This document shows, piece after piece, positions 1 to 40,751 of a DNA stretch of 40,751 nucleotides. The notes beneath the pieces are model-generated. The model worked only from the letters and a program-made list of their open reading frames with translations. It made no database searches and was not told the origin of the DNA. Position 1 is the stretch's first letter, and each line of letters starts with the position of its first letter. Source of the DNA: Escherichia phage HK022; the sequence record NC_002166.1; one strand, 5' to 3'. The position numbers and the translations under genes were made by a program.

Positions 1-49
1 GTTTGAATTTAACGCTAACCCGATTTTTTTAGTTTTAAGGTGTTGACAT

Positions 50-535
50 ATGGCAGATAAACGAATCCGTTCAGACAGTTCGGCGGCAGCGGTTCAGGCC
101 ATGAAAAATGCAGCTGTGGACACCATCGATCCGCCGTCCCATGCAGGTTTGGAGAAAAAAGCCGAACCATTCTGGCATGACAATATCAGATCGAAAGCTC
201 TGGACAGCTGGACGCCTGCCGACCTTCTAGCCGCCGTAGAACTTGCTAATAATCAGCTCTATATCACCGTTTTACGCAAGGATTTACGCAAAGAAGAGCG
301 CATACGCGGGGAGGAGCGAGACGAAGGCCTTATAAAAGACCTCCGCAAGCAAATTGTTGAGCTACAACGAACTATCCTGGCTCAGCGCCGCGACCTCCAG
401 ATCCACTCCCACGCAACCAACGGCGAAAGTCGCGACCAGAAGAAACGTAATCAGAACGATCGTGATGCACGGAATACCAAAAACGAGCATCAGGACCAGG
501 ACGATAACCTGATCGCCTTTCCCAAGCACGGATAA
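50..535 (+). CDS. terminase small subunit
   Basis: 161-aa ORF directly upstream of the large terminase; charged N-terminal half and acidic C-terminal tail typical of P27-type small terminases; ATG at 50. Confidence 0.75.
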   Translation: MADKRIRSDSSAAAVQAMKNAAVDTIDPPSHAGLEKKAEPFWHDNIRSKALDSWTPADLLAAVELANNQLYITVLRKDLRKEERIRGEERDEGLIKDLRKQIVELQRTILAQRRDLQIHSHATNGESRDQKKRNQNDRDARNTKNEHQDQDDNLIAFPKHG

Positions 536-541
536 AAGACT

Positions 542-2056
542 ATGACGCGAGGTGAGCGTGTAATAGCGTTCATTGAGCGCTTTTGCATCGTGCCAGAAGG
601 CAAGCTTATCGGACAACCTATGCGGTTGGACACCTTTCAGAAAGAATTCATCCTGGCGGTTTACGACAATCCAGCCGGAACGGATATGGCGATCCTCAGC
701 ATCGCCCGAAAAAATGGTAAGACTGGCCTGATTGCCGGAATTCTGCTGGCTCACCTGGTGGGGCCTGAAGCGGTGCAGAACACGCAGATTGTCAGCGGTG
801 CACTCAGCCGGGAACAGGCGGCCATCGTTTTTAACCTCGCGGTGAAGATGGTTAACCTGAACCCCAAGCTGCAGGAGATTGTGCACATTACGCCCAGCGG
901 CAAAAAGCTGATCGGCCTGCCGTGTAACGTCGAATACAAGGCTTTATCCGCAGAAGGTAAGACGACGCACGGCCTTTCCCCCATTCTGGCCATTCTCGAT
1001 GAAACAGGGCAGGTTAGGGGCCCGCAGGATGATTTTATCGATGCAATAACTACGGCGCAGGGGGCTCATGAAAACCCGCTGCTAATCGTTATCAGTACGC
1101 AGGCAGCAAACGATGCTGACCTGCTTAGCATCTGGATTGATGATGCGGTCAAATCGAAAGATCCGCACATCGTGTGCCACGTTTATGAAGCGCCAAAAGA
1201 CGCTGATATCAGTAAACGCGAGTCATGGCTGGCTGCGAACCCGGCACTGGGAACATTCAGGTCAGAAAAAGACATGGCGCGCCAGGCTGAGAAAGCTGGC
1301 CGAATGCCAAGCTTCGAAAACACCTTCCGAAACCTCAACCTCAATCAGCGCGTGTCTACCGTATCGCCGTTTATCTCCCGCAGCGTGTGGGAGCTTTGCG
1401 GAGAGATGCCGATTAACACCCCGAGGAAGTGGTACGCGGGGCTGGATCTGTCAGCCAGGAACGACTTAACGGCGCTGGTTATCGCTGGTGAAGCAGATGA
1501 TGGTGTCTGGGATGTTTTCCCCTTCTTCTGGACACCGCAAAAGACTCTTGAAGAGCGAACCAAAACGGACCGAGCACCCTATGACGTTTGGGTGAGGGAG
1601 GGGCTGCTGCGCACCACGCCAGGAGCTTCGGTGGATTACTCATTCGTCGTTGCGGATATCGCTGAAATTATCGGTGATTTCGACCTTACCTCGATAGCTT
1701 TTGACCGCTGGCGCATTGACCAGTTCAGGAAGGATGCCGATGCCATTGGGCTGAGCCTCCCGCTGGTCGAGTTCGGCCAGGGCTTTAAGGATATGGGGCC
1801 AGCTGTAGACACGCTGGAGTCTCTGATGCTTAACGGGCGCGTGAGGCATGGCATGCACCCTGTATTAACGATGTGTGCTGTGAATGCGGTGGTGGTGAAA
1901 GATGCTGCTGGCAACCGCAAGCTCGATAAATCCAAAGCAACGGGCCGTATTGATGGCATGGTCGCAATGACAATGTCCGTTGGTGCTGCTAATGGGGAAG
2001 TTACCGAACAGGGTGGTGACTTCGACGACTTCATTTTCCGACCGCTGAGCATGTGA
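542..2056 (+). CDS. terminase large subunit
   Basis: 504-aa ORF; P-loop-like motif ARKNGKTG near N-terminus; position between small terminase and portal. Confidence 0.9.
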   Translation: MTRGERVIAFIERFCIVPEGKLIGQPMRLDTFQKEFILAVYDNPAGTDMAILSIARKNGKTGLIAGILLAHLVGPEAVQNTQIVSGALSREQAAIVFNLAVKMVNLNPKLQEIVHITPSGKKLIGLPCNVEYKALSAEGKTTHGLSPILAILDETGQVRGPQDDFIDAITTAQGAHENPLLIVISTQAANDADLLSIWIDDAVKSKDPHIVCHVYEAPKDADISKRESWLAANPALGTFRSEKDMARQAEKAGRMPSFENTFRNLNLNQRVSTVSPFISRSVWELCGEMPINTPRKWYAGLDLSARNDLTALVIAGEADDGVWDVFPFFWTPQKTLEERTKTDRAPYDVWVREGLLRTTPGASVDYSFVVADIAEIIGDFDLTSIAFDRWRIDQFRKDADAIGLSLPLVEFGQGFKDMGPAVDTLESLMLNGRVRHGMHPVLTMCAVNAVVVKDAAGNRKLDKSKATGRIDGMVAMTMSVGAANGEVTEQGGDFDDFIFRPLSM

Positions 2057-3330
2057 TGGAAGAACCTAAATACACGATTGACCTGCGAACCAATAACGGC
2101 TGGTGGGCAAGGCTGCAGTCCTGGTTTGTCGGCGGGCGTTTAGTCACCCCAAATCAGGGCTCACAGACGGGGCCTGTTTCGGCCCACGGACACCTGGGCG
2201 ATTCATCCATTAACGATGAACGGATACTGCAAATTTCGACTGTGTGGCGCTGCGTGAGCCTGATTTCAACGCTCACGGCATGCTTACCGCTTGATGTCTT
2301 CGAAACAGACCAGAATGACAACCGTAAAAAAGTGGATTTGAGCAATCCACTGGCGCGACTGCTGCGCTACTCACCGAATCAGTACATGACCGCCCAAGAA
2401 TTCAGGGAGGCCATGACGATGCAGCTCTGTTTCTACGGTAACGCATATGCACTTGTGGACCGCAACAGCGCAGGTGACGTGATCAGCCTTCTCCCGCTTC
2501 AGTCTGCCAATATGGATGTGAAGCTCGTCGGAAAAAAAGTGGTTTATCGCTATCAACGCGACAGCGAATACGCCGACTTTTCGCAGAAAGAGATTTTTCA
2601 CCTTAAAGGCTTCGGATTCACCGGGCTTGTAGGCCTGTCACCCATTGCTTTTGCCTGTAAATCGGCAGGTGTGGCAGTTGCGATGGAGGACCAGCAGCGA
2701 GATTTCTTTGCCAACGGCGCCAAGTCTCCGCAAATCCTCTCAACTGGCGAAAAAGTGCTAACTGAACAGCAGCGCTCCCAGGTCGAAGAGAATTTCAAAG
2801 AGATCGCCGGCGGCCCGGTAAAAAAACGCCTCTGGATTCTGGAAGCGGGTTTTTCTACATCGGCAATTGGCGTAACTCCGCAGGATGCCGAAATGATGGC
2901 GTCCCGAAAATTTCAGGTAAGTGAACTGGCGCGATTCTTTGGCGTACCGCCTCACCTTGTCGGCGACGTCGAGAAATCAACGAGCTGGGGATCGGGCATC
3001 GAGCAGCAGAATCTCGGCTTCCTGCAGTACACCCTGCAGCCCTATATCTCCAGGTGGGAAAACAGCATTCAGCGGTGGCTTATTCCTGCTAAGGATGTTG
3101 GCCGCATTCATGCTGAGCACAACCTCGACGGCCTGCTGAGGGGCGATTCGGCATCCCGCGCTGCCTTTATGAAGGCAATGGGAGAGGCAGGGCTACGCAC
3201 CATCAACGAGATGCGACGAACGGACAACCTCCCGCCATTGCCGGGTGGCGATGTGGCAATGCGCCAGTCGCAATACGTGCCGATCACCGATTTAGGAACC
3301 AACAAAGAGCCCCGTAATAACGGGGCTTAA
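2056..3330 (+). CDS. portal protein (HK97-type)
   Basis: 424-aa ORF following terminase; ATG at 2056 overlaps the terminase stop (TGATG); a GTG at 2053 is an alternative start. Confidence 0.85.
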   Translation: MEEPKYTIDLRTNNGWWARLQSWFVGGRLVTPNQGSQTGPVSAHGHLGDSSINDERILQISTVWRCVSLISTLTACLPLDVFETDQNDNRKKVDLSNPLARLLRYSPNQYMTAQEFREAMTMQLCFYGNAYALVDRNSAGDVISLLPLQSANMDVKLVGKKVVYRYQRDSEYADFSQKEIFHLKGFGFTGLVGLSPIAFACKSAGVAVAMEDQQRDFFANGAKSPQILSTGEKVLTEQQRSQVEENFKEIAGGPVKKRLWILEAGFSTSAIGVTPQDAEMMASRKFQVSELARFFGVPPHLVGDVEKSTSWGSGIEQQNLGFLQYTLQPYISRWENSIQRWLIPAKDVGRIHAEHNLDGLLRGDSASRAAFMKAMGEAGLRTINEMRRTDNLPPLPGGDVAMRQSQYVPITDLGTNKEPRNNGA

Positions 3331-3335
3331 TTTTT

Positions 3336-4025
3336 ATGGGGGCCGTAATGCCTGAAATCGTAAAAACGCTGTCCTTCGACGAGACAGAAATCAAATTCAC
3401 CGGTGACGGTAAACAGGGGATTTTTGAAGGCTACGCCTCTGTTTTTAATAACACCGATTCCGATGGCGACATCATTCTGCCCGGGGCGTTTAAAAACGCG
3501 CTGGCGAACCAGACCCGAAAAGTGGCGATGTTTTTTAACCACAGGACGTGGGAACTGCCGGTTGGCAAATGGGACAGCCTGGCTGAAGACGAAAAAGGCC
3601 TGTATGTGCGCGGTCAACTTACCCCAGGACACAGCGGCGCCGCTGACCTGAAAGCGGCAATGCAGCACGGTACGGTTGAAGGTATGTCGGTTGGCTTTTC
3701 CGTTTCGAAAGACGATTACACCATCATTCCAACAGGCCGCATTTTTAAGAATATCCAGGCTCTGCGCGAAATCAGCGTCTGCACTTTCCCCGCCAACGAA
3801 CAGGCTGGCATCGCAGCCATGAAAAGTGTCGATGGCATTGAAACGATTCGTGATGTGGAGAACTGGCTGAGGGATTCAGTCGGCCTCACCAAATCACAGG
3901 CAGTTGGGCTAATTGCCCGGTTTAAGTCAGCGATTCGGAGCGAGTCCGAGGGCGACGGAAACGAAGCACAAATAAACGCTCTGCTTCAGAGCATCAAATC
4001 TTTCCCTTCTAACTTAGGTAAATAA
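3336..4025 (+). CDS. prohead maturation protease (HK97 gp4-like)
   Basis: 229-aa ORF between portal and major capsid; start could be ATG 3336 or ATG 3348. Confidence 0.8.
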   Translation: MGAVMPEIVKTLSFDETEIKFTGDGKQGIFEGYASVFNNTDSDGDIILPGAFKNALANQTRKVAMFFNHRTWELPVGKWDSLAEDEKGLYVRGQLTPGHSGAADLKAAMQHGTVEGMSVGFSVSKDDYTIIPTGRIFKNIQALREISVCTFPANEQAGIAAMKSVDGIETIRDVENWLRDSVGLTKSQAVGLIARFKSAIRSESEGDGNEAQINALLQSIKSFPSNLGK

Positions 4026-4027
4026 TT

Positions 4028-5185
4028 ATGTCTGAACTCGCTCTCATTCAAAAAGCTATCGAAGAATCCCAGCAGAAAATGACCCAGCTTTTCGATGCGC
4101 AGAAAGCAGAAATCGAAAGCACAGGCCAGGTTTCCAAACAGTTGCAGTCCGACCTGATGAAAGTACAGGAAGAGCTGACCAAATCCGGCACTCGCCTCTT
4201 CGATCTGGAACAGAAACTGGCATCCGGCGCTGAGAATCCTGGTGAGAAGAAATCCTTCTCTGAACGGGCTGCTGAAGAGCTTATTAAGTCATGGGACGGT
4301 AAACAGGGCACCTTTGGCGCTAAAACGTTTAACAAGTCACTAGGCAGTGACGCTGATTCGGCTGGCTCACTGATCCAGCCTATGCAGATCCCAGGCATCA
4401 TCATGCCAGGCCTGCGCCGTCTTACCATTCGTGATCTGCTGGCTCAGGGCCGCACTTCCAGTAACGCTCTGGAATATGTGCGTGAAGAGGTGTTTACCAA
4501 TAACGCCGACGTGGTGGCAGAGAAAGCACTGAAGCCAGAATCGGATATCACCTTCAGCAAACAAACCGCGAACGTGAAGACCATCGCGCACTGGGTGCAG
4601 GCATCACGTCAGGTGATGGATGATGCGCCAATGCTTCAGTCCTACATTAACAACCGCCTCATGTACGGCCTGGCACTGAAGGAAGAGGGCCAGCTGCTGA
4701 ACGGCGACGGTACCGGGGATAACCTGGAAGGGCTGAACAAAGTGGCAACCGCCTATGACACCTCGTTGAATGCCACCGGCGACACCCGCGCTGACATTAT
4801 CGCTCACGCTATTTATCAGGTGACCGAGTCTGAGTTCAGCGCTTCCGGTATCGTCCTGAACCCGCGCGACTGGCACAACATCGCGTTGCTGAAAGACAAT
4901 GAAGGCCGCTATATCTTCGGTGGTCCTCAGGCATTCACCAGTAACATCATGTGGGGCTTGCCAGTGGTTCCGACTAAGGCGCAGGCCGCCGGCACCTTTA
5001 CCGTAGGCGGTTTCGATATGGCCTCACAGGTCTGGGATCGCATGGATGCCACCGTGGAAGTTAGCCGTGAAGACCGCGATAACTTCGTGAAAAACATGCT
5101 GACCATCCTGTGCGAAGAGCGTCTGGCGCTGGCACATTATCGCCCGACAGCAATCATCAAGGGCACCTTCTCTTCTGGCTCATGA
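4028..5185 (+). CDS. major capsid protein (HK97 fold)
   Basis: 385-aa ORF with long N-terminal coiled-coil-like delta region (residues ~1-100) followed by capsid domain; classic protease-capsid gene pair. Confidence 0.9.
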   Translation: MSELALIQKAIEESQQKMTQLFDAQKAEIESTGQVSKQLQSDLMKVQEELTKSGTRLFDLEQKLASGAENPGEKKSFSERAAEELIKSWDGKQGTFGAKTFNKSLGSDADSAGSLIQPMQIPGIIMPGLRRLTIRDLLAQGRTSSNALEYVREEVFTNNADVVAEKALKPESDITFSKQTANVKTIAHWVQASRQVMDDAPMLQSYINNRLMYGLALKEEGQLLNGDGTGDNLEGLNKVATAYDTSLNATGDTRADIIAHAIYQVTESEFSASGIVLNPRDWHNIALLKDNEGRYIFGGPQAFTSNIMWGLPVVPTKAQAAGTFTVGGFDMASQVWDRMDATVEVSREDRDNFVKNMLTILCEERLALAHYRPTAIIKGTFSSGS

Positions 5186-5192
5186 TGGAGGG

Positions 5193-5214
5193 GGCGGGGA
5201 AACCCGCCATTTTA
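5193..5214 (+). terminator. partial terminator/attenuator after the major capsid gene
   Basis: GGCGGG-gaaa-CCCGCC hairpin followed by ATTTTA. Confidence 0.4.
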
Positions 5215-5218
5215 ACGT

Positions 5219-5545
5219 ATGGCGATAGATGTTCTGGATGTAATTTCCCTCAGTCTGTTTAAGCAGCAGATTGAGTTTGAGGAAGACGACAGGGACGAGC
5301 TGATCACGCTGTACGCCCAGGCCGCTTTTGACTACTGCATGCGCTGGTGCGATGAACCAGCATGGAAGGTTGCGGCTGATATTCCTGCCGCCGTTAAGGG
5401 CGCCGTTCTGCTTGTCTTTGCTGACATGTTTGAACACCGGACGGCACAAAGCGAAGTGCAGCTTTATGAGAATGCAGCCGCCGAACGCATGATGTTCATT
5501 CATCGCAACTGGCGCGGAAAAGCCGAATCAGAGGAGGGCTCCTGA
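5219..5545 (+). CDS. head-tail connector protein (gp6-like)
   Basis: 108-aa ORF directly after capsid gene; position and size fit head-tail connector family. Confidence 0.65.
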   Translation: MAIDVLDVISLSLFKQQIEFEEDDRDELITLYAQAAFDYCMRWCDEPAWKVAADIPAAVKGAVLLVFADMFEHRTAQSEVQLYENAAAERMMFIHRNWRGKAESEEGS

Positions 5546-5781
5546 TGGAACCGGGACGATTCAGGCACCGGGTAAAAATTCTCACCTTCACGACTTCGCG
5601 CGATCCATCTGGTCAGCCGGTTGAATCGTGGACAGGTGGCAACCCGGTCCCGGCTGAGGTAAAGAGGATCAGCGGCAGAGAGCAGCTTTCAGGCGGCGCG
5701 GAAACGGCGCAGGCAACGATTCGCGTCTGGATGCGCGCAACGGAGCGAGTGGATAAAAAAGTGGGCAAAAATAGCTTATGA
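5545..5781 (+). CDS. short head-tail adaptor homolog (possibly a truncated paralog)
   Basis: 78 aa; N-terminal 70 residues align with the 110-aa adaptor at 5977..6309 (shared RHR..P..G....W.....V.AEV...S.RE pattern) but the conserved C-terminal segment is missing; ATG overlaps upstream stop. Confidence 0.5.
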   Translation: MEPGRFRHRVKILTFTTSRDPSGQPVESWTGGNPVPAEVKRISGREQLSGGAETAQATIRVWMRATERVDKKVGKNSL

Positions 5782-5975
5782 ACGAGCAACTGGTAAACGA
5801 ACTGATAGCAGTGATACGGGAACAAATCACAGCGCAGAGTGAGCAGACGGAAGCGATAAGCCGTCTGGCTGAATCAAATATGGCGCTTTGCGATGTCATT
5901 ATCCAGTCGCTGGCTGGTGAACTAGATGAAACTGCAGAGCAACAAACCTATCTGAGCGGTAAACCCAGGGGGTAA
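5778..5975 (+). CDS. hypothetical protein (65 aa, acidic, helical)
   Basis: ATG overlaps the stop of the upstream ORF (ATGA); lies between the two adaptor homologs. Confidence 0.4.
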   Translation: MNEQLVNELIAVIREQITAQSEQTEAISRLAESNMALCDVIIQSLAGELDETAEQQTYLSGKPRG

Positions 5976-5976
5976 C

Positions 5977-6309
5977 ATGCAGGCCGGGAAATTGCGCCAC
6001 AGGATTACTCTGCAGGAGCCAGTAAAAGTGCAGAACCCGACAACGGGAGCCGTAATTAATACCTGGCGAGATGTTGCGACTGTCCGGGCCGAAGTTTCAC
6101 CATTGTCAGCGCGTGAATTTATTGCTGCGCAGGCTTCTCAGGGTGAAATAACCACCCGTATTGTTATTCGCTACCGTGCCGGAGTTACCAGAAAACATCG
6201 CATCTTGTTTCGTGGTGCTGTGTATAACATCCATGGTGTTCTGCCCGATCCAAAAAGCGGACGTGAATACCTGACGCTTCCCTGTTCTGAGGGTGTTAAT
6301 GATGGCTGA
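5977..6309 (+). CDS. head-tail adaptor / head closure protein
   Basis: 110-aa ORF with GGGGGT RBS; full-length member of the head-tail joining family. Confidence 0.7.
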   Translation: MQAGKLRHRITLQEPVKVQNPTTGAVINTWRDVATVRAEVSPLSAREFIAAQASQGEITTRIVIRYRAGVTRKHRILFRGAVYNIHGVLPDPKSGREYLTLPCSEGVNDG

Positions 6310-6841
6310 TAGTGTTGAGGTAAGTCTTACCGGGCTTGAATCACTTCTTGGGAAAATGGAGGCCGTATCAGAAGTCACCCGTAATAAAGCCGGTCGGTTT
6401 GCATTGCGTAAGGCGGCAAACATTATAAGGGATCGGGCCAGAAGCAACGCGTCACGAGTTGATGATCCTCTGACTAAAGAAGCAATCCACAAAAATATCG
6501 TCGCCAGCTTCAGCAGCAAGCAATTCCGCAGGACAGGTGATCTGGCATTCCGTGTCGGGGTAATGGGCGGTGCCAGGCAGTATGCAAATACAAAGGCAAA
6601 CGTCAGAAAAGGCAGAGCGGGTAAAACATACAAAACCTCAGGAGATAAAGGCAATCCAGGAGGAGATACCTGGTACTGGCGTTTTCTTGAGTTTGGTACT
6701 GAGCACACATCAGCGCGGCCTATCCTCCGACCTGCAATGAACGGCGTAGATAATGACGTGATTAATGTTTTTTCTACGGAAATGGGAAAGGCTATTGATC
6801 GCGCTATCAGGCTGGCCATGAAGAAAGGAACCACTGCATGA
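6299..6841 (+). CDS. HK97 gp10-like neck/tail-completion protein
   Basis: 180 aa; ATG at 6299 or 6302 after GAGGGTG; start overlaps upstream stop. Confidence 0.65.
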   Translation: MMADSVEVSLTGLESLLGKMEAVSEVTRNKAGRFALRKAANIIRDRARSNASRVDDPLTKEAIHKNIVASFSSKQFRRTGDLAFRVGVMGGARQYANTKANVRKGRAGKTYKTSGDKGNPGGDTWYWRFLEFGTEHTSARPILRPAMNGVDNDVINVFSTEMGKAIDRAIRLAMKKGTTA

Positions 6842-7203
6842 TTGCCCCTATTTTTTCTGTTTGCGCGTCGAGTCCTGAAGTCACTGACTTACTCGGAAGC
6901 AATCCGGTAAGAATTTATCCTTTCGGAATTCAGGACGACAACGTGGTCTATCCCTATGTGGTCTGGCAGAACATCACCGGTTCTCCAGAGAACTACATTG
7001 CCCAGCGCCCTGACGCAGACTTTTTCACGCTGCAGGTGGATGCATATGCCGACACCGTGGATGAAGTGATTGCCGTGGCTACTGCGCTGCGGGATGCCAT
7101 TGAGCCGCACGCGCATATCACGCGCTGGGGCGGACAGGAAAGAGACCCCGAAACAAAGCGCTATCGCTACTCATTCGATGTTGACTGGATAGTCACTCGA
7201 TAA
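6838..7203 (+). CDS. tail terminator-like protein
   Basis: 121-aa ORF with ATG overlapping upstream stop; last gene before the major tail gene. Confidence 0.55.
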   Translation: MIAPIFSVCASSPEVTDLLGSNPVRIYPFGIQDDNVVYPYVVWQNITGSPENYIAQRPDADFFTLQVDAYADTVDEVIAVATALRDAIEPHAHITRWGGQERDPETKRYRYSFDVDWIVTR

Positions 7204-7216
7204 ACGTATTATTCAA

Positions 7217-7241
7217 CCACCGGCCTTGAGCCGGTTTTTTT
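7217..7241 (+). terminator. rho-independent terminator
   Basis: ACCGGC-cttga-GCCGGT hairpin followed by T7. Confidence 0.6.
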
Positions 7242-7257
7242 ATGACCGGAGATAACA

Positions 7258-7758
7258 ATGTCTGTATTGACGCAAGGTACGCAGCTCTTTGTGCTCGTAA
7301 AAGGCAAGGTGAGCGAAGTTGAATGTATCACTGCATTTTCACCCGGCAGCAATCCGGCTGACCAGATTGAAGACACCTGTCTTTCTGAACGCTTTGATCG
7401 CAGCTATAAGCGTGGTCTTCGAACGCCTGGCACAGCATCACTGACGCTTAACGCTGATCCTAAAAATACCAGCCACATCATGCTCTACAACCTGTCCATT
7501 TCGGACGACGAAGAGGATCAGGACCTGACCTTCGCGATTGGATGGTCAGACGGAACCGCATCGCCAACTGCGGCTGAAAATGGTGCATCCGGTGCAGTCG
7601 ATGGCCTGGTGCTACCTGATAGCCGCACATGGTTCGTATTCAAAGGCTATGTGTCCGACTTCCCGTTTGATTTTTCAGCAAACACGGTTGTTTCTACTTC
7701 TGCATCTATCCAGCGCTCCGGCTCTGCTGTATGGGTGCCAAAAGTCGTGACCCCATAA
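7258..7758 (+). CDS. major tail (tube) protein
   Basis: 166-aa ORF with GGAG RBS, positioned before the chaperone/tape-measure genes. Confidence 0.75.
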   Translation: MSVLTQGTQLFVLVKGKVSEVECITAFSPGSNPADQIEDTCLSERFDRSYKRGLRTPGTASLTLNADPKNTSHIMLYNLSISDDEEDQDLTFAIGWSDGTASPTAAENGASGAVDGLVLPDSRTWFVFKGYVSDFPFDFSANTVVSTSASIQRSGSAVWVPKVVTP

Positions 7759-7762
7759 AATC

Positions 7763-7785
7763 AGGGCGGCAACGCCCTTATTAAT
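7763..7785 (+). terminator. partial terminator after major tail gene
   Basis: AGGGCG-gcaa-CGCCCT hairpin followed by TATTAAT. Confidence 0.4.
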
Positions 7786-7796
7786 CAGGATTAATA

Positions 7797-8282
7797 ATGA
7801 AATTAACACTTGATGCACTCAAGGAGTCCGGCGCGTTTACCGGTCGCCCGGTTGAGAAAGAAATCACCTGGACGCAAGGCGATAAAAAAATCACCGCGAC
7901 CGTGTATGTTCGCCCGATGGGTTATCACACAGCAACGTCCGATGTGCTGGCTTTTGGTGGTAAGGTCGATGGTGTGGCAGGGCGTATCGCCGCATCCATC
8001 TGCGATGAACATGGTAAACCCATCTTCACCCCGGCTGACATTACTGGTGAGGCAGATCCTGAACGTGGTGCACTGGATGGCGGCCTGACGGTAGCACTGC
8101 TTCTGGCCATTCAGGAAGTTAACGATCTGGGAAAGACTTCGAGCTCAGCGCCGAAGACGAATTCTGGTGCGAGCTCGTCCTCAACGGAATCGGAGGCAGA
8201 ACAATCGCCGAAGCGCGGGAAGTCCTCTCATTCAAAGAGTCCCAACTCTGGGCAAAGTACCGGGAACGATACGGGAGTCTGA
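7797..8282 (+). CDS. tail assembly chaperone (lambda gpG analog)
   Basis: 161-aa ORF directly upstream of tape measure; contains slippery heptamer near its 3' part. Confidence 0.8.
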   Translation: MKLTLDALKESGAFTGRPVEKEITWTQGDKKITATVYVRPMGYHTATSDVLAFGGKVDGVAGRIAASICDEHGKPIFTPADITGEADPERGALDGGLTVALLLAIQEVNDLGKTSSSAPKTNSGASSSSTESEAEQSPKRGKSSHSKSPNSGQSTGNDTGV

Positions 8283-8458
8283 ACCCTATGTTGCGGGTTG
8301 AGTGGGGTGCCGGGCTGGTGAGCAGCATGATAGCCAACGTTAACAGAGACCCCAAGCGCCCACCATTCAACCCGACCGATTTCACACTTCACTTTACCAA
8401 AGTCAAAGCTGCTGATGGACCAATCTCGTTAGAGGAAGCCAGAGCCAGCTGGACATAA
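7797..8458 (+). CDS. tail assembly chaperone, frameshift-extended product (lambda gpGT analog)
   Basis: -1 frame is open from 8135 to stop TAA at 8456-8458 (107 codons, no internal Met-initiated ORF of 60 aa or more), giving a fusion of about 220 aa. Confidence 0.7.
8129..8135 (+). promoter_or_regulatory. programmed -1 ribosomal frameshift slippery heptamer G_GGA_AAG
   Basis: GGGAAAG in the 0 frame as G GGA AAG (codons 112-113 of the chaperone), the same heptamer used by lambda G/GT. Confidence 0.75.
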
Positions 8459-8477
8459 TGCCGCCAACGGAGAGTTT

Positions 8478-10898
8478 ATGGCTTCCAAATCACTGGGCAC
8501 GCTGACGATCGACCTGATTGCCAAAGTGGGCGGTTTTGTCTCAGGCCTCTCGCAGGCTGAGCGAGCTTCACAAAAATGGCGTAAGCAGGTAAAGGAGGAT
8601 GCCGCTGCCGCTGCAGCTGCCATGACCGGATTCGCAACAGCAGTCGGGGCTGCAGCCATCGGAGCCGGAGTGGCGGGGTATAACCTGCTCAAAACCACTT
8701 CACGTCAGATTACCGAATCAGACCGCTGGGCAAAGTCACTTAACATGTCCACGCAGTCCCTGTTAGCCTGGCAATATGCTGCAGAAAAAGCAGGTGTTTC
8801 CGGCGATCAGATGGCCGATATCTTTAAAGATGTCGGAGACAAAATCGGTGATGCCGTTCTTAATAAATCTGGTGAGGCGGTCGGTGCGCTGGACGCTCTG
8901 GGTTTGTCGGCTAAGAAACTGGCCGGAGAATCTCCCGACAAGCAACTCCTGGCTATCAGCGACGCACTGGAGAAAGTTAAGTCCAACGCCGAGAAGACTA
9001 CCATCCTGGAGAGTCTGGGTAATGACCTGTCAAAGATGCTGCCGCTCCTGGACAATGGCAGTGAAAAGCTGCGTCAGTATATGGATGCCGCGAAGAAGTT
9101 TGGTGTGGCGCCCGATGACGCAGATATTGAAAAGCTGGTCAGAGTCAACGCCCTGTTTGAGGATATGGAGACGCAGGTCAACGGCGTCAAAATTGAACTT
9201 GCTGCAGGGCTCGCCAGCGTAGATTTGAGTGGGCTCCAGAAGTCTATTGGAGATATGGGGGATGTATTTAAAGACCCGGCTGTTATTCAGGGTCTGACTG
9301 ATCTGGTTGGTGGGGTAGTGGACCTTGCCACCTGGCTGGTAAGGGTAGGAGCCGAGGCCGGAAAGCTGATAGACCAGTACAAAGGTGGGAGTTCGGTCGG
9401 CCTGAATGCCTCCATTCCAGAAATTGAACGGCGCATCAAGAACCTGAATGCAGATCTCGATGATAAAGGCATACTGGCGAGTTTCAACAGAATAGGTATG
9501 GACGTATCCGGTAAGGAGGCCGAAAGGGCTGAGCTCCAGAGGCGACTGGCCTTTTTGAGAAACTCCCAATCTACTCTACCGGAAATAAAACTGCCCGAGC
9601 CAGTCAAAACAAACTATACCCTTGGCGCCGGGGAAACAAACGGTAAGCCGCAAAAAAATACCTCTGGTCAGAAACTGGATTCAGCGTTTAAAAGCGCTGA
9701 GCGCAGTTACATGCGTCAGATTGAGCTGATCGATACCACCGGCAAAAAAACTGCTGTGGTGACCGAGCAGCAAAAACTGCAGTTCGATATAGCTGACGGC
9801 AAGTTGCAGGGGCTTAACGAAACCCAGAAGAAACGACTTGCGTCTCTGGCTCAGGAAGTTGATCGCCTTAATGCCGTCAAAAAAGCTAATGAAGAAAACG
9901 CGAAGGTAGCGGCGTTCGTGGCAAATCTGCAGGAGCAGAACGAGAATGCACGTGCAGATTTGGGCGTGGATATTCATGGGGCCGGACTCGGTGACAAGCA
10001 GCGTGAAAGGCTGAGGGAAAGGCTGAGTATAGAGCGCAGTTATCTCGATCAGCAGCGCGATCTGCAAAAGCAGTATCAGTCAGGAGATATCAGCCAGACA
10101 GTTTATGACCGCGAAACCCAGGCATTAAAGGATGCGCAAGCTGAGAGGCTGGGCATCCAGGAGGATTATTACAGTCAAATTGATGCGCTGCAGTCTGACT
10201 GGGTGACTGGCGCCAGAGACGGTCTCGCTGACTGGGTAGATGATTCAACTAACTATGCGACGCTGGCGGCGGACGCTATGAAAAGCGCGCTTTCCGGTAT
10301 CAGCAGCAATATCGTCGACATGCTCAACGGCAATAAAGCGAGCTGGAAAGACTGGGGTGTCAGTGTTCTGAAAATCATCGAACAGGTGATGGTTAACATG
10401 ATGATCGCCAATGCAGCCAGCTCGATAGGCTCATTGTTCGGTGGTGCCGCATCGTCTTCCGCCAGCAGCGGTACTGCGATTCAGTCCTACGGGGCGAGCC
10501 TGCAATTCAACGCCAAAGGCGGCGTTTACTCTTCTGCCGATCTCAGTCAGTACAGTAACTCTGTCGTCAGCTCTCCAACACTGTTTGCCTTTGCCAAAGG
10601 GGCCGGATTGATGGGGGAGGCTGGGCCGGAGGCTATTATGCCACTGACCCGCGCCGCTGACGGATCGCTGGGCGTGCGTGCTATGGGAATCTCAGGCTTA
10701 ACACCGGGTGGTAGTAGTGCTCCTCAGGTCAGTATTCAGATTGATGGCAATGGGAATACCCAGGCTCAGGCTAGCGGTGGATATGAGCAATTCGGGCGGG
10801 AGGTAGGTAGTTTTGTTGATCGGCGATACCGCGAGTTGATAGGCCGTGACCTTTCACCCGGTGGCGCGGTCTGGAATCTGGCAAAAGGAGGTCGGTGA
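8478..10898 (+). CDS. tail tape measure protein
   Basis: 806-aa ORF, Ala/Gly-rich N-terminal hydrophobic stretch, long coiled-coil centre, Gly/Ser-rich C-terminal part; GGAGAG RBS. Confidence 0.9.
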   Translation: MASKSLGTLTIDLIAKVGGFVSGLSQAERASQKWRKQVKEDAAAAAAAMTGFATAVGAAAIGAGVAGYNLLKTTSRQITESDRWAKSLNMSTQSLLAWQYAAEKAGVSGDQMADIFKDVGDKIGDAVLNKSGEAVGALDALGLSAKKLAGESPDKQLLAISDALEKVKSNAEKTTILESLGNDLSKMLPLLDNGSEKLRQYMDAAKKFGVAPDDADIEKLVRVNALFEDMETQVNGVKIELAAGLASVDLSGLQKSIGDMGDVFKDPAVIQGLTDLVGGVVDLATWLVRVGAEAGKLIDQYKGGSSVGLNASIPEIERRIKNLNADLDDKGILASFNRIGMDVSGKEAERAELQRRLAFLRNSQSTLPEIKLPEPVKTNYTLGAGETNGKPQKNTSGQKLDSAFKSAERSYMRQIELIDTTGKKTAVVTEQQKLQFDIADGKLQGLNETQKKRLASLAQEVDRLNAVKKANEENAKVAAFVANLQEQNENARADLGVDIHGAGLGDKQRERLRERLSIERSYLDQQRDLQKQYQSGDISQTVYDRETQALKDAQAERLGIQEDYYSQIDALQSDWVTGARDGLADWVDDSTNYATLAADAMKSALSGISSNIVDMLNGNKASWKDWGVSVLKIIEQVMVNMMIANAASSIGSLFGGAASSSASSGTAIQSYGASLQFNAKGGVYSSADLSQYSNSVVSSPTLFAFAKGAGLMGEAGPEAIMPLTRAADGSLGVRAMGISGLTPGGSSAPQVSIQIDGNGNTQAQASGGYEQFGREVGSFVDRRYRELIGRDLSPGGAVWNLAKGGR

Positions 10899-11236
10899 TG
10901 GCTATAGAAACATTCAGCTGGTGTCCGCGCCCGAACGCGGAGCAGGAAGTGACATTCCGACGGCGCACCGCGCAGTTCGGTGACGGATATCAGCAGGTTT
11001 CCGGCGACGGGATTAATCCCCGCTCGCAGAAATGGACTCTCCAGTTTACCGGTACCGAAACGTATATCGGGGCGATTAAAGACTTTCTCGATCGCCATGC
11101 GGGCGTGACGGCGTTTCAGTGGCGCCCGCCGCTTGAGCCTCTCGGGCTTTACCGCTGCGACACCTACACACCAACGCCACTTGGTGCCGGGTTATTTAAT
11201 CTTTCTGCAACTTTTGAACAGGCCTACAAACCATGA
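10898..11236 (+). CDS. M: minor tail protein M
   Basis: 112 aa; AAGGAGG RBS; ATG overlaps tape-measure stop; lambda gpM-like size and position. Confidence 0.8.
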   Translation: MAIETFSWCPRPNAEQEVTFRRRTAQFGDGYQQVSGDGINPRSQKWTLQFTGTETYIGAIKDFLDRHAGVTAFQWRPPLEPLGLYRCDTYTPTPLGAGLFNLSATFEQAYKP

Positions 11237-11988
11237 GTCTTAACGCAGATTTTCAGAAGCTCGAACCTGGCGATGTGGTCAGGCTTTTCGAAGTGGATGG
11301 CACGGCATTTGGTACAGGTGATGTGCTGCGATTTCACAGCTACAGTCTTGCGCACTCTGAAGCCGAAATTATCGCTGCTGGCGGTGATGAAAATAAACTG
11401 CCAGCAAAATCTATCTGGTGGCAGGGTGAGGAGTATAAAGCGTGGCCATGCCAGATTGAGGGGATCGAAGCTTCAACCTCGGGAAGTAGTGCCCAGCCGA
11501 AACTTTCGGTTGCTAACCTCGACAGTTCGATCACCGCGCTTTGCCTGGCTTACGACGATATGCTGCAGGCGAAGGTGACGATACATGACACCCTTGGTAA
11601 GTATCTCGATGCGAGAAACTTCACCGGAGGCAATCCGACAGCCGATCCGACCCAGGAGAAGCTGAAGGTTTTCTACATCGATGCAAAGAGCAGTGAAACC
11701 AATGAAGTTGTTGAGTTCACACTATCCAGCCCTATGGATCTGCAGGGGCTGATGATACCTACCCGCCAGCTTCATTCTCTGTGCACATGGTGCATCCGGA
11801 ACAAGTACCGAACCGGCGACGGCTGCGACTATGCCGGTACGCGCTATTTCGACAAAAACAACAACCAGGTAAGCGATCCGTCACTGGATGAATGCAACGG
11901 AACGCTGACGGCCTGCAAACTTCGGTTCGGTGAAAACAACGAACTCTCGTTTGGTGGGTTCCCGGGTACGTCGCTGATCAGGAGTTGA
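11233..11988 (+). CDS. L: minor tail protein L
   Basis: 251 aa; C-terminal cysteine cluster (C..C....C...C) as in lambda gpL. Confidence 0.85.
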   Translation: MSLNADFQKLEPGDVVRLFEVDGTAFGTGDVLRFHSYSLAHSEAEIIAAGGDENKLPAKSIWWQGEEYKAWPCQIEGIEASTSGSSAQPKLSVANLDSSITALCLAYDDMLQAKVTIHDTLGKYLDARNFTGGNPTADPTQEKLKVFYIDAKSSETNEVVEFTLSSPMDLQGLMIPTRQLHSLCTWCIRNKYRTGDGCDYAGTRYFDKNNNQVSDPSLDECNGTLTACKLRFGENNELSFGGFPGTSLIRS

Positions 11989-11989
11989 T

Positions 11990-12700
11990 ATGCGTCAGAA
12001 AACCATCGATGCGATTATGGCGCATGCTGCAGCTGAATATCCTCGTGAGTGCTGCGGTGTGGTGGCACAGAAGAGCCGGGTAGAGAAATATTTTCCATGT
12101 CGTAACCTCGCTACCGAGCCGACAGAACATTTTCACCTGTCGCCAGAAGACTATGCAGCTGCTGAGGACTGGGGTACGGTGATCGCCATCGTTCACAGTC
12201 ACCCTGACGCCACAACGCAGCCGAGCGAACTGGATAAAGCGCAATGCGACGCAACGCTTTTACCCTGGCATATTGTGAGCTGGCCGGATGGGGATTTACG
12301 CACCATCCAGCCGCGCGGAGAACTGCCACTGCTGGAGCGTCCGTTTGTGCTTGGACACTTCGACTGCTGGGGGCTGGTAATGAGCTATTTCCGGCAAACG
12401 CATGGTATCGAGCTCCACGATTACCGGGTGGATTATCCCTGGTGGGAAAACGCCTATCCGGACAATTTTTATCAGGATTGCTGGTATGAATGCGGATTCA
12501 GGGAGTTTGACGGCCCGCCTCAGGAAGGGGACCTCGTCATCATGCAGGTGCAGGCCGATAAGTGGAATCATGCCGGGATTTTACTGGAGGGTAACATGCT
12601 GCTGCACCACCTGTACGGACATCTGAGCCAGCGCGTGCCGTATGGGGGCTACTGGCAGGAAAGGACGATGAAGATTCTTAGACATCAGAATTTTATTTAA
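11990..12700 (+). CDS. K: tail assembly protein K (JAMM/MPN + NlpC/P60 domains)
   Basis: 236 aa; JAMM motif HSHPDATTQPSELD; downstream Cys in GHFDCWGLV and His in NHAGILL consistent with NlpC/P60. Confidence 0.85.
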   Translation: MRQKTIDAIMAHAAAEYPRECCGVVAQKSRVEKYFPCRNLATEPTEHFHLSPEDYAAAEDWGTVIAIVHSHPDATTQPSELDKAQCDATLLPWHIVSWPDGDLRTIQPRGELPLLERPFVLGHFDCWGLVMSYFRQTHGIELHDYRVDYPWWENAYPDNFYQDCWYECGFREFDGPPQEGDLVIMQVQADKWNHAGILLEGNMLLHHLYGHLSQRVPYGGYWQERTMKILRHQNFI

Positions 12701-12747
12701 CAAACTGTCACTGATACTATCGTGTAGCACACAGCAAGGAGAACGAT

Positions 12748-12972
12748 ATGTATACAGTTGGGTTTGGTTGGATCTTCGTCGGTATTTTTATTGGGTTAAT
12801 TCTCTGGTTTTTCATCAACCGCGCCAGCGTCAGAGCGAACAGGCAGGTTGAATTACTTGAGTCTATCGACCAGAAATTATCAAAAATAGTAGATCCAAAC
12901 TTCGAGGCAAATAACAAAGACCAGTCGAAAGAAAACTACCTTGAAGAAGCAAGGAAAAAAGCTGGGCTTTGA
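12748..12972 (+). CDS. small membrane protein (moron between K and I)
   Basis: 74 aa; AAGGAG RBS 6 nt upstream; one predicted TM helix (VGFGWIFVGIFIGLILWFFI) then charged tail; followed by its own terminator; lower GC than flanking tail genes. Confidence 0.5.
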   Translation: MYTVGFGWIFVGIFIGLILWFFINRASVRANRQVELLESIDQKLSKIVDPNFEANNKDQSKENYLEEARKKAGL

Positions 12973-12986
12973 GAGCGTAAATTAAT

Positions 12987-13010
12987 AAACCACCTACGGG
13001 TGGTTTTTTT
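12987..13010 (+). terminator. rho-independent terminator
   Basis: AAACCACC-tacg-GGTGGTTT hairpin plus T-run. Confidence 0.65.
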
Positions 13011-13021
13011 ATGGGGGCAGC

Positions 13022-13630
13022 ATGCAAGAGGTAATGACAAGAATTGAGCTAAGTGGCGTGCTAGCTAAGACATATGGAAGGGTTCATCACCGTCTGGTTC
13101 GCACTACTGCTGAAGCCATTAATGCACTCGCGAAAACCATCAATGGATTCGAGAAATTCTTAAACACAAGCAAAGCCCGAGGGCTGACGTATGCCGTTTA
13201 TAGAGATAAAAAGAATATTGGCGTTGATGATCTCGGCTTTCCCGTCACCGGCGAAGTGATCCGGATTGTCCCTGTAGTAATAGGGAGTAAAAAGGCTGGT
13301 CTTTTGCAGACGATCTTGGGGGCCGTGCTTATTACTGCTGCTGTGTTGACTGGACCCGGCGGTATTGGCGCTGCTTTCGCTGCTGGTGGATTGACGGGGT
13401 TTGCTGCTGCCACTGGTGCCTCGTTGGTCCTCGGTGGGGTTATTCAGCTGCTTTCACCGCAGCCATCAGGCATAGCCAGTAAACAAAGCGCAGATAACCG
13501 TGCATCGTATGCGTTTGGCGGGGTAACCAACACTGCAGCGCAAGGCTACCCGGTGCCTCTGCTTTATGGTAAGCGTCGAATCGGCGGAGCGATTATTTCT
13601 GCCGGAATTTATGTCGAAGATCAGCAGTGA
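13022..13630 (+). CDS. I: tail assembly protein I
   Basis: 202 aa; hydrophobic Gly/Ala-rich central segment; lambda gpI-like position between K and J. Confidence 0.8.
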   Translation: MQEVMTRIELSGVLAKTYGRVHHRLVRTTAEAINALAKTINGFEKFLNTSKARGLTYAVYRDKKNIGVDDLGFPVTGEVIRIVPVVIGSKKAGLLQTILGAVLITAAVLTGPGGIGAAFAAGGLTGFAAATGASLVLGGVIQLLSPQPSGIASKQSADNRASYAFGGVTNTAAQGYPVPLLYGKRRIGGAIISAGIYVEDQQ

Positions 13631-13714
13631 TACATAATGTGGGGAGCTAATATGAATAACGGGTACTTTGGTTTAAGTAGGGATAAAAAGCAGGTTGTGT
13701 TTTATGCGCCACTA

Positions 13715-13746
13715 TTCCAATTAAAGAAAGGCCGCATCTGCGGCCT
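13715..13746 (-). terminator. rho-independent terminator (minus strand)
   Basis: GGCCGC-agat-GCGGCC hairpin followed on the minus strand by TTTCTTTAATT; lies just 3' of the minus-strand ORF. Confidence 0.5.
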
Positions 13747-13750
13747 GGGG

Positions 13751-13972
13751 CTACTTATTCATGAATTGCTTCAGTTCAGTGGCAAGTTTTTCAAAAGGTG
13801 GATGGCTATACTGAGTAAGCTCTATAAGTAACTGGTTTTTATCTGAGTCAGGCAATCTGGCAAACAACAATCCAAATGCTAGCTTAAGAGCGGTAACCTC
13901 ATTTGCCACATCGGATACATCATTGCAATTAGTGGTTAGTTTTAGCCCGTCAATATGTCGAATCTGATTCAC
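13751..13972 (-). CDS. hypothetical protein (73 aa), opposite-strand moron between I and J
   Basis: GTG start at 13972 with AGGA 6 nt upstream; helical, mildly acidic protein; convergent with flanking tail genes. Confidence 0.45.
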   Translation of the reverse strand: MNQIRHIDGLKLTTNCNDVSDVANEVTALKLAFGLLFARLPDSDKNQLLIELTQYSHPPFEKLATELKQFMNK

Positions 13973-14101
13973 ATATATTCCTTATCCAGAGGTAATCAGC
14001 CATCCCTCCGTACCAGAGTGCGCCAGTGTCCCACCACTGGCGGGCTGAGTTATCACATTAACCAGGGTTTCCGATAAGCAACACCCTGATATTCAAACAG
14101 T

Positions 14102-14126
14102 AGCCACCTTCGGGTGGCTTTTTTTA
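14102..14126 (+). terminator. rho-independent terminator-like hairpin before J
   Basis: AGCCACC-ttcg-GGTGGCT plus T7; near-identical to the hairpin at 12987..13010. Confidence 0.55.
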
Positions 14127-14136
14127 TGGGCGCAAT

Positions 14137-17100
14137 ATGGCTACAGATAAAGTGTTAAAGGGCCGCAAGGGCGGCAGCTCCAGTTCCCGAACTCCTACCG
14201 AACAGCCTGATGATCTGCAATCTGTAGCGAAGGCAAAAATCCTCGTTGCGCTTGGGGAAGGTGAGTTTGCAGGGCAGCTCACCGGCAAAGATATCTACCT
14301 GGACGGAACAGCGCTGGAGAATGCTGACGGCTCCCAAAACTTCAGCGGGGTAACGTGGGAGTTTCGCGCGGGAACTCAGGCGCAAAAATATATTCAGGGT
14401 ATTCCCGGTACCGAAAACGAGATCAGCGTAGGAACTGAGGTATCAAGTGCCACAGCCTGGACGCGCACGTTTACCAATACGCAGCTTTCAGCAGTTCGCC
14501 TGCGTCTTAAATGGCCCTCGCTTTTCAAACAGGAGGACGACGGCGATCTGGTGGGTTACTCGGTCAATTATGCAATTGACCTGCAGACGGACGGCGGCGC
14601 ATGGCAGACGGTACTCAATACCAGCGTGACCGGAAAAACGACGTCTGGTTATGAGCGCAGCCATCGTATTGATTTACCGCAGGCTGGCAGCACTTGGACA
14701 ATCCGCCTGCGTAAGATTACCTCTGACGCCAACAGCGCGAAGATCGGCGACACGATGACGCTGCAGAGCTTCACTGAGGTGATTGACGCCAAGTTACGAT
14801 ATCCAAACACAGCGCTACTCTACATCGAATTCGATTCAAGTCAGTTTAACGGCTCTATCCCGCAGATCTCCTGCGAGCCCCGCGGCCGTGTTATCCGCGT
14901 TCCAGATACCTACGACCCTGAAACCCGCACTTATAGCGGTACATGGACCGGTGCGTTTAAGTGGGCATGGACGGATAACCCTGCGTGGATTTTTTACGAT
15001 CTGGTTGTTTCTGACCGGTTCGGCCTCGGGCACCGTTTGACCGCTGCGAATATTGATAAATGGACGCTTTATCAGGTTGCCCAGTATTGTGATCAGATGG
15101 TACCAGACGGCAAAGGGGGCAACGGTACCGAACCACGTTATACCTGCAACGTGTACATCCAGGACCGAAACGACGCTTATACAGTCCTGCGTGATTTTGC
15201 GGCCATATTCCGTGGCATGACGTACTGGGGAGGCGATCAGATCGTTGCTCTGGCCGATATGCCCCGAGATGTTGATTACAGCTACACGCGCGCCAACGTT
15301 GTTGGCGGTCGCTTCACCTATTCAAGCAGCACCACGAAAACCCGCTACACCACAGCGCTGGTTTCATGGTCAGACCCGGGTAACGCTTATGCCGACGCGA
15401 TGGAGCCGGTATTTGAGCAGGCGCTGGTAGCGCGATACGGCTTCAATCAGCTGGAAATGACAGCCATCGGCTGCACCAGGCAGTCAGAAGCGAACCGAAA
15501 GGGGCGCTGGGGCATTCTCACCAACAACAAGGATCGCGTTGTTTCGTTTGATGTCGGGCTGGACGGAAACATTCCGCAGCCTGGCTACATCATCGCCGTG
15601 GCAGACGAGCTGCTTTCCGGAAAGGTTATGGGCGGCCGCATCAGCGCCGTTAACGGTCGCGTTATCAAACTTGACCGCGTAGCTGATGCAGCACCAGGTG
15701 ATCGCCTTATTCTCAACCTTCCCTCCGGAGCGTCGCAGAGCAGGACCATTCAGGCCGTGAACGGGGAATCAGTCACAGTCACCACGGCATACAGTGAGAC
15801 GCCACAGGCCGAAGCTGTTTGGGTGGTTGAATCTGACGAGCTCTACGCGCAGCAGTATCGAGTTGTCAGCGTTTCCGATAACAATGATGGCACTTTCTCG
15901 ATTACCGGCGCATGGCACGACCCGGATAAATATGCCCGTATCGATACCGGAGCCATCATTGACCAACGGCCGGTGAGCGTGATCCCGCCGGGCAACCAGT
16001 CGCCGCCTGCGAATATCGTGATCAGCTCGTTTTCCGTGGTTCAGCAAAATATCAGCGTCGAAACAATGCGCGTGAGCTGGTACCAGGCGCAGAACGCTAT
16101 CGCCTATGAAGCACAATGGCGCCGCAACGACGGGAACTGGGTTAACGTGCCGCGCACCTCCACCACGTCATTCGACGTCCCGGGGATTTATGCCGGGCGC
16201 TACCTGGTGCGGGTGCGCGCAATCAATGCCGCAGAAATTTCATCCGGATGGGGCTATTCAGAAGAGAAAACGCTGACGGGTAAAGTGGGCAATCCACCGA
16301 AGCCGGTTGGCTTTATCGCCTCTGAAAACGTGGTGTTCGGTATCGAGCTGAACTGGGGATTCCCGGCGAATACCGACGACACGCTGAAGACGGAAATTCA
16401 GTACAGCCTGACCGGTACTGAAGACGATGCCATGCTGCTGGCCGATGTGCCTTACCCGCAGCGCAAATATCAGCAGATGGGCCTTAAGGCTGGGCAGATT
16501 TTCTGGTACCGCGCGCAGCTGGTTGACCGCAGCGGTAACGAGTCAGGTTATACCGGCTGGGTTCGTGGGCAGGCCAGTATCGATGTTTCTGACATCACAG
16601 ATGTGATCCTTGAAGACATCAAAGGGTCTGAGACGTTCAAAGACCTGATCGAGAACGCTGTGGACAGCAATGAAAAAATTGCTGGCATGGCTGACGACAT
16701 CAAACAGGCCAACGATGAACTTGAACTCCAGGCGCAGGAAATCGCAAAAAACGCGCAGGACATCGGGCAGGTTCAGACCAGCGTTAATGAGCTTTCTAGC
16801 ACGGTCGGTGATGTGTCGTCTTCTCTCTCAGATCTTGAGCAGACTGTTGCGACTGCTGATACCGCACTGGGCCAGCGAATCGACAGCATCAGCGTATCTA
16901 TGGACGGCATGACGGGCGGGGTGAAGAACTCTGCTATCGCAATTATCCAGAACGGGCTGGCACAAGTGGCTACGCGTAAATCGTTGTCAGCTTCGGTCGC
17001 AGGGAACAGTGCGCAGCTGGATCGTATTGATGAGGTAATCGTTAACGAGAAGGAGGCAACGGCGCGTTCTCTGCTGAGCCTGCAGACGGATGTCAACGGC

Positions 17101-17688
17101 AACAAGGCATCCATAAACAGCCTGAATCAGACGTTCTCCGACTATCAGCAGGCTACGGCCACGCAGATAAACGGCATAACGGCGACGGTGAACGGGAATA
17201 CCTCCGCCATCACCACTAACGCTCAGGCGATAGCCAACGTTAATGGCGACCTCAGCGCGATGTACAACATCAAGGTTGGCGTTTCCAGCAACGGTCAGTA
17301 TTACGCCGCGGGGATGGGTATCGGCGTGGAGAATACGCCATCCGGCATGCAGTCGCAGGTTATCTTCCTGGCTGATCGCTTCGCCGTCACCACGGCAGCC
17401 GGTAACAGCGTGGCTTTGCCGTTTGTGATCCAGAATGGACAGACATTCATCCGGGCCAGTTTCATCCAGGACGGCACTATCAGCAACGCAAAGATTGGTA
17501 ATTTTATCCAGTCGAACAATTATGTTGCTGGTTCTGCTGGCTGGAAGCTTGATAAAGGGGGGACGTTTGAGAACTACGGTTCGACTGCTGGTGAGGGAGC
17601 CATGAAACTGACAAATCAGACGATCAGCGTCAAAGATGGCAGTAATGTTCTTAGGGTGCAGGTTGGCCGATTAACGGGAGTATTCTGA
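14137..17688 (+). CDS. J: host specificity protein J (central tail fibre / tail tip)
   Basis: 1183-aa ORF after I; size and position match lambda gpJ; C-terminal part likely receptor-binding. Confidence 0.9.
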   Translation: MATDKVLKGRKGGSSSSRTPTEQPDDLQSVAKAKILVALGEGEFAGQLTGKDIYLDGTALENADGSQNFSGVTWEFRAGTQAQKYIQGIPGTENEISVGTEVSSATAWTRTFTNTQLSAVRLRLKWPSLFKQEDDGDLVGYSVNYAIDLQTDGGAWQTVLNTSVTGKTTSGYERSHRIDLPQAGSTWTIRLRKITSDANSAKIGDTMTLQSFTEVIDAKLRYPNTALLYIEFDSSQFNGSIPQISCEPRGRVIRVPDTYDPETRTYSGTWTGAFKWAWTDNPAWIFYDLVVSDRFGLGHRLTAANIDKWTLYQVAQYCDQMVPDGKGGNGTEPRYTCNVYIQDRNDAYTVLRDFAAIFRGMTYWGGDQIVALADMPRDVDYSYTRANVVGGRFTYSSSTTKTRYTTALVSWSDPGNAYADAMEPVFEQALVARYGFNQLEMTAIGCTRQSEANRKGRWGILTNNKDRVVSFDVGLDGNIPQPGYIIAVADELLSGKVMGGRISAVNGRVIKLDRVADAAPGDRLILNLPSGASQSRTIQAVNGESVTVTTAYSETPQAEAVWVVESDELYAQQYRVVSVSDNNDGTFSITGAWHDPDKYARIDTGAIIDQRPVSVIPPGNQSPPANIVISSFSVVQQNISVETMRVSWYQAQNAIAYEAQWRRNDGNWVNVPRTSTTSFDVPGIYAGRYLVRVRAINAAEISSGWGYSEEKTLTGKVGNPPKPVGFIASENVVFGIELNWGFPANTDDTLKTEIQYSLTGTEDDAMLLADVPYPQRKYQQMGLKAGQIFWYRAQLVDRSGNESGYTGWVRGQASIDVSDITDVILEDIKGSETFKDLIENAVDSNEKIAGMADDIKQANDELELQAQEIAKNAQDIGQVQTSVNELSSTVGDVSSSLSDLEQTVATADTALGQRIDSISVSMDGMTGGVKNSAIAIIQNGLAQVATRKSLSASVAGNSAQLDRIDEVIVNEKEATARSLLSLQTDVNGNKASINSLNQTFSDYQQATATQINGITATVNGNTSAITTNAQAIANVNGDLSAMYNIKVGVSSNGQYYAAGMGIGVENTPSGMQSQVIFLADRFAVTTAAGNSVALPFVIQNGQTFIRASFIQDGTISNAKIGNFIQSNNYVAGSAGWKLDKGGTFENYGSTAGEGAMKLTNQTISVKDGSNVLRVQVGRLTGVF

Positions 17689-17689
17689 A

Positions 17690-17992
17690 ATGGCTTATGG
17701 AATACAGACCTGGGATGCTTCAGGAAAACCCAACAACTATGGCATCAAACCCGTTTCCGTCGTTGGGCGAATACAGCTGGCTGCCGGGCAAACCTCAGGC
17801 AGCTGGTCTTTTACGGTGCCCTCAGGAATGAAAGTTGGTTTTGTTCTTTCACTTGATGAAGGAGGTAACAGCGTAGGGCGGCGCATTGTCGCGTCAGGGA
17901 GCACAATAACCGTAAGCGCTGCATCTTCTGTAGGTCTGGGTAATTATCCGGCCTCAAAGTGTGAAGTGGTCGTTTTCATGGAGAAAGCATAA
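17690..17992 (+). CDS. hypothetical protein (100 aa), tail accessory region
   Basis: ATG 2 nt after J stop; shares a G.xxWD(A/S)SGK motif with the next ORF. Confidence 0.5.
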   Translation: MAYGIQTWDASGKPNNYGIKPVSVVGRIQLAAGQTSGSWSFTVPSGMKVGFVLSLDEGGNSVGRRIVASGSTITVSAASSVGLGNYPASKCEVVVFMEKA

Positions 17993-18630
17993 TGGCCGAA
18001 TTTGGCGCGATGATATTAATGGACAACGGGAACCCATTTGTAACGCCCCAGTCAACGCCTTTTTGTCTTTACGGCAAGTACACTTTCAACTCCTCTGCTA
18101 ATGGCAGTTCGCAGCAGGTTGCTCAGAATATTGCATTAAATGCTGACTACCCTGTGATGGTATTTATCAGGACCACAAATACCGCCCAGCCCACGCCAGT
18201 AATATCTTACCGGAACGGCGGAAATATATATGTCGCGGGGGTTAATCCCTATAACCAGAGCTTCACGTTAACCGCATATATTTTTGCCATATTTCCCCAG
18301 ACGTTACCGAAATGGGGGATGGCCATCTGGGATTCGAGCGGGAAGCTGGTACTCACTAATGAGTCCCGCGTGCTGTCAGACTTGCAGACAATCGGAACGC
18401 CTGGAGCAAACGGCGGGATTAACATTGACCAGACGCTTGATGGTTCATGGGCAGTGGCTCCATCAAGGCTGGGGCAAGTGAACAGAAACGACGCTTACTC
18501 ATCTTGTAGGTATTCAGGCACAAGTACAAGAATAAACGCCGGTACAGCCGCAAATACACCTGGCGGTGCTGGAGGGGTGATAAATAATGGAATTATCCTG
18601 ACAGCAATTAAAACAGACGCCTATGACTGA
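17992..18630 (+). CDS. hypothetical protein (212 aa), tail accessory region
   Basis: ATG overlaps upstream stop (TAATG); GGAGA RBS; Gly/Asn/Thr-rich, fibre-like composition. Confidence 0.5.
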   Translation: MAEFGAMILMDNGNPFVTPQSTPFCLYGKYTFNSSANGSSQQVAQNIALNADYPVMVFIRTTNTAQPTPVISYRNGGNIYVAGVNPYNQSFTLTAYIFAIFPQTLPKWGMAIWDSSGKLVLTNESRVLSDLQTIGTPGANGGINIDQTLDGSWAVAPSRLGQVNRNDAYSSCRYSGTSTRINAGTAANTPGGAGGVINNGIILTAIKTDAYD

Positions 18631-18737
18631 TTGTTTTGAGCGATCAATAACAAATAATTTATCTATCTAATCAATTATACCCATCGATTATGTATTGGTA
18701 TCTTCGAAGCTACTGAATACCTCTGGATACTATCAAA

Positions 18738-18971
18738 ATGAAAAGGCTAATTATCTGCATAGCGGGCGCTTTAATGCTGTCTGGTTGCGCTGGTGTACTT
18801 GAGAAACAGAAACCGATTTGCAGCGGCACGGCATATATGGGTGGCCATGAGAATACCGTTATGATTTACGCCGTTCGAAAGCAAAACAACCAGACGCAAT
18901 ACCGGGCCGGATATCCCTTTAACTGGCGCTGGGTAAGTGCGAACACATTCACAAGCACGACATGTAAATAA
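18738..18971 (+). CDS. cor: small lipoprotein, Cor-like (candidate superinfection exclusion)
   Basis: 77 aa; signal peptide with lipobox LSGC (Cys17); AT-rich upstream region; followed by a terminator; same position as cor in phi80/N15-type phages. Confidence 0.6.
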   Translation: MKRLIICIAGALMLSGCAGVLEKQKPICSGTAYMGGHENTVMIYAVRKQNNQTQYRAGYPFNWRWVSANTFTSTTCK

Positions 18972-18991
18972 CTCATGATTTTCAATGCAAA

Positions 18992-19016
18992 CCTCGCCTC
19001 GGCGGGGTTTTTTATT
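18992..19016 (+). terminator. rho-independent terminator
   Basis: CCTCGCC-tc-GGCGGGG hairpin plus T6. Confidence 0.6.
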
Positions 19017-19029
19017 GCCTGGAGAAAAT

Positions 19030-20130
19030 ATGCTTTATAACACTGGAACCATCGCCATTAACGGAAACAGCGCCACCGGCACGGGCACGAACTGGACGGC
19101 ACCCGCCAGCCAGGTTCGCGCTGGCCAGACGATTATCGTGATGTCTAACCCGGTGCAGCTGTTTCAGATTTCATCCGTGAACAGCGCCACGTCAATGACG
19201 GTTACTCCAGCTGCTTCCCCGGCGCTGAGCGGCCAGAAGTATGGAATTCTTGTGTCGGACATTATCTCGGTTGATGGGCTGGCACAGGCCATGTCACAGC
19301 TCATCAAAGAGTACGACGAGAATATTGGCGCGTGGGAGACCTTCGCCAGCACCTCAGCAAACCAGCTGGTCACTGTGACAATCAACGGCACCAGCCTCAG
19401 CATTCCTGCCATCGGTGGTCTCGCCCGGAAAGGGGCAAATAGCGATATCACAGAGCTGAAAGGGCTAAGTACAGCATTGAGTGTTGCTCAGGGTGGGACA
19501 GGTGGCAAAAACGCTACGGACGCAGCAAATAATATTGGTGTTGGGCCTGCCAGTTATCCATTATTTTCTGGAGCGACCGTTTCGACAACAGGCTATGCAA
19601 TTCTCGGAGCGCAAAATACTTCGCGAGAAGCAACGGATGTTGGGGCACGCGTTCAGCTTGAAGCGTCTATTGCTGCAAACGCTCCCGCAGTAATCATACA
19701 AAGGAATAATCAGAATAATCAGACAGGACAAATACGCTCAGTACTGCCATCAACATCTGGCACACTTGCTGTGCAGGGAACATCAGGAAGAGACTATAAA
19801 AAGAACATTTCTCCTGCGAATCCAGAAGAGGCTTTAGGAAGAATACTTGCGCTTGAGCTTGTCAATTTTGTTTACAAGGATGATGAGAAGGATCGCCAGA
19901 GATTTGGGATTATTGCGGAAGACGCAGAAGTTATTGCTCCACAATATATTAAACACAACCAAGAACCGATTCCAGGAACGGAGGTTTTCAATGAAGATGG
20001 ACACAAGATAGGAGAGGAGTTCCGTGATCGCCCATCAGTAGACAATAATCCTATTGTGATGGACCTGATTGGGTGTATTCATGGGTTGCAAAGACAAATT
20101 ACCGATCTTAGACAGGAGCTTGTTGACTAA
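19030..20130 (+). CDS. tail fibre protein with C-terminal intramolecular chaperone-like domain
   Basis: 366 aa from ATG 19030 (GGAGAA RBS); the track's upstream start at 18985 would read through the terminator; C-terminal segment RFGIIAEDAEVIAPQYI resembles the self-cleaving chaperone domain of tail fibres and tailspikes. Confidence 0.7.
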   Translation: MLYNTGTIAINGNSATGTGTNWTAPASQVRAGQTIIVMSNPVQLFQISSVNSATSMTVTPAASPALSGQKYGILVSDIISVDGLAQAMSQLIKEYDENIGAWETFASTSANQLVTVTINGTSLSIPAIGGLARKGANSDITELKGLSTALSVAQGGTGGKNATDAANNIGVGPASYPLFSGATVSTTGYAILGAQNTSREATDVGARVQLEASIAANAPAVIIQRNNQNNQTGQIRSVLPSTSGTLAVQGTSGRDYKKNISPANPEEALGRILALELVNFVYKDDEKDRQRFGIIAEDAEVIAPQYIKHNQEPIPGTEVFNEDGHKIGEEFRDRPSVDNNPIVMDLIGCIHGLQRQITDLRQELVD

Positions 20131-20452
20131 AGCCTTTTAGTAAAATCTTGATTTCAGGAATCAAAACTTCCATTGGTTAGATAGGTTGGATTAGTGAAAA
20201 AACCGCAAATCCTAGACCGACAGAGCGAGGAACATTCACGGATTGTTTACAATATGCAATGCTGCAGTCACGCAATAATTAACGGGCTGCGGCAGCGGCC
20301 AGGTTGTTCATGCCCTGGCGAGTGCAGAAAGTATATAATTTAATAATGCGGTCACCACATGTTTTGCCCGATTTTGGTTGCCGTACTGATAGCCTCAGCC
20401 GGTTCTTTGAATAATCTTGCGGTAGCCAGACTCCAACTCCCACTCCTTTGAC

Positions 20453-20492
20453 AAAAAATTAGCGCAAGAAGACAAAAATCACCTTGCGCTAA
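20453..20492 (-). terminator. rho-independent terminator downstream of int (lambda tI/sib-like position)
   Basis: TTAGCGCAAG / CTTGCGCTAA 10-bp inverted repeat with 14-nt loop, followed on the minus strand by T6; about 230 nt beyond the int stop. Confidence 0.5.
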
Positions 20493-20501
20493 TGCTCTGT
20501 C

Positions 20502-20730
20502 TCAGGTCACTAATACTATCTAAGTAGTTGATTCATAGTGACTGGATATGTTGCGTTTTGTCGCATTATGTAGTCTATCATTTAACCACAGATTAGTGTA
20601 ATGCGATGATTTTTAAGTGATTAATGTTATTTTGTCATCCTTTAGGTGAATAAGTTGTATATTTAAAATCTCTTTAATTATCAGTAAATTAATGTAAGTA
20701 GGTCATTATTAGTCAAAATAAAATCATTTG
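20502..20730. other. attP region with lambda-type Int arm sites
   Basis: P-arm CAGGTCACTA (20503..20512) and inverted ATAGTGACTG (20535..20544); IHF-like site between them; P'-arm AGGTCATTAT / TAGTCAAAAT / AAATCATTTG at 20700..20730; spacing places the core near 20639..20653. Confidence 0.65.
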
Positions 20731-21797
20731 TCGATTTCAATTTTGTCCCATTCCCGTCCACGGCTGTCCCTATACCGCGCCGCCATTGAATCTGATTTAT
20801 GCCCGAGAAGACGTTGAGCAAACTTATCGCCAATCTGGTTCCGGTATAGCCTCGCTGACAGGCTACGCAGTTCATGGAATGTTGGCGGGTTTCCATCAAA
20901 TGAGAGTCCAGATGCATTTCTCGCCTTTGTAAAATACTTTGATACTGTTTTCGGGGAAAGCGGATCGTGATGCTTTGATGCGATTATAGTTTCACTGCTG
21001 CTGGCCTCCCTGCATTGCTGTAGTGTATCAGCCAATGAGATATTGAGCGCGTCAATCGTTAGCGTTAGTGGAATGGCGAGTTTAGCCCCTGTTTTACTCT
21101 GTTCAATGTGAAGATGGTTGTCGTTTATGTCTGACCATTTCATTCTGCACAAATCGCCTACTCTCTGCCCTGTAACGACAGCCAAATCCATTGCCAGTCT
21201 CAGCCAGATTGGGAGCGGTTCGGCTGCATGGTATATCGCGACATATTCATTAGCTGTCAGTCTTGAACGCCTTACTTCTGATTTTGCTGTGCGGGTTGCT
21301 GTTACCGGATTCGTAGCCACATGCCCCTCGGCTATTGCCTCACGAAAAACGTCAACAAGGGTTGACCTGATCAATTTTGCGGAAGCCGATTTGCCTTCTG
21401 CTACGTAGGTGTTTAGCATTGCTGCCACCTCTTTCGTTGATATGTCAGCGAGCGGTTTGTCCGGCAATTTTCTTCGGATTGCTCTGATTTTGCTGGCGTA
21501 GTCGAGTAGAGTTTTCGGCCTGATACCCCTCTCGCTGAGGATTGTTTCATATCGGTCAAGCCACGCATGAAGAGTGATTGCGTCAGCGCCTTTAATTCTG
21601 TCTATCAGTGACTCACGCCTGTTCCCGGATAGCAACTCAATGTTGGCCTGTATAGCTTCAGTGATTGCGATTCGCCTGTCTCGGCCTAATCCAAACTCTT
21701 TACCCGTCCTTGGGTCCCTGTAGCAGTAATATCCATTGTTTCTTATATAAAGGTTAGGGGGTAAATCCCGGCGCTCATGACTTCGCCTTCTTCCCAT
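20724..21797 (-). CDS. int: tyrosine integrase (lambda Int family)
   Basis: 357 aa; N-terminal arm-binding region and C-terminal catalytic region closely resemble lambda Int as recalled (e.g. HELRSLSARLY, LLGHKSD). Confidence 0.95.
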   Translation of the reverse strand: MGRRRSHERRDLPPNLYIRNNGYYCYRDPRTGKEFGLGRDRRIAITEAIQANIELLSGNRRESLIDRIKGADAITLHAWLDRYETILSERGIRPKTLLDYASKIRAIRRKLPDKPLADISTKEVAAMLNTYVAEGKSASAKLIRSTLVDVFREAIAEGHVATNPVTATRTAKSEVRRSRLTANEYVAIYHAAEPLPIWLRLAMDLAVVTGQRVGDLCRMKWSDINDNHLHIEQSKTGAKLAIPLTLTIDALNISLADTLQQCREASSSETIIASKHHDPLSPKTVSKYFTKARNASGLSFDGNPPTFHELRSLSARLYRNQIGDKFAQRLLGHKSDSMAARYRDSRGREWDKIEIDK

Positions 21798-21993
21798 TTC
21801 TGATCCTCTTCAAAAGGCTACCTGTTACTGGTCGATTTAAGTCAACCTTTACCGCTGATTCGTGGAACAGATACTCTCTTCCATCCTTAACCGGAGGAGG
21901 GAATATCCTGCATTCGCGCACCCATCGACGAACTGTTTCAAGGCTTCTTGGGCGTCGCTGGCGAGCGTTCCACTCCTGAAGTGTTAAGTACAT
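21775..21993 (-). CDS. xis: excisionase
   Basis: 72 aa from ATG 21993 (MYLTLQEWNARQRRPRSLETVRRWVRECRIFPP...), essentially the lambda Xis sequence as recalled; overlaps int start. Confidence 0.9.
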   Translation of the reverse strand: MYLTLQEWNARQRRPRSLETVRRWVRECRIFPPPVKDGREYLFHESAVKVDLNRPVTGSLLKRIRNGKKAKS

Positions 21994-22097
21994 CGCAAAG
22001 TCTCCGCAATTACACGCAAGAAAAAGCCGCATTGATGCGGCGATGGTAGGTCTGGATATCTTGAGAAATGAACAGGCCTCATCGAGTGTGAGGCGGG

Positions 22098-22442
22098 TTA
22101 GTCCTTGCGTAGCTCGCTGATTCTTCTGTAAGTCTCTGGTGCTTTGTTTCCGTGTATCTTCATTTCAGACTTCAACAGAGCAACGAGGGAATCCCATTCG
22201 TTGAGGATTCCTTTGAATGACGGAACGCGCTTTGCAACCTTGTCGAATGAATCTCTGATTTCTGGAATCTGCTCAACAAGTGCAACGCATCGCCGGAAGT
22301 CTGCTGCGTCATGGGGAGCGCCGAAGTGATGACCATAGATATTCTTTTTCAGTCCACATGCGATTGAGGCAAGAGTTGCGCTACTGATGCCGACATCGCC
22401 AGTCGATTGCCATTTCAAAATCTTCATAGCCAAATCTGACAT
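22098..22442 (-). CDS. hypothetical protein (114 aa)
   Basis: ATG 22442 with GGAGA 6 nt upstream; preceded on the minus strand by a terminator. Confidence 0.5.
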   Translation of the reverse strand: MSDLAMKILKWQSTGDVGISSATLASIACGLKKNIYGHHFGAPHDAADFRRCVALVEQIPEIRDSFDKVAKRVPSFKGILNEWDSLVALLKSEMKIHGNKAPETYRRISELRKD

Positions 22443-22454
22443 TTCTTGTCTCCA

Positions 22455-22479
22455 ATAAAAAACCGCCATCAGGCGGTTT
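22455..22479 (-). terminator. rho-independent terminator in leftward operon
   Basis: CCGCC-tgat-GGCGG hairpin followed by T6 on the minus strand. Confidence 0.6.
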
Positions 22480-22648
22480 GGTGTTCTTTCAGTTCTTCAA
22501 TTCGAATATTGGTTACGTCTGCATGTGCTATCTGCGCCCATATCATCCAGTGGTTATAGCAGTCGTTGATGTCCTCTGCTTCGATAACTCTGTTGAATGG
22601 TTCTCCATTCCATTCACCTGTGACTCGGAAGGCATTTATCATCTCCAT
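22469..22648 (-). CDS. hypothetical small protein (59 aa)
   Basis: ORF below the 60-aa track cut-off; stop codon lies inside the terminator hairpin; weak RBS. Confidence 0.3.
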   Translation of the reverse strand: MEMINAFRVTGEWNGEPFNRVIEAEDINDCYNHWMIWAQIAHADVTNIRIEELKEHQTA

Positions 22649-22707
22649 AAAACAAAACCCGCCGTAGCGAGTTCAGATAAAAGAAATCCCCGCGAATGCG
22701 AGGATTG

Positions 22708-22992
22708 TCATTCATTGTCGATATTCACCTTTATCGCGAACACCTTTACCGGTTTATCACCGAAGTGCGGATGTGTGATTGTCTTGATTTCATATCCGTC
22801 ATACGGGACGTCAATTCTACGACTGGAGTCGTCGCGCTTCGGATATCCCTTTGTGATAATCAGTCGGTCATAATCCCTGAACATAATTCGCTTATTCCAG
22901 TAGTCATTACACAGTCGATACTCTTCCGTTTTCTCCCTGCGAATCATGGCATCGAAGTATTCACCTTTGACGGCAAGTTGCAGGTTAGCCAC
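22708..22992 (-). CDS. hypothetical protein (94 aa)
   Basis: GTG start with AGGAGG 6 nt upstream; start overlaps stop of upstream gene. Confidence 0.5.
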   Translation of the reverse strand: MANLQLAVKGEYFDAMIRREKTEEYRLCNDYWNKRIMFRDYDRLIITKGYPKRDDSSRRIDVPYDGYEIKTITHPHFGDKPVKVFAIKVNIDNE

Positions 22993-23350
22993 GGTTAACC
23001 TCCTGCGGCGGTTCCGGTAGCGGCATCCAGTGTGACGGTTTCCACGACGCCCCAGGAATTAGCCACCCATCATTAGCGTCAGGATGCCCCGGGATGTAAG
23101 TCGCCCATTTCATTCGCCAGTCACCTTTCCTGTCAAACTCCCTGGCAACAAGAACGGCTGTTTTGCTATCCGGCATTCGCTCACTACAGCTTATCCAACC
23201 ATCCGGAGTTACCGGATAGTTGCCAGCCTTACGCATGGCAATCTCCACGATTTCAACCATATCTCCTGGCAGAATTTTACAAAGCTGGCCAAAGCGCCTC
23301 TGCTGCCTGGCATACTCGAGGATGTGCTCCAGTTTGGTTCGATTAATCAT
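22985..23350 (-). CDS. hypothetical protein, DUF551-like C-terminus
   Basis: 121 aa; C-terminal W.PLPEPP motif typical of DUF551 phage proteins; AAGGGGGA RBS. Confidence 0.55.
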   Translation of the reverse strand: MINRTKLEHILEYARQQRRFGQLCKILPGDMVEIVEIAMRKAGNYPVTPDGWISCSERMPDSKTAVLVAREFDRKGDWRMKWATYIPGHPDANDGWLIPGASWKPSHWMPLPEPPQEVNRG

Positions 23351-23712
23351 GATTTATCCCCCTTAAGCATGGCTGCACGGCAGGCATTCCAGCCTCTCAC
23401 CTCTGCAATAGCGGCAACAGCATCGACCGCGTACATGCTAAGAGGGTTAGGCATTGTTTTTTCTTCAGGTACTACTGGCACTGGAGGGGCGGCATAAACA
23501 GGAATAACGTCCGCTTGCTCTTTATTGCTTTCATCCGTTAAAGCCCAGAATAATTTCCCGGCCGGATGTTTGAAAATATAAGCAACTGGATCTGCTTCCA
23601 GCGATGCCAGTGCAATTTCATAAGCACGGCGCTCAATATTGTCTCGAACGTCCAAGCTGCCTATGCGCTCTTTGATTTCTTTAATCAGTTCTTTGTCGGT
23701 AAAAGTGGTCAT
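23347..23712 (-). CDS. hypothetical protein (121 aa)
   Basis: ATG 23712 with AGGAGA 5 nt upstream; stop overlaps downstream start (ATGA). Confidence 0.5.
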   Translation of the reverse strand: MTTFTDKELIKEIKERIGSLDVRDNIERRAYEIALASLEADPVAYIFKHPAGKLFWALTDESNKEQADVIPVYAAPPVPVVPEEKTMPNPLSMYAVDAVAAIAEVRGWNACRAAMLKGDKS

Positions 23713-23713
23713 A

Positions 23714-24421
23714 TCACTCTCCTTTGATGCGAATGCCAGCAAGCCAGTTTCTTATGCCGATATATTCAGCGTTCCTGAAACCGCTTTTTACATATATAAA
23801 TGGCAAGCGAAGATTGTGACCATTGACTGCCAGGTAGTCTTTACAACCCTGTTCGGTGAAACAGCAGGTAACGAATTCATCAATATCTTTCACAGCAACG
23901 CGCCGCCATTTTTCTGGTGGCTCTCGAAAGTTTTCGTGAAGTAGTTCGAGACGACGACTTTGGCGTTTATTGGCTTCATTGCCATCTTCATCAACCCAGA
24001 CAATCCGGTCATAGTCATAATCAGCATCAACAACGATTTCGCGCTTTTGATACACACAAAACATAGGGTCTGACGTTATTCGATTATCCTGTGTTCGAAT
24101 ATTTTCACCGATGATGCCAAACGAATCTGGTGCAGAGTTTGTCTGCAACTCTTCGATACGTTCAGCCATAGCAGCACACTCTTCAAAGTTGCTTAATGCT
24201 TTTCGCTCCCATTCGGCGCATTGTTTTTCCAGTTCTGCTATGCGCTTACTCCCATCCGAGATAACGCCCTCGTAATACTCACGCTGCTCGTTGAGTTTTG
24301 ATTCAAGTTCACCGAACTTACGGACAAGATATTCAGCGTTTGTTTCGTTAACCTTTAAATCTCGTGGGATGCATTTACCTTTCAGAAATCCATCCATCTC
24401 AATTAGTGACATTTGTTTCAT
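23714..24421 (-). CDS. hypothetical protein (235 aa) with N-terminal coiled coil
   Basis: ATG 24421 (track start at 24439 is GTG); translationally coupled to neighbours. Confidence 0.5.
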
Positions 24422-24582
24422 TTCTTCCCACTCCGCCACATCGCATTCAGATATTTGTTTTGATTCACTGATGGAAAAGAATTTCTCTTTAGCAATTCCT
24501 CTCTCGATGGCATTGGCTTTACGCGTTGGCGAATAATCATTTCTGCCGGAAGAATTCCTGGATTGTATGCAAGTCCTCTCAT
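24418..24582 (-). CDS. hypothetical small protein (54 aa)
   Basis: ATG 24582 with GAGGA 7 nt upstream; stop overlaps next start (ATGA); below track cut-off when started here. Confidence 0.35.
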
Positions 24583-24592
24583 GGTAAATTCC

Positions 24593-24886
24593 TCAGTCAT
24601 TACTGATAGCGCCATAGCGTGAGCGGTAATTACGCAGGCGCGGGTCAATTTCAGGGAAGTGGGTATATGTGGCTTTGCGGAATGGTCGGATTGATGTCTG
24701 GTAAATTCGCTCGCGTTCTTCTTTCTCTGCAAGCCATATACAATGGCGAAATTCCTTTTCCTCTTTCGTTTCCTGCGGTAGCGACATTATCCGGTTGTAG
24801 TTTTTCCTGAATTTATCCAGCACCTCCGATACGGAATTGCCGGAACAGCGGCGCGCGTCATCCGCACCATACAGAGGCGCAGGCAT
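24593..24886 (-). CDS. hypothetical protein (97 aa)
   Basis: ATG 24886 with AAGGA upstream; basic protein. Confidence 0.4.
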
Positions 24887-24909
24887 AATGGAATCCTTAT
24901 GTTGCTAAT

Positions 24910-25293
24910 TTAGAAGGGAATTGAATCGTCGTATTCAGGATGATTTTGATGATTGCTACTTTGTTGCTGTTGGCTGTTTCCTGAAGTTGCAAATCCAATC
25001 TTTGCATTCAGTAATTCAAGAGTGATTGATTGACCATTTTGCCCCTGATAAACATCAACCCTGATGTTTTCTCCGGTAATTTCTACAATGCCACCTTCAA
25101 CAAGAACACTACGGTAGTAATCCGCTTGCGCTCCCGGCTTGGCAAATACAACGGCGCTGTAGTTTGTCCATTCTTTCTTTTTTGTCTGGCGATCGTAATA
25201 CTGAACGCCAGCACGGATGTTGAATCCGATATTTTCCCCGGCCTGAAACTCTCTTGCGGGCTTGTTTAGTCTTACAGTAATCGAATGTGCCAT
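24910..25293 (-). CDS. single-strand DNA-binding protein-like
   Basis: 127 aa from ATG 25293 (overlaps erf-like stop, TAATG); C-terminal acidic tail ...PEYDDSIPF resembles the SSB DDDIPF tail; Gln-rich linker. Confidence 0.6.
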   Translation of the reverse strand: MAHSITVRLNKPAREFQAGENIGFNIRAGVQYYDRQTKKKEWTNYSAVVFAKPGAQADYYRSVLVEGGIVEITGENIRVDVYQGQNGQSITLELLNAKIGFATSGNSQQQQSSNHQNHPEYDDSIPF

Positions 25294-25898
25294 TAAGCAG
25301 CCGCTCCTTCTAATTCGTCTCGTCTGATGTTGTAAACGTCCTGCGCTTTGTGCTGCTCCGGTGTTCCTTCGAGCATCTTCCACGCTTTGGCGAACGCCTG
25401 TTTAAGCTCTTCCACGGTGTTTTTTTGCATTGCTGCGTCAGTGAATGCTTTTAGAACCTGTTCAGGTGTAGGTGATGGGTTTGATTGCTTTGCTGCTGCG
25501 TTCTGCTGATGTTTATGTTCGTCGGTATCTGCATCTTTCGCATCATCAATGCCGAACAAACCATTGAGGCAATACTTGCGTGCATAAGAGCTTGTAGCTC
25601 CAGTAACTTGTGCAGAATCCATTCCTTTCTTGCTTTCTTCCTCTCGTGCAAGGGCGGTTGCTGTATGACTGTTTTCGCCATCAGTAATAGTTGCTGTTGC
25701 TTTCACGTAATACCGATCACCAATCAACACAACTTCATCGCTGATTGATAAAAACAGGCCATTCAGTAACGGCTTAACACCCTCAAGAATGTCTTCGCAG
25801 CTTCTGTATTTATATTTACCGAATGAGTTGTACTGATTCTTTGGCGCGTTCAGATTCTCCTGAATGGCTGCCAGTCTTGCGTAAAATTCTTTGCTCAT
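25293..25898 (-). CDS. erf: Erf-family single-strand annealing protein
   Basis: 201 aa from ATG 25898; N-terminus MSKEFYARLAAIQENLNAPKNQYNSFGKYKYRSCEDILEGVKPLL matches my recollection of P22 Erf. Confidence 0.6.
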   Translation of the reverse strand: MSKEFYARLAAIQENLNAPKNQYNSFGKYKYRSCEDILEGVKPLLNGLFLSISDEVVLIGDRYYVKATATITDGENSHTATALAREEESKKGMDSAQVTGATSSYARKYCLNGLFGIDDAKDADTDEHKHQQNAAAKQSNPSPTPEQVLKAFTDAAMQKNTVEELKQAFAKAWKMLEGTPEQHKAQDVYNIRRDELEGAAA

Positions 25899-25908
25899 AT
25901 GTTTGTTC

Positions 25909-26079
25909 TCAGAATGGACATGGCCCAAGGAAATAACGCTGATTTAATACTTCAGTCTTTGCCGCATTCAAAAATACGCGAACACCTTCACGATCTCCCT
26001 TCTGGCGATACATTAACGCCTGCTGCGTGTACATGCGTCTCTGTAACTTGCTCTCCTTCACTGTGGTTGCAAGTGACAT
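25909..26079 (-). CDS. hypothetical small protein (56 aa) upstream of erf
   Basis: ATG 26079 preceded by AAGGAG with 6-nt spacer; not in the ORF track (under 60 aa); overlaps the weaker track ORF 25988..26173. Confidence 0.4.
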   Translation of the reverse strand: MSLATTVKESKLQRRMYTQQALMYRQKGDREGVRVFLNAAKTEVLNQRYFLGPCPF

Positions 26080-26291
26080 GAATATCTCCTTCGTTACCGA
26101 TTAATTCTTTCATCTGACGAATGAATTCTTCGTCTGACCAGTTATCTGTAAAACTCATTTCCTGCGATACCATGGAAGGTTGATAGCTGATTTCATCGCT
26201 TTATTTGCTTCAAGCCACATTTTTGAATCACCAATAAATCTGGCTATTACTGCTTTGTTCTGTGCAGCACGAAGCATCTGGTGATTGATGG

Positions 26292-26426
26292 CTATTTCAT
26301 TGCGCATAACGCCTCCAGTTGTTTCTTTGCTGCTCTGATTAATTGTTTAACTCGGCGTGATAATTCAGATTCGTGCGGGTAGAAAGCGGACATGACGCCG
26401 CTACCCGCGAGCTGAAAGTGCATCAT
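26292..26426 (-). CDS. cIII: CIII-like protein
   Basis: 44 aa from tandem ATGs at 26426/26423 with AAGGAG 6 nt upstream; central HESELSRRVKQLIRAAKK resembles the lambda CIII amphipathic core (PSESLLERITRKLRDGWKR). Confidence 0.5.
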   Translation of the reverse strand: MMHFQLAGSGVMSAFYPHESELSRRVKQLIRAAKKQLEALCAMK

Positions 26427-26492
26427 GGGTAACTCCTTATATTTGATTGCATAACGAAAACGCCTCGAGTGAAGCGTTATTGTTATGCATAT

Positions 26493-26516
26493 AAAAAGGC
26501 CCTCACATCGGAGGGC
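26493..26516 (-). terminator. rho-independent terminator upstream of cIII-like gene (tL1-like)
   Basis: GCCCTC-cgatgt-GAGGGCC hairpin followed by T5 on the minus strand. Confidence 0.5.
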
Positions 26517-26600
26517 AAAGAAGATTTCCAATAATCAGAACAAGTCGGCTCCTGTTTAGTTACGAGCGACATTGCTCCGTGTATTCACTCGTTGGAATGA

Positions 26601-27657
26601 GGCTTTGTTGAATAAATCAGATTTCGGGTAAGTCTCCCCCGTAGCGGGTTGTGTTTTCAGGCAATACGCACGCTTTCAGGCATACCTGCTTTCGTCATTT
26701 TGTTCAGCGCTCGTACCAGGGCCATAGCCTCTGCAACCTGACCATCGTAGTCACGCAGTGTCAGTGAACCCCCGAACAGCTGTTTTACCCGGTACATCGC
26801 CGTTTCCGCTATCGAGCGACGGTTGTAATCTGTTGTCCATTTCCACCGCGCATTACTCCCGGTCATTCGCTGATTAGCCACTGCACGGTTACGGTCTGCA
26901 TATTCACCGGGCCAGTAACCCGCACCTTTTCGGGGAGGGATAAGCGCGCTGATTTTCTTACGCCGCAGTTCATCGTGACATAGCCGGGTATCGTAAGCGC
27001 CATCGGCGGCGGCTGACCTGATTTTCCGGTGGGTTTGCCGGATTAACCCGGGGAAGGCCTCTGAGTCCGTAACGTTGTTCAGCGACAGGTCAGCGCAGAT
27101 GATTTCATGTGTTTTACTGTCAACGGCGAGATGCAGCTTACGCCAGATACGGCGGCGTTCCTGGCCATGCTTTTTGACTTTCCACTCGCCTTCACCGAAG
27201 ACCTTCAGCCCGGTGGAATCAATTACCAGGTGTGCGATTTCACCCCGGGTGGGCGTTTTGAAACTGACATTAACCGACTTTGCCCGCCTGCTGACACAGC
27301 TGTAATCCGGGCAGCGTAGCGGAACGTTCATCAGAGAAAAAATGGAATCAATAAAGCCCTGCGCAGCGCGCAGGGTCAGCCTGAATACGCGTTTAATGAC
27401 CAGCACAGTCGTGATGGCAAGGTCAGAATAGCGCTGAGGTCTGCCTCGTGAAGAAGGTGTTGCTGACTCATACCAGGCCTGAATAGCTTCATCATCCAGC
27501 CAGAAAGTTATGGAGCCACGGTTGATGAGGGCTTTATTGTAGGTGGGCCAGTTGGTGATTTTGAACTTTTGCTTTGCCACGGAACGGTCTGCGTTGTCGG
27601 GAAGATACGTGATCTGATCCTTCAACTCAGCAAAAGTTCGATTTATTCAACAAAGCC
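26601..27657 (-). mobile_element. IS903-like insertion sequence (IS5 family), 1057 bp
   Basis: Perfect 18-bp terminal inverted repeats GGCTTTGTTGAATAAATC (26601..26618 and 27640..27657); flanked by 9-bp direct repeat TTGGAATGA (26592..26600 and 27658..27666). Confidence 0.9.
26657..27580 (-). CDS. IS903-type transposase
   Basis: 307 aa from GTG at 27580 (track extends to a TTG at 27625); ends ...MTKAGMPESVRIA as in IS903 transposase. Confidence 0.85.
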   Translation of the reverse strand: MAKQKFKITNWPTYNKALINRGSITFWLDDEAIQAWYESATPSSRGRPQRYSDLAITTVLVIKRVFRLTLRAAQGFIDSIFSLMNVPLRCPDYSCVSRRAKSVNVSFKTPTRGEIAHLVIDSTGLKVFGEGEWKVKKHGQERRRIWRKLHLAVDSKTHEIICADLSLNNVTDSEAFPGLIRQTHRKIRSAAADGAYDTRLCHDELRRKKISALIPPRKGAGYWPGEYADRNRAVANQRMTGSNARWKWTTDYNRRSIAETAMYRVKQLFGGSLTLRDYDGQVAEAMALVRALNKMTKAGMPESVRIA

Positions 27658-27724
27658 TTGGAATGAATACACAGTGCAGTGTTTATTCTGTTGTTTGCGT
27701 GAAAATGAAACCCGCCTGAGCGGG

Positions 27725-28063
27725 TTATGACCACTTTTTGTTTGGGTTTCGCTGGTGAGCGTGATTAACAACTCTGTGCATTACATCCTCATATTTTTCA
27801 TCTTCAATTTTTTCGACATCGCGAGGAAATGGTGTTGCTAATGCTTTGTCAACTTTGTCCATTGGGTCTTCATTAATCTTATATTCAGGACCGTCATCTA
27901 TAGCATTAAATCCAGGTGTCACACCGTTTTTTAATGCATATGCTATCCTTTTTTCCCATCTCGCTATTCTCCTCCTGTCTCGAGATGTAAGACCTCTATC
28001 AGATACTTTTCTGTTTTGTCCGCTGTCAGGATTAACATAAATAGTCTTTTTCACCATAAGCAT
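27725..28063 (-). CDS. nun: Nun-like arginine-rich transcription termination factor (N-position protein)
   Basis: 112 aa from first ATG (track start 28069 is TTG); arginine-rich motif RKVSDRGLTSRDRRRIARWEKR; acidic centre; C-terminus ...NPNKKWS; no SD, as for N-like genes. Confidence 0.75.
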   Translation of the reverse strand: MLMVKKTIYVNPDSGQNRKVSDRGLTSRDRRRIARWEKRIAYALKNGVTPGFNAIDDGPEYKINEDPMDKVDKALATPFPRDVEKIEDEKYEDVMHRVVNHAHQRNPNKKWS

Positions 28064-28239
28064 ACCCAATAAGCACCGTACGGTAGTTTACTGTACAATT
28101 TTATTTTTTGGACTGCATGTATTTTGTTTCCTAATGGGTTTGAATCTTTGCAATAAATACTTCTATTTTTTCGAACGACTTCTATATCAAAAAGCTGCTT
28201 TGCTTTTTGTGACTAAAAGCAAAAAAGCCTTCTCGCTAA

Positions 28240-28310
28240 TGAGCAGCATTGCCGTTCATCCTGAACCCGCCGCGCTCCCGACGCATGGTTTAAAGACGCG
28301 CCGTTCGTCT
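28240..28310 (-). promoter_or_regulatory. putL-like cis-acting RNA element
   Basis: GC-rich segment immediately downstream of the predicted pL start, sharing sequence blocks with the element at 29460..29520. Confidence 0.5.
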
Positions 28311-28315
28311 ATGGG

Positions 28316-28344
28316 CTTATGATGTACTTAAAGTTCATTAATGT
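28316..28344 (-). promoter_or_regulatory. candidate pL promoter
   Basis: minus-strand TTGGTA (-35), 17-nt spacer, TATAAG (-10); flanked by operator-like repeats. Confidence 0.4.
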
Positions 28345-28421
28345 AAAGTACCAATAGTACATTTTATGGGTATAAAAAGCTCACTACATCATAAGTTAGT
28401 GAACTTTAAGGAAATTTATTT

Positions 28422-29129
28422 TTATCCGAATCGCTTGTAATCGATTGACTGCCTAATGAGGACTTTGGCTAGAATGTGAAGTTGCTCTTCTTCACCTTCT
28501 TCTATGTACCATCGATCATAAGCGGCATTGTCAGAGATGACGGCAAGCCTGTTCTTTTGCATTTGCAGGCGCTTAACGTGCATTGTTTTCCCGTATACAA
28601 ACACATAAATGCCATCGCCATCAAAACAGGTTATGGATACATCAACAAAGATCTCATCTCCCGGATTGATGGTTCCCTCCATGCTGTCACCGCGAACCGT
28701 GATGACTTTTACGCTTTCCTGTGGCCTTCCATTAAATAAAATTCTTGCCTGCTCGGTCGTATATTCAATTGCTCTTATCTTTTCTATAAATTCATTGGAA
28801 ACCATGGTTCCTGGCCCGGCGCTCGCCTGAACATCCAATACATCAACACGATAATAATCATTTGATCTTGATAGATGATTTACCGTGATACCGTCATCAT
28901 CAGCATAGCCATGCAGATATGCAGCAGTAGTTCCCAGCACCGAAGCCAGAGATTCCATCTTGTCTTTTCTTGGTATTGACTCCCCGTTGAACCATTTACT
29001 AATGGCTTTTGGTGTGACCTTAAGCCTGACAGCTAAATCAGCCTGCCTACCATGCAAAGGTAATCCCGCTTTATCACAGGCCAGCGCAAGCCTCTGCGAG
29101 AAAGTTTCACGCTCTTTCTGTTGAACCAT
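28422..29129 (-). CDS. cI: CI-type repressor (HTH + S24 LexA-like peptidase domain)
   Basis: 235 aa from ATG 29129; N-terminal HTH, Ala-Gly cleavage site (ASAGPG), catalytic Ser in GDSMEG and Lys in HVKRL; longer track ORF would overlap pR and cro. Confidence 0.85.
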   Translation of the reverse strand: MVQQKERETFSQRLALACDKAGLPLHGRQADLAVRLKVTPKAISKWFNGESIPRKDKMESLASVLGTTAAYLHGYADDDGITVNHLSRSNDYYRVDVLDVQASAGPGTMVSNEFIEKIRAIEYTTEQARILFNGRPQESVKVITVRGDSMEGTINPGDEIFVDVSITCFDGDGIYVFVYGKTMHVKRLQMQKNRLAVISDNAAYDRWYIEEGEEEQLHILAKVLIRQSIDYKRFG

Positions 29130-29136
29130 AAGTTCA
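29122..29136. promoter_or_regulatory. operator-like palindrome TGAACCATAAGTTCA (copy 1)
   Basis: 15-bp sequence with perfect TGAAC/GTTCA arms; centre overlaps the cI ATG. Confidence 0.45.
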
Positions 29137-29149
29137 ACTATATTAGGTA

Positions 29150-29178
29150 TTGACTGTACTATCAGTTCCGTCATAATA
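29150..29178 (+). promoter_or_regulatory. candidate pR promoter
   Basis: TTGACT (-35), 16-17 nt spacer, CATAAT/ATAATA (-10), 30 nt upstream of cro ATG. Confidence 0.55.
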
Positions 29179-29193
29179 TGAACCATAAGTTCA
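29179..29193. promoter_or_regulatory. operator-like palindrome TGAACCATAAGTTCA (copy 2)
   Basis: Identical 15-mer directly downstream of the pR -10 element. Confidence 0.45.
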
Positions 29194-29208
29194 CCACAGG
29201 AGAGAAGC

Positions 29209-29439
29209 ATGAACGAAGTTACGTTTGGAGAAGTTATCAAATCCGTTCGAGTTTCTGTTGTGGCTGATGTTTGTGGACTTACGCCAAAAGCCATCTATAA
29301 GTGGCTTGAGCGTGGTTCTCTGCCGCGTACCGAGTTCACTGGTGAAACCGAATATGCGGATAAGATCGCCAAGGCATCAGGCGGCAAGTACTCAGCAGCA
29401 CAGATTCGCCGTATCGGTAAACAGCAGTTTGTTATGTAA
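29209..29439 (+). CDS. cro: Cro-like repressor
   Basis: 76 aa; AGGAGA RBS; HTH (GLTPKAIYKWLERG); divergent from cI across the operator region. Confidence 0.7.
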   Translation: MNEVTFGEVIKSVRVSVVADVCGLTPKAIYKWLERGSLPRTEFTGETEYADKIAKASGGKYSAAQIRRIGKQQFVM

Positions 29440-29459
29440 TAAAAATGTACTTTTAGTAC

Positions 29460-29520
29460 CGAACGGCCCGGTATACGGTCGGGTGCCCGGCGTGGTCAAG
29501 GATGACTGTCAATGGTGCAC
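29460..29520 (+). promoter_or_regulatory. putR-like cis-acting RNA element
   Basis: GC-rich structured segment between cro and cII; shares CGAACGGC, GTCGGG, GCCCGGCG and GGTCAAGGATGACTGTCAATGGTGC-like blocks with 28240..28310. Confidence 0.5.
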
Positions 29521-29560
29521 GATAAAAACCCAAATTATTTACCTATGGAGATAGTAAGAA

Positions 29561-29857
29561 ATGACACAAACAAGTTACAGCAAGCCAACACAGCGAGAAA
29601 TTGATCGCGCTGAAACTGATTTACTCATCAACCTGTCAACGCTTACCCAGCGCGGTCTGGCAAAGATGATTGGCTGTCATGAATCGAAGATAAGCAGAAC
29701 GGACTGGAGATTTATTGCTTCGGTCTTGTGTGCTTTCGGAATGGCATCAGACATCAGTCCGATTAGCAGGGCTTTTAAGTATGCGCTTGATGAAATCACA
29801 AAGAAAAAATCCCCGGCCGCCACCGAGGATTTTAAGCAAATTGATATGCAATTCTGA
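29561..29857 (+). CDS. cII: CII transcriptional activator
   Basis: 98 aa; C-terminus [18 protein letters not shown] parallels lambda CII KKRPAATERSEQIQMEF; GGAGA RBS. Confidence 0.85.
29570..29583 (-). promoter_or_regulatory. candidate CII-binding site of a pRE-like promoter (TTGC-N6-TTGT)
   Basis: minus-strand TTGCTGTAACTTGT within the first codons of cII, same position as the lambda TTGC-N6-TTGC. Confidence 0.35.
29804..29828 (-). terminator. candidate terminator of an oop-like antisense RNA
   Basis: minus-strand CCTCGG-uggcgg-CCGGGG hairpin followed by ATTTTTT, inside the 3' end of cII. Confidence 0.35.
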
Positions 29858-29889
29858 GGGAATTACTGGATCAATCCACAGGAGTAATT

Positions 29890-30036
29890 ATGACAAAACA
29901 ACTCAGTCCTTACCAGGACAAAATTCACAAACACATACTACGTGATCGCTTCCTGTCCAGCTTCAAGCAGCCTGGTCGATTCCGGGCTGAGTTGGAAAAA
30001 GTGAAGCTGATGCAGAAGGAGAAAGGTCATGAGTAA
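29890..30036 (+). CDS. hypothetical small protein (48 aa) between cII and the O-like gene
   Basis: GGAG 5 nt upstream of ATG 29890; stop overlaps the O-like start; basic protein; below track cut-off. Confidence 0.35.
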
Positions 30037-30928
30037 CATATCTAATCTAGCCGAAGCCAGAGAGGCCAGAAGGCTACAACAACCGCATCAAAGCAGCGGT
30101 AAGGGGTATGCCTTGCTGCACCGTAAAATTATGGATGTGCCGTTTTACAAGGATGCAGAAGCAGCGCATCTGTGGGTTCACTTAATCCTCAAAGCAAAGC
30201 ATACGCCTGAGTATGTAATGACTGACGCAGGAGAAATTCTGGTAGGTAGAGGGAAGCTACTTGGCGGTAGAAACTCTCTGGCGTTTGAAACAGGGCTCAA
30301 ACCAGATCGCGTTCAGTACCTGCTTAGAAAGTTCAAAAAACTCGGCATGATTGACTGGGTTTCACACGGTAAATTCTCAGTTTTCTCGGTAGAGAAATAT
30401 GACGATTATCAGTCAAATTTTGTACCAGCAGATTACCAGCAAATTACCACCTCAAAGCCAGCAATATCAATGTCTGTAAGCAATACTGTCCCAGCAGATT
30501 ACCAGCAAATTACCACAGATAAAGAATATAATAATATTATCTCTAATACTGACGTATTAGAGAGTGCCACAGCAGACAAAAAGTCTGACAAGAAAAAACC
30601 TTCCGTTAGCTGTCAGGATGTTGTCGATGCTTACCACGAAATCCTTCCTGAAGCGCCAAGAATCCGCGCACTGAATGACAAGCGTAAAAACCAGATCCGA
30701 ACGTTCTGGCGCAAAGCCGGAGTGATAACCCGCCAGCTTGACGGGCATGGGTTCACGATGCAGGACTGGAGAAATTATTTGAGCTACGTAGGCGAAAATT
30801 GCCGATGGATGTTCGAAGAGCGTCCAAACCATCAACGCGGAACCGTCTGGCACAAAAAGGGATTTGATTTCCTGCTTAACGATAATACCTACCTGAAAGT
30901 TCGTGAGGGTGAACACGATGACCGATAA
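30029..30928 (+). CDS. replication initiator (O-like / P22 gp18-like)
   Basis: 299 aa; contains the iteron array inside its coding sequence (repeated peptide [10 protein letters not shown]); followed by the helicase gene. Confidence 0.75.
30425..30516. repeat. candidate replication origin iterons
   Basis: Two perfect 26-nt direct repeats CCAGCAGATTACCAGCAAATTACCAC (30425..30450 and 30491..30516), each with two 11-nt sub-iterons, followed by an AT-rich stretch (30517..30545). Confidence 0.55.
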
Positions 30929-32354
30929 TTTTTATGCGCCGCCCCATAGCATCGAGGCAGAGCAGGCGGTGATTGGTGGATTGCTTCTGGATGATGACAG
31001 CAGTGAGCGCGTCCAGAAAGTCCTGGCGATGCTGAAGCCTGATTCATTTTACAGCCGACCACACAAAATCATTTTCGAAGAAATAACCAGAATGCACCGG
31101 GAGCAAAAGCCAGTAGATGGCCTGACGCTTTTCGATGAACTGGAGCGTAAATCGTTAACGGCGTCTGTTGGCGGTTTTGCTTATATCGCTGAGATCGCAA
31201 AGAACACGCCAAGCGCAGCAAACATCGTTGCCTATGCAATGCAGGTTCGAGAAACCGCAATGGAACGCTACGCCATCAACCGCATGACTGAAGCGACGGA
31301 ATTGCTCTATTCCCGCAACGGAATGACTGCAACGCAGAAGTACGAAGCTATTCAGTCGATTTTCACGCAACTGACAGACCATGCAAAAACCGGATCGCGT
31401 CGCGGCCTTCGTTCATTTGGTGAGGTCATGGAAGACTGGGTTAGCGACCTTGAGAAGCGATTTGACCCATCAGGCGAACAACGGGGAATGAGCACAGGGA
31501 TCCCATCGCTGGACAGGATGCTGTCACCGAAAGGTCTGGTGAAAGGCTCTCTGTTTGTCATTGGCGCTCGCCCTAAGATGGGTAAAACGACGCTATACAG
31601 CCAGATGGCAATCAACTGCGCAGTGCATGAGAAAAAGCCCGCTCTGATGTTCAGCCTTGAAATGCCCGGTGACCAGATACTGGAAAAACTGGTGGGACAG
31701 AAGTCAGGTGTTAACCCGAATATTTTTTACCTTCCGGCGACAAATGACGCTGATGACGGCTATCAGGGTGATTACGATGGTGACTTCAACAGGGCGATCG
31801 AAACAGCAAATCGCTTGAGTGAAATCGATATGCTTTACATCGACGACACGCCTGGATTATCTCTGGCACAAATCGTCAGCGAAAGCCGTCGAATCAAGCG
31901 AGAAAAAGGATGTGTTGGCATGATTCTGGTCGATTACCTGACACTAATGACCGCTGAGAAGGCCGATCGTAACGACCTTGCTTACGGCATGATCACCAAA
32001 GGATTGAAGAACCTTGCCAAAGAGCTTGATTGCGTTGTTGTGCTTCTGACACAGCTTAACCGCGCACTGGAAAGCCGAACCAATAAACGCCCATTACCAA
32101 GTGACTCGCGCGATACAGGGCAGATTGAACAGGATTGCGATTATTGGGTGGGGATCCATCGTGAAGGTGCTTTTGATGACAGTGTTCCACCTGGTGAAAC
32201 CGAACTAATCCTTCGTCTCAATCGTCATGGCAATACCGGCACGGTGTATTGCATTCAGGCAAATGGCGCTATTTATGACACAGACCAACAGTCTGCTGAA
32301 ATGCGCCGCCGTGAACGCGAGGAACCGCAATCCAAGAAGAAAGGAGGATTCTGA
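30918..32354 (+). CDS. replicative DNA helicase (DnaB family)
   Basis: 478 aa from ATG 30918 (GAGGG RBS); Walker A GARPKMGKTT and DnaB-like C-terminal domain. Confidence 0.9.
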   Translation: MTDNFYAPPHSIEAEQAVIGGLLLDDDSSERVQKVLAMLKPDSFYSRPHKIIFEEITRMHREQKPVDGLTLFDELERKSLTASVGGFAYIAEIAKNTPSAANIVAYAMQVRETAMERYAINRMTEATELLYSRNGMTATQKYEAIQSIFTQLTDHAKTGSRRGLRSFGEVMEDWVSDLEKRFDPSGEQRGMSTGIPSLDRMLSPKGLVKGSLFVIGARPKMGKTTLYSQMAINCAVHEKKPALMFSLEMPGDQILEKLVGQKSGVNPNIFYLPATNDADDGYQGDYDGDFNRAIETANRLSEIDMLYIDDTPGLSLAQIVSESRRIKREKGCVGMILVDYLTLMTAEKADRNDLAYGMITKGLKNLAKELDCVVVLLTQLNRALESRTNKRPLPSDSRDTGQIEQDCDYWVGIHREGAFDDSVPPGETELILRLNRHGNTGTVYCIQANGAIYDTDQQSAEMRRREREEPQSKKKGGF

Positions 32355-32435
32355 TGACCATCTACATCACTGAGCTAATAGCAGGGTTATCGTTACTAAT
32401 GGTTCTTACTGTATATATTATTAAGTATATTCTTT

Positions 32436-33047
32436 ATGCGAATAAAAAAACTAATTGATCACGATGAGCTTCTGTCAACATTATCATATGACTCAGAAAC
32501 AGGAATATTTAAATGGCTAAAAACAAATTCAGTAGTAAGAGTAAAAGGTAGTATTGCTGGAGGTGTTAGTGGTGGTTATATATGCATTAGCATAAATAAT
32601 GTTTTGTATTATGCGCATAGACTTGCTTGGTTCTATGTATACAAAAAATGGCCTCCTAAGTTTATTGATCATGTAAATGGGAACAGACTTGACAATAGGA
32701 TTTCAAATCTAAGACTGGCAACAGAAGAGCAGAATGCAAGAAACATTGTAGGGAATAGATTAAACACATCCGGTGCAATTGGAGTGTCTTGGTATAAGCC
32801 AACTGGCAGGTGGAAGTCTTATGTTGGTTATAAAAATAAGACAATATCGTTAGGGTATTTCGATAGCAAAGAAGATGCAGCATTCATAGCAGCACTAGCA
32901 AGAAAGAAACTATATGGAACTTATGCGAGTAAAGCACTTAATTGCGAGCATGAGCTTTTATCTCAATTTAATAATGATGAGGATAAACTTGCGGAATATC
33001 TTAAGGAAAAATCTAAAAGGACTCGAAAGCGTGTTAAAAACAGATAA
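32436..33047 (+). CDS. HNH endonuclease with AP2-like DNA-binding domain
   Basis: 203 aa; HNH core (HRLAW...IDHVNGNRLDNRISNLRLAT..EQN) plus AP2-like segment (GVSWYKPTGRWKSYVGYKNKTISLGYF); region markedly AT-rich. Confidence 0.7.
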   Translation: MRIKKLIDHDELLSTLSYDSETGIFKWLKTNSVVRVKGSIAGGVSGGYICISINNVLYYAHRLAWFYVYKKWPPKFIDHVNGNRLDNRISNLRLATEEQNARNIVGNRLNTSGAIGVSWYKPTGRWKSYVGYKNKTISLGYFDSKEDAAFIAALARKKLYGTYASKALNCEHELLSQFNNDEDKLAEYLKEKSKRTRKRVKNR

Positions 33048-33049
33048 AG

Positions 33050-33076
33050 GCCTGCTGGTAATCGCAGGCCTTTTTA
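33050..33076 (+). terminator. rho-independent terminator
   Basis: GGCCTGC-tggtaat-GCAGGCC hairpin plus T5. Confidence 0.65.
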
Positions 33077-33094
33077 TTTGGGGGAGAGTAAATC

Positions 33095-33301
33095 GTGGTT
33101 GAGTTGATTTTCTCTGCATTGAGGCTTCTCGGTGCTCTGTGGATGGTGGCGACGTTCATTGTGGTTGCTGGCTGTTTTGTCCGGTTGGTAGGCGAAGGTA
33201 AAGACCTGGTGGGTGTGCTTTTCGGTAGCATTTTCCTGTGGGTGATTATCGGTGTTATGCCTGTCGCTGTAGCCAAAATGGCGTGGCGTTTTGTGAGTTG
33301 A
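33095..33301 (+). CDS. small membrane protein (68 aa)
   Basis: GTG start with GGGGAGAG upstream; two hydrophobic helices. Confidence 0.4.
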   Translation: MVELIFSALRLLGALWMVATFIVVAGCFVRLVGEGKDLVGVLFGSIFLWVIIGVMPVAVAKMAWRFVS

Positions 33302-33318
33302 ACTGAGGGTAAGTATCG

Positions 33319-33636
33319 ATGGACGAATCAAGAAAGCAGTTTGAAGAAAGTTGGTTGCGACGTGGAGGCGAATCATCAGACCTTATCCGTTACCCTGAAA
33401 ATCACCATGAAATTGGCAGTGGTGATATTGGTGGTCAATACGTGATGGACGATGTTCAAGGCCACTGGCAAACGTGGCAGGCATCGCGAGCAGCTATCGA
33501 GATTGAGTGTCCTGGAGAAAGAGAGCGTGAGGCATTTTCTACCGATTTCGAGGATGGGGTCACATTTGGTTATAACAACGCAATTAGTGAATGCGAAGGA
33601 CGGATTCGCGCTGCTGGAGTCAAAGTGAAGGAGTGA
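33319..33636 (+). CDS. hypothetical protein (105 aa)
   Basis: ATG with GAGGGTAAG upstream; acidic. Confidence 0.5.
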   Translation: MDESRKQFEESWLRRGGESSDLIRYPENHHEIGSGDIGGQYVMDDVQGHWQTWQASRAAIEIECPGEREREAFSTDFEDGVTFGYNNAISECEGRIRAAGVKVKE

Positions 33637-33640
33637 GTAT

Positions 33641-33895
33641 ATGCCATTTATAAAATTAACCATGCAATGCAGCATCTATCAGCCACCAAGCACAGGCGTG
33701 ATAGAAAGCACCAGAAGTGCATATGAGCCCTTGTACGTTAACTCTGACAACATCGAAACCCTATTTGAGGCCGGGATTACGATTGTAAGAATGGCAAGTG
33801 GTGAGCGGTTCGATGTTATTGAGAAACCAGAAGCTATTTTGGCGTTAATTAATCCATGTGTGCAGAAGGTGAGCAATGAGGAAACTAACGTTTGA
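33641..33895 (+). CDS. hypothetical protein (84 aa)
   Basis: AAGGAG RBS upstream of ATG 33641. Confidence 0.45.
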   Translation: MPFIKLTMQCSIYQPPSTGVIESTRSAYEPLYVNSDNIETLFEAGITIVRMASGERFDVIEKPEAILALINPCVQKVSNEETNV

Positions 33896-34316
33896 ACTAA
33901 GAAGCCCCATCCATCAGCAGAACGCCATTCAAGCCATCCAGCAAATCCTTCCAGACCCAACAAAACCAATCGTAGTAACCATTCAGGAGCGCAACCGCAG
34001 CTTAGACCAAAATCGGAAGCTTTGGGCTTGCCTTGGTGACGTCTCTCGTCAGGTTGAATGGCATGGTCGCTGGCTGGATGCAGAAAGCTGGAAGTGTGTG
34101 TTTACCGCAGCATTAAAGCAGCAGGACGTTGTTCCTAACCTTGCCGGGAATGGCTTTGTGGTAATAGGCCAGTCAACCAGCAGGATGCGTGTAAGCGAAT
34201 TTGCGGAGCTATTAGAGCTTATACAGGCATTTGGTACAGAACATGGCGTTAAGTGGTCAGACGAAGCGCGACTGGCTCTGGAGTGGAAAGCGAGATGGGG
34301 AGACAGGGCGGCATGA
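33876..34316 (+). CDS. ninB: NinB (Orf-family recombination mediator)
   Basis: 146 aa; [15 protein letters not shown] motif as in lambda NinB. Confidence 0.85.
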
Positions 34317-34495
34317 GACGACAGCGACGAAGTATCACCGACATCATCTGTGAAAACTGCAAATACCTTCCAACGAAACGCTCCAGAAATAAACGCAAGC
34401 CAATCCCAAAAGAATCTGACGTAAAAACCTTCAACTACACGGCTCACCTGTGGGATATCCGGTGGCTTAGAGAACGTGCGAGGAAAACAAGGTGA
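34313..34495 (+). CDS. ninE: NinE
   Basis: 60 aa from ATG 34313 (overlaps ninB stop): [30 protein letters not shown]..., matching lambda NinE as recalled. Confidence 0.75.
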
Positions 34496-34662
34496 TTGAC
34501 CAAAATCGAAGTTACGAACAAGAAAGCGTCGAGCGGGCTTTAACGTGCGCTAACTGCGGTCAGAAGCTGCATGTGCTGGAAGTTCACGTGTGTGAGCACT
34601 GCTGCGCAGAACTGATGAGCGATCCGAATAGCTCAATGTACGAGGAAGAAGACGATGAATGA
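34492..34662 (+). CDS. ninF: NinF
   Basis: 56 aa from GTG 34492: [38 protein letters not shown]...; under track cut-off; matches lambda NinF as recalled. Confidence 0.65.
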
Positions 34663-35380
34663 GTTAATAAATGGCAATGCCATCAAAATGACAAGCATTG
34701 AAATCGCTGAGTTGGTAGAAAGCCGCCATAGCAATGTAAAAGTATCCATAGATAGATTGGTGAAACGTGGCGTTATCAAGCCTCCTGCATTGCAGCACAC
34801 TAACATAATCAATGATTTAGGTGTTATTACCGGGAAGCGTGATTTCTACGTCTTCGAGGGCGAACAAGGTAAGCGAGACAGCATTATTGTCGTCGCTCAG
34901 TTGTCGCCGGAATTCACCGCTCGTCTTGTTGACCGTTGGCGAGAGCTTGAAGAAGCTGCGGTTAATATCCCCAAAACGCTACCAGAAGCGTTGCGCCTTG
35001 CTGCTGACCTTGCTGAGCAGAAAATGCAACTGGAAAACCAGCTCGCAATTGCCGCACCTAAAGTTGAGTTTGCCGATCGCGTTGGCGAGGCCAGCGGAAT
35101 TTTGATTGGAAACTTTGCAAAGGTTGTCGGTATTGGTCCAAACAAACTGTTTGCGTGGATGCGTGATCACAAAATCCTTATTGCTTCAGGTTCCCGGCGC
35201 AATGTGCCAATGCAGGAATATATGGATCGCGGCTATTTCACAGTGAAAGAAACAGCGGTCAACACAAATCACGGAATACAGATATCGTTCACCACAAAAA
35301 TCACCGGGCGTGGTCAACAGTGGCTGACCAGAAAGTTGCTCGATAACGGAATGCTGAAAGTAACAGGGGAGGCTGCTTAA
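34655..35380 (+). CDS. Rha-family regulatory protein / antirepressor-like (Rha N-terminal + KilA-C-like domain)
   Basis: 241 aa; ATG overlaps ninF 3' end. Confidence 0.7.
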   Translation: MNELINGNAIKMTSIEIAELVESRHSNVKVSIDRLVKRGVIKPPALQHTNIINDLGVITGKRDFYVFEGEQGKRDSIIVVAQLSPEFTARLVDRWRELEEAAVNIPKTLPEALRLAADLAEQKMQLENQLAIAAPKVEFADRVGEASGILIGNFAKVVGIGPNKLFAWMRDHKILIASGSRRNVPMQEYMDRGYFTVKETAVNTNHGIQISFTTKITGRGQQWLTRKLLDNGMLKVTGEAA

Positions 35381-35670
35381 TGGCTAACCTACGCAAAGAA
35401 GCGCGCGGCAGAGAATGCCAGGTACGTATTTACGGCGTATGCAATGGTAATCCTGAAACTACAGTTCTGGCACATTACCGGATGGCTGGAATTTGCGGAA
35501 CGGGAATGAAGCCTGAAGACCTGATCGGTGCATGGGCTTGTAGTGACTGCCACGCGGAGATCGACCGACGCACCCATAATCTCGACAACAAAGACGCCAG
35601 ACTTTACCACCTCGAAGGCGTGATCAGGACGCAGGCGATACTGCTGAAGGAGGGGAAGATTAAGCCATGA
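35380..35670 (+). CDS. DUF1364-family zinc-binding protein (YbcO-like)
   Basis: 96 aa; Cys/His-rich (C..C...C..C.DCH); ATG overlaps upstream stop. Confidence 0.55.
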   Translation: MANLRKEARGRECQVRIYGVCNGNPETTVLAHYRMAGICGTGMKPEDLIGAWACSDCHAEIDRRTHNLDNKDARLYHLEGVIRTQAILLKEGKIKP

Positions 35671-36029
35671 ACGAATATCAGTTTGTGCTTCCATACCCGC
35701 CGTCGCTGAACACCTACTGGCGAAGAAGGGGAAGCCAATACTACATCAGCGATAAAGGCCAGAAATACCGAAAAGACGTTCAGCAAATCATCCGCCAACT
35801 CAAGTTAGACATTTTCACCAAATCACGACTCCGCATCAAAGTAATCGCAGACGTTCCAGACTCCCGCCGCCGCGACCTCGATAACATCCTGAAAGGTTTA
35901 CTCGACTCCCTTATCCACGCCGGATTTGCGGAAGACGACGAGCAATTCGATGACATTCGCGTAATTCGTGGTGTGAAAGTACCAGGCGGACGGCTTGGAA
36001 TAAAAATCACAGAACTGGAGAGCGTATGA
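35667..36029 (+). CDS. rusA: Holliday junction resolvase RusA
   Basis: 120 aa; N-terminal LPYPPSLNTYWR signature; catalytic Asp-rich region. Confidence 0.9.
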   Translation: MNEYQFVLPYPPSLNTYWRRRGSQYYISDKGQKYRKDVQQIIRQLKLDIFTKSRLRIKVIADVPDSRRRDLDNILKGLLDSLIHAGFAEDDEQFDDIRVIRGVKVPGGRLGIKITELESV

Positions 36030-36214
36030 ACGCCACAATTCAAACGATACCAGAACTGCTTATCCAGACACGAGGCAATCAGACCGAAGTGGCGAGGATG
36101 CTTTCCTGCGCAAGAGGAACAGTGCTCAAGTACAACCGAGACAGCAAAGGCGAGCGTCACGTAATAGTTAACGGCGTCCTGATGGTCAAACAGGGCAAGA
36201 GGGGAAGACCATGA
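36026..36214 (+). CDS. ninH: NinH-like small DNA-binding protein
   Basis: 62 aa; GNQTEVARML.C.RGTV motif as in lambda NinH. Confidence 0.7.
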   Translation: MNATIQTIPELLIQTRGNQTEVARMLSCARGTVLKYNRDSKGERHVIVNGVLMVKQGKRGRP

Positions 36215-36834
36215 GACTCGAAAGCGTAGCTAAATTTCACTCGCCAAAAAGCCCGATGATGAGCGACTCACCACGGACCACGGCTTCTGACTCTCTTTCC
36301 GGTACTGATGTGATGGCTGCTATGGGGATGGCGCAATCACAAGCCGGATTCGGAATGGCTGCATTCTGCGGTAAGCATGAACTCAGCCAGAACGACAAAC
36401 AAAAGGCTATCAACTATCTGATGCAATTTGCACACAAGGTATCGGGGAAATACCGTGGTGTGGCAAAGCTTGAAGGAAATACTAAGGCAAAGGTACTGCA
36501 AGTTCTCGCAACATTCGCTTATGCGGATTATTGCCGTAGTGCCGCGACACCGGGCGCAAGATGCAGAGATTGCCACGGTACTGGCCGGGCCGTTGATATT
36601 GCCAAAACAGAGCAGTGGGGGAGAGTTGTCGAGAAAGAGTGCGGAAGATGCAAAGGCGTCGGCTATTCCAGGATGCCAGCAAGCGCCGCATATCGCGCTG
36701 TAACGATGCTAATCCCAAACCTTACCCAACCCACCTGGTCACGCACTGTTAAGCCGCTGTATGACGCTCTGGTGGTGCAATGCCACAAGGAAGAGTCAAT
36801 CGCAGACAACATTTTGAATGCGGTCGCACGTTAG
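36211..36834 (+). CDS. Q: late gene antiterminator Q
   Basis: 207 aa; begins MRLESVAKFHSPKSPMMSDSPR... with Cys4 zinc motif (C..C...C..C); matches lambda Q almost residue for residue as recalled. Confidence 0.9.
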   Translation: MRLESVAKFHSPKSPMMSDSPRTTASDSLSGTDVMAAMGMAQSQAGFGMAAFCGKHELSQNDKQKAINYLMQFAHKVSGKYRGVAKLEGNTKAKVLQVLATFAYADYCRSAATPGARCRDCHGTGRAVDIAKTEQWGRVVEKECGRCKGVGYSRMPASAAYRAVTMLIPNLTQPTWSRTVKPLYDALVVQCHKEESIADNILNAVAR

Positions 36835-36876
36835 CAGCATGATTGCCACGGATGGCAACATATTAACGGCATGATA

Positions 36877-36905
36877 TTGACTTTTTGAATAAAGTTGGGT
36901 AAATT
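36877..36905 (+). promoter_or_regulatory. late promoter pR' (with qut region downstream)
   Basis: TTGACT (-35), 17-nt spacer, TAAATT (-10), same arrangement as lambda pR' as recalled. Confidence 0.6.
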
Positions 36906-36940
36906 TGACCCAACGATGGATAAATGCACTCGTTAAATAA

Positions 36941-36970
36941 AGCCCTGAGTTAATAGCTCTGGGCTTTTTG
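36941..36970 (+). terminator. candidate pR'-proximal terminator
   Basis: AGCCCTGAG / CTCTGGGCT imperfect hairpin followed by T5. Confidence 0.45.
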
Positions 36971-37266
36971 CGTTTTAAGCACGGCCTTTCTGAAAGCACA
37001 TCAAACCAAATACCAGACAGACAATACCCTCACCTTATCCGCTGTGGCTACGGTGCGGTGTGCTTTGTATAAAAGAAAACCAGCTCAATGTCTGGCTTCG
37101 TGAAAGCGGGTGGCAGGAGGTTGCGCTAACAACCTCATGCCGTTTTGCCCGTGCATATCGGTCACGAACAAATCTGATTACTAAACACAGTAACCTGGAT
37201 TTGTTCTATCAGTAATCGACCTTATTCCTAATTAAATAGAGCAAATCCCCTTATTGGGGGTAAGAC

Positions 37267-37590
37267 ATGAAGATGCCAGAAAAAAATGACCTGTTAGCCG
37301 CCATTCTCGCGGCAAAGGAACAAGGCATCGGGGCAATCCTTGCGTTTGCAATGGCGTACCTTCGCGGCAGATATAATGGCGGTGCGTTTACAAAAACAGT
37401 AATCGACGCAACGATGTGCGCCATTATCGCCTGGTTCATTCGTGACCTTCTCGGCTTCGCCGGACTAAGTAGCAATCTCGCTTATATAACGAGCGTGTTT
37501 ATCGGCTACATCGGTACTGACTCGATTGGTTCGCTTATCAAACGCTTCGCTGCTAAAAAAGCCGGAGTAGAAGATGGTGGAAATCAATAA
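37267..37590 (+). CDS. S: holin S (class I, dual-start motif MKM)
   Basis: 107 aa; Met1-Lys2-Met3 dual start; three TM segments; matches lambda S as recalled. Confidence 0.9.
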
Positions 37591-38050
37591 TCAACGTAAG
37601 GCGTTCCTCGATATGCTGGCATGGTCAGAGGGAACTGATAACGGACGTCAGAAAACCAGAAATCATGGTTATGACGTCATTGTAGGCGGAGAGCTATTCA
37701 CTGATTACTCCGATCACCCTCGCAAACTTGTCACGCTAAACCCCAAACTCAAATCAACAGCCGCCGGACGCTACCAGCTTCTTTCCCGTTGGTGGGATGC
37801 CTATCGTAAGCAGCTTGGCCTGAAAGATTTCTCTCCGAAAAGCCAGGACGCTGTGGCATTGCAGCAGATTAAAGAGCGTGGCGCTTTACCGATGATTGAT
37901 CGCGGTGATATTCGTCAGGCAATCGACCGTTGCAGCAATATCTGGGCTTCACTGCCGGGGGCTGGTTATGGTCAGTTCGAGCATAAGGCTGACAAACTGA
38001 TTGCAAAATTCAAAGAAGCTGGCGGAACGGTCAGAGAGATTGAGGTATGA
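37574..38050 (+). CDS. R: endolysin R (lytic transglycosylase)
   Basis: 158 aa; start overlaps S; matches lambda R as recalled ([24 protein letters not shown]...). Confidence 0.9.
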
Positions 38051-38484
38051 GCAGAGTAACCGCGATTATCTCCGCTCTGGTTATCTGCATCATCGTCTGC
38101 CTGTCATGGGCTGTTAATCATTACCGTGATAATGCAATCGCCTACAAAGAACAGCGCGACAAAGCCGCATCCACTATTGCTGACATGCAGAAGCGTCAAC
38201 GTGATGTAGCAGAACTCGATGCCAGATATACAAAGGAGCTTGCTGATGCTAACGCGACTATCGAAAGTCTCCGTGCTGATGTTTCTGCTGGGCGTAAGCG
38301 CCTGCAAGTCGCCGCCACCTGTGCAAAGTCAACGACCGGAGCCAGCGGCATGGGCGATGGAGAAAGCCCAGGACTTACAGCAGATGCTGAACTCAATTAT
38401 TACCGTCTCCGAAGTGGAATCGACAGGATAACCGCGCAGGTTAACTACCTGCAGGAATACATCAGGACGCAATGCCTGAAATAA
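38047..38484 (+). CDS. Rz: i-spanin Rz
   Basis: 145 aa; N-terminal TM anchor ([16 protein letters not shown]) and coiled-coil periplasmic domain. Confidence 0.85.
38246..38431 (+). CDS. Rz1: o-spanin Rz1 (lipoprotein embedded in Rz, +1 frame)
   Basis: 61 aa from ATG 38246; lipobox LLGVSAC; Pro-rich mature part; entirely inside Rz; start codon choice uncertain. Confidence 0.65.
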
Positions 38485-38516
38485 TTTTTTTTGCAAATCA
38501 CAAAGTCAATTTAATG

Positions 38517-38540
38517 AGCCTCGCGATGCGGGGCTTTTTT
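38517..38540 (+). terminator. candidate terminator after lysis cassette
   Basis: AGCCTCGC-gat-GCGGGGCT hairpin (one G-U pair) followed by T6. Confidence 0.45.
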
Positions 38541-38690
38541 ACATCTGCAGTAAACGCGCATTCTCGTGCGCATATCAACCAAGAGCTTTTCGGGATATGA
38601 GACAGAGACAGGACGGTGGCTTACATCGTGCCGCTCTTGGGCTGTCCATGTCTGCGAGAACTGGCTCATATCACCAAAAAGGTAAATACG

Positions 38691-39419
38691 ATGTCCAATA
38701 TCATCCCGATTGATTTCGAAGGCCATCCCATGCGTTTTTCTGACGATGGCTGGTTTGACGCGACTGCGGCAGCTGACAAGTTCAACAAGGAGCCGGCTCA
38801 GTGGCTTAGGCTTCCTGAGACTGTCCGTTACATCGAGGCGTTAAAGAGTAGATATGGGAATATCACATATGTAAAAACCAGCCGCGCTCGCAAAGACCGT
38901 GGCGGCGGAACATGGCTTCACCCAAAACTGGCGGTCAGATTTGCTCGATGGCTTTCTGTAGATTTTGAGATCTGGTGTGATGAGCAAATTGACGCAATCA
39001 TTCAGGGTTCCGTTCATCATATCGACGATGAAAGAATAAAGGCTATTTTCCTTCTGGATAAATCTCAGCCATGGGAAAAGAGGTTTAGCGATCCGTTTTA
39101 TTCTGCGATGTTCAAAATGTCAGGGCTGCCCCGTCATCGACCAGGTCGTCGCCCCGCACTATTTGGGATGATCAGTGCCAAGTGGGTATATGGCCCGGTA
39201 TTACCACCAGAAGTATATGCAGAGGTTAAAAGACGGCTGGCTGCAGGAGACAAAATCCATCAGCACCTTAAACCTGACGCGCTGACATTGGTTGAGCGAC
39301 AGATCATTGCCGTTACCAGCATTGCCAATGGGTGCTCTGATTATCGTGATTTCGAAGCGCGTTGCATGTCGGCATTCCCGGTGAAAGGGCAGATGAAATT
39401 GCTCTATGCGGCGGCCTGA
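38691..39419 (+). CDS. KilA-N domain protein
   Basis: 242 aa from ATG 38691; N-terminal KilA-N-like segment (IPIDFEGHPMRFSDDGWFDATAAADKF...WLHPKLAVRFARWLS). Confidence 0.55.
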   Translation: MSNIIPIDFEGHPMRFSDDGWFDATAAADKFNKEPAQWLRLPETVRYIEALKSRYGNITYVKTSRARKDRGGGTWLHPKLAVRFARWLSVDFEIWCDEQIDAIIQGSVHHIDDERIKAIFLLDKSQPWEKRFSDPFYSAMFKMSGLPRHRPGRRPALFGMISAKWVYGPVLPPEVYAEVKRRLAAGDKIHQHLKPDALTLVERQIIAVTSIANGCSDYRDFEARCMSAFPVKGQMKLLYAAA

Positions 39420-39421
39420 TC

Positions 39422-39679
39422 ATGAGCACCCGAATAATAGAATGCGCCTCCAGAGCGGGGCGCGACTTCTCTGAGTTTCTGAAAGGTGAGAAAGACATGA
39501 TGCAGGCATTGTCATCTGTTGATCAGTTTGGCGAGCAACTCCGTATTAACGGTTGCGTCAACCATCACTTTGTCAGCTACATGATGCGTAATGCGGTCAT
39601 GCAGGCATTCATGGACATGGCAAAAGCCGTGAGGAAAGAAGAGCGCCGGCGTAAGCGAGCCGAAGAAAAAGCGAAGTAA
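39422..39679 (+). CDS. hypothetical protein (85 aa)
   Basis: ATG 39422 2 nt after upstream stop; basic C-terminal tail. Confidence 0.4.
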   Translation: MSTRIIECASRAGRDFSEFLKGEKDMMQALSSVDQFGEQLRINGCVNHHFVSYMMRNAVMQAFMDMAKAVRKEERRRKRAEEKAK

Positions 39680-40071
39680 CCATTACAAAGCTCATCTGCG
39701 GGTGGGCTTGATAATGAAACCGGAGTTAATTTCTGGTCACTAATTAACGGCAGCACCGCGAAACAACCCAAGCCAGAAAGTGGGGAAATAACACTGGCAG
39801 CCACTGAAAGATAAACCTCCTGCCTTATGGCAAAAAAGATTCTTTGTGGTGGCGGACTGATGGAAAGACATCGGTTATTGCAGAGGCCATTCAATGAGTG
39901 GTCTCGACAATGGCTTATACCCTACACGGGATAACTTAACTGATATCCCTTTTAACGGATAAACGGAGCCAACAATGGCAGAGATTATTCTCATGACTGA
40001 AGAACAGAAATTCCAGTTAGAGATTTACAAACTGGTCATGAACCAGAACGCCGCCGTGCATGGAGACTGGC

Positions 40072-40413
40072 ATGAACAAAGAGCCCCGCGTATATGGCAG
40101 CCGATGGGATAAGGCCCGTCTGCGTTTTCTCCAGCAGCACCCACTGTGTGTGATGTGCGAGCAGCAGGGGCGCATAACACCAGCAACGGTGGTCGACCAT
40201 ATCGTGCCCCACAAACTGAAAGATGCGCTTAAGTCAGGTAACCCTCTGGCCATATCGAAAGCACAGCTCCTGTTCTGGAGTAAAGAGAACTGGCAGCCAC
40301 TGTGCAAAGCGCATCATGACTCAACGAAACAGAGAATGGAGAAGAGCGGCGCGGTAATCGGTTGTGATGCCAACGGCTACCCGCTCGATCCTGCGTCTCA
40401 CTGGAGCACGTAA
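40072..40413 (+). CDS. HNH endonuclease (terminase-associated)
   Basis: 113 aa from ATG 40072 (GGAG 6 nt upstream); Cys/His motifs (C..C...DHIVPH...C..HH); sits immediately before the terminase genes on the circular map. Confidence 0.8.
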   Translation: MNKEPRVYGSRWDKARLRFLQQHPLCVMCEQQGRITPATVVDHIVPHKLKDALKSGNPLAISKAQLLFWSKENWQPLCKAHHDSTKQRMEKSGAVIGCDANGYPLDPASHWST

Positions 40414-40616
40414 TGAAAGACCTCATCATTGAATACCGAGACGGTAAGTTTGTTCAGCTGGCGATTGATGGCGTGGAGATGAAGCGCGTAACGTCTATCC
40501 ACTTCTCCCACACCGTAGGCGAGGACGTACCGACATTGACCGTCTCAGGACATGTGTGGTCCGAGTATGGGAAAGGCGATCACAAACTCGAACAGGTAGA
40601 CAAACATTCGGCATAG
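40413..40616 (+). CDS. hypothetical protein (67 aa)
   Basis: ATG overlaps the HNH stop; no recognisable motif. Confidence 0.4.
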   Translation: MKDLIIEYRDGKFVQLAIDGVEMKRVTSIHFSHTVGEDVPTLTVSGHVWSEYGKGDHKLEQVDKHSA

Positions 40617-40751
40617 CGCGGCGGCGGCAAGTCGATTATCTATCATGTGAAATCATTTCAAATGCAACGATATCAAATGAGAATGAATCGCATTCAGGGC
40701 GGGGGGGGGATCAAATCTTCAAAACCTTTGCCCTAAATGACCGCCGCCAAA

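Follow-up and report, generated by a model that had tools for sequence, protein, structure and literature searches.

A G-rich box next to the cohesive end of Escherichia phage HK022 as a candidate upstream sub-site of cos

Results

Genes at the right end of the HK022 genome

The window of this study is the whole stretch of DNA that was analysed, the 40,751 bp of Escherichia phage HK022 (NC_002166.1), and it constitutes the cos-to-cos genome of an HK97-like phage, complete and in virion orientation. On the circular or concatemeric map, where the right end meets the left one, the order of features is a DUF2560 remnant, an HNH endonuclease gene, a small gene named here orf67, an AT-rich block, a G-rich box, a 23-nt spacer, the cos core with a 10-nt 3' overhang (CGCCGCCAAA), the binding site of the small terminase (TerS) at +15..+29 and the terminase genes. 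HK97 shows the same gene order (HNH-cos-TerS-TerL).

The HNH endonuclease gene (40072..40413, plus strand, 113 aa) encodes a homologue of HK97 gp74. The open reading frame in full spans 40060-40413 (117 aa), with the ATG at 40060 as an alternative start. Judging from the sequence around both codons, the true start is probably the one at 40072, since a GGAG at 40062-40065 precedes it, with nothing comparable before 40060, and the gp74 CDS of HK97 starts at the corresponding codon. The protein matches the Pfam HNH family (25.7 bits against a cut-off of 21.4) and phrog_2323 (E = 3e-53), it is alike to gp74 over approximately the first 100 residues, and its exact sequence carries the name HNH endonuclease in NCBI. 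The C-terminus of gp74 is frameshifted in the HK97 reference. We also found the gp74-type HNH/zinc motif (CxxC ... DH ... N ... CxxHH) in the form of C26/C29, D42-H43, N73, C78 and H81-H82, with H82 reported as the catalytic residue (Moodley 2012 and Kala 2014). The only solved structure matched by sequence search is the HNH endonuclease of Geobacillus virus E2 (PDB 5h0m/5h0o), the two proteins having in common the motif region that surrounds the conserved DH, in a weak match (E = 3e-4 for 5h0m, over about 40 residues). Among 46 unique relatives, the variable sites of the HNH gene are distributed 29/24/80 over the three codon positions.

On the circular map this gene lies directly upstream of the terminase genes and on the same strand, being 387 nt from TerS across the junction. 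It ends 338 nt before the end of the window, instead of the approximately 390 nt given in the initial annotation. That annotation had also regarded the HNH protein as terminase-associated and needed for cleavage at cos in HK97-type phages, and this agrees with what is reported for its homologue. PMC9410871 describes an interaction of gp74 with TerL and a stimulation by gp74 of the cleavage of cos by terminase. According to PMC9410871 and PMC13595911 (the latter with reference to Moodley 2012 and Kala 2014), the protein is essential in vivo and its gene adjoins those of the terminase on the circular map.

The interval between HNH and cos contains a conserved small gene that had been overlooked in the first inventory of this region. 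This gene, orf67 (40413..40616, plus strand, 67 aa), begins in a stop/start overlap with HNH (TAATG) and has a GGAG 7 nt upstream of its ATG. Its variable sites amount to 30/19/51 in the three codon positions (66 sites each), which marks it as a real gene. It matches phrog_10282 (E = 1.5e-46), and its homologues form 74 clusters, none of them below 63% identity and with all named members belonging to Enterobacteriaceae. In both of the diverged homologues examined (2/2), the gene is located between HNH and TerS. It is annotated as hypothetical in HK75, in the mEp phages and in ECP1, and is left without annotation in the HK97 record. The AlphaFold model of orf67 consists of a 4-stranded beta sheet (mean pLDDT 72.6); the comparison of this model with PDB and BFVD gave no significant fold match, and the search of the protein against Pfam gave no match either.

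Upstream, a 45-aa ORF (39975..40112, plus strand) overlaps the start of HNH, as had been noted initially. Its residues 6-28 correspond to positions 2-24 of the 72 in the Pfam DUF2560 profile (P22 orf80-like; phrog_23132), and the rest is unrelated sequence that overlaps HNH. In relatives such as mEpX2 its annotation reads 'similar to N-terminus of Orf80 [P22]', and Klebsiella relatives carry a full-length DUF2560 gene of 81 aa upstream of HNH, in the same place. Within the overlap, variable sites fall at third codon positions of the HNH frame and not of the 45-aa frame. Taken together, the partial profile match, the variation in the HNH frame and the full-length Klebsiella gene identify this ORF, by sequence comparison, as the truncated remainder of a DUF2560 gene, lying at a mosaic joint, rather than as a full member of the family.

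Following orf67, the AT-rich block (40644..40691) contains short palindromes, for example TGAAATCATTTCA (inverted repeats I2 and I3). This block is conserved in close relatives, with a few substitutions distinguishing HK97 from the window, weakly conserved in Klebsiella phages and lost in the Cronobacter prophage L058, and its distance to cos changes with the length of the G run described below. An 8-nt inverted repeat formed by GGCGGCGG (40620-40627) and CCGCCGCC (40741-40748) was considered as a cos-spanning stem and rejected, because the upstream arm is missing in ENT39118, LAU1, SaltyDalty and the other classes. No promoter-like site emerged from a promoter scan, and the 4 terminator-like matches of the terminator scan all fall either within genes or farther upstream than the region. 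As for the minus-strand 'promoter' of the mEpX2 record, it is no more than a match to the consensus.

Cohesive ends and small-terminase binding site

The ends of the window are those of the HK97 (NC_002167) and HK75 (NC_016160) records, base for base at the first and last positions, and the HK75 record labels its last 10 nt 'cos site'. The initial annotation had proposed that the window boundaries coincide with the cohesive ends and that they should be compared with HK97 cos; the comparison yields identical termini and upholds the proposal. Megablast of both window ends against phage records recovered matches of the HK97 group with 98.5-99.7% identity. With respect to HK97, positions 1-535 differ in 1 base, the first 49 nt are identical, the last 17 nt (including CGCCGCCAAA) are equal and 1 substitution occurs within the last 21. 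We consider it very probable that this is the right-hand end of a complete genome of the HK97 type that runs from cohesive end to cohesive end.

The 10-nt 3' cohesive end (40742..40751, plus strand) is identical to the termini of HK97 and HK75. For HK97 cos, 10-nt 3' overhangs are described in PMC9410871 (Fig. 1 legend) and PMC11331095, although the former is internally inconsistent, as one sentence of its Discussion gives the overhang as 12 nt. The top-strand nick is located between 40751 and 1, and the bottom-strand nick would be located between 40741 and 40742. The record of Proteus phage Pm34 ends exactly at GAC|CGCC, the homologue of this bottom-strand position. Around it lies a conserved cos core, CTAAATGACCGCCGCC (40733..40748; consensus CCAAAKGACCGCCGCC), which is common to HK97-type, Klebsiella and other Terminase_4-type phages. 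The assignment of cos in the window is supported by its sequence identity with characterised relatives. In addition, a comparison of the terminal 1.5 kb at each end of the window found no shared repeat above 12 nt in length and thus no terminal redundancy, so that this result, together with the terminase of a cos phage of the HK97 type, sustains the initial choice of cos over a terminally redundant genome. The cos junction is carried by only 7 of 5,426 complete E. coli genomes, and a scan of genome contigs with a strict HK97-type pattern gave no match.

TerS (50..535, plus strand) belongs to the HK97 gp1 family (phrog_5601, E = 8e-85), has the coordinates of HK97 gp1 and is, as an exact sequence, the UniRef entry TERS_BPHK7; the ATG at position 50, already pointed out in the initial annotation, was confirmed. 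Its binding site CTAACCCGATTTTTT (15..29) is identical to the experimentally defined HK97 site. In HK97, EMSA and cryo-EM defined this 15-bp site at +15..+29, with Arg7 in contact with T16 and Arg128 with the C:G pair at 21; a 9-bp A tract is also necessary, and TerS binding needs only +15..+29 (PMC11331095). The window agrees, having T at 16, C:G at 21 and ATTTTTTTA as the A/T tract of 9 bp at 23-31. The packaging module is therefore of the HK97 type both by TerS and its site (gp1 family, +15..+29) and by its terminal sequences, which equal the determined HK97 cos ends. It is not of the lambda type, as TerS matches only the HK97-type phrog_5601 and the termini are those of HK97. Termini, 10-nt overhang, TerS site and TerS protein are the same in HK97 and its sister phage HK022, and a cos end with a gp74-type HNH protein is already established knowledge for these phages.

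A G run of variable length upstream of cos

The run of nine G at 40701-40709, which had been noted from the beginning, is the longest homopolymer of the window and its only G or C run of at least 7. A simple composition model predicts about 0.1-0.2 G/C runs of that length per window, so that by itself G9 is only mildly unusual. It forms part of a G-rich box, GGGCGGGGGGGGG (40697..40709), which is followed by the 23-nt spacer (40710..40732) that begins with ATCAAA and leads to the cos core. From the end of the run at 40709 there are 32 bp to the bottom-strand nick position deduced above (40741|40742) and 42 bp to the top-strand nick (40751|1).

The alignment of junctions from relatives with at least 95% identity in the flanks showed run lengths from G6 to G13: G9 in the window, HK97 and mEpX2, G13 in HK75, G11 in mEp234, G8 in mEpX1 and ECP1, and G6 in mEp506. 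Likewise, 41 IMG/VR loci recovered by flanking anchors contain G7 (8 loci), G8 (21), G9 (9) and G10, G11 and G13 (1 each). Two of the phages, mEpX2 and mEpX1, were sequenced twice (JQ and PV records) and their directly read run lengths agree, while for mEp234, also sequenced twice, an unchanged run was deduced from equal match lengths. The consistency of repeated sequencing in these 3 phages suggests that the length variation is real and not a read error. The run is preceded by C in the window versus CA in most relatives, as if an A-to-G change had extended G8 to G9; HK97 itself differs from the window in having GGGCA+G9 versus GGGC+G9.

The G-rich box in distant relatives

In more distant phages, the box is G-rich without a pure run, as in Cronobacter ENT39118 (GGGGGGAGGG) and Klebsiella ST13-OXA48phi12.2 (GGGGGAGGGGCGGG) and phi12.4 (GGGGGGAGGGGCGGG). 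The Klebsiella phages share HNH (73-77% identity) and DNA up to ...AAATGACCGCCGCC, whereas their TerS is of the Terminase_4 family and, over the N-terminal fragment compared, their TerL shows 23-25% identity. This places the mosaic joint inside the overhang. More generally, phages with a Terminase_4 (P27-type) TerS, such as Klebsiella ST13-OXA48phi12.2/12.4, mEp235 and Proteus Pm34, resemble HK022 in having HNH immediately upstream and a G-rich box, after which come 22 nt of spacer and a core that is identical or similar (...GACCGCCGCC). They differ in an unrelated TerS family, a TerL only 24-30% identical, another downstream sequence and the lack of orf67. In mEp235 and Pm34 the identity of HNH falls to 34-36% and the box is still 31 nt before GAC|; in Pm34 the core has diverged and the box is retained.

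IMG/VR was also scanned for the core alone, CCAAANGACCGCCGCC, leaving the G run out of the pattern. There were 151 matches with enough flank, 118 of which are cos-like with a G-rich block upstream, a count in which the core is fixed by the search pattern and cos-like and random matches are separated by G-richness itself. The other matches are unrelated coding sequence, except for one cos-like locus (L088) with a shorter box, GGGGCGGG. Among 97 unique cos-like sequences, the G-rich block measures 7-17 nt and ends 21-24 nt before the core, with a spacer of 22 nt in 51, 23 nt in 40, 21 nt in 5 and 24 nt in 1. The spacer sequence itself is diverged between classes and of low information, apart from its TCAAA-like start. 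These sequences fall in four classes by their terminase side, with unrelated TerS in those examined. Immediately upstream, 122 of 126 loci have a gp74-like HNH gene; HNH identity goes down to 41-45% among them and that of TerL to 24-30%. We propose that G9 is the HK97-lineage version of a G-rich box held at a fixed distance from the cut, as the comparison of these sequences suggests.

Discussion

For HK97 it has been established by others that TerS binds downstream of the cut, that terminase cuts cos with stimulation by the HNH protein, that terminase and gp74 introduce staggered nicks which leave a 10-nt 3' end and that, at termination, the downstream-bound TerS is a roadblock to the incoming motor. 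None of the papers searched describes G9 as a G-rich box at a fixed distance, and none in that literature tests sequences upstream of the HK97 cut. On the basis of the comparisons above, we tentatively suggest, with a probability of roughly 0.35, that G9 marks an undescribed sub-site of cos, a G-rich box conserved in HNH-dependent cos phages of Enterobacterales whatever the type of their terminase. Such a box would be a DNA-level element on the side of cos that enters the capsid last. If so, and with the same reserve, its 3' edge would stand about 32 and 42 bp from the bottom- and top-strand nicks, roughly 3 and 4 helical turns. Its 3' edge would be fixed and its length free, with no sequence further upstream requiring a fixed spacing to the cut. 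Because the box is a pure homopolymer in this lineage, slippage could make its 5' side grow or shrink and leave the distance to the cut unchanged.

Several roles may be envisaged for the box. It may act as a termination, pausing or positioning signal for the translocating motor or the portal just before the cut, in a similar way to lambda cosQ; it may be where the HNH protein makes contact or docks, the HNH gene being always found alongside it; or it may be a contact for TerL. Once the nuclease occupies the nick sites, the DNA located 32-42 bp upstream would be at or beyond the portal end of the DNA in the TerL assembly, within which roughly 25 bp have been seen (PMC10359639). This position makes a cosQ-like role plausible. 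In lambda, cosQ is needed for the nick at termination and its defects are suppressed by portal mutations, as summarised from the references in PMC11331095 and PMC10359639. The cos of lambda (cosQ-cosN-cosB) is likewise tripartite, with an upstream element, nick sites and a downstream small-terminase site, and cosQ, being required for termination, provides a conceptual precedent for an upstream sub-site, from which a cosQ-like G-rich box may be hypothesised. However, lambda differs in its 12-nt 5' overhangs, in the lack of an HNH protein and in the use of gpNu1/IHF at multiple R sites, and cosQ has no sequence similarity to the G-rich box.

A different explanation, to which we would give somewhat less than even odds, is that G9 has no role in packaging and is either a neutral homopolymer prone to slippage or a sequencing error, its presence in relatives being due to recent common ancestry only. 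Its variation from G6 to G13 among near-identical phages, the 0.1-0.2 such runs expected by chance, and the Klebsiella relatives, where the box has accumulated about as many substitutions as its flanks, are all in line with a neutral run, and no experiment in the literature searched supports a role for the box. However, a sequencing error sits poorly with the unchanged run lengths of the 3 phages that were sequenced twice. Neutrality, in turn, has to account for G-richness and a spacing of 22-23 nt that persist in four terminase classes, with HNH proteins of 34-45% identity and in spite of a diverged spacer, and for a 3' edge that stays fixed when the length of the box changes. The conservation of the box may also reflect mere shared ancestry of cos regions.

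The G run and its surroundings might instead act in the late mRNA, for example through a hairpin that modulates read-through or TerS translation, which we regard as very unlikely. The late transcript includes this region ahead of the terminase genes, the 187-nt junction RNA folds better than shuffled sequences (z = -2.46) and, in the single-sequence fold, the G run pairs with UCUUC...CCUUUGCCC. However, the consensus fold of 20 diverse cos regions retains only 4 pairs (-2.7 kcal/mol), there is no U tract, and what stays constant is the distance from the box to the cos core and not that to the start codon of TerS, which differs between classes. An Rfam scan of 39500-40751 (E <= 1) gave no match, and the single-stranded DNA fold of the region was close to that of shuffled sequence (z = 0.13). 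Finally, headful (pac) packaging, with window boundaries that come from opening a circularly permuted assembly at an arbitrary point, is improbable in the extreme, as it has nothing specific in its favour (even if missing redundancy is weak evidence against it, because assemblies collapse it) and it faces window ends exactly equal to those of HK97 and HK75, a TerS, a TerL and a TerS-binding site which are those of a characterised cos phage, the lack of repeated ends described above and the published end determinations of HK97 and HK022.

If the G-rich box is indeed an upstream sub-site of cos, the joint inside the overhang would split a unit formed by HNH, the G-rich box and the left half of cos from another formed by the TerS site and the terminase. 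HK97 is a structural model for cos packaging, yet only its downstream TerS site has been mapped. In this sense, a G-rich box at a defined spacing upstream offers a specific target for mutagenesis in the in vitro system already available, and its mutation could address what triggers cleavage at termination and also the contacts of the HNH protein. Furthermore, the signature of a G-rich box, 22-23 nt and CCAAAKGACCGCCGCC may serve to locate cos ends in prophages of this group and in metagenomic contigs. Several database records were also flagged for errors at or near cos.

Mosaicism and distribution of the cos region

We found a mosaic joint placed within the cos overhang itself (40742-40751) in three loci of the set of related phages and prophages, namely L021 (1380-1540; IMGVR_UViG_2563366924_000002) and the Klebsiella phages ST13-OXA48phi12.2 and phi12.4 (L053 and L054). 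These loci have in common with the window the HNH gene, the G box (a G-rich block at 40697-40709 in the window) and the cos core through CCGCCGCC, and past that point all carry a different packaging module with a small terminase of the Terminase_4 family, being the large terminase of both Klebsiella phages only ~24% identical to that of the window.

When the cos junction (window 40617-40751 joined to 1-52) was used as a query against complete E. coli genomes, it was present in only 7 of 5,426, which makes HK97-type prophages rare among sequenced E. coli. A wider distribution, in Enterobacter, Citrobacter and Cronobacter, is seen for the protein clusters of the HNH gene and of the small gene that follows it, orf67.

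The whole intergenic region is enclosed by the two 8-nt arms of a perfect inverted repeat (40620-40627 and 40741-40748; GGCGGCGG and CCGCCGCC). This repeat was considered as a cos-spanning stem and rejected; it is probably fortuitous, since the more diverged relatives lack the upstream arm.

Genes between gp74 and cos

Between the HNH gene (the gp74 homologue, 40072-40413, plus strand) and cos lies orf67 (40413-40616, plus strand), a conserved gene of 67 aa that begins within the stop codon of the HNH gene (TAATG). Apart from two chimeric loci, orf67 is confined to the HK97-type class of cos regions, and its named homologues belong in every case to Enterobacteriaceae prophages. For its product, structure prediction gives a small beta-sheet protein; a fold match to the predicted structure was sought and none was found. 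The initial annotation of this region did not describe orf67, and the HK97 reference record has no annotation for it.

In that same record the gp74 CDS encodes 119 aa (L001, NC_002167, 39054-39413). Comparison with window 40372-40413 reveals a stretch 1 nucleotide shorter in HK97 (AACGCGACCCG vs AACGGCTACCCG), as a result of which the last ~17 residues differ from those of the window HNH protein and of the members of a 689-member protein cluster, listed at 112-113 aa. Either the HK97 record, an old one, contains a sequencing error here, or the frameshift is real and present in the protein on which gp74 studies were done.

The record of Proteus phage vB_PvuS_Pm34 (KY420199; L173, L175) has its termini at GAC|CGCCCCC, which is homologous to the site of the bottom-strand nick in HK97. 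The gp2 of this phage, which the record calls a 'holin', belongs to the HNH proteins; it shows 36% identity to the HNH protein of the window and a clear CxxC...DH...CxxCH motif. In mEp235 (PV340540; L174, 366-551) an HNH-like reading frame with 34% identity lies unannotated upstream of cos, and short minus-strand hypothetical genes are annotated in its place.

Anomalous records and reported overhang lengths

Escherichia phage LMessi (PP925823; L009, 1290-1320) has the 26-nt cos core inverted (CGCGTTAAAATCAAACTTTGGCGGCG) between normal flanks, an arrangement that seems to be an artefact of assembly at the cohesive ends. In the IMG/VR copy of HK140 (L014; JQ086370/NC_019710), ...CCCTAAATGAC is followed by AGAGACGTAGTAGTCGGCGTCTCTCAAGGCACACAGGGGATAGG where the cos overhang is expected, and the non-cos stretch covers about 46 nt of the extracted sequence; AGAGACGTAGTAGTCGGCGTCTCTCAAGGCACACAGGGGATAGG seems to resemble sequencing-adaptor sequence, perhaps of the 454 type, left in the deposit.

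Regarding the overhang length, the legend of Fig. 1 in PMC9410871 gives 10 nt 3' for HK97, and the Discussion of that paper mentions '12-nt 3' overhangs' for HK97 and '10-nt 5'' for lambda, where the two numbers appear to be swapped.
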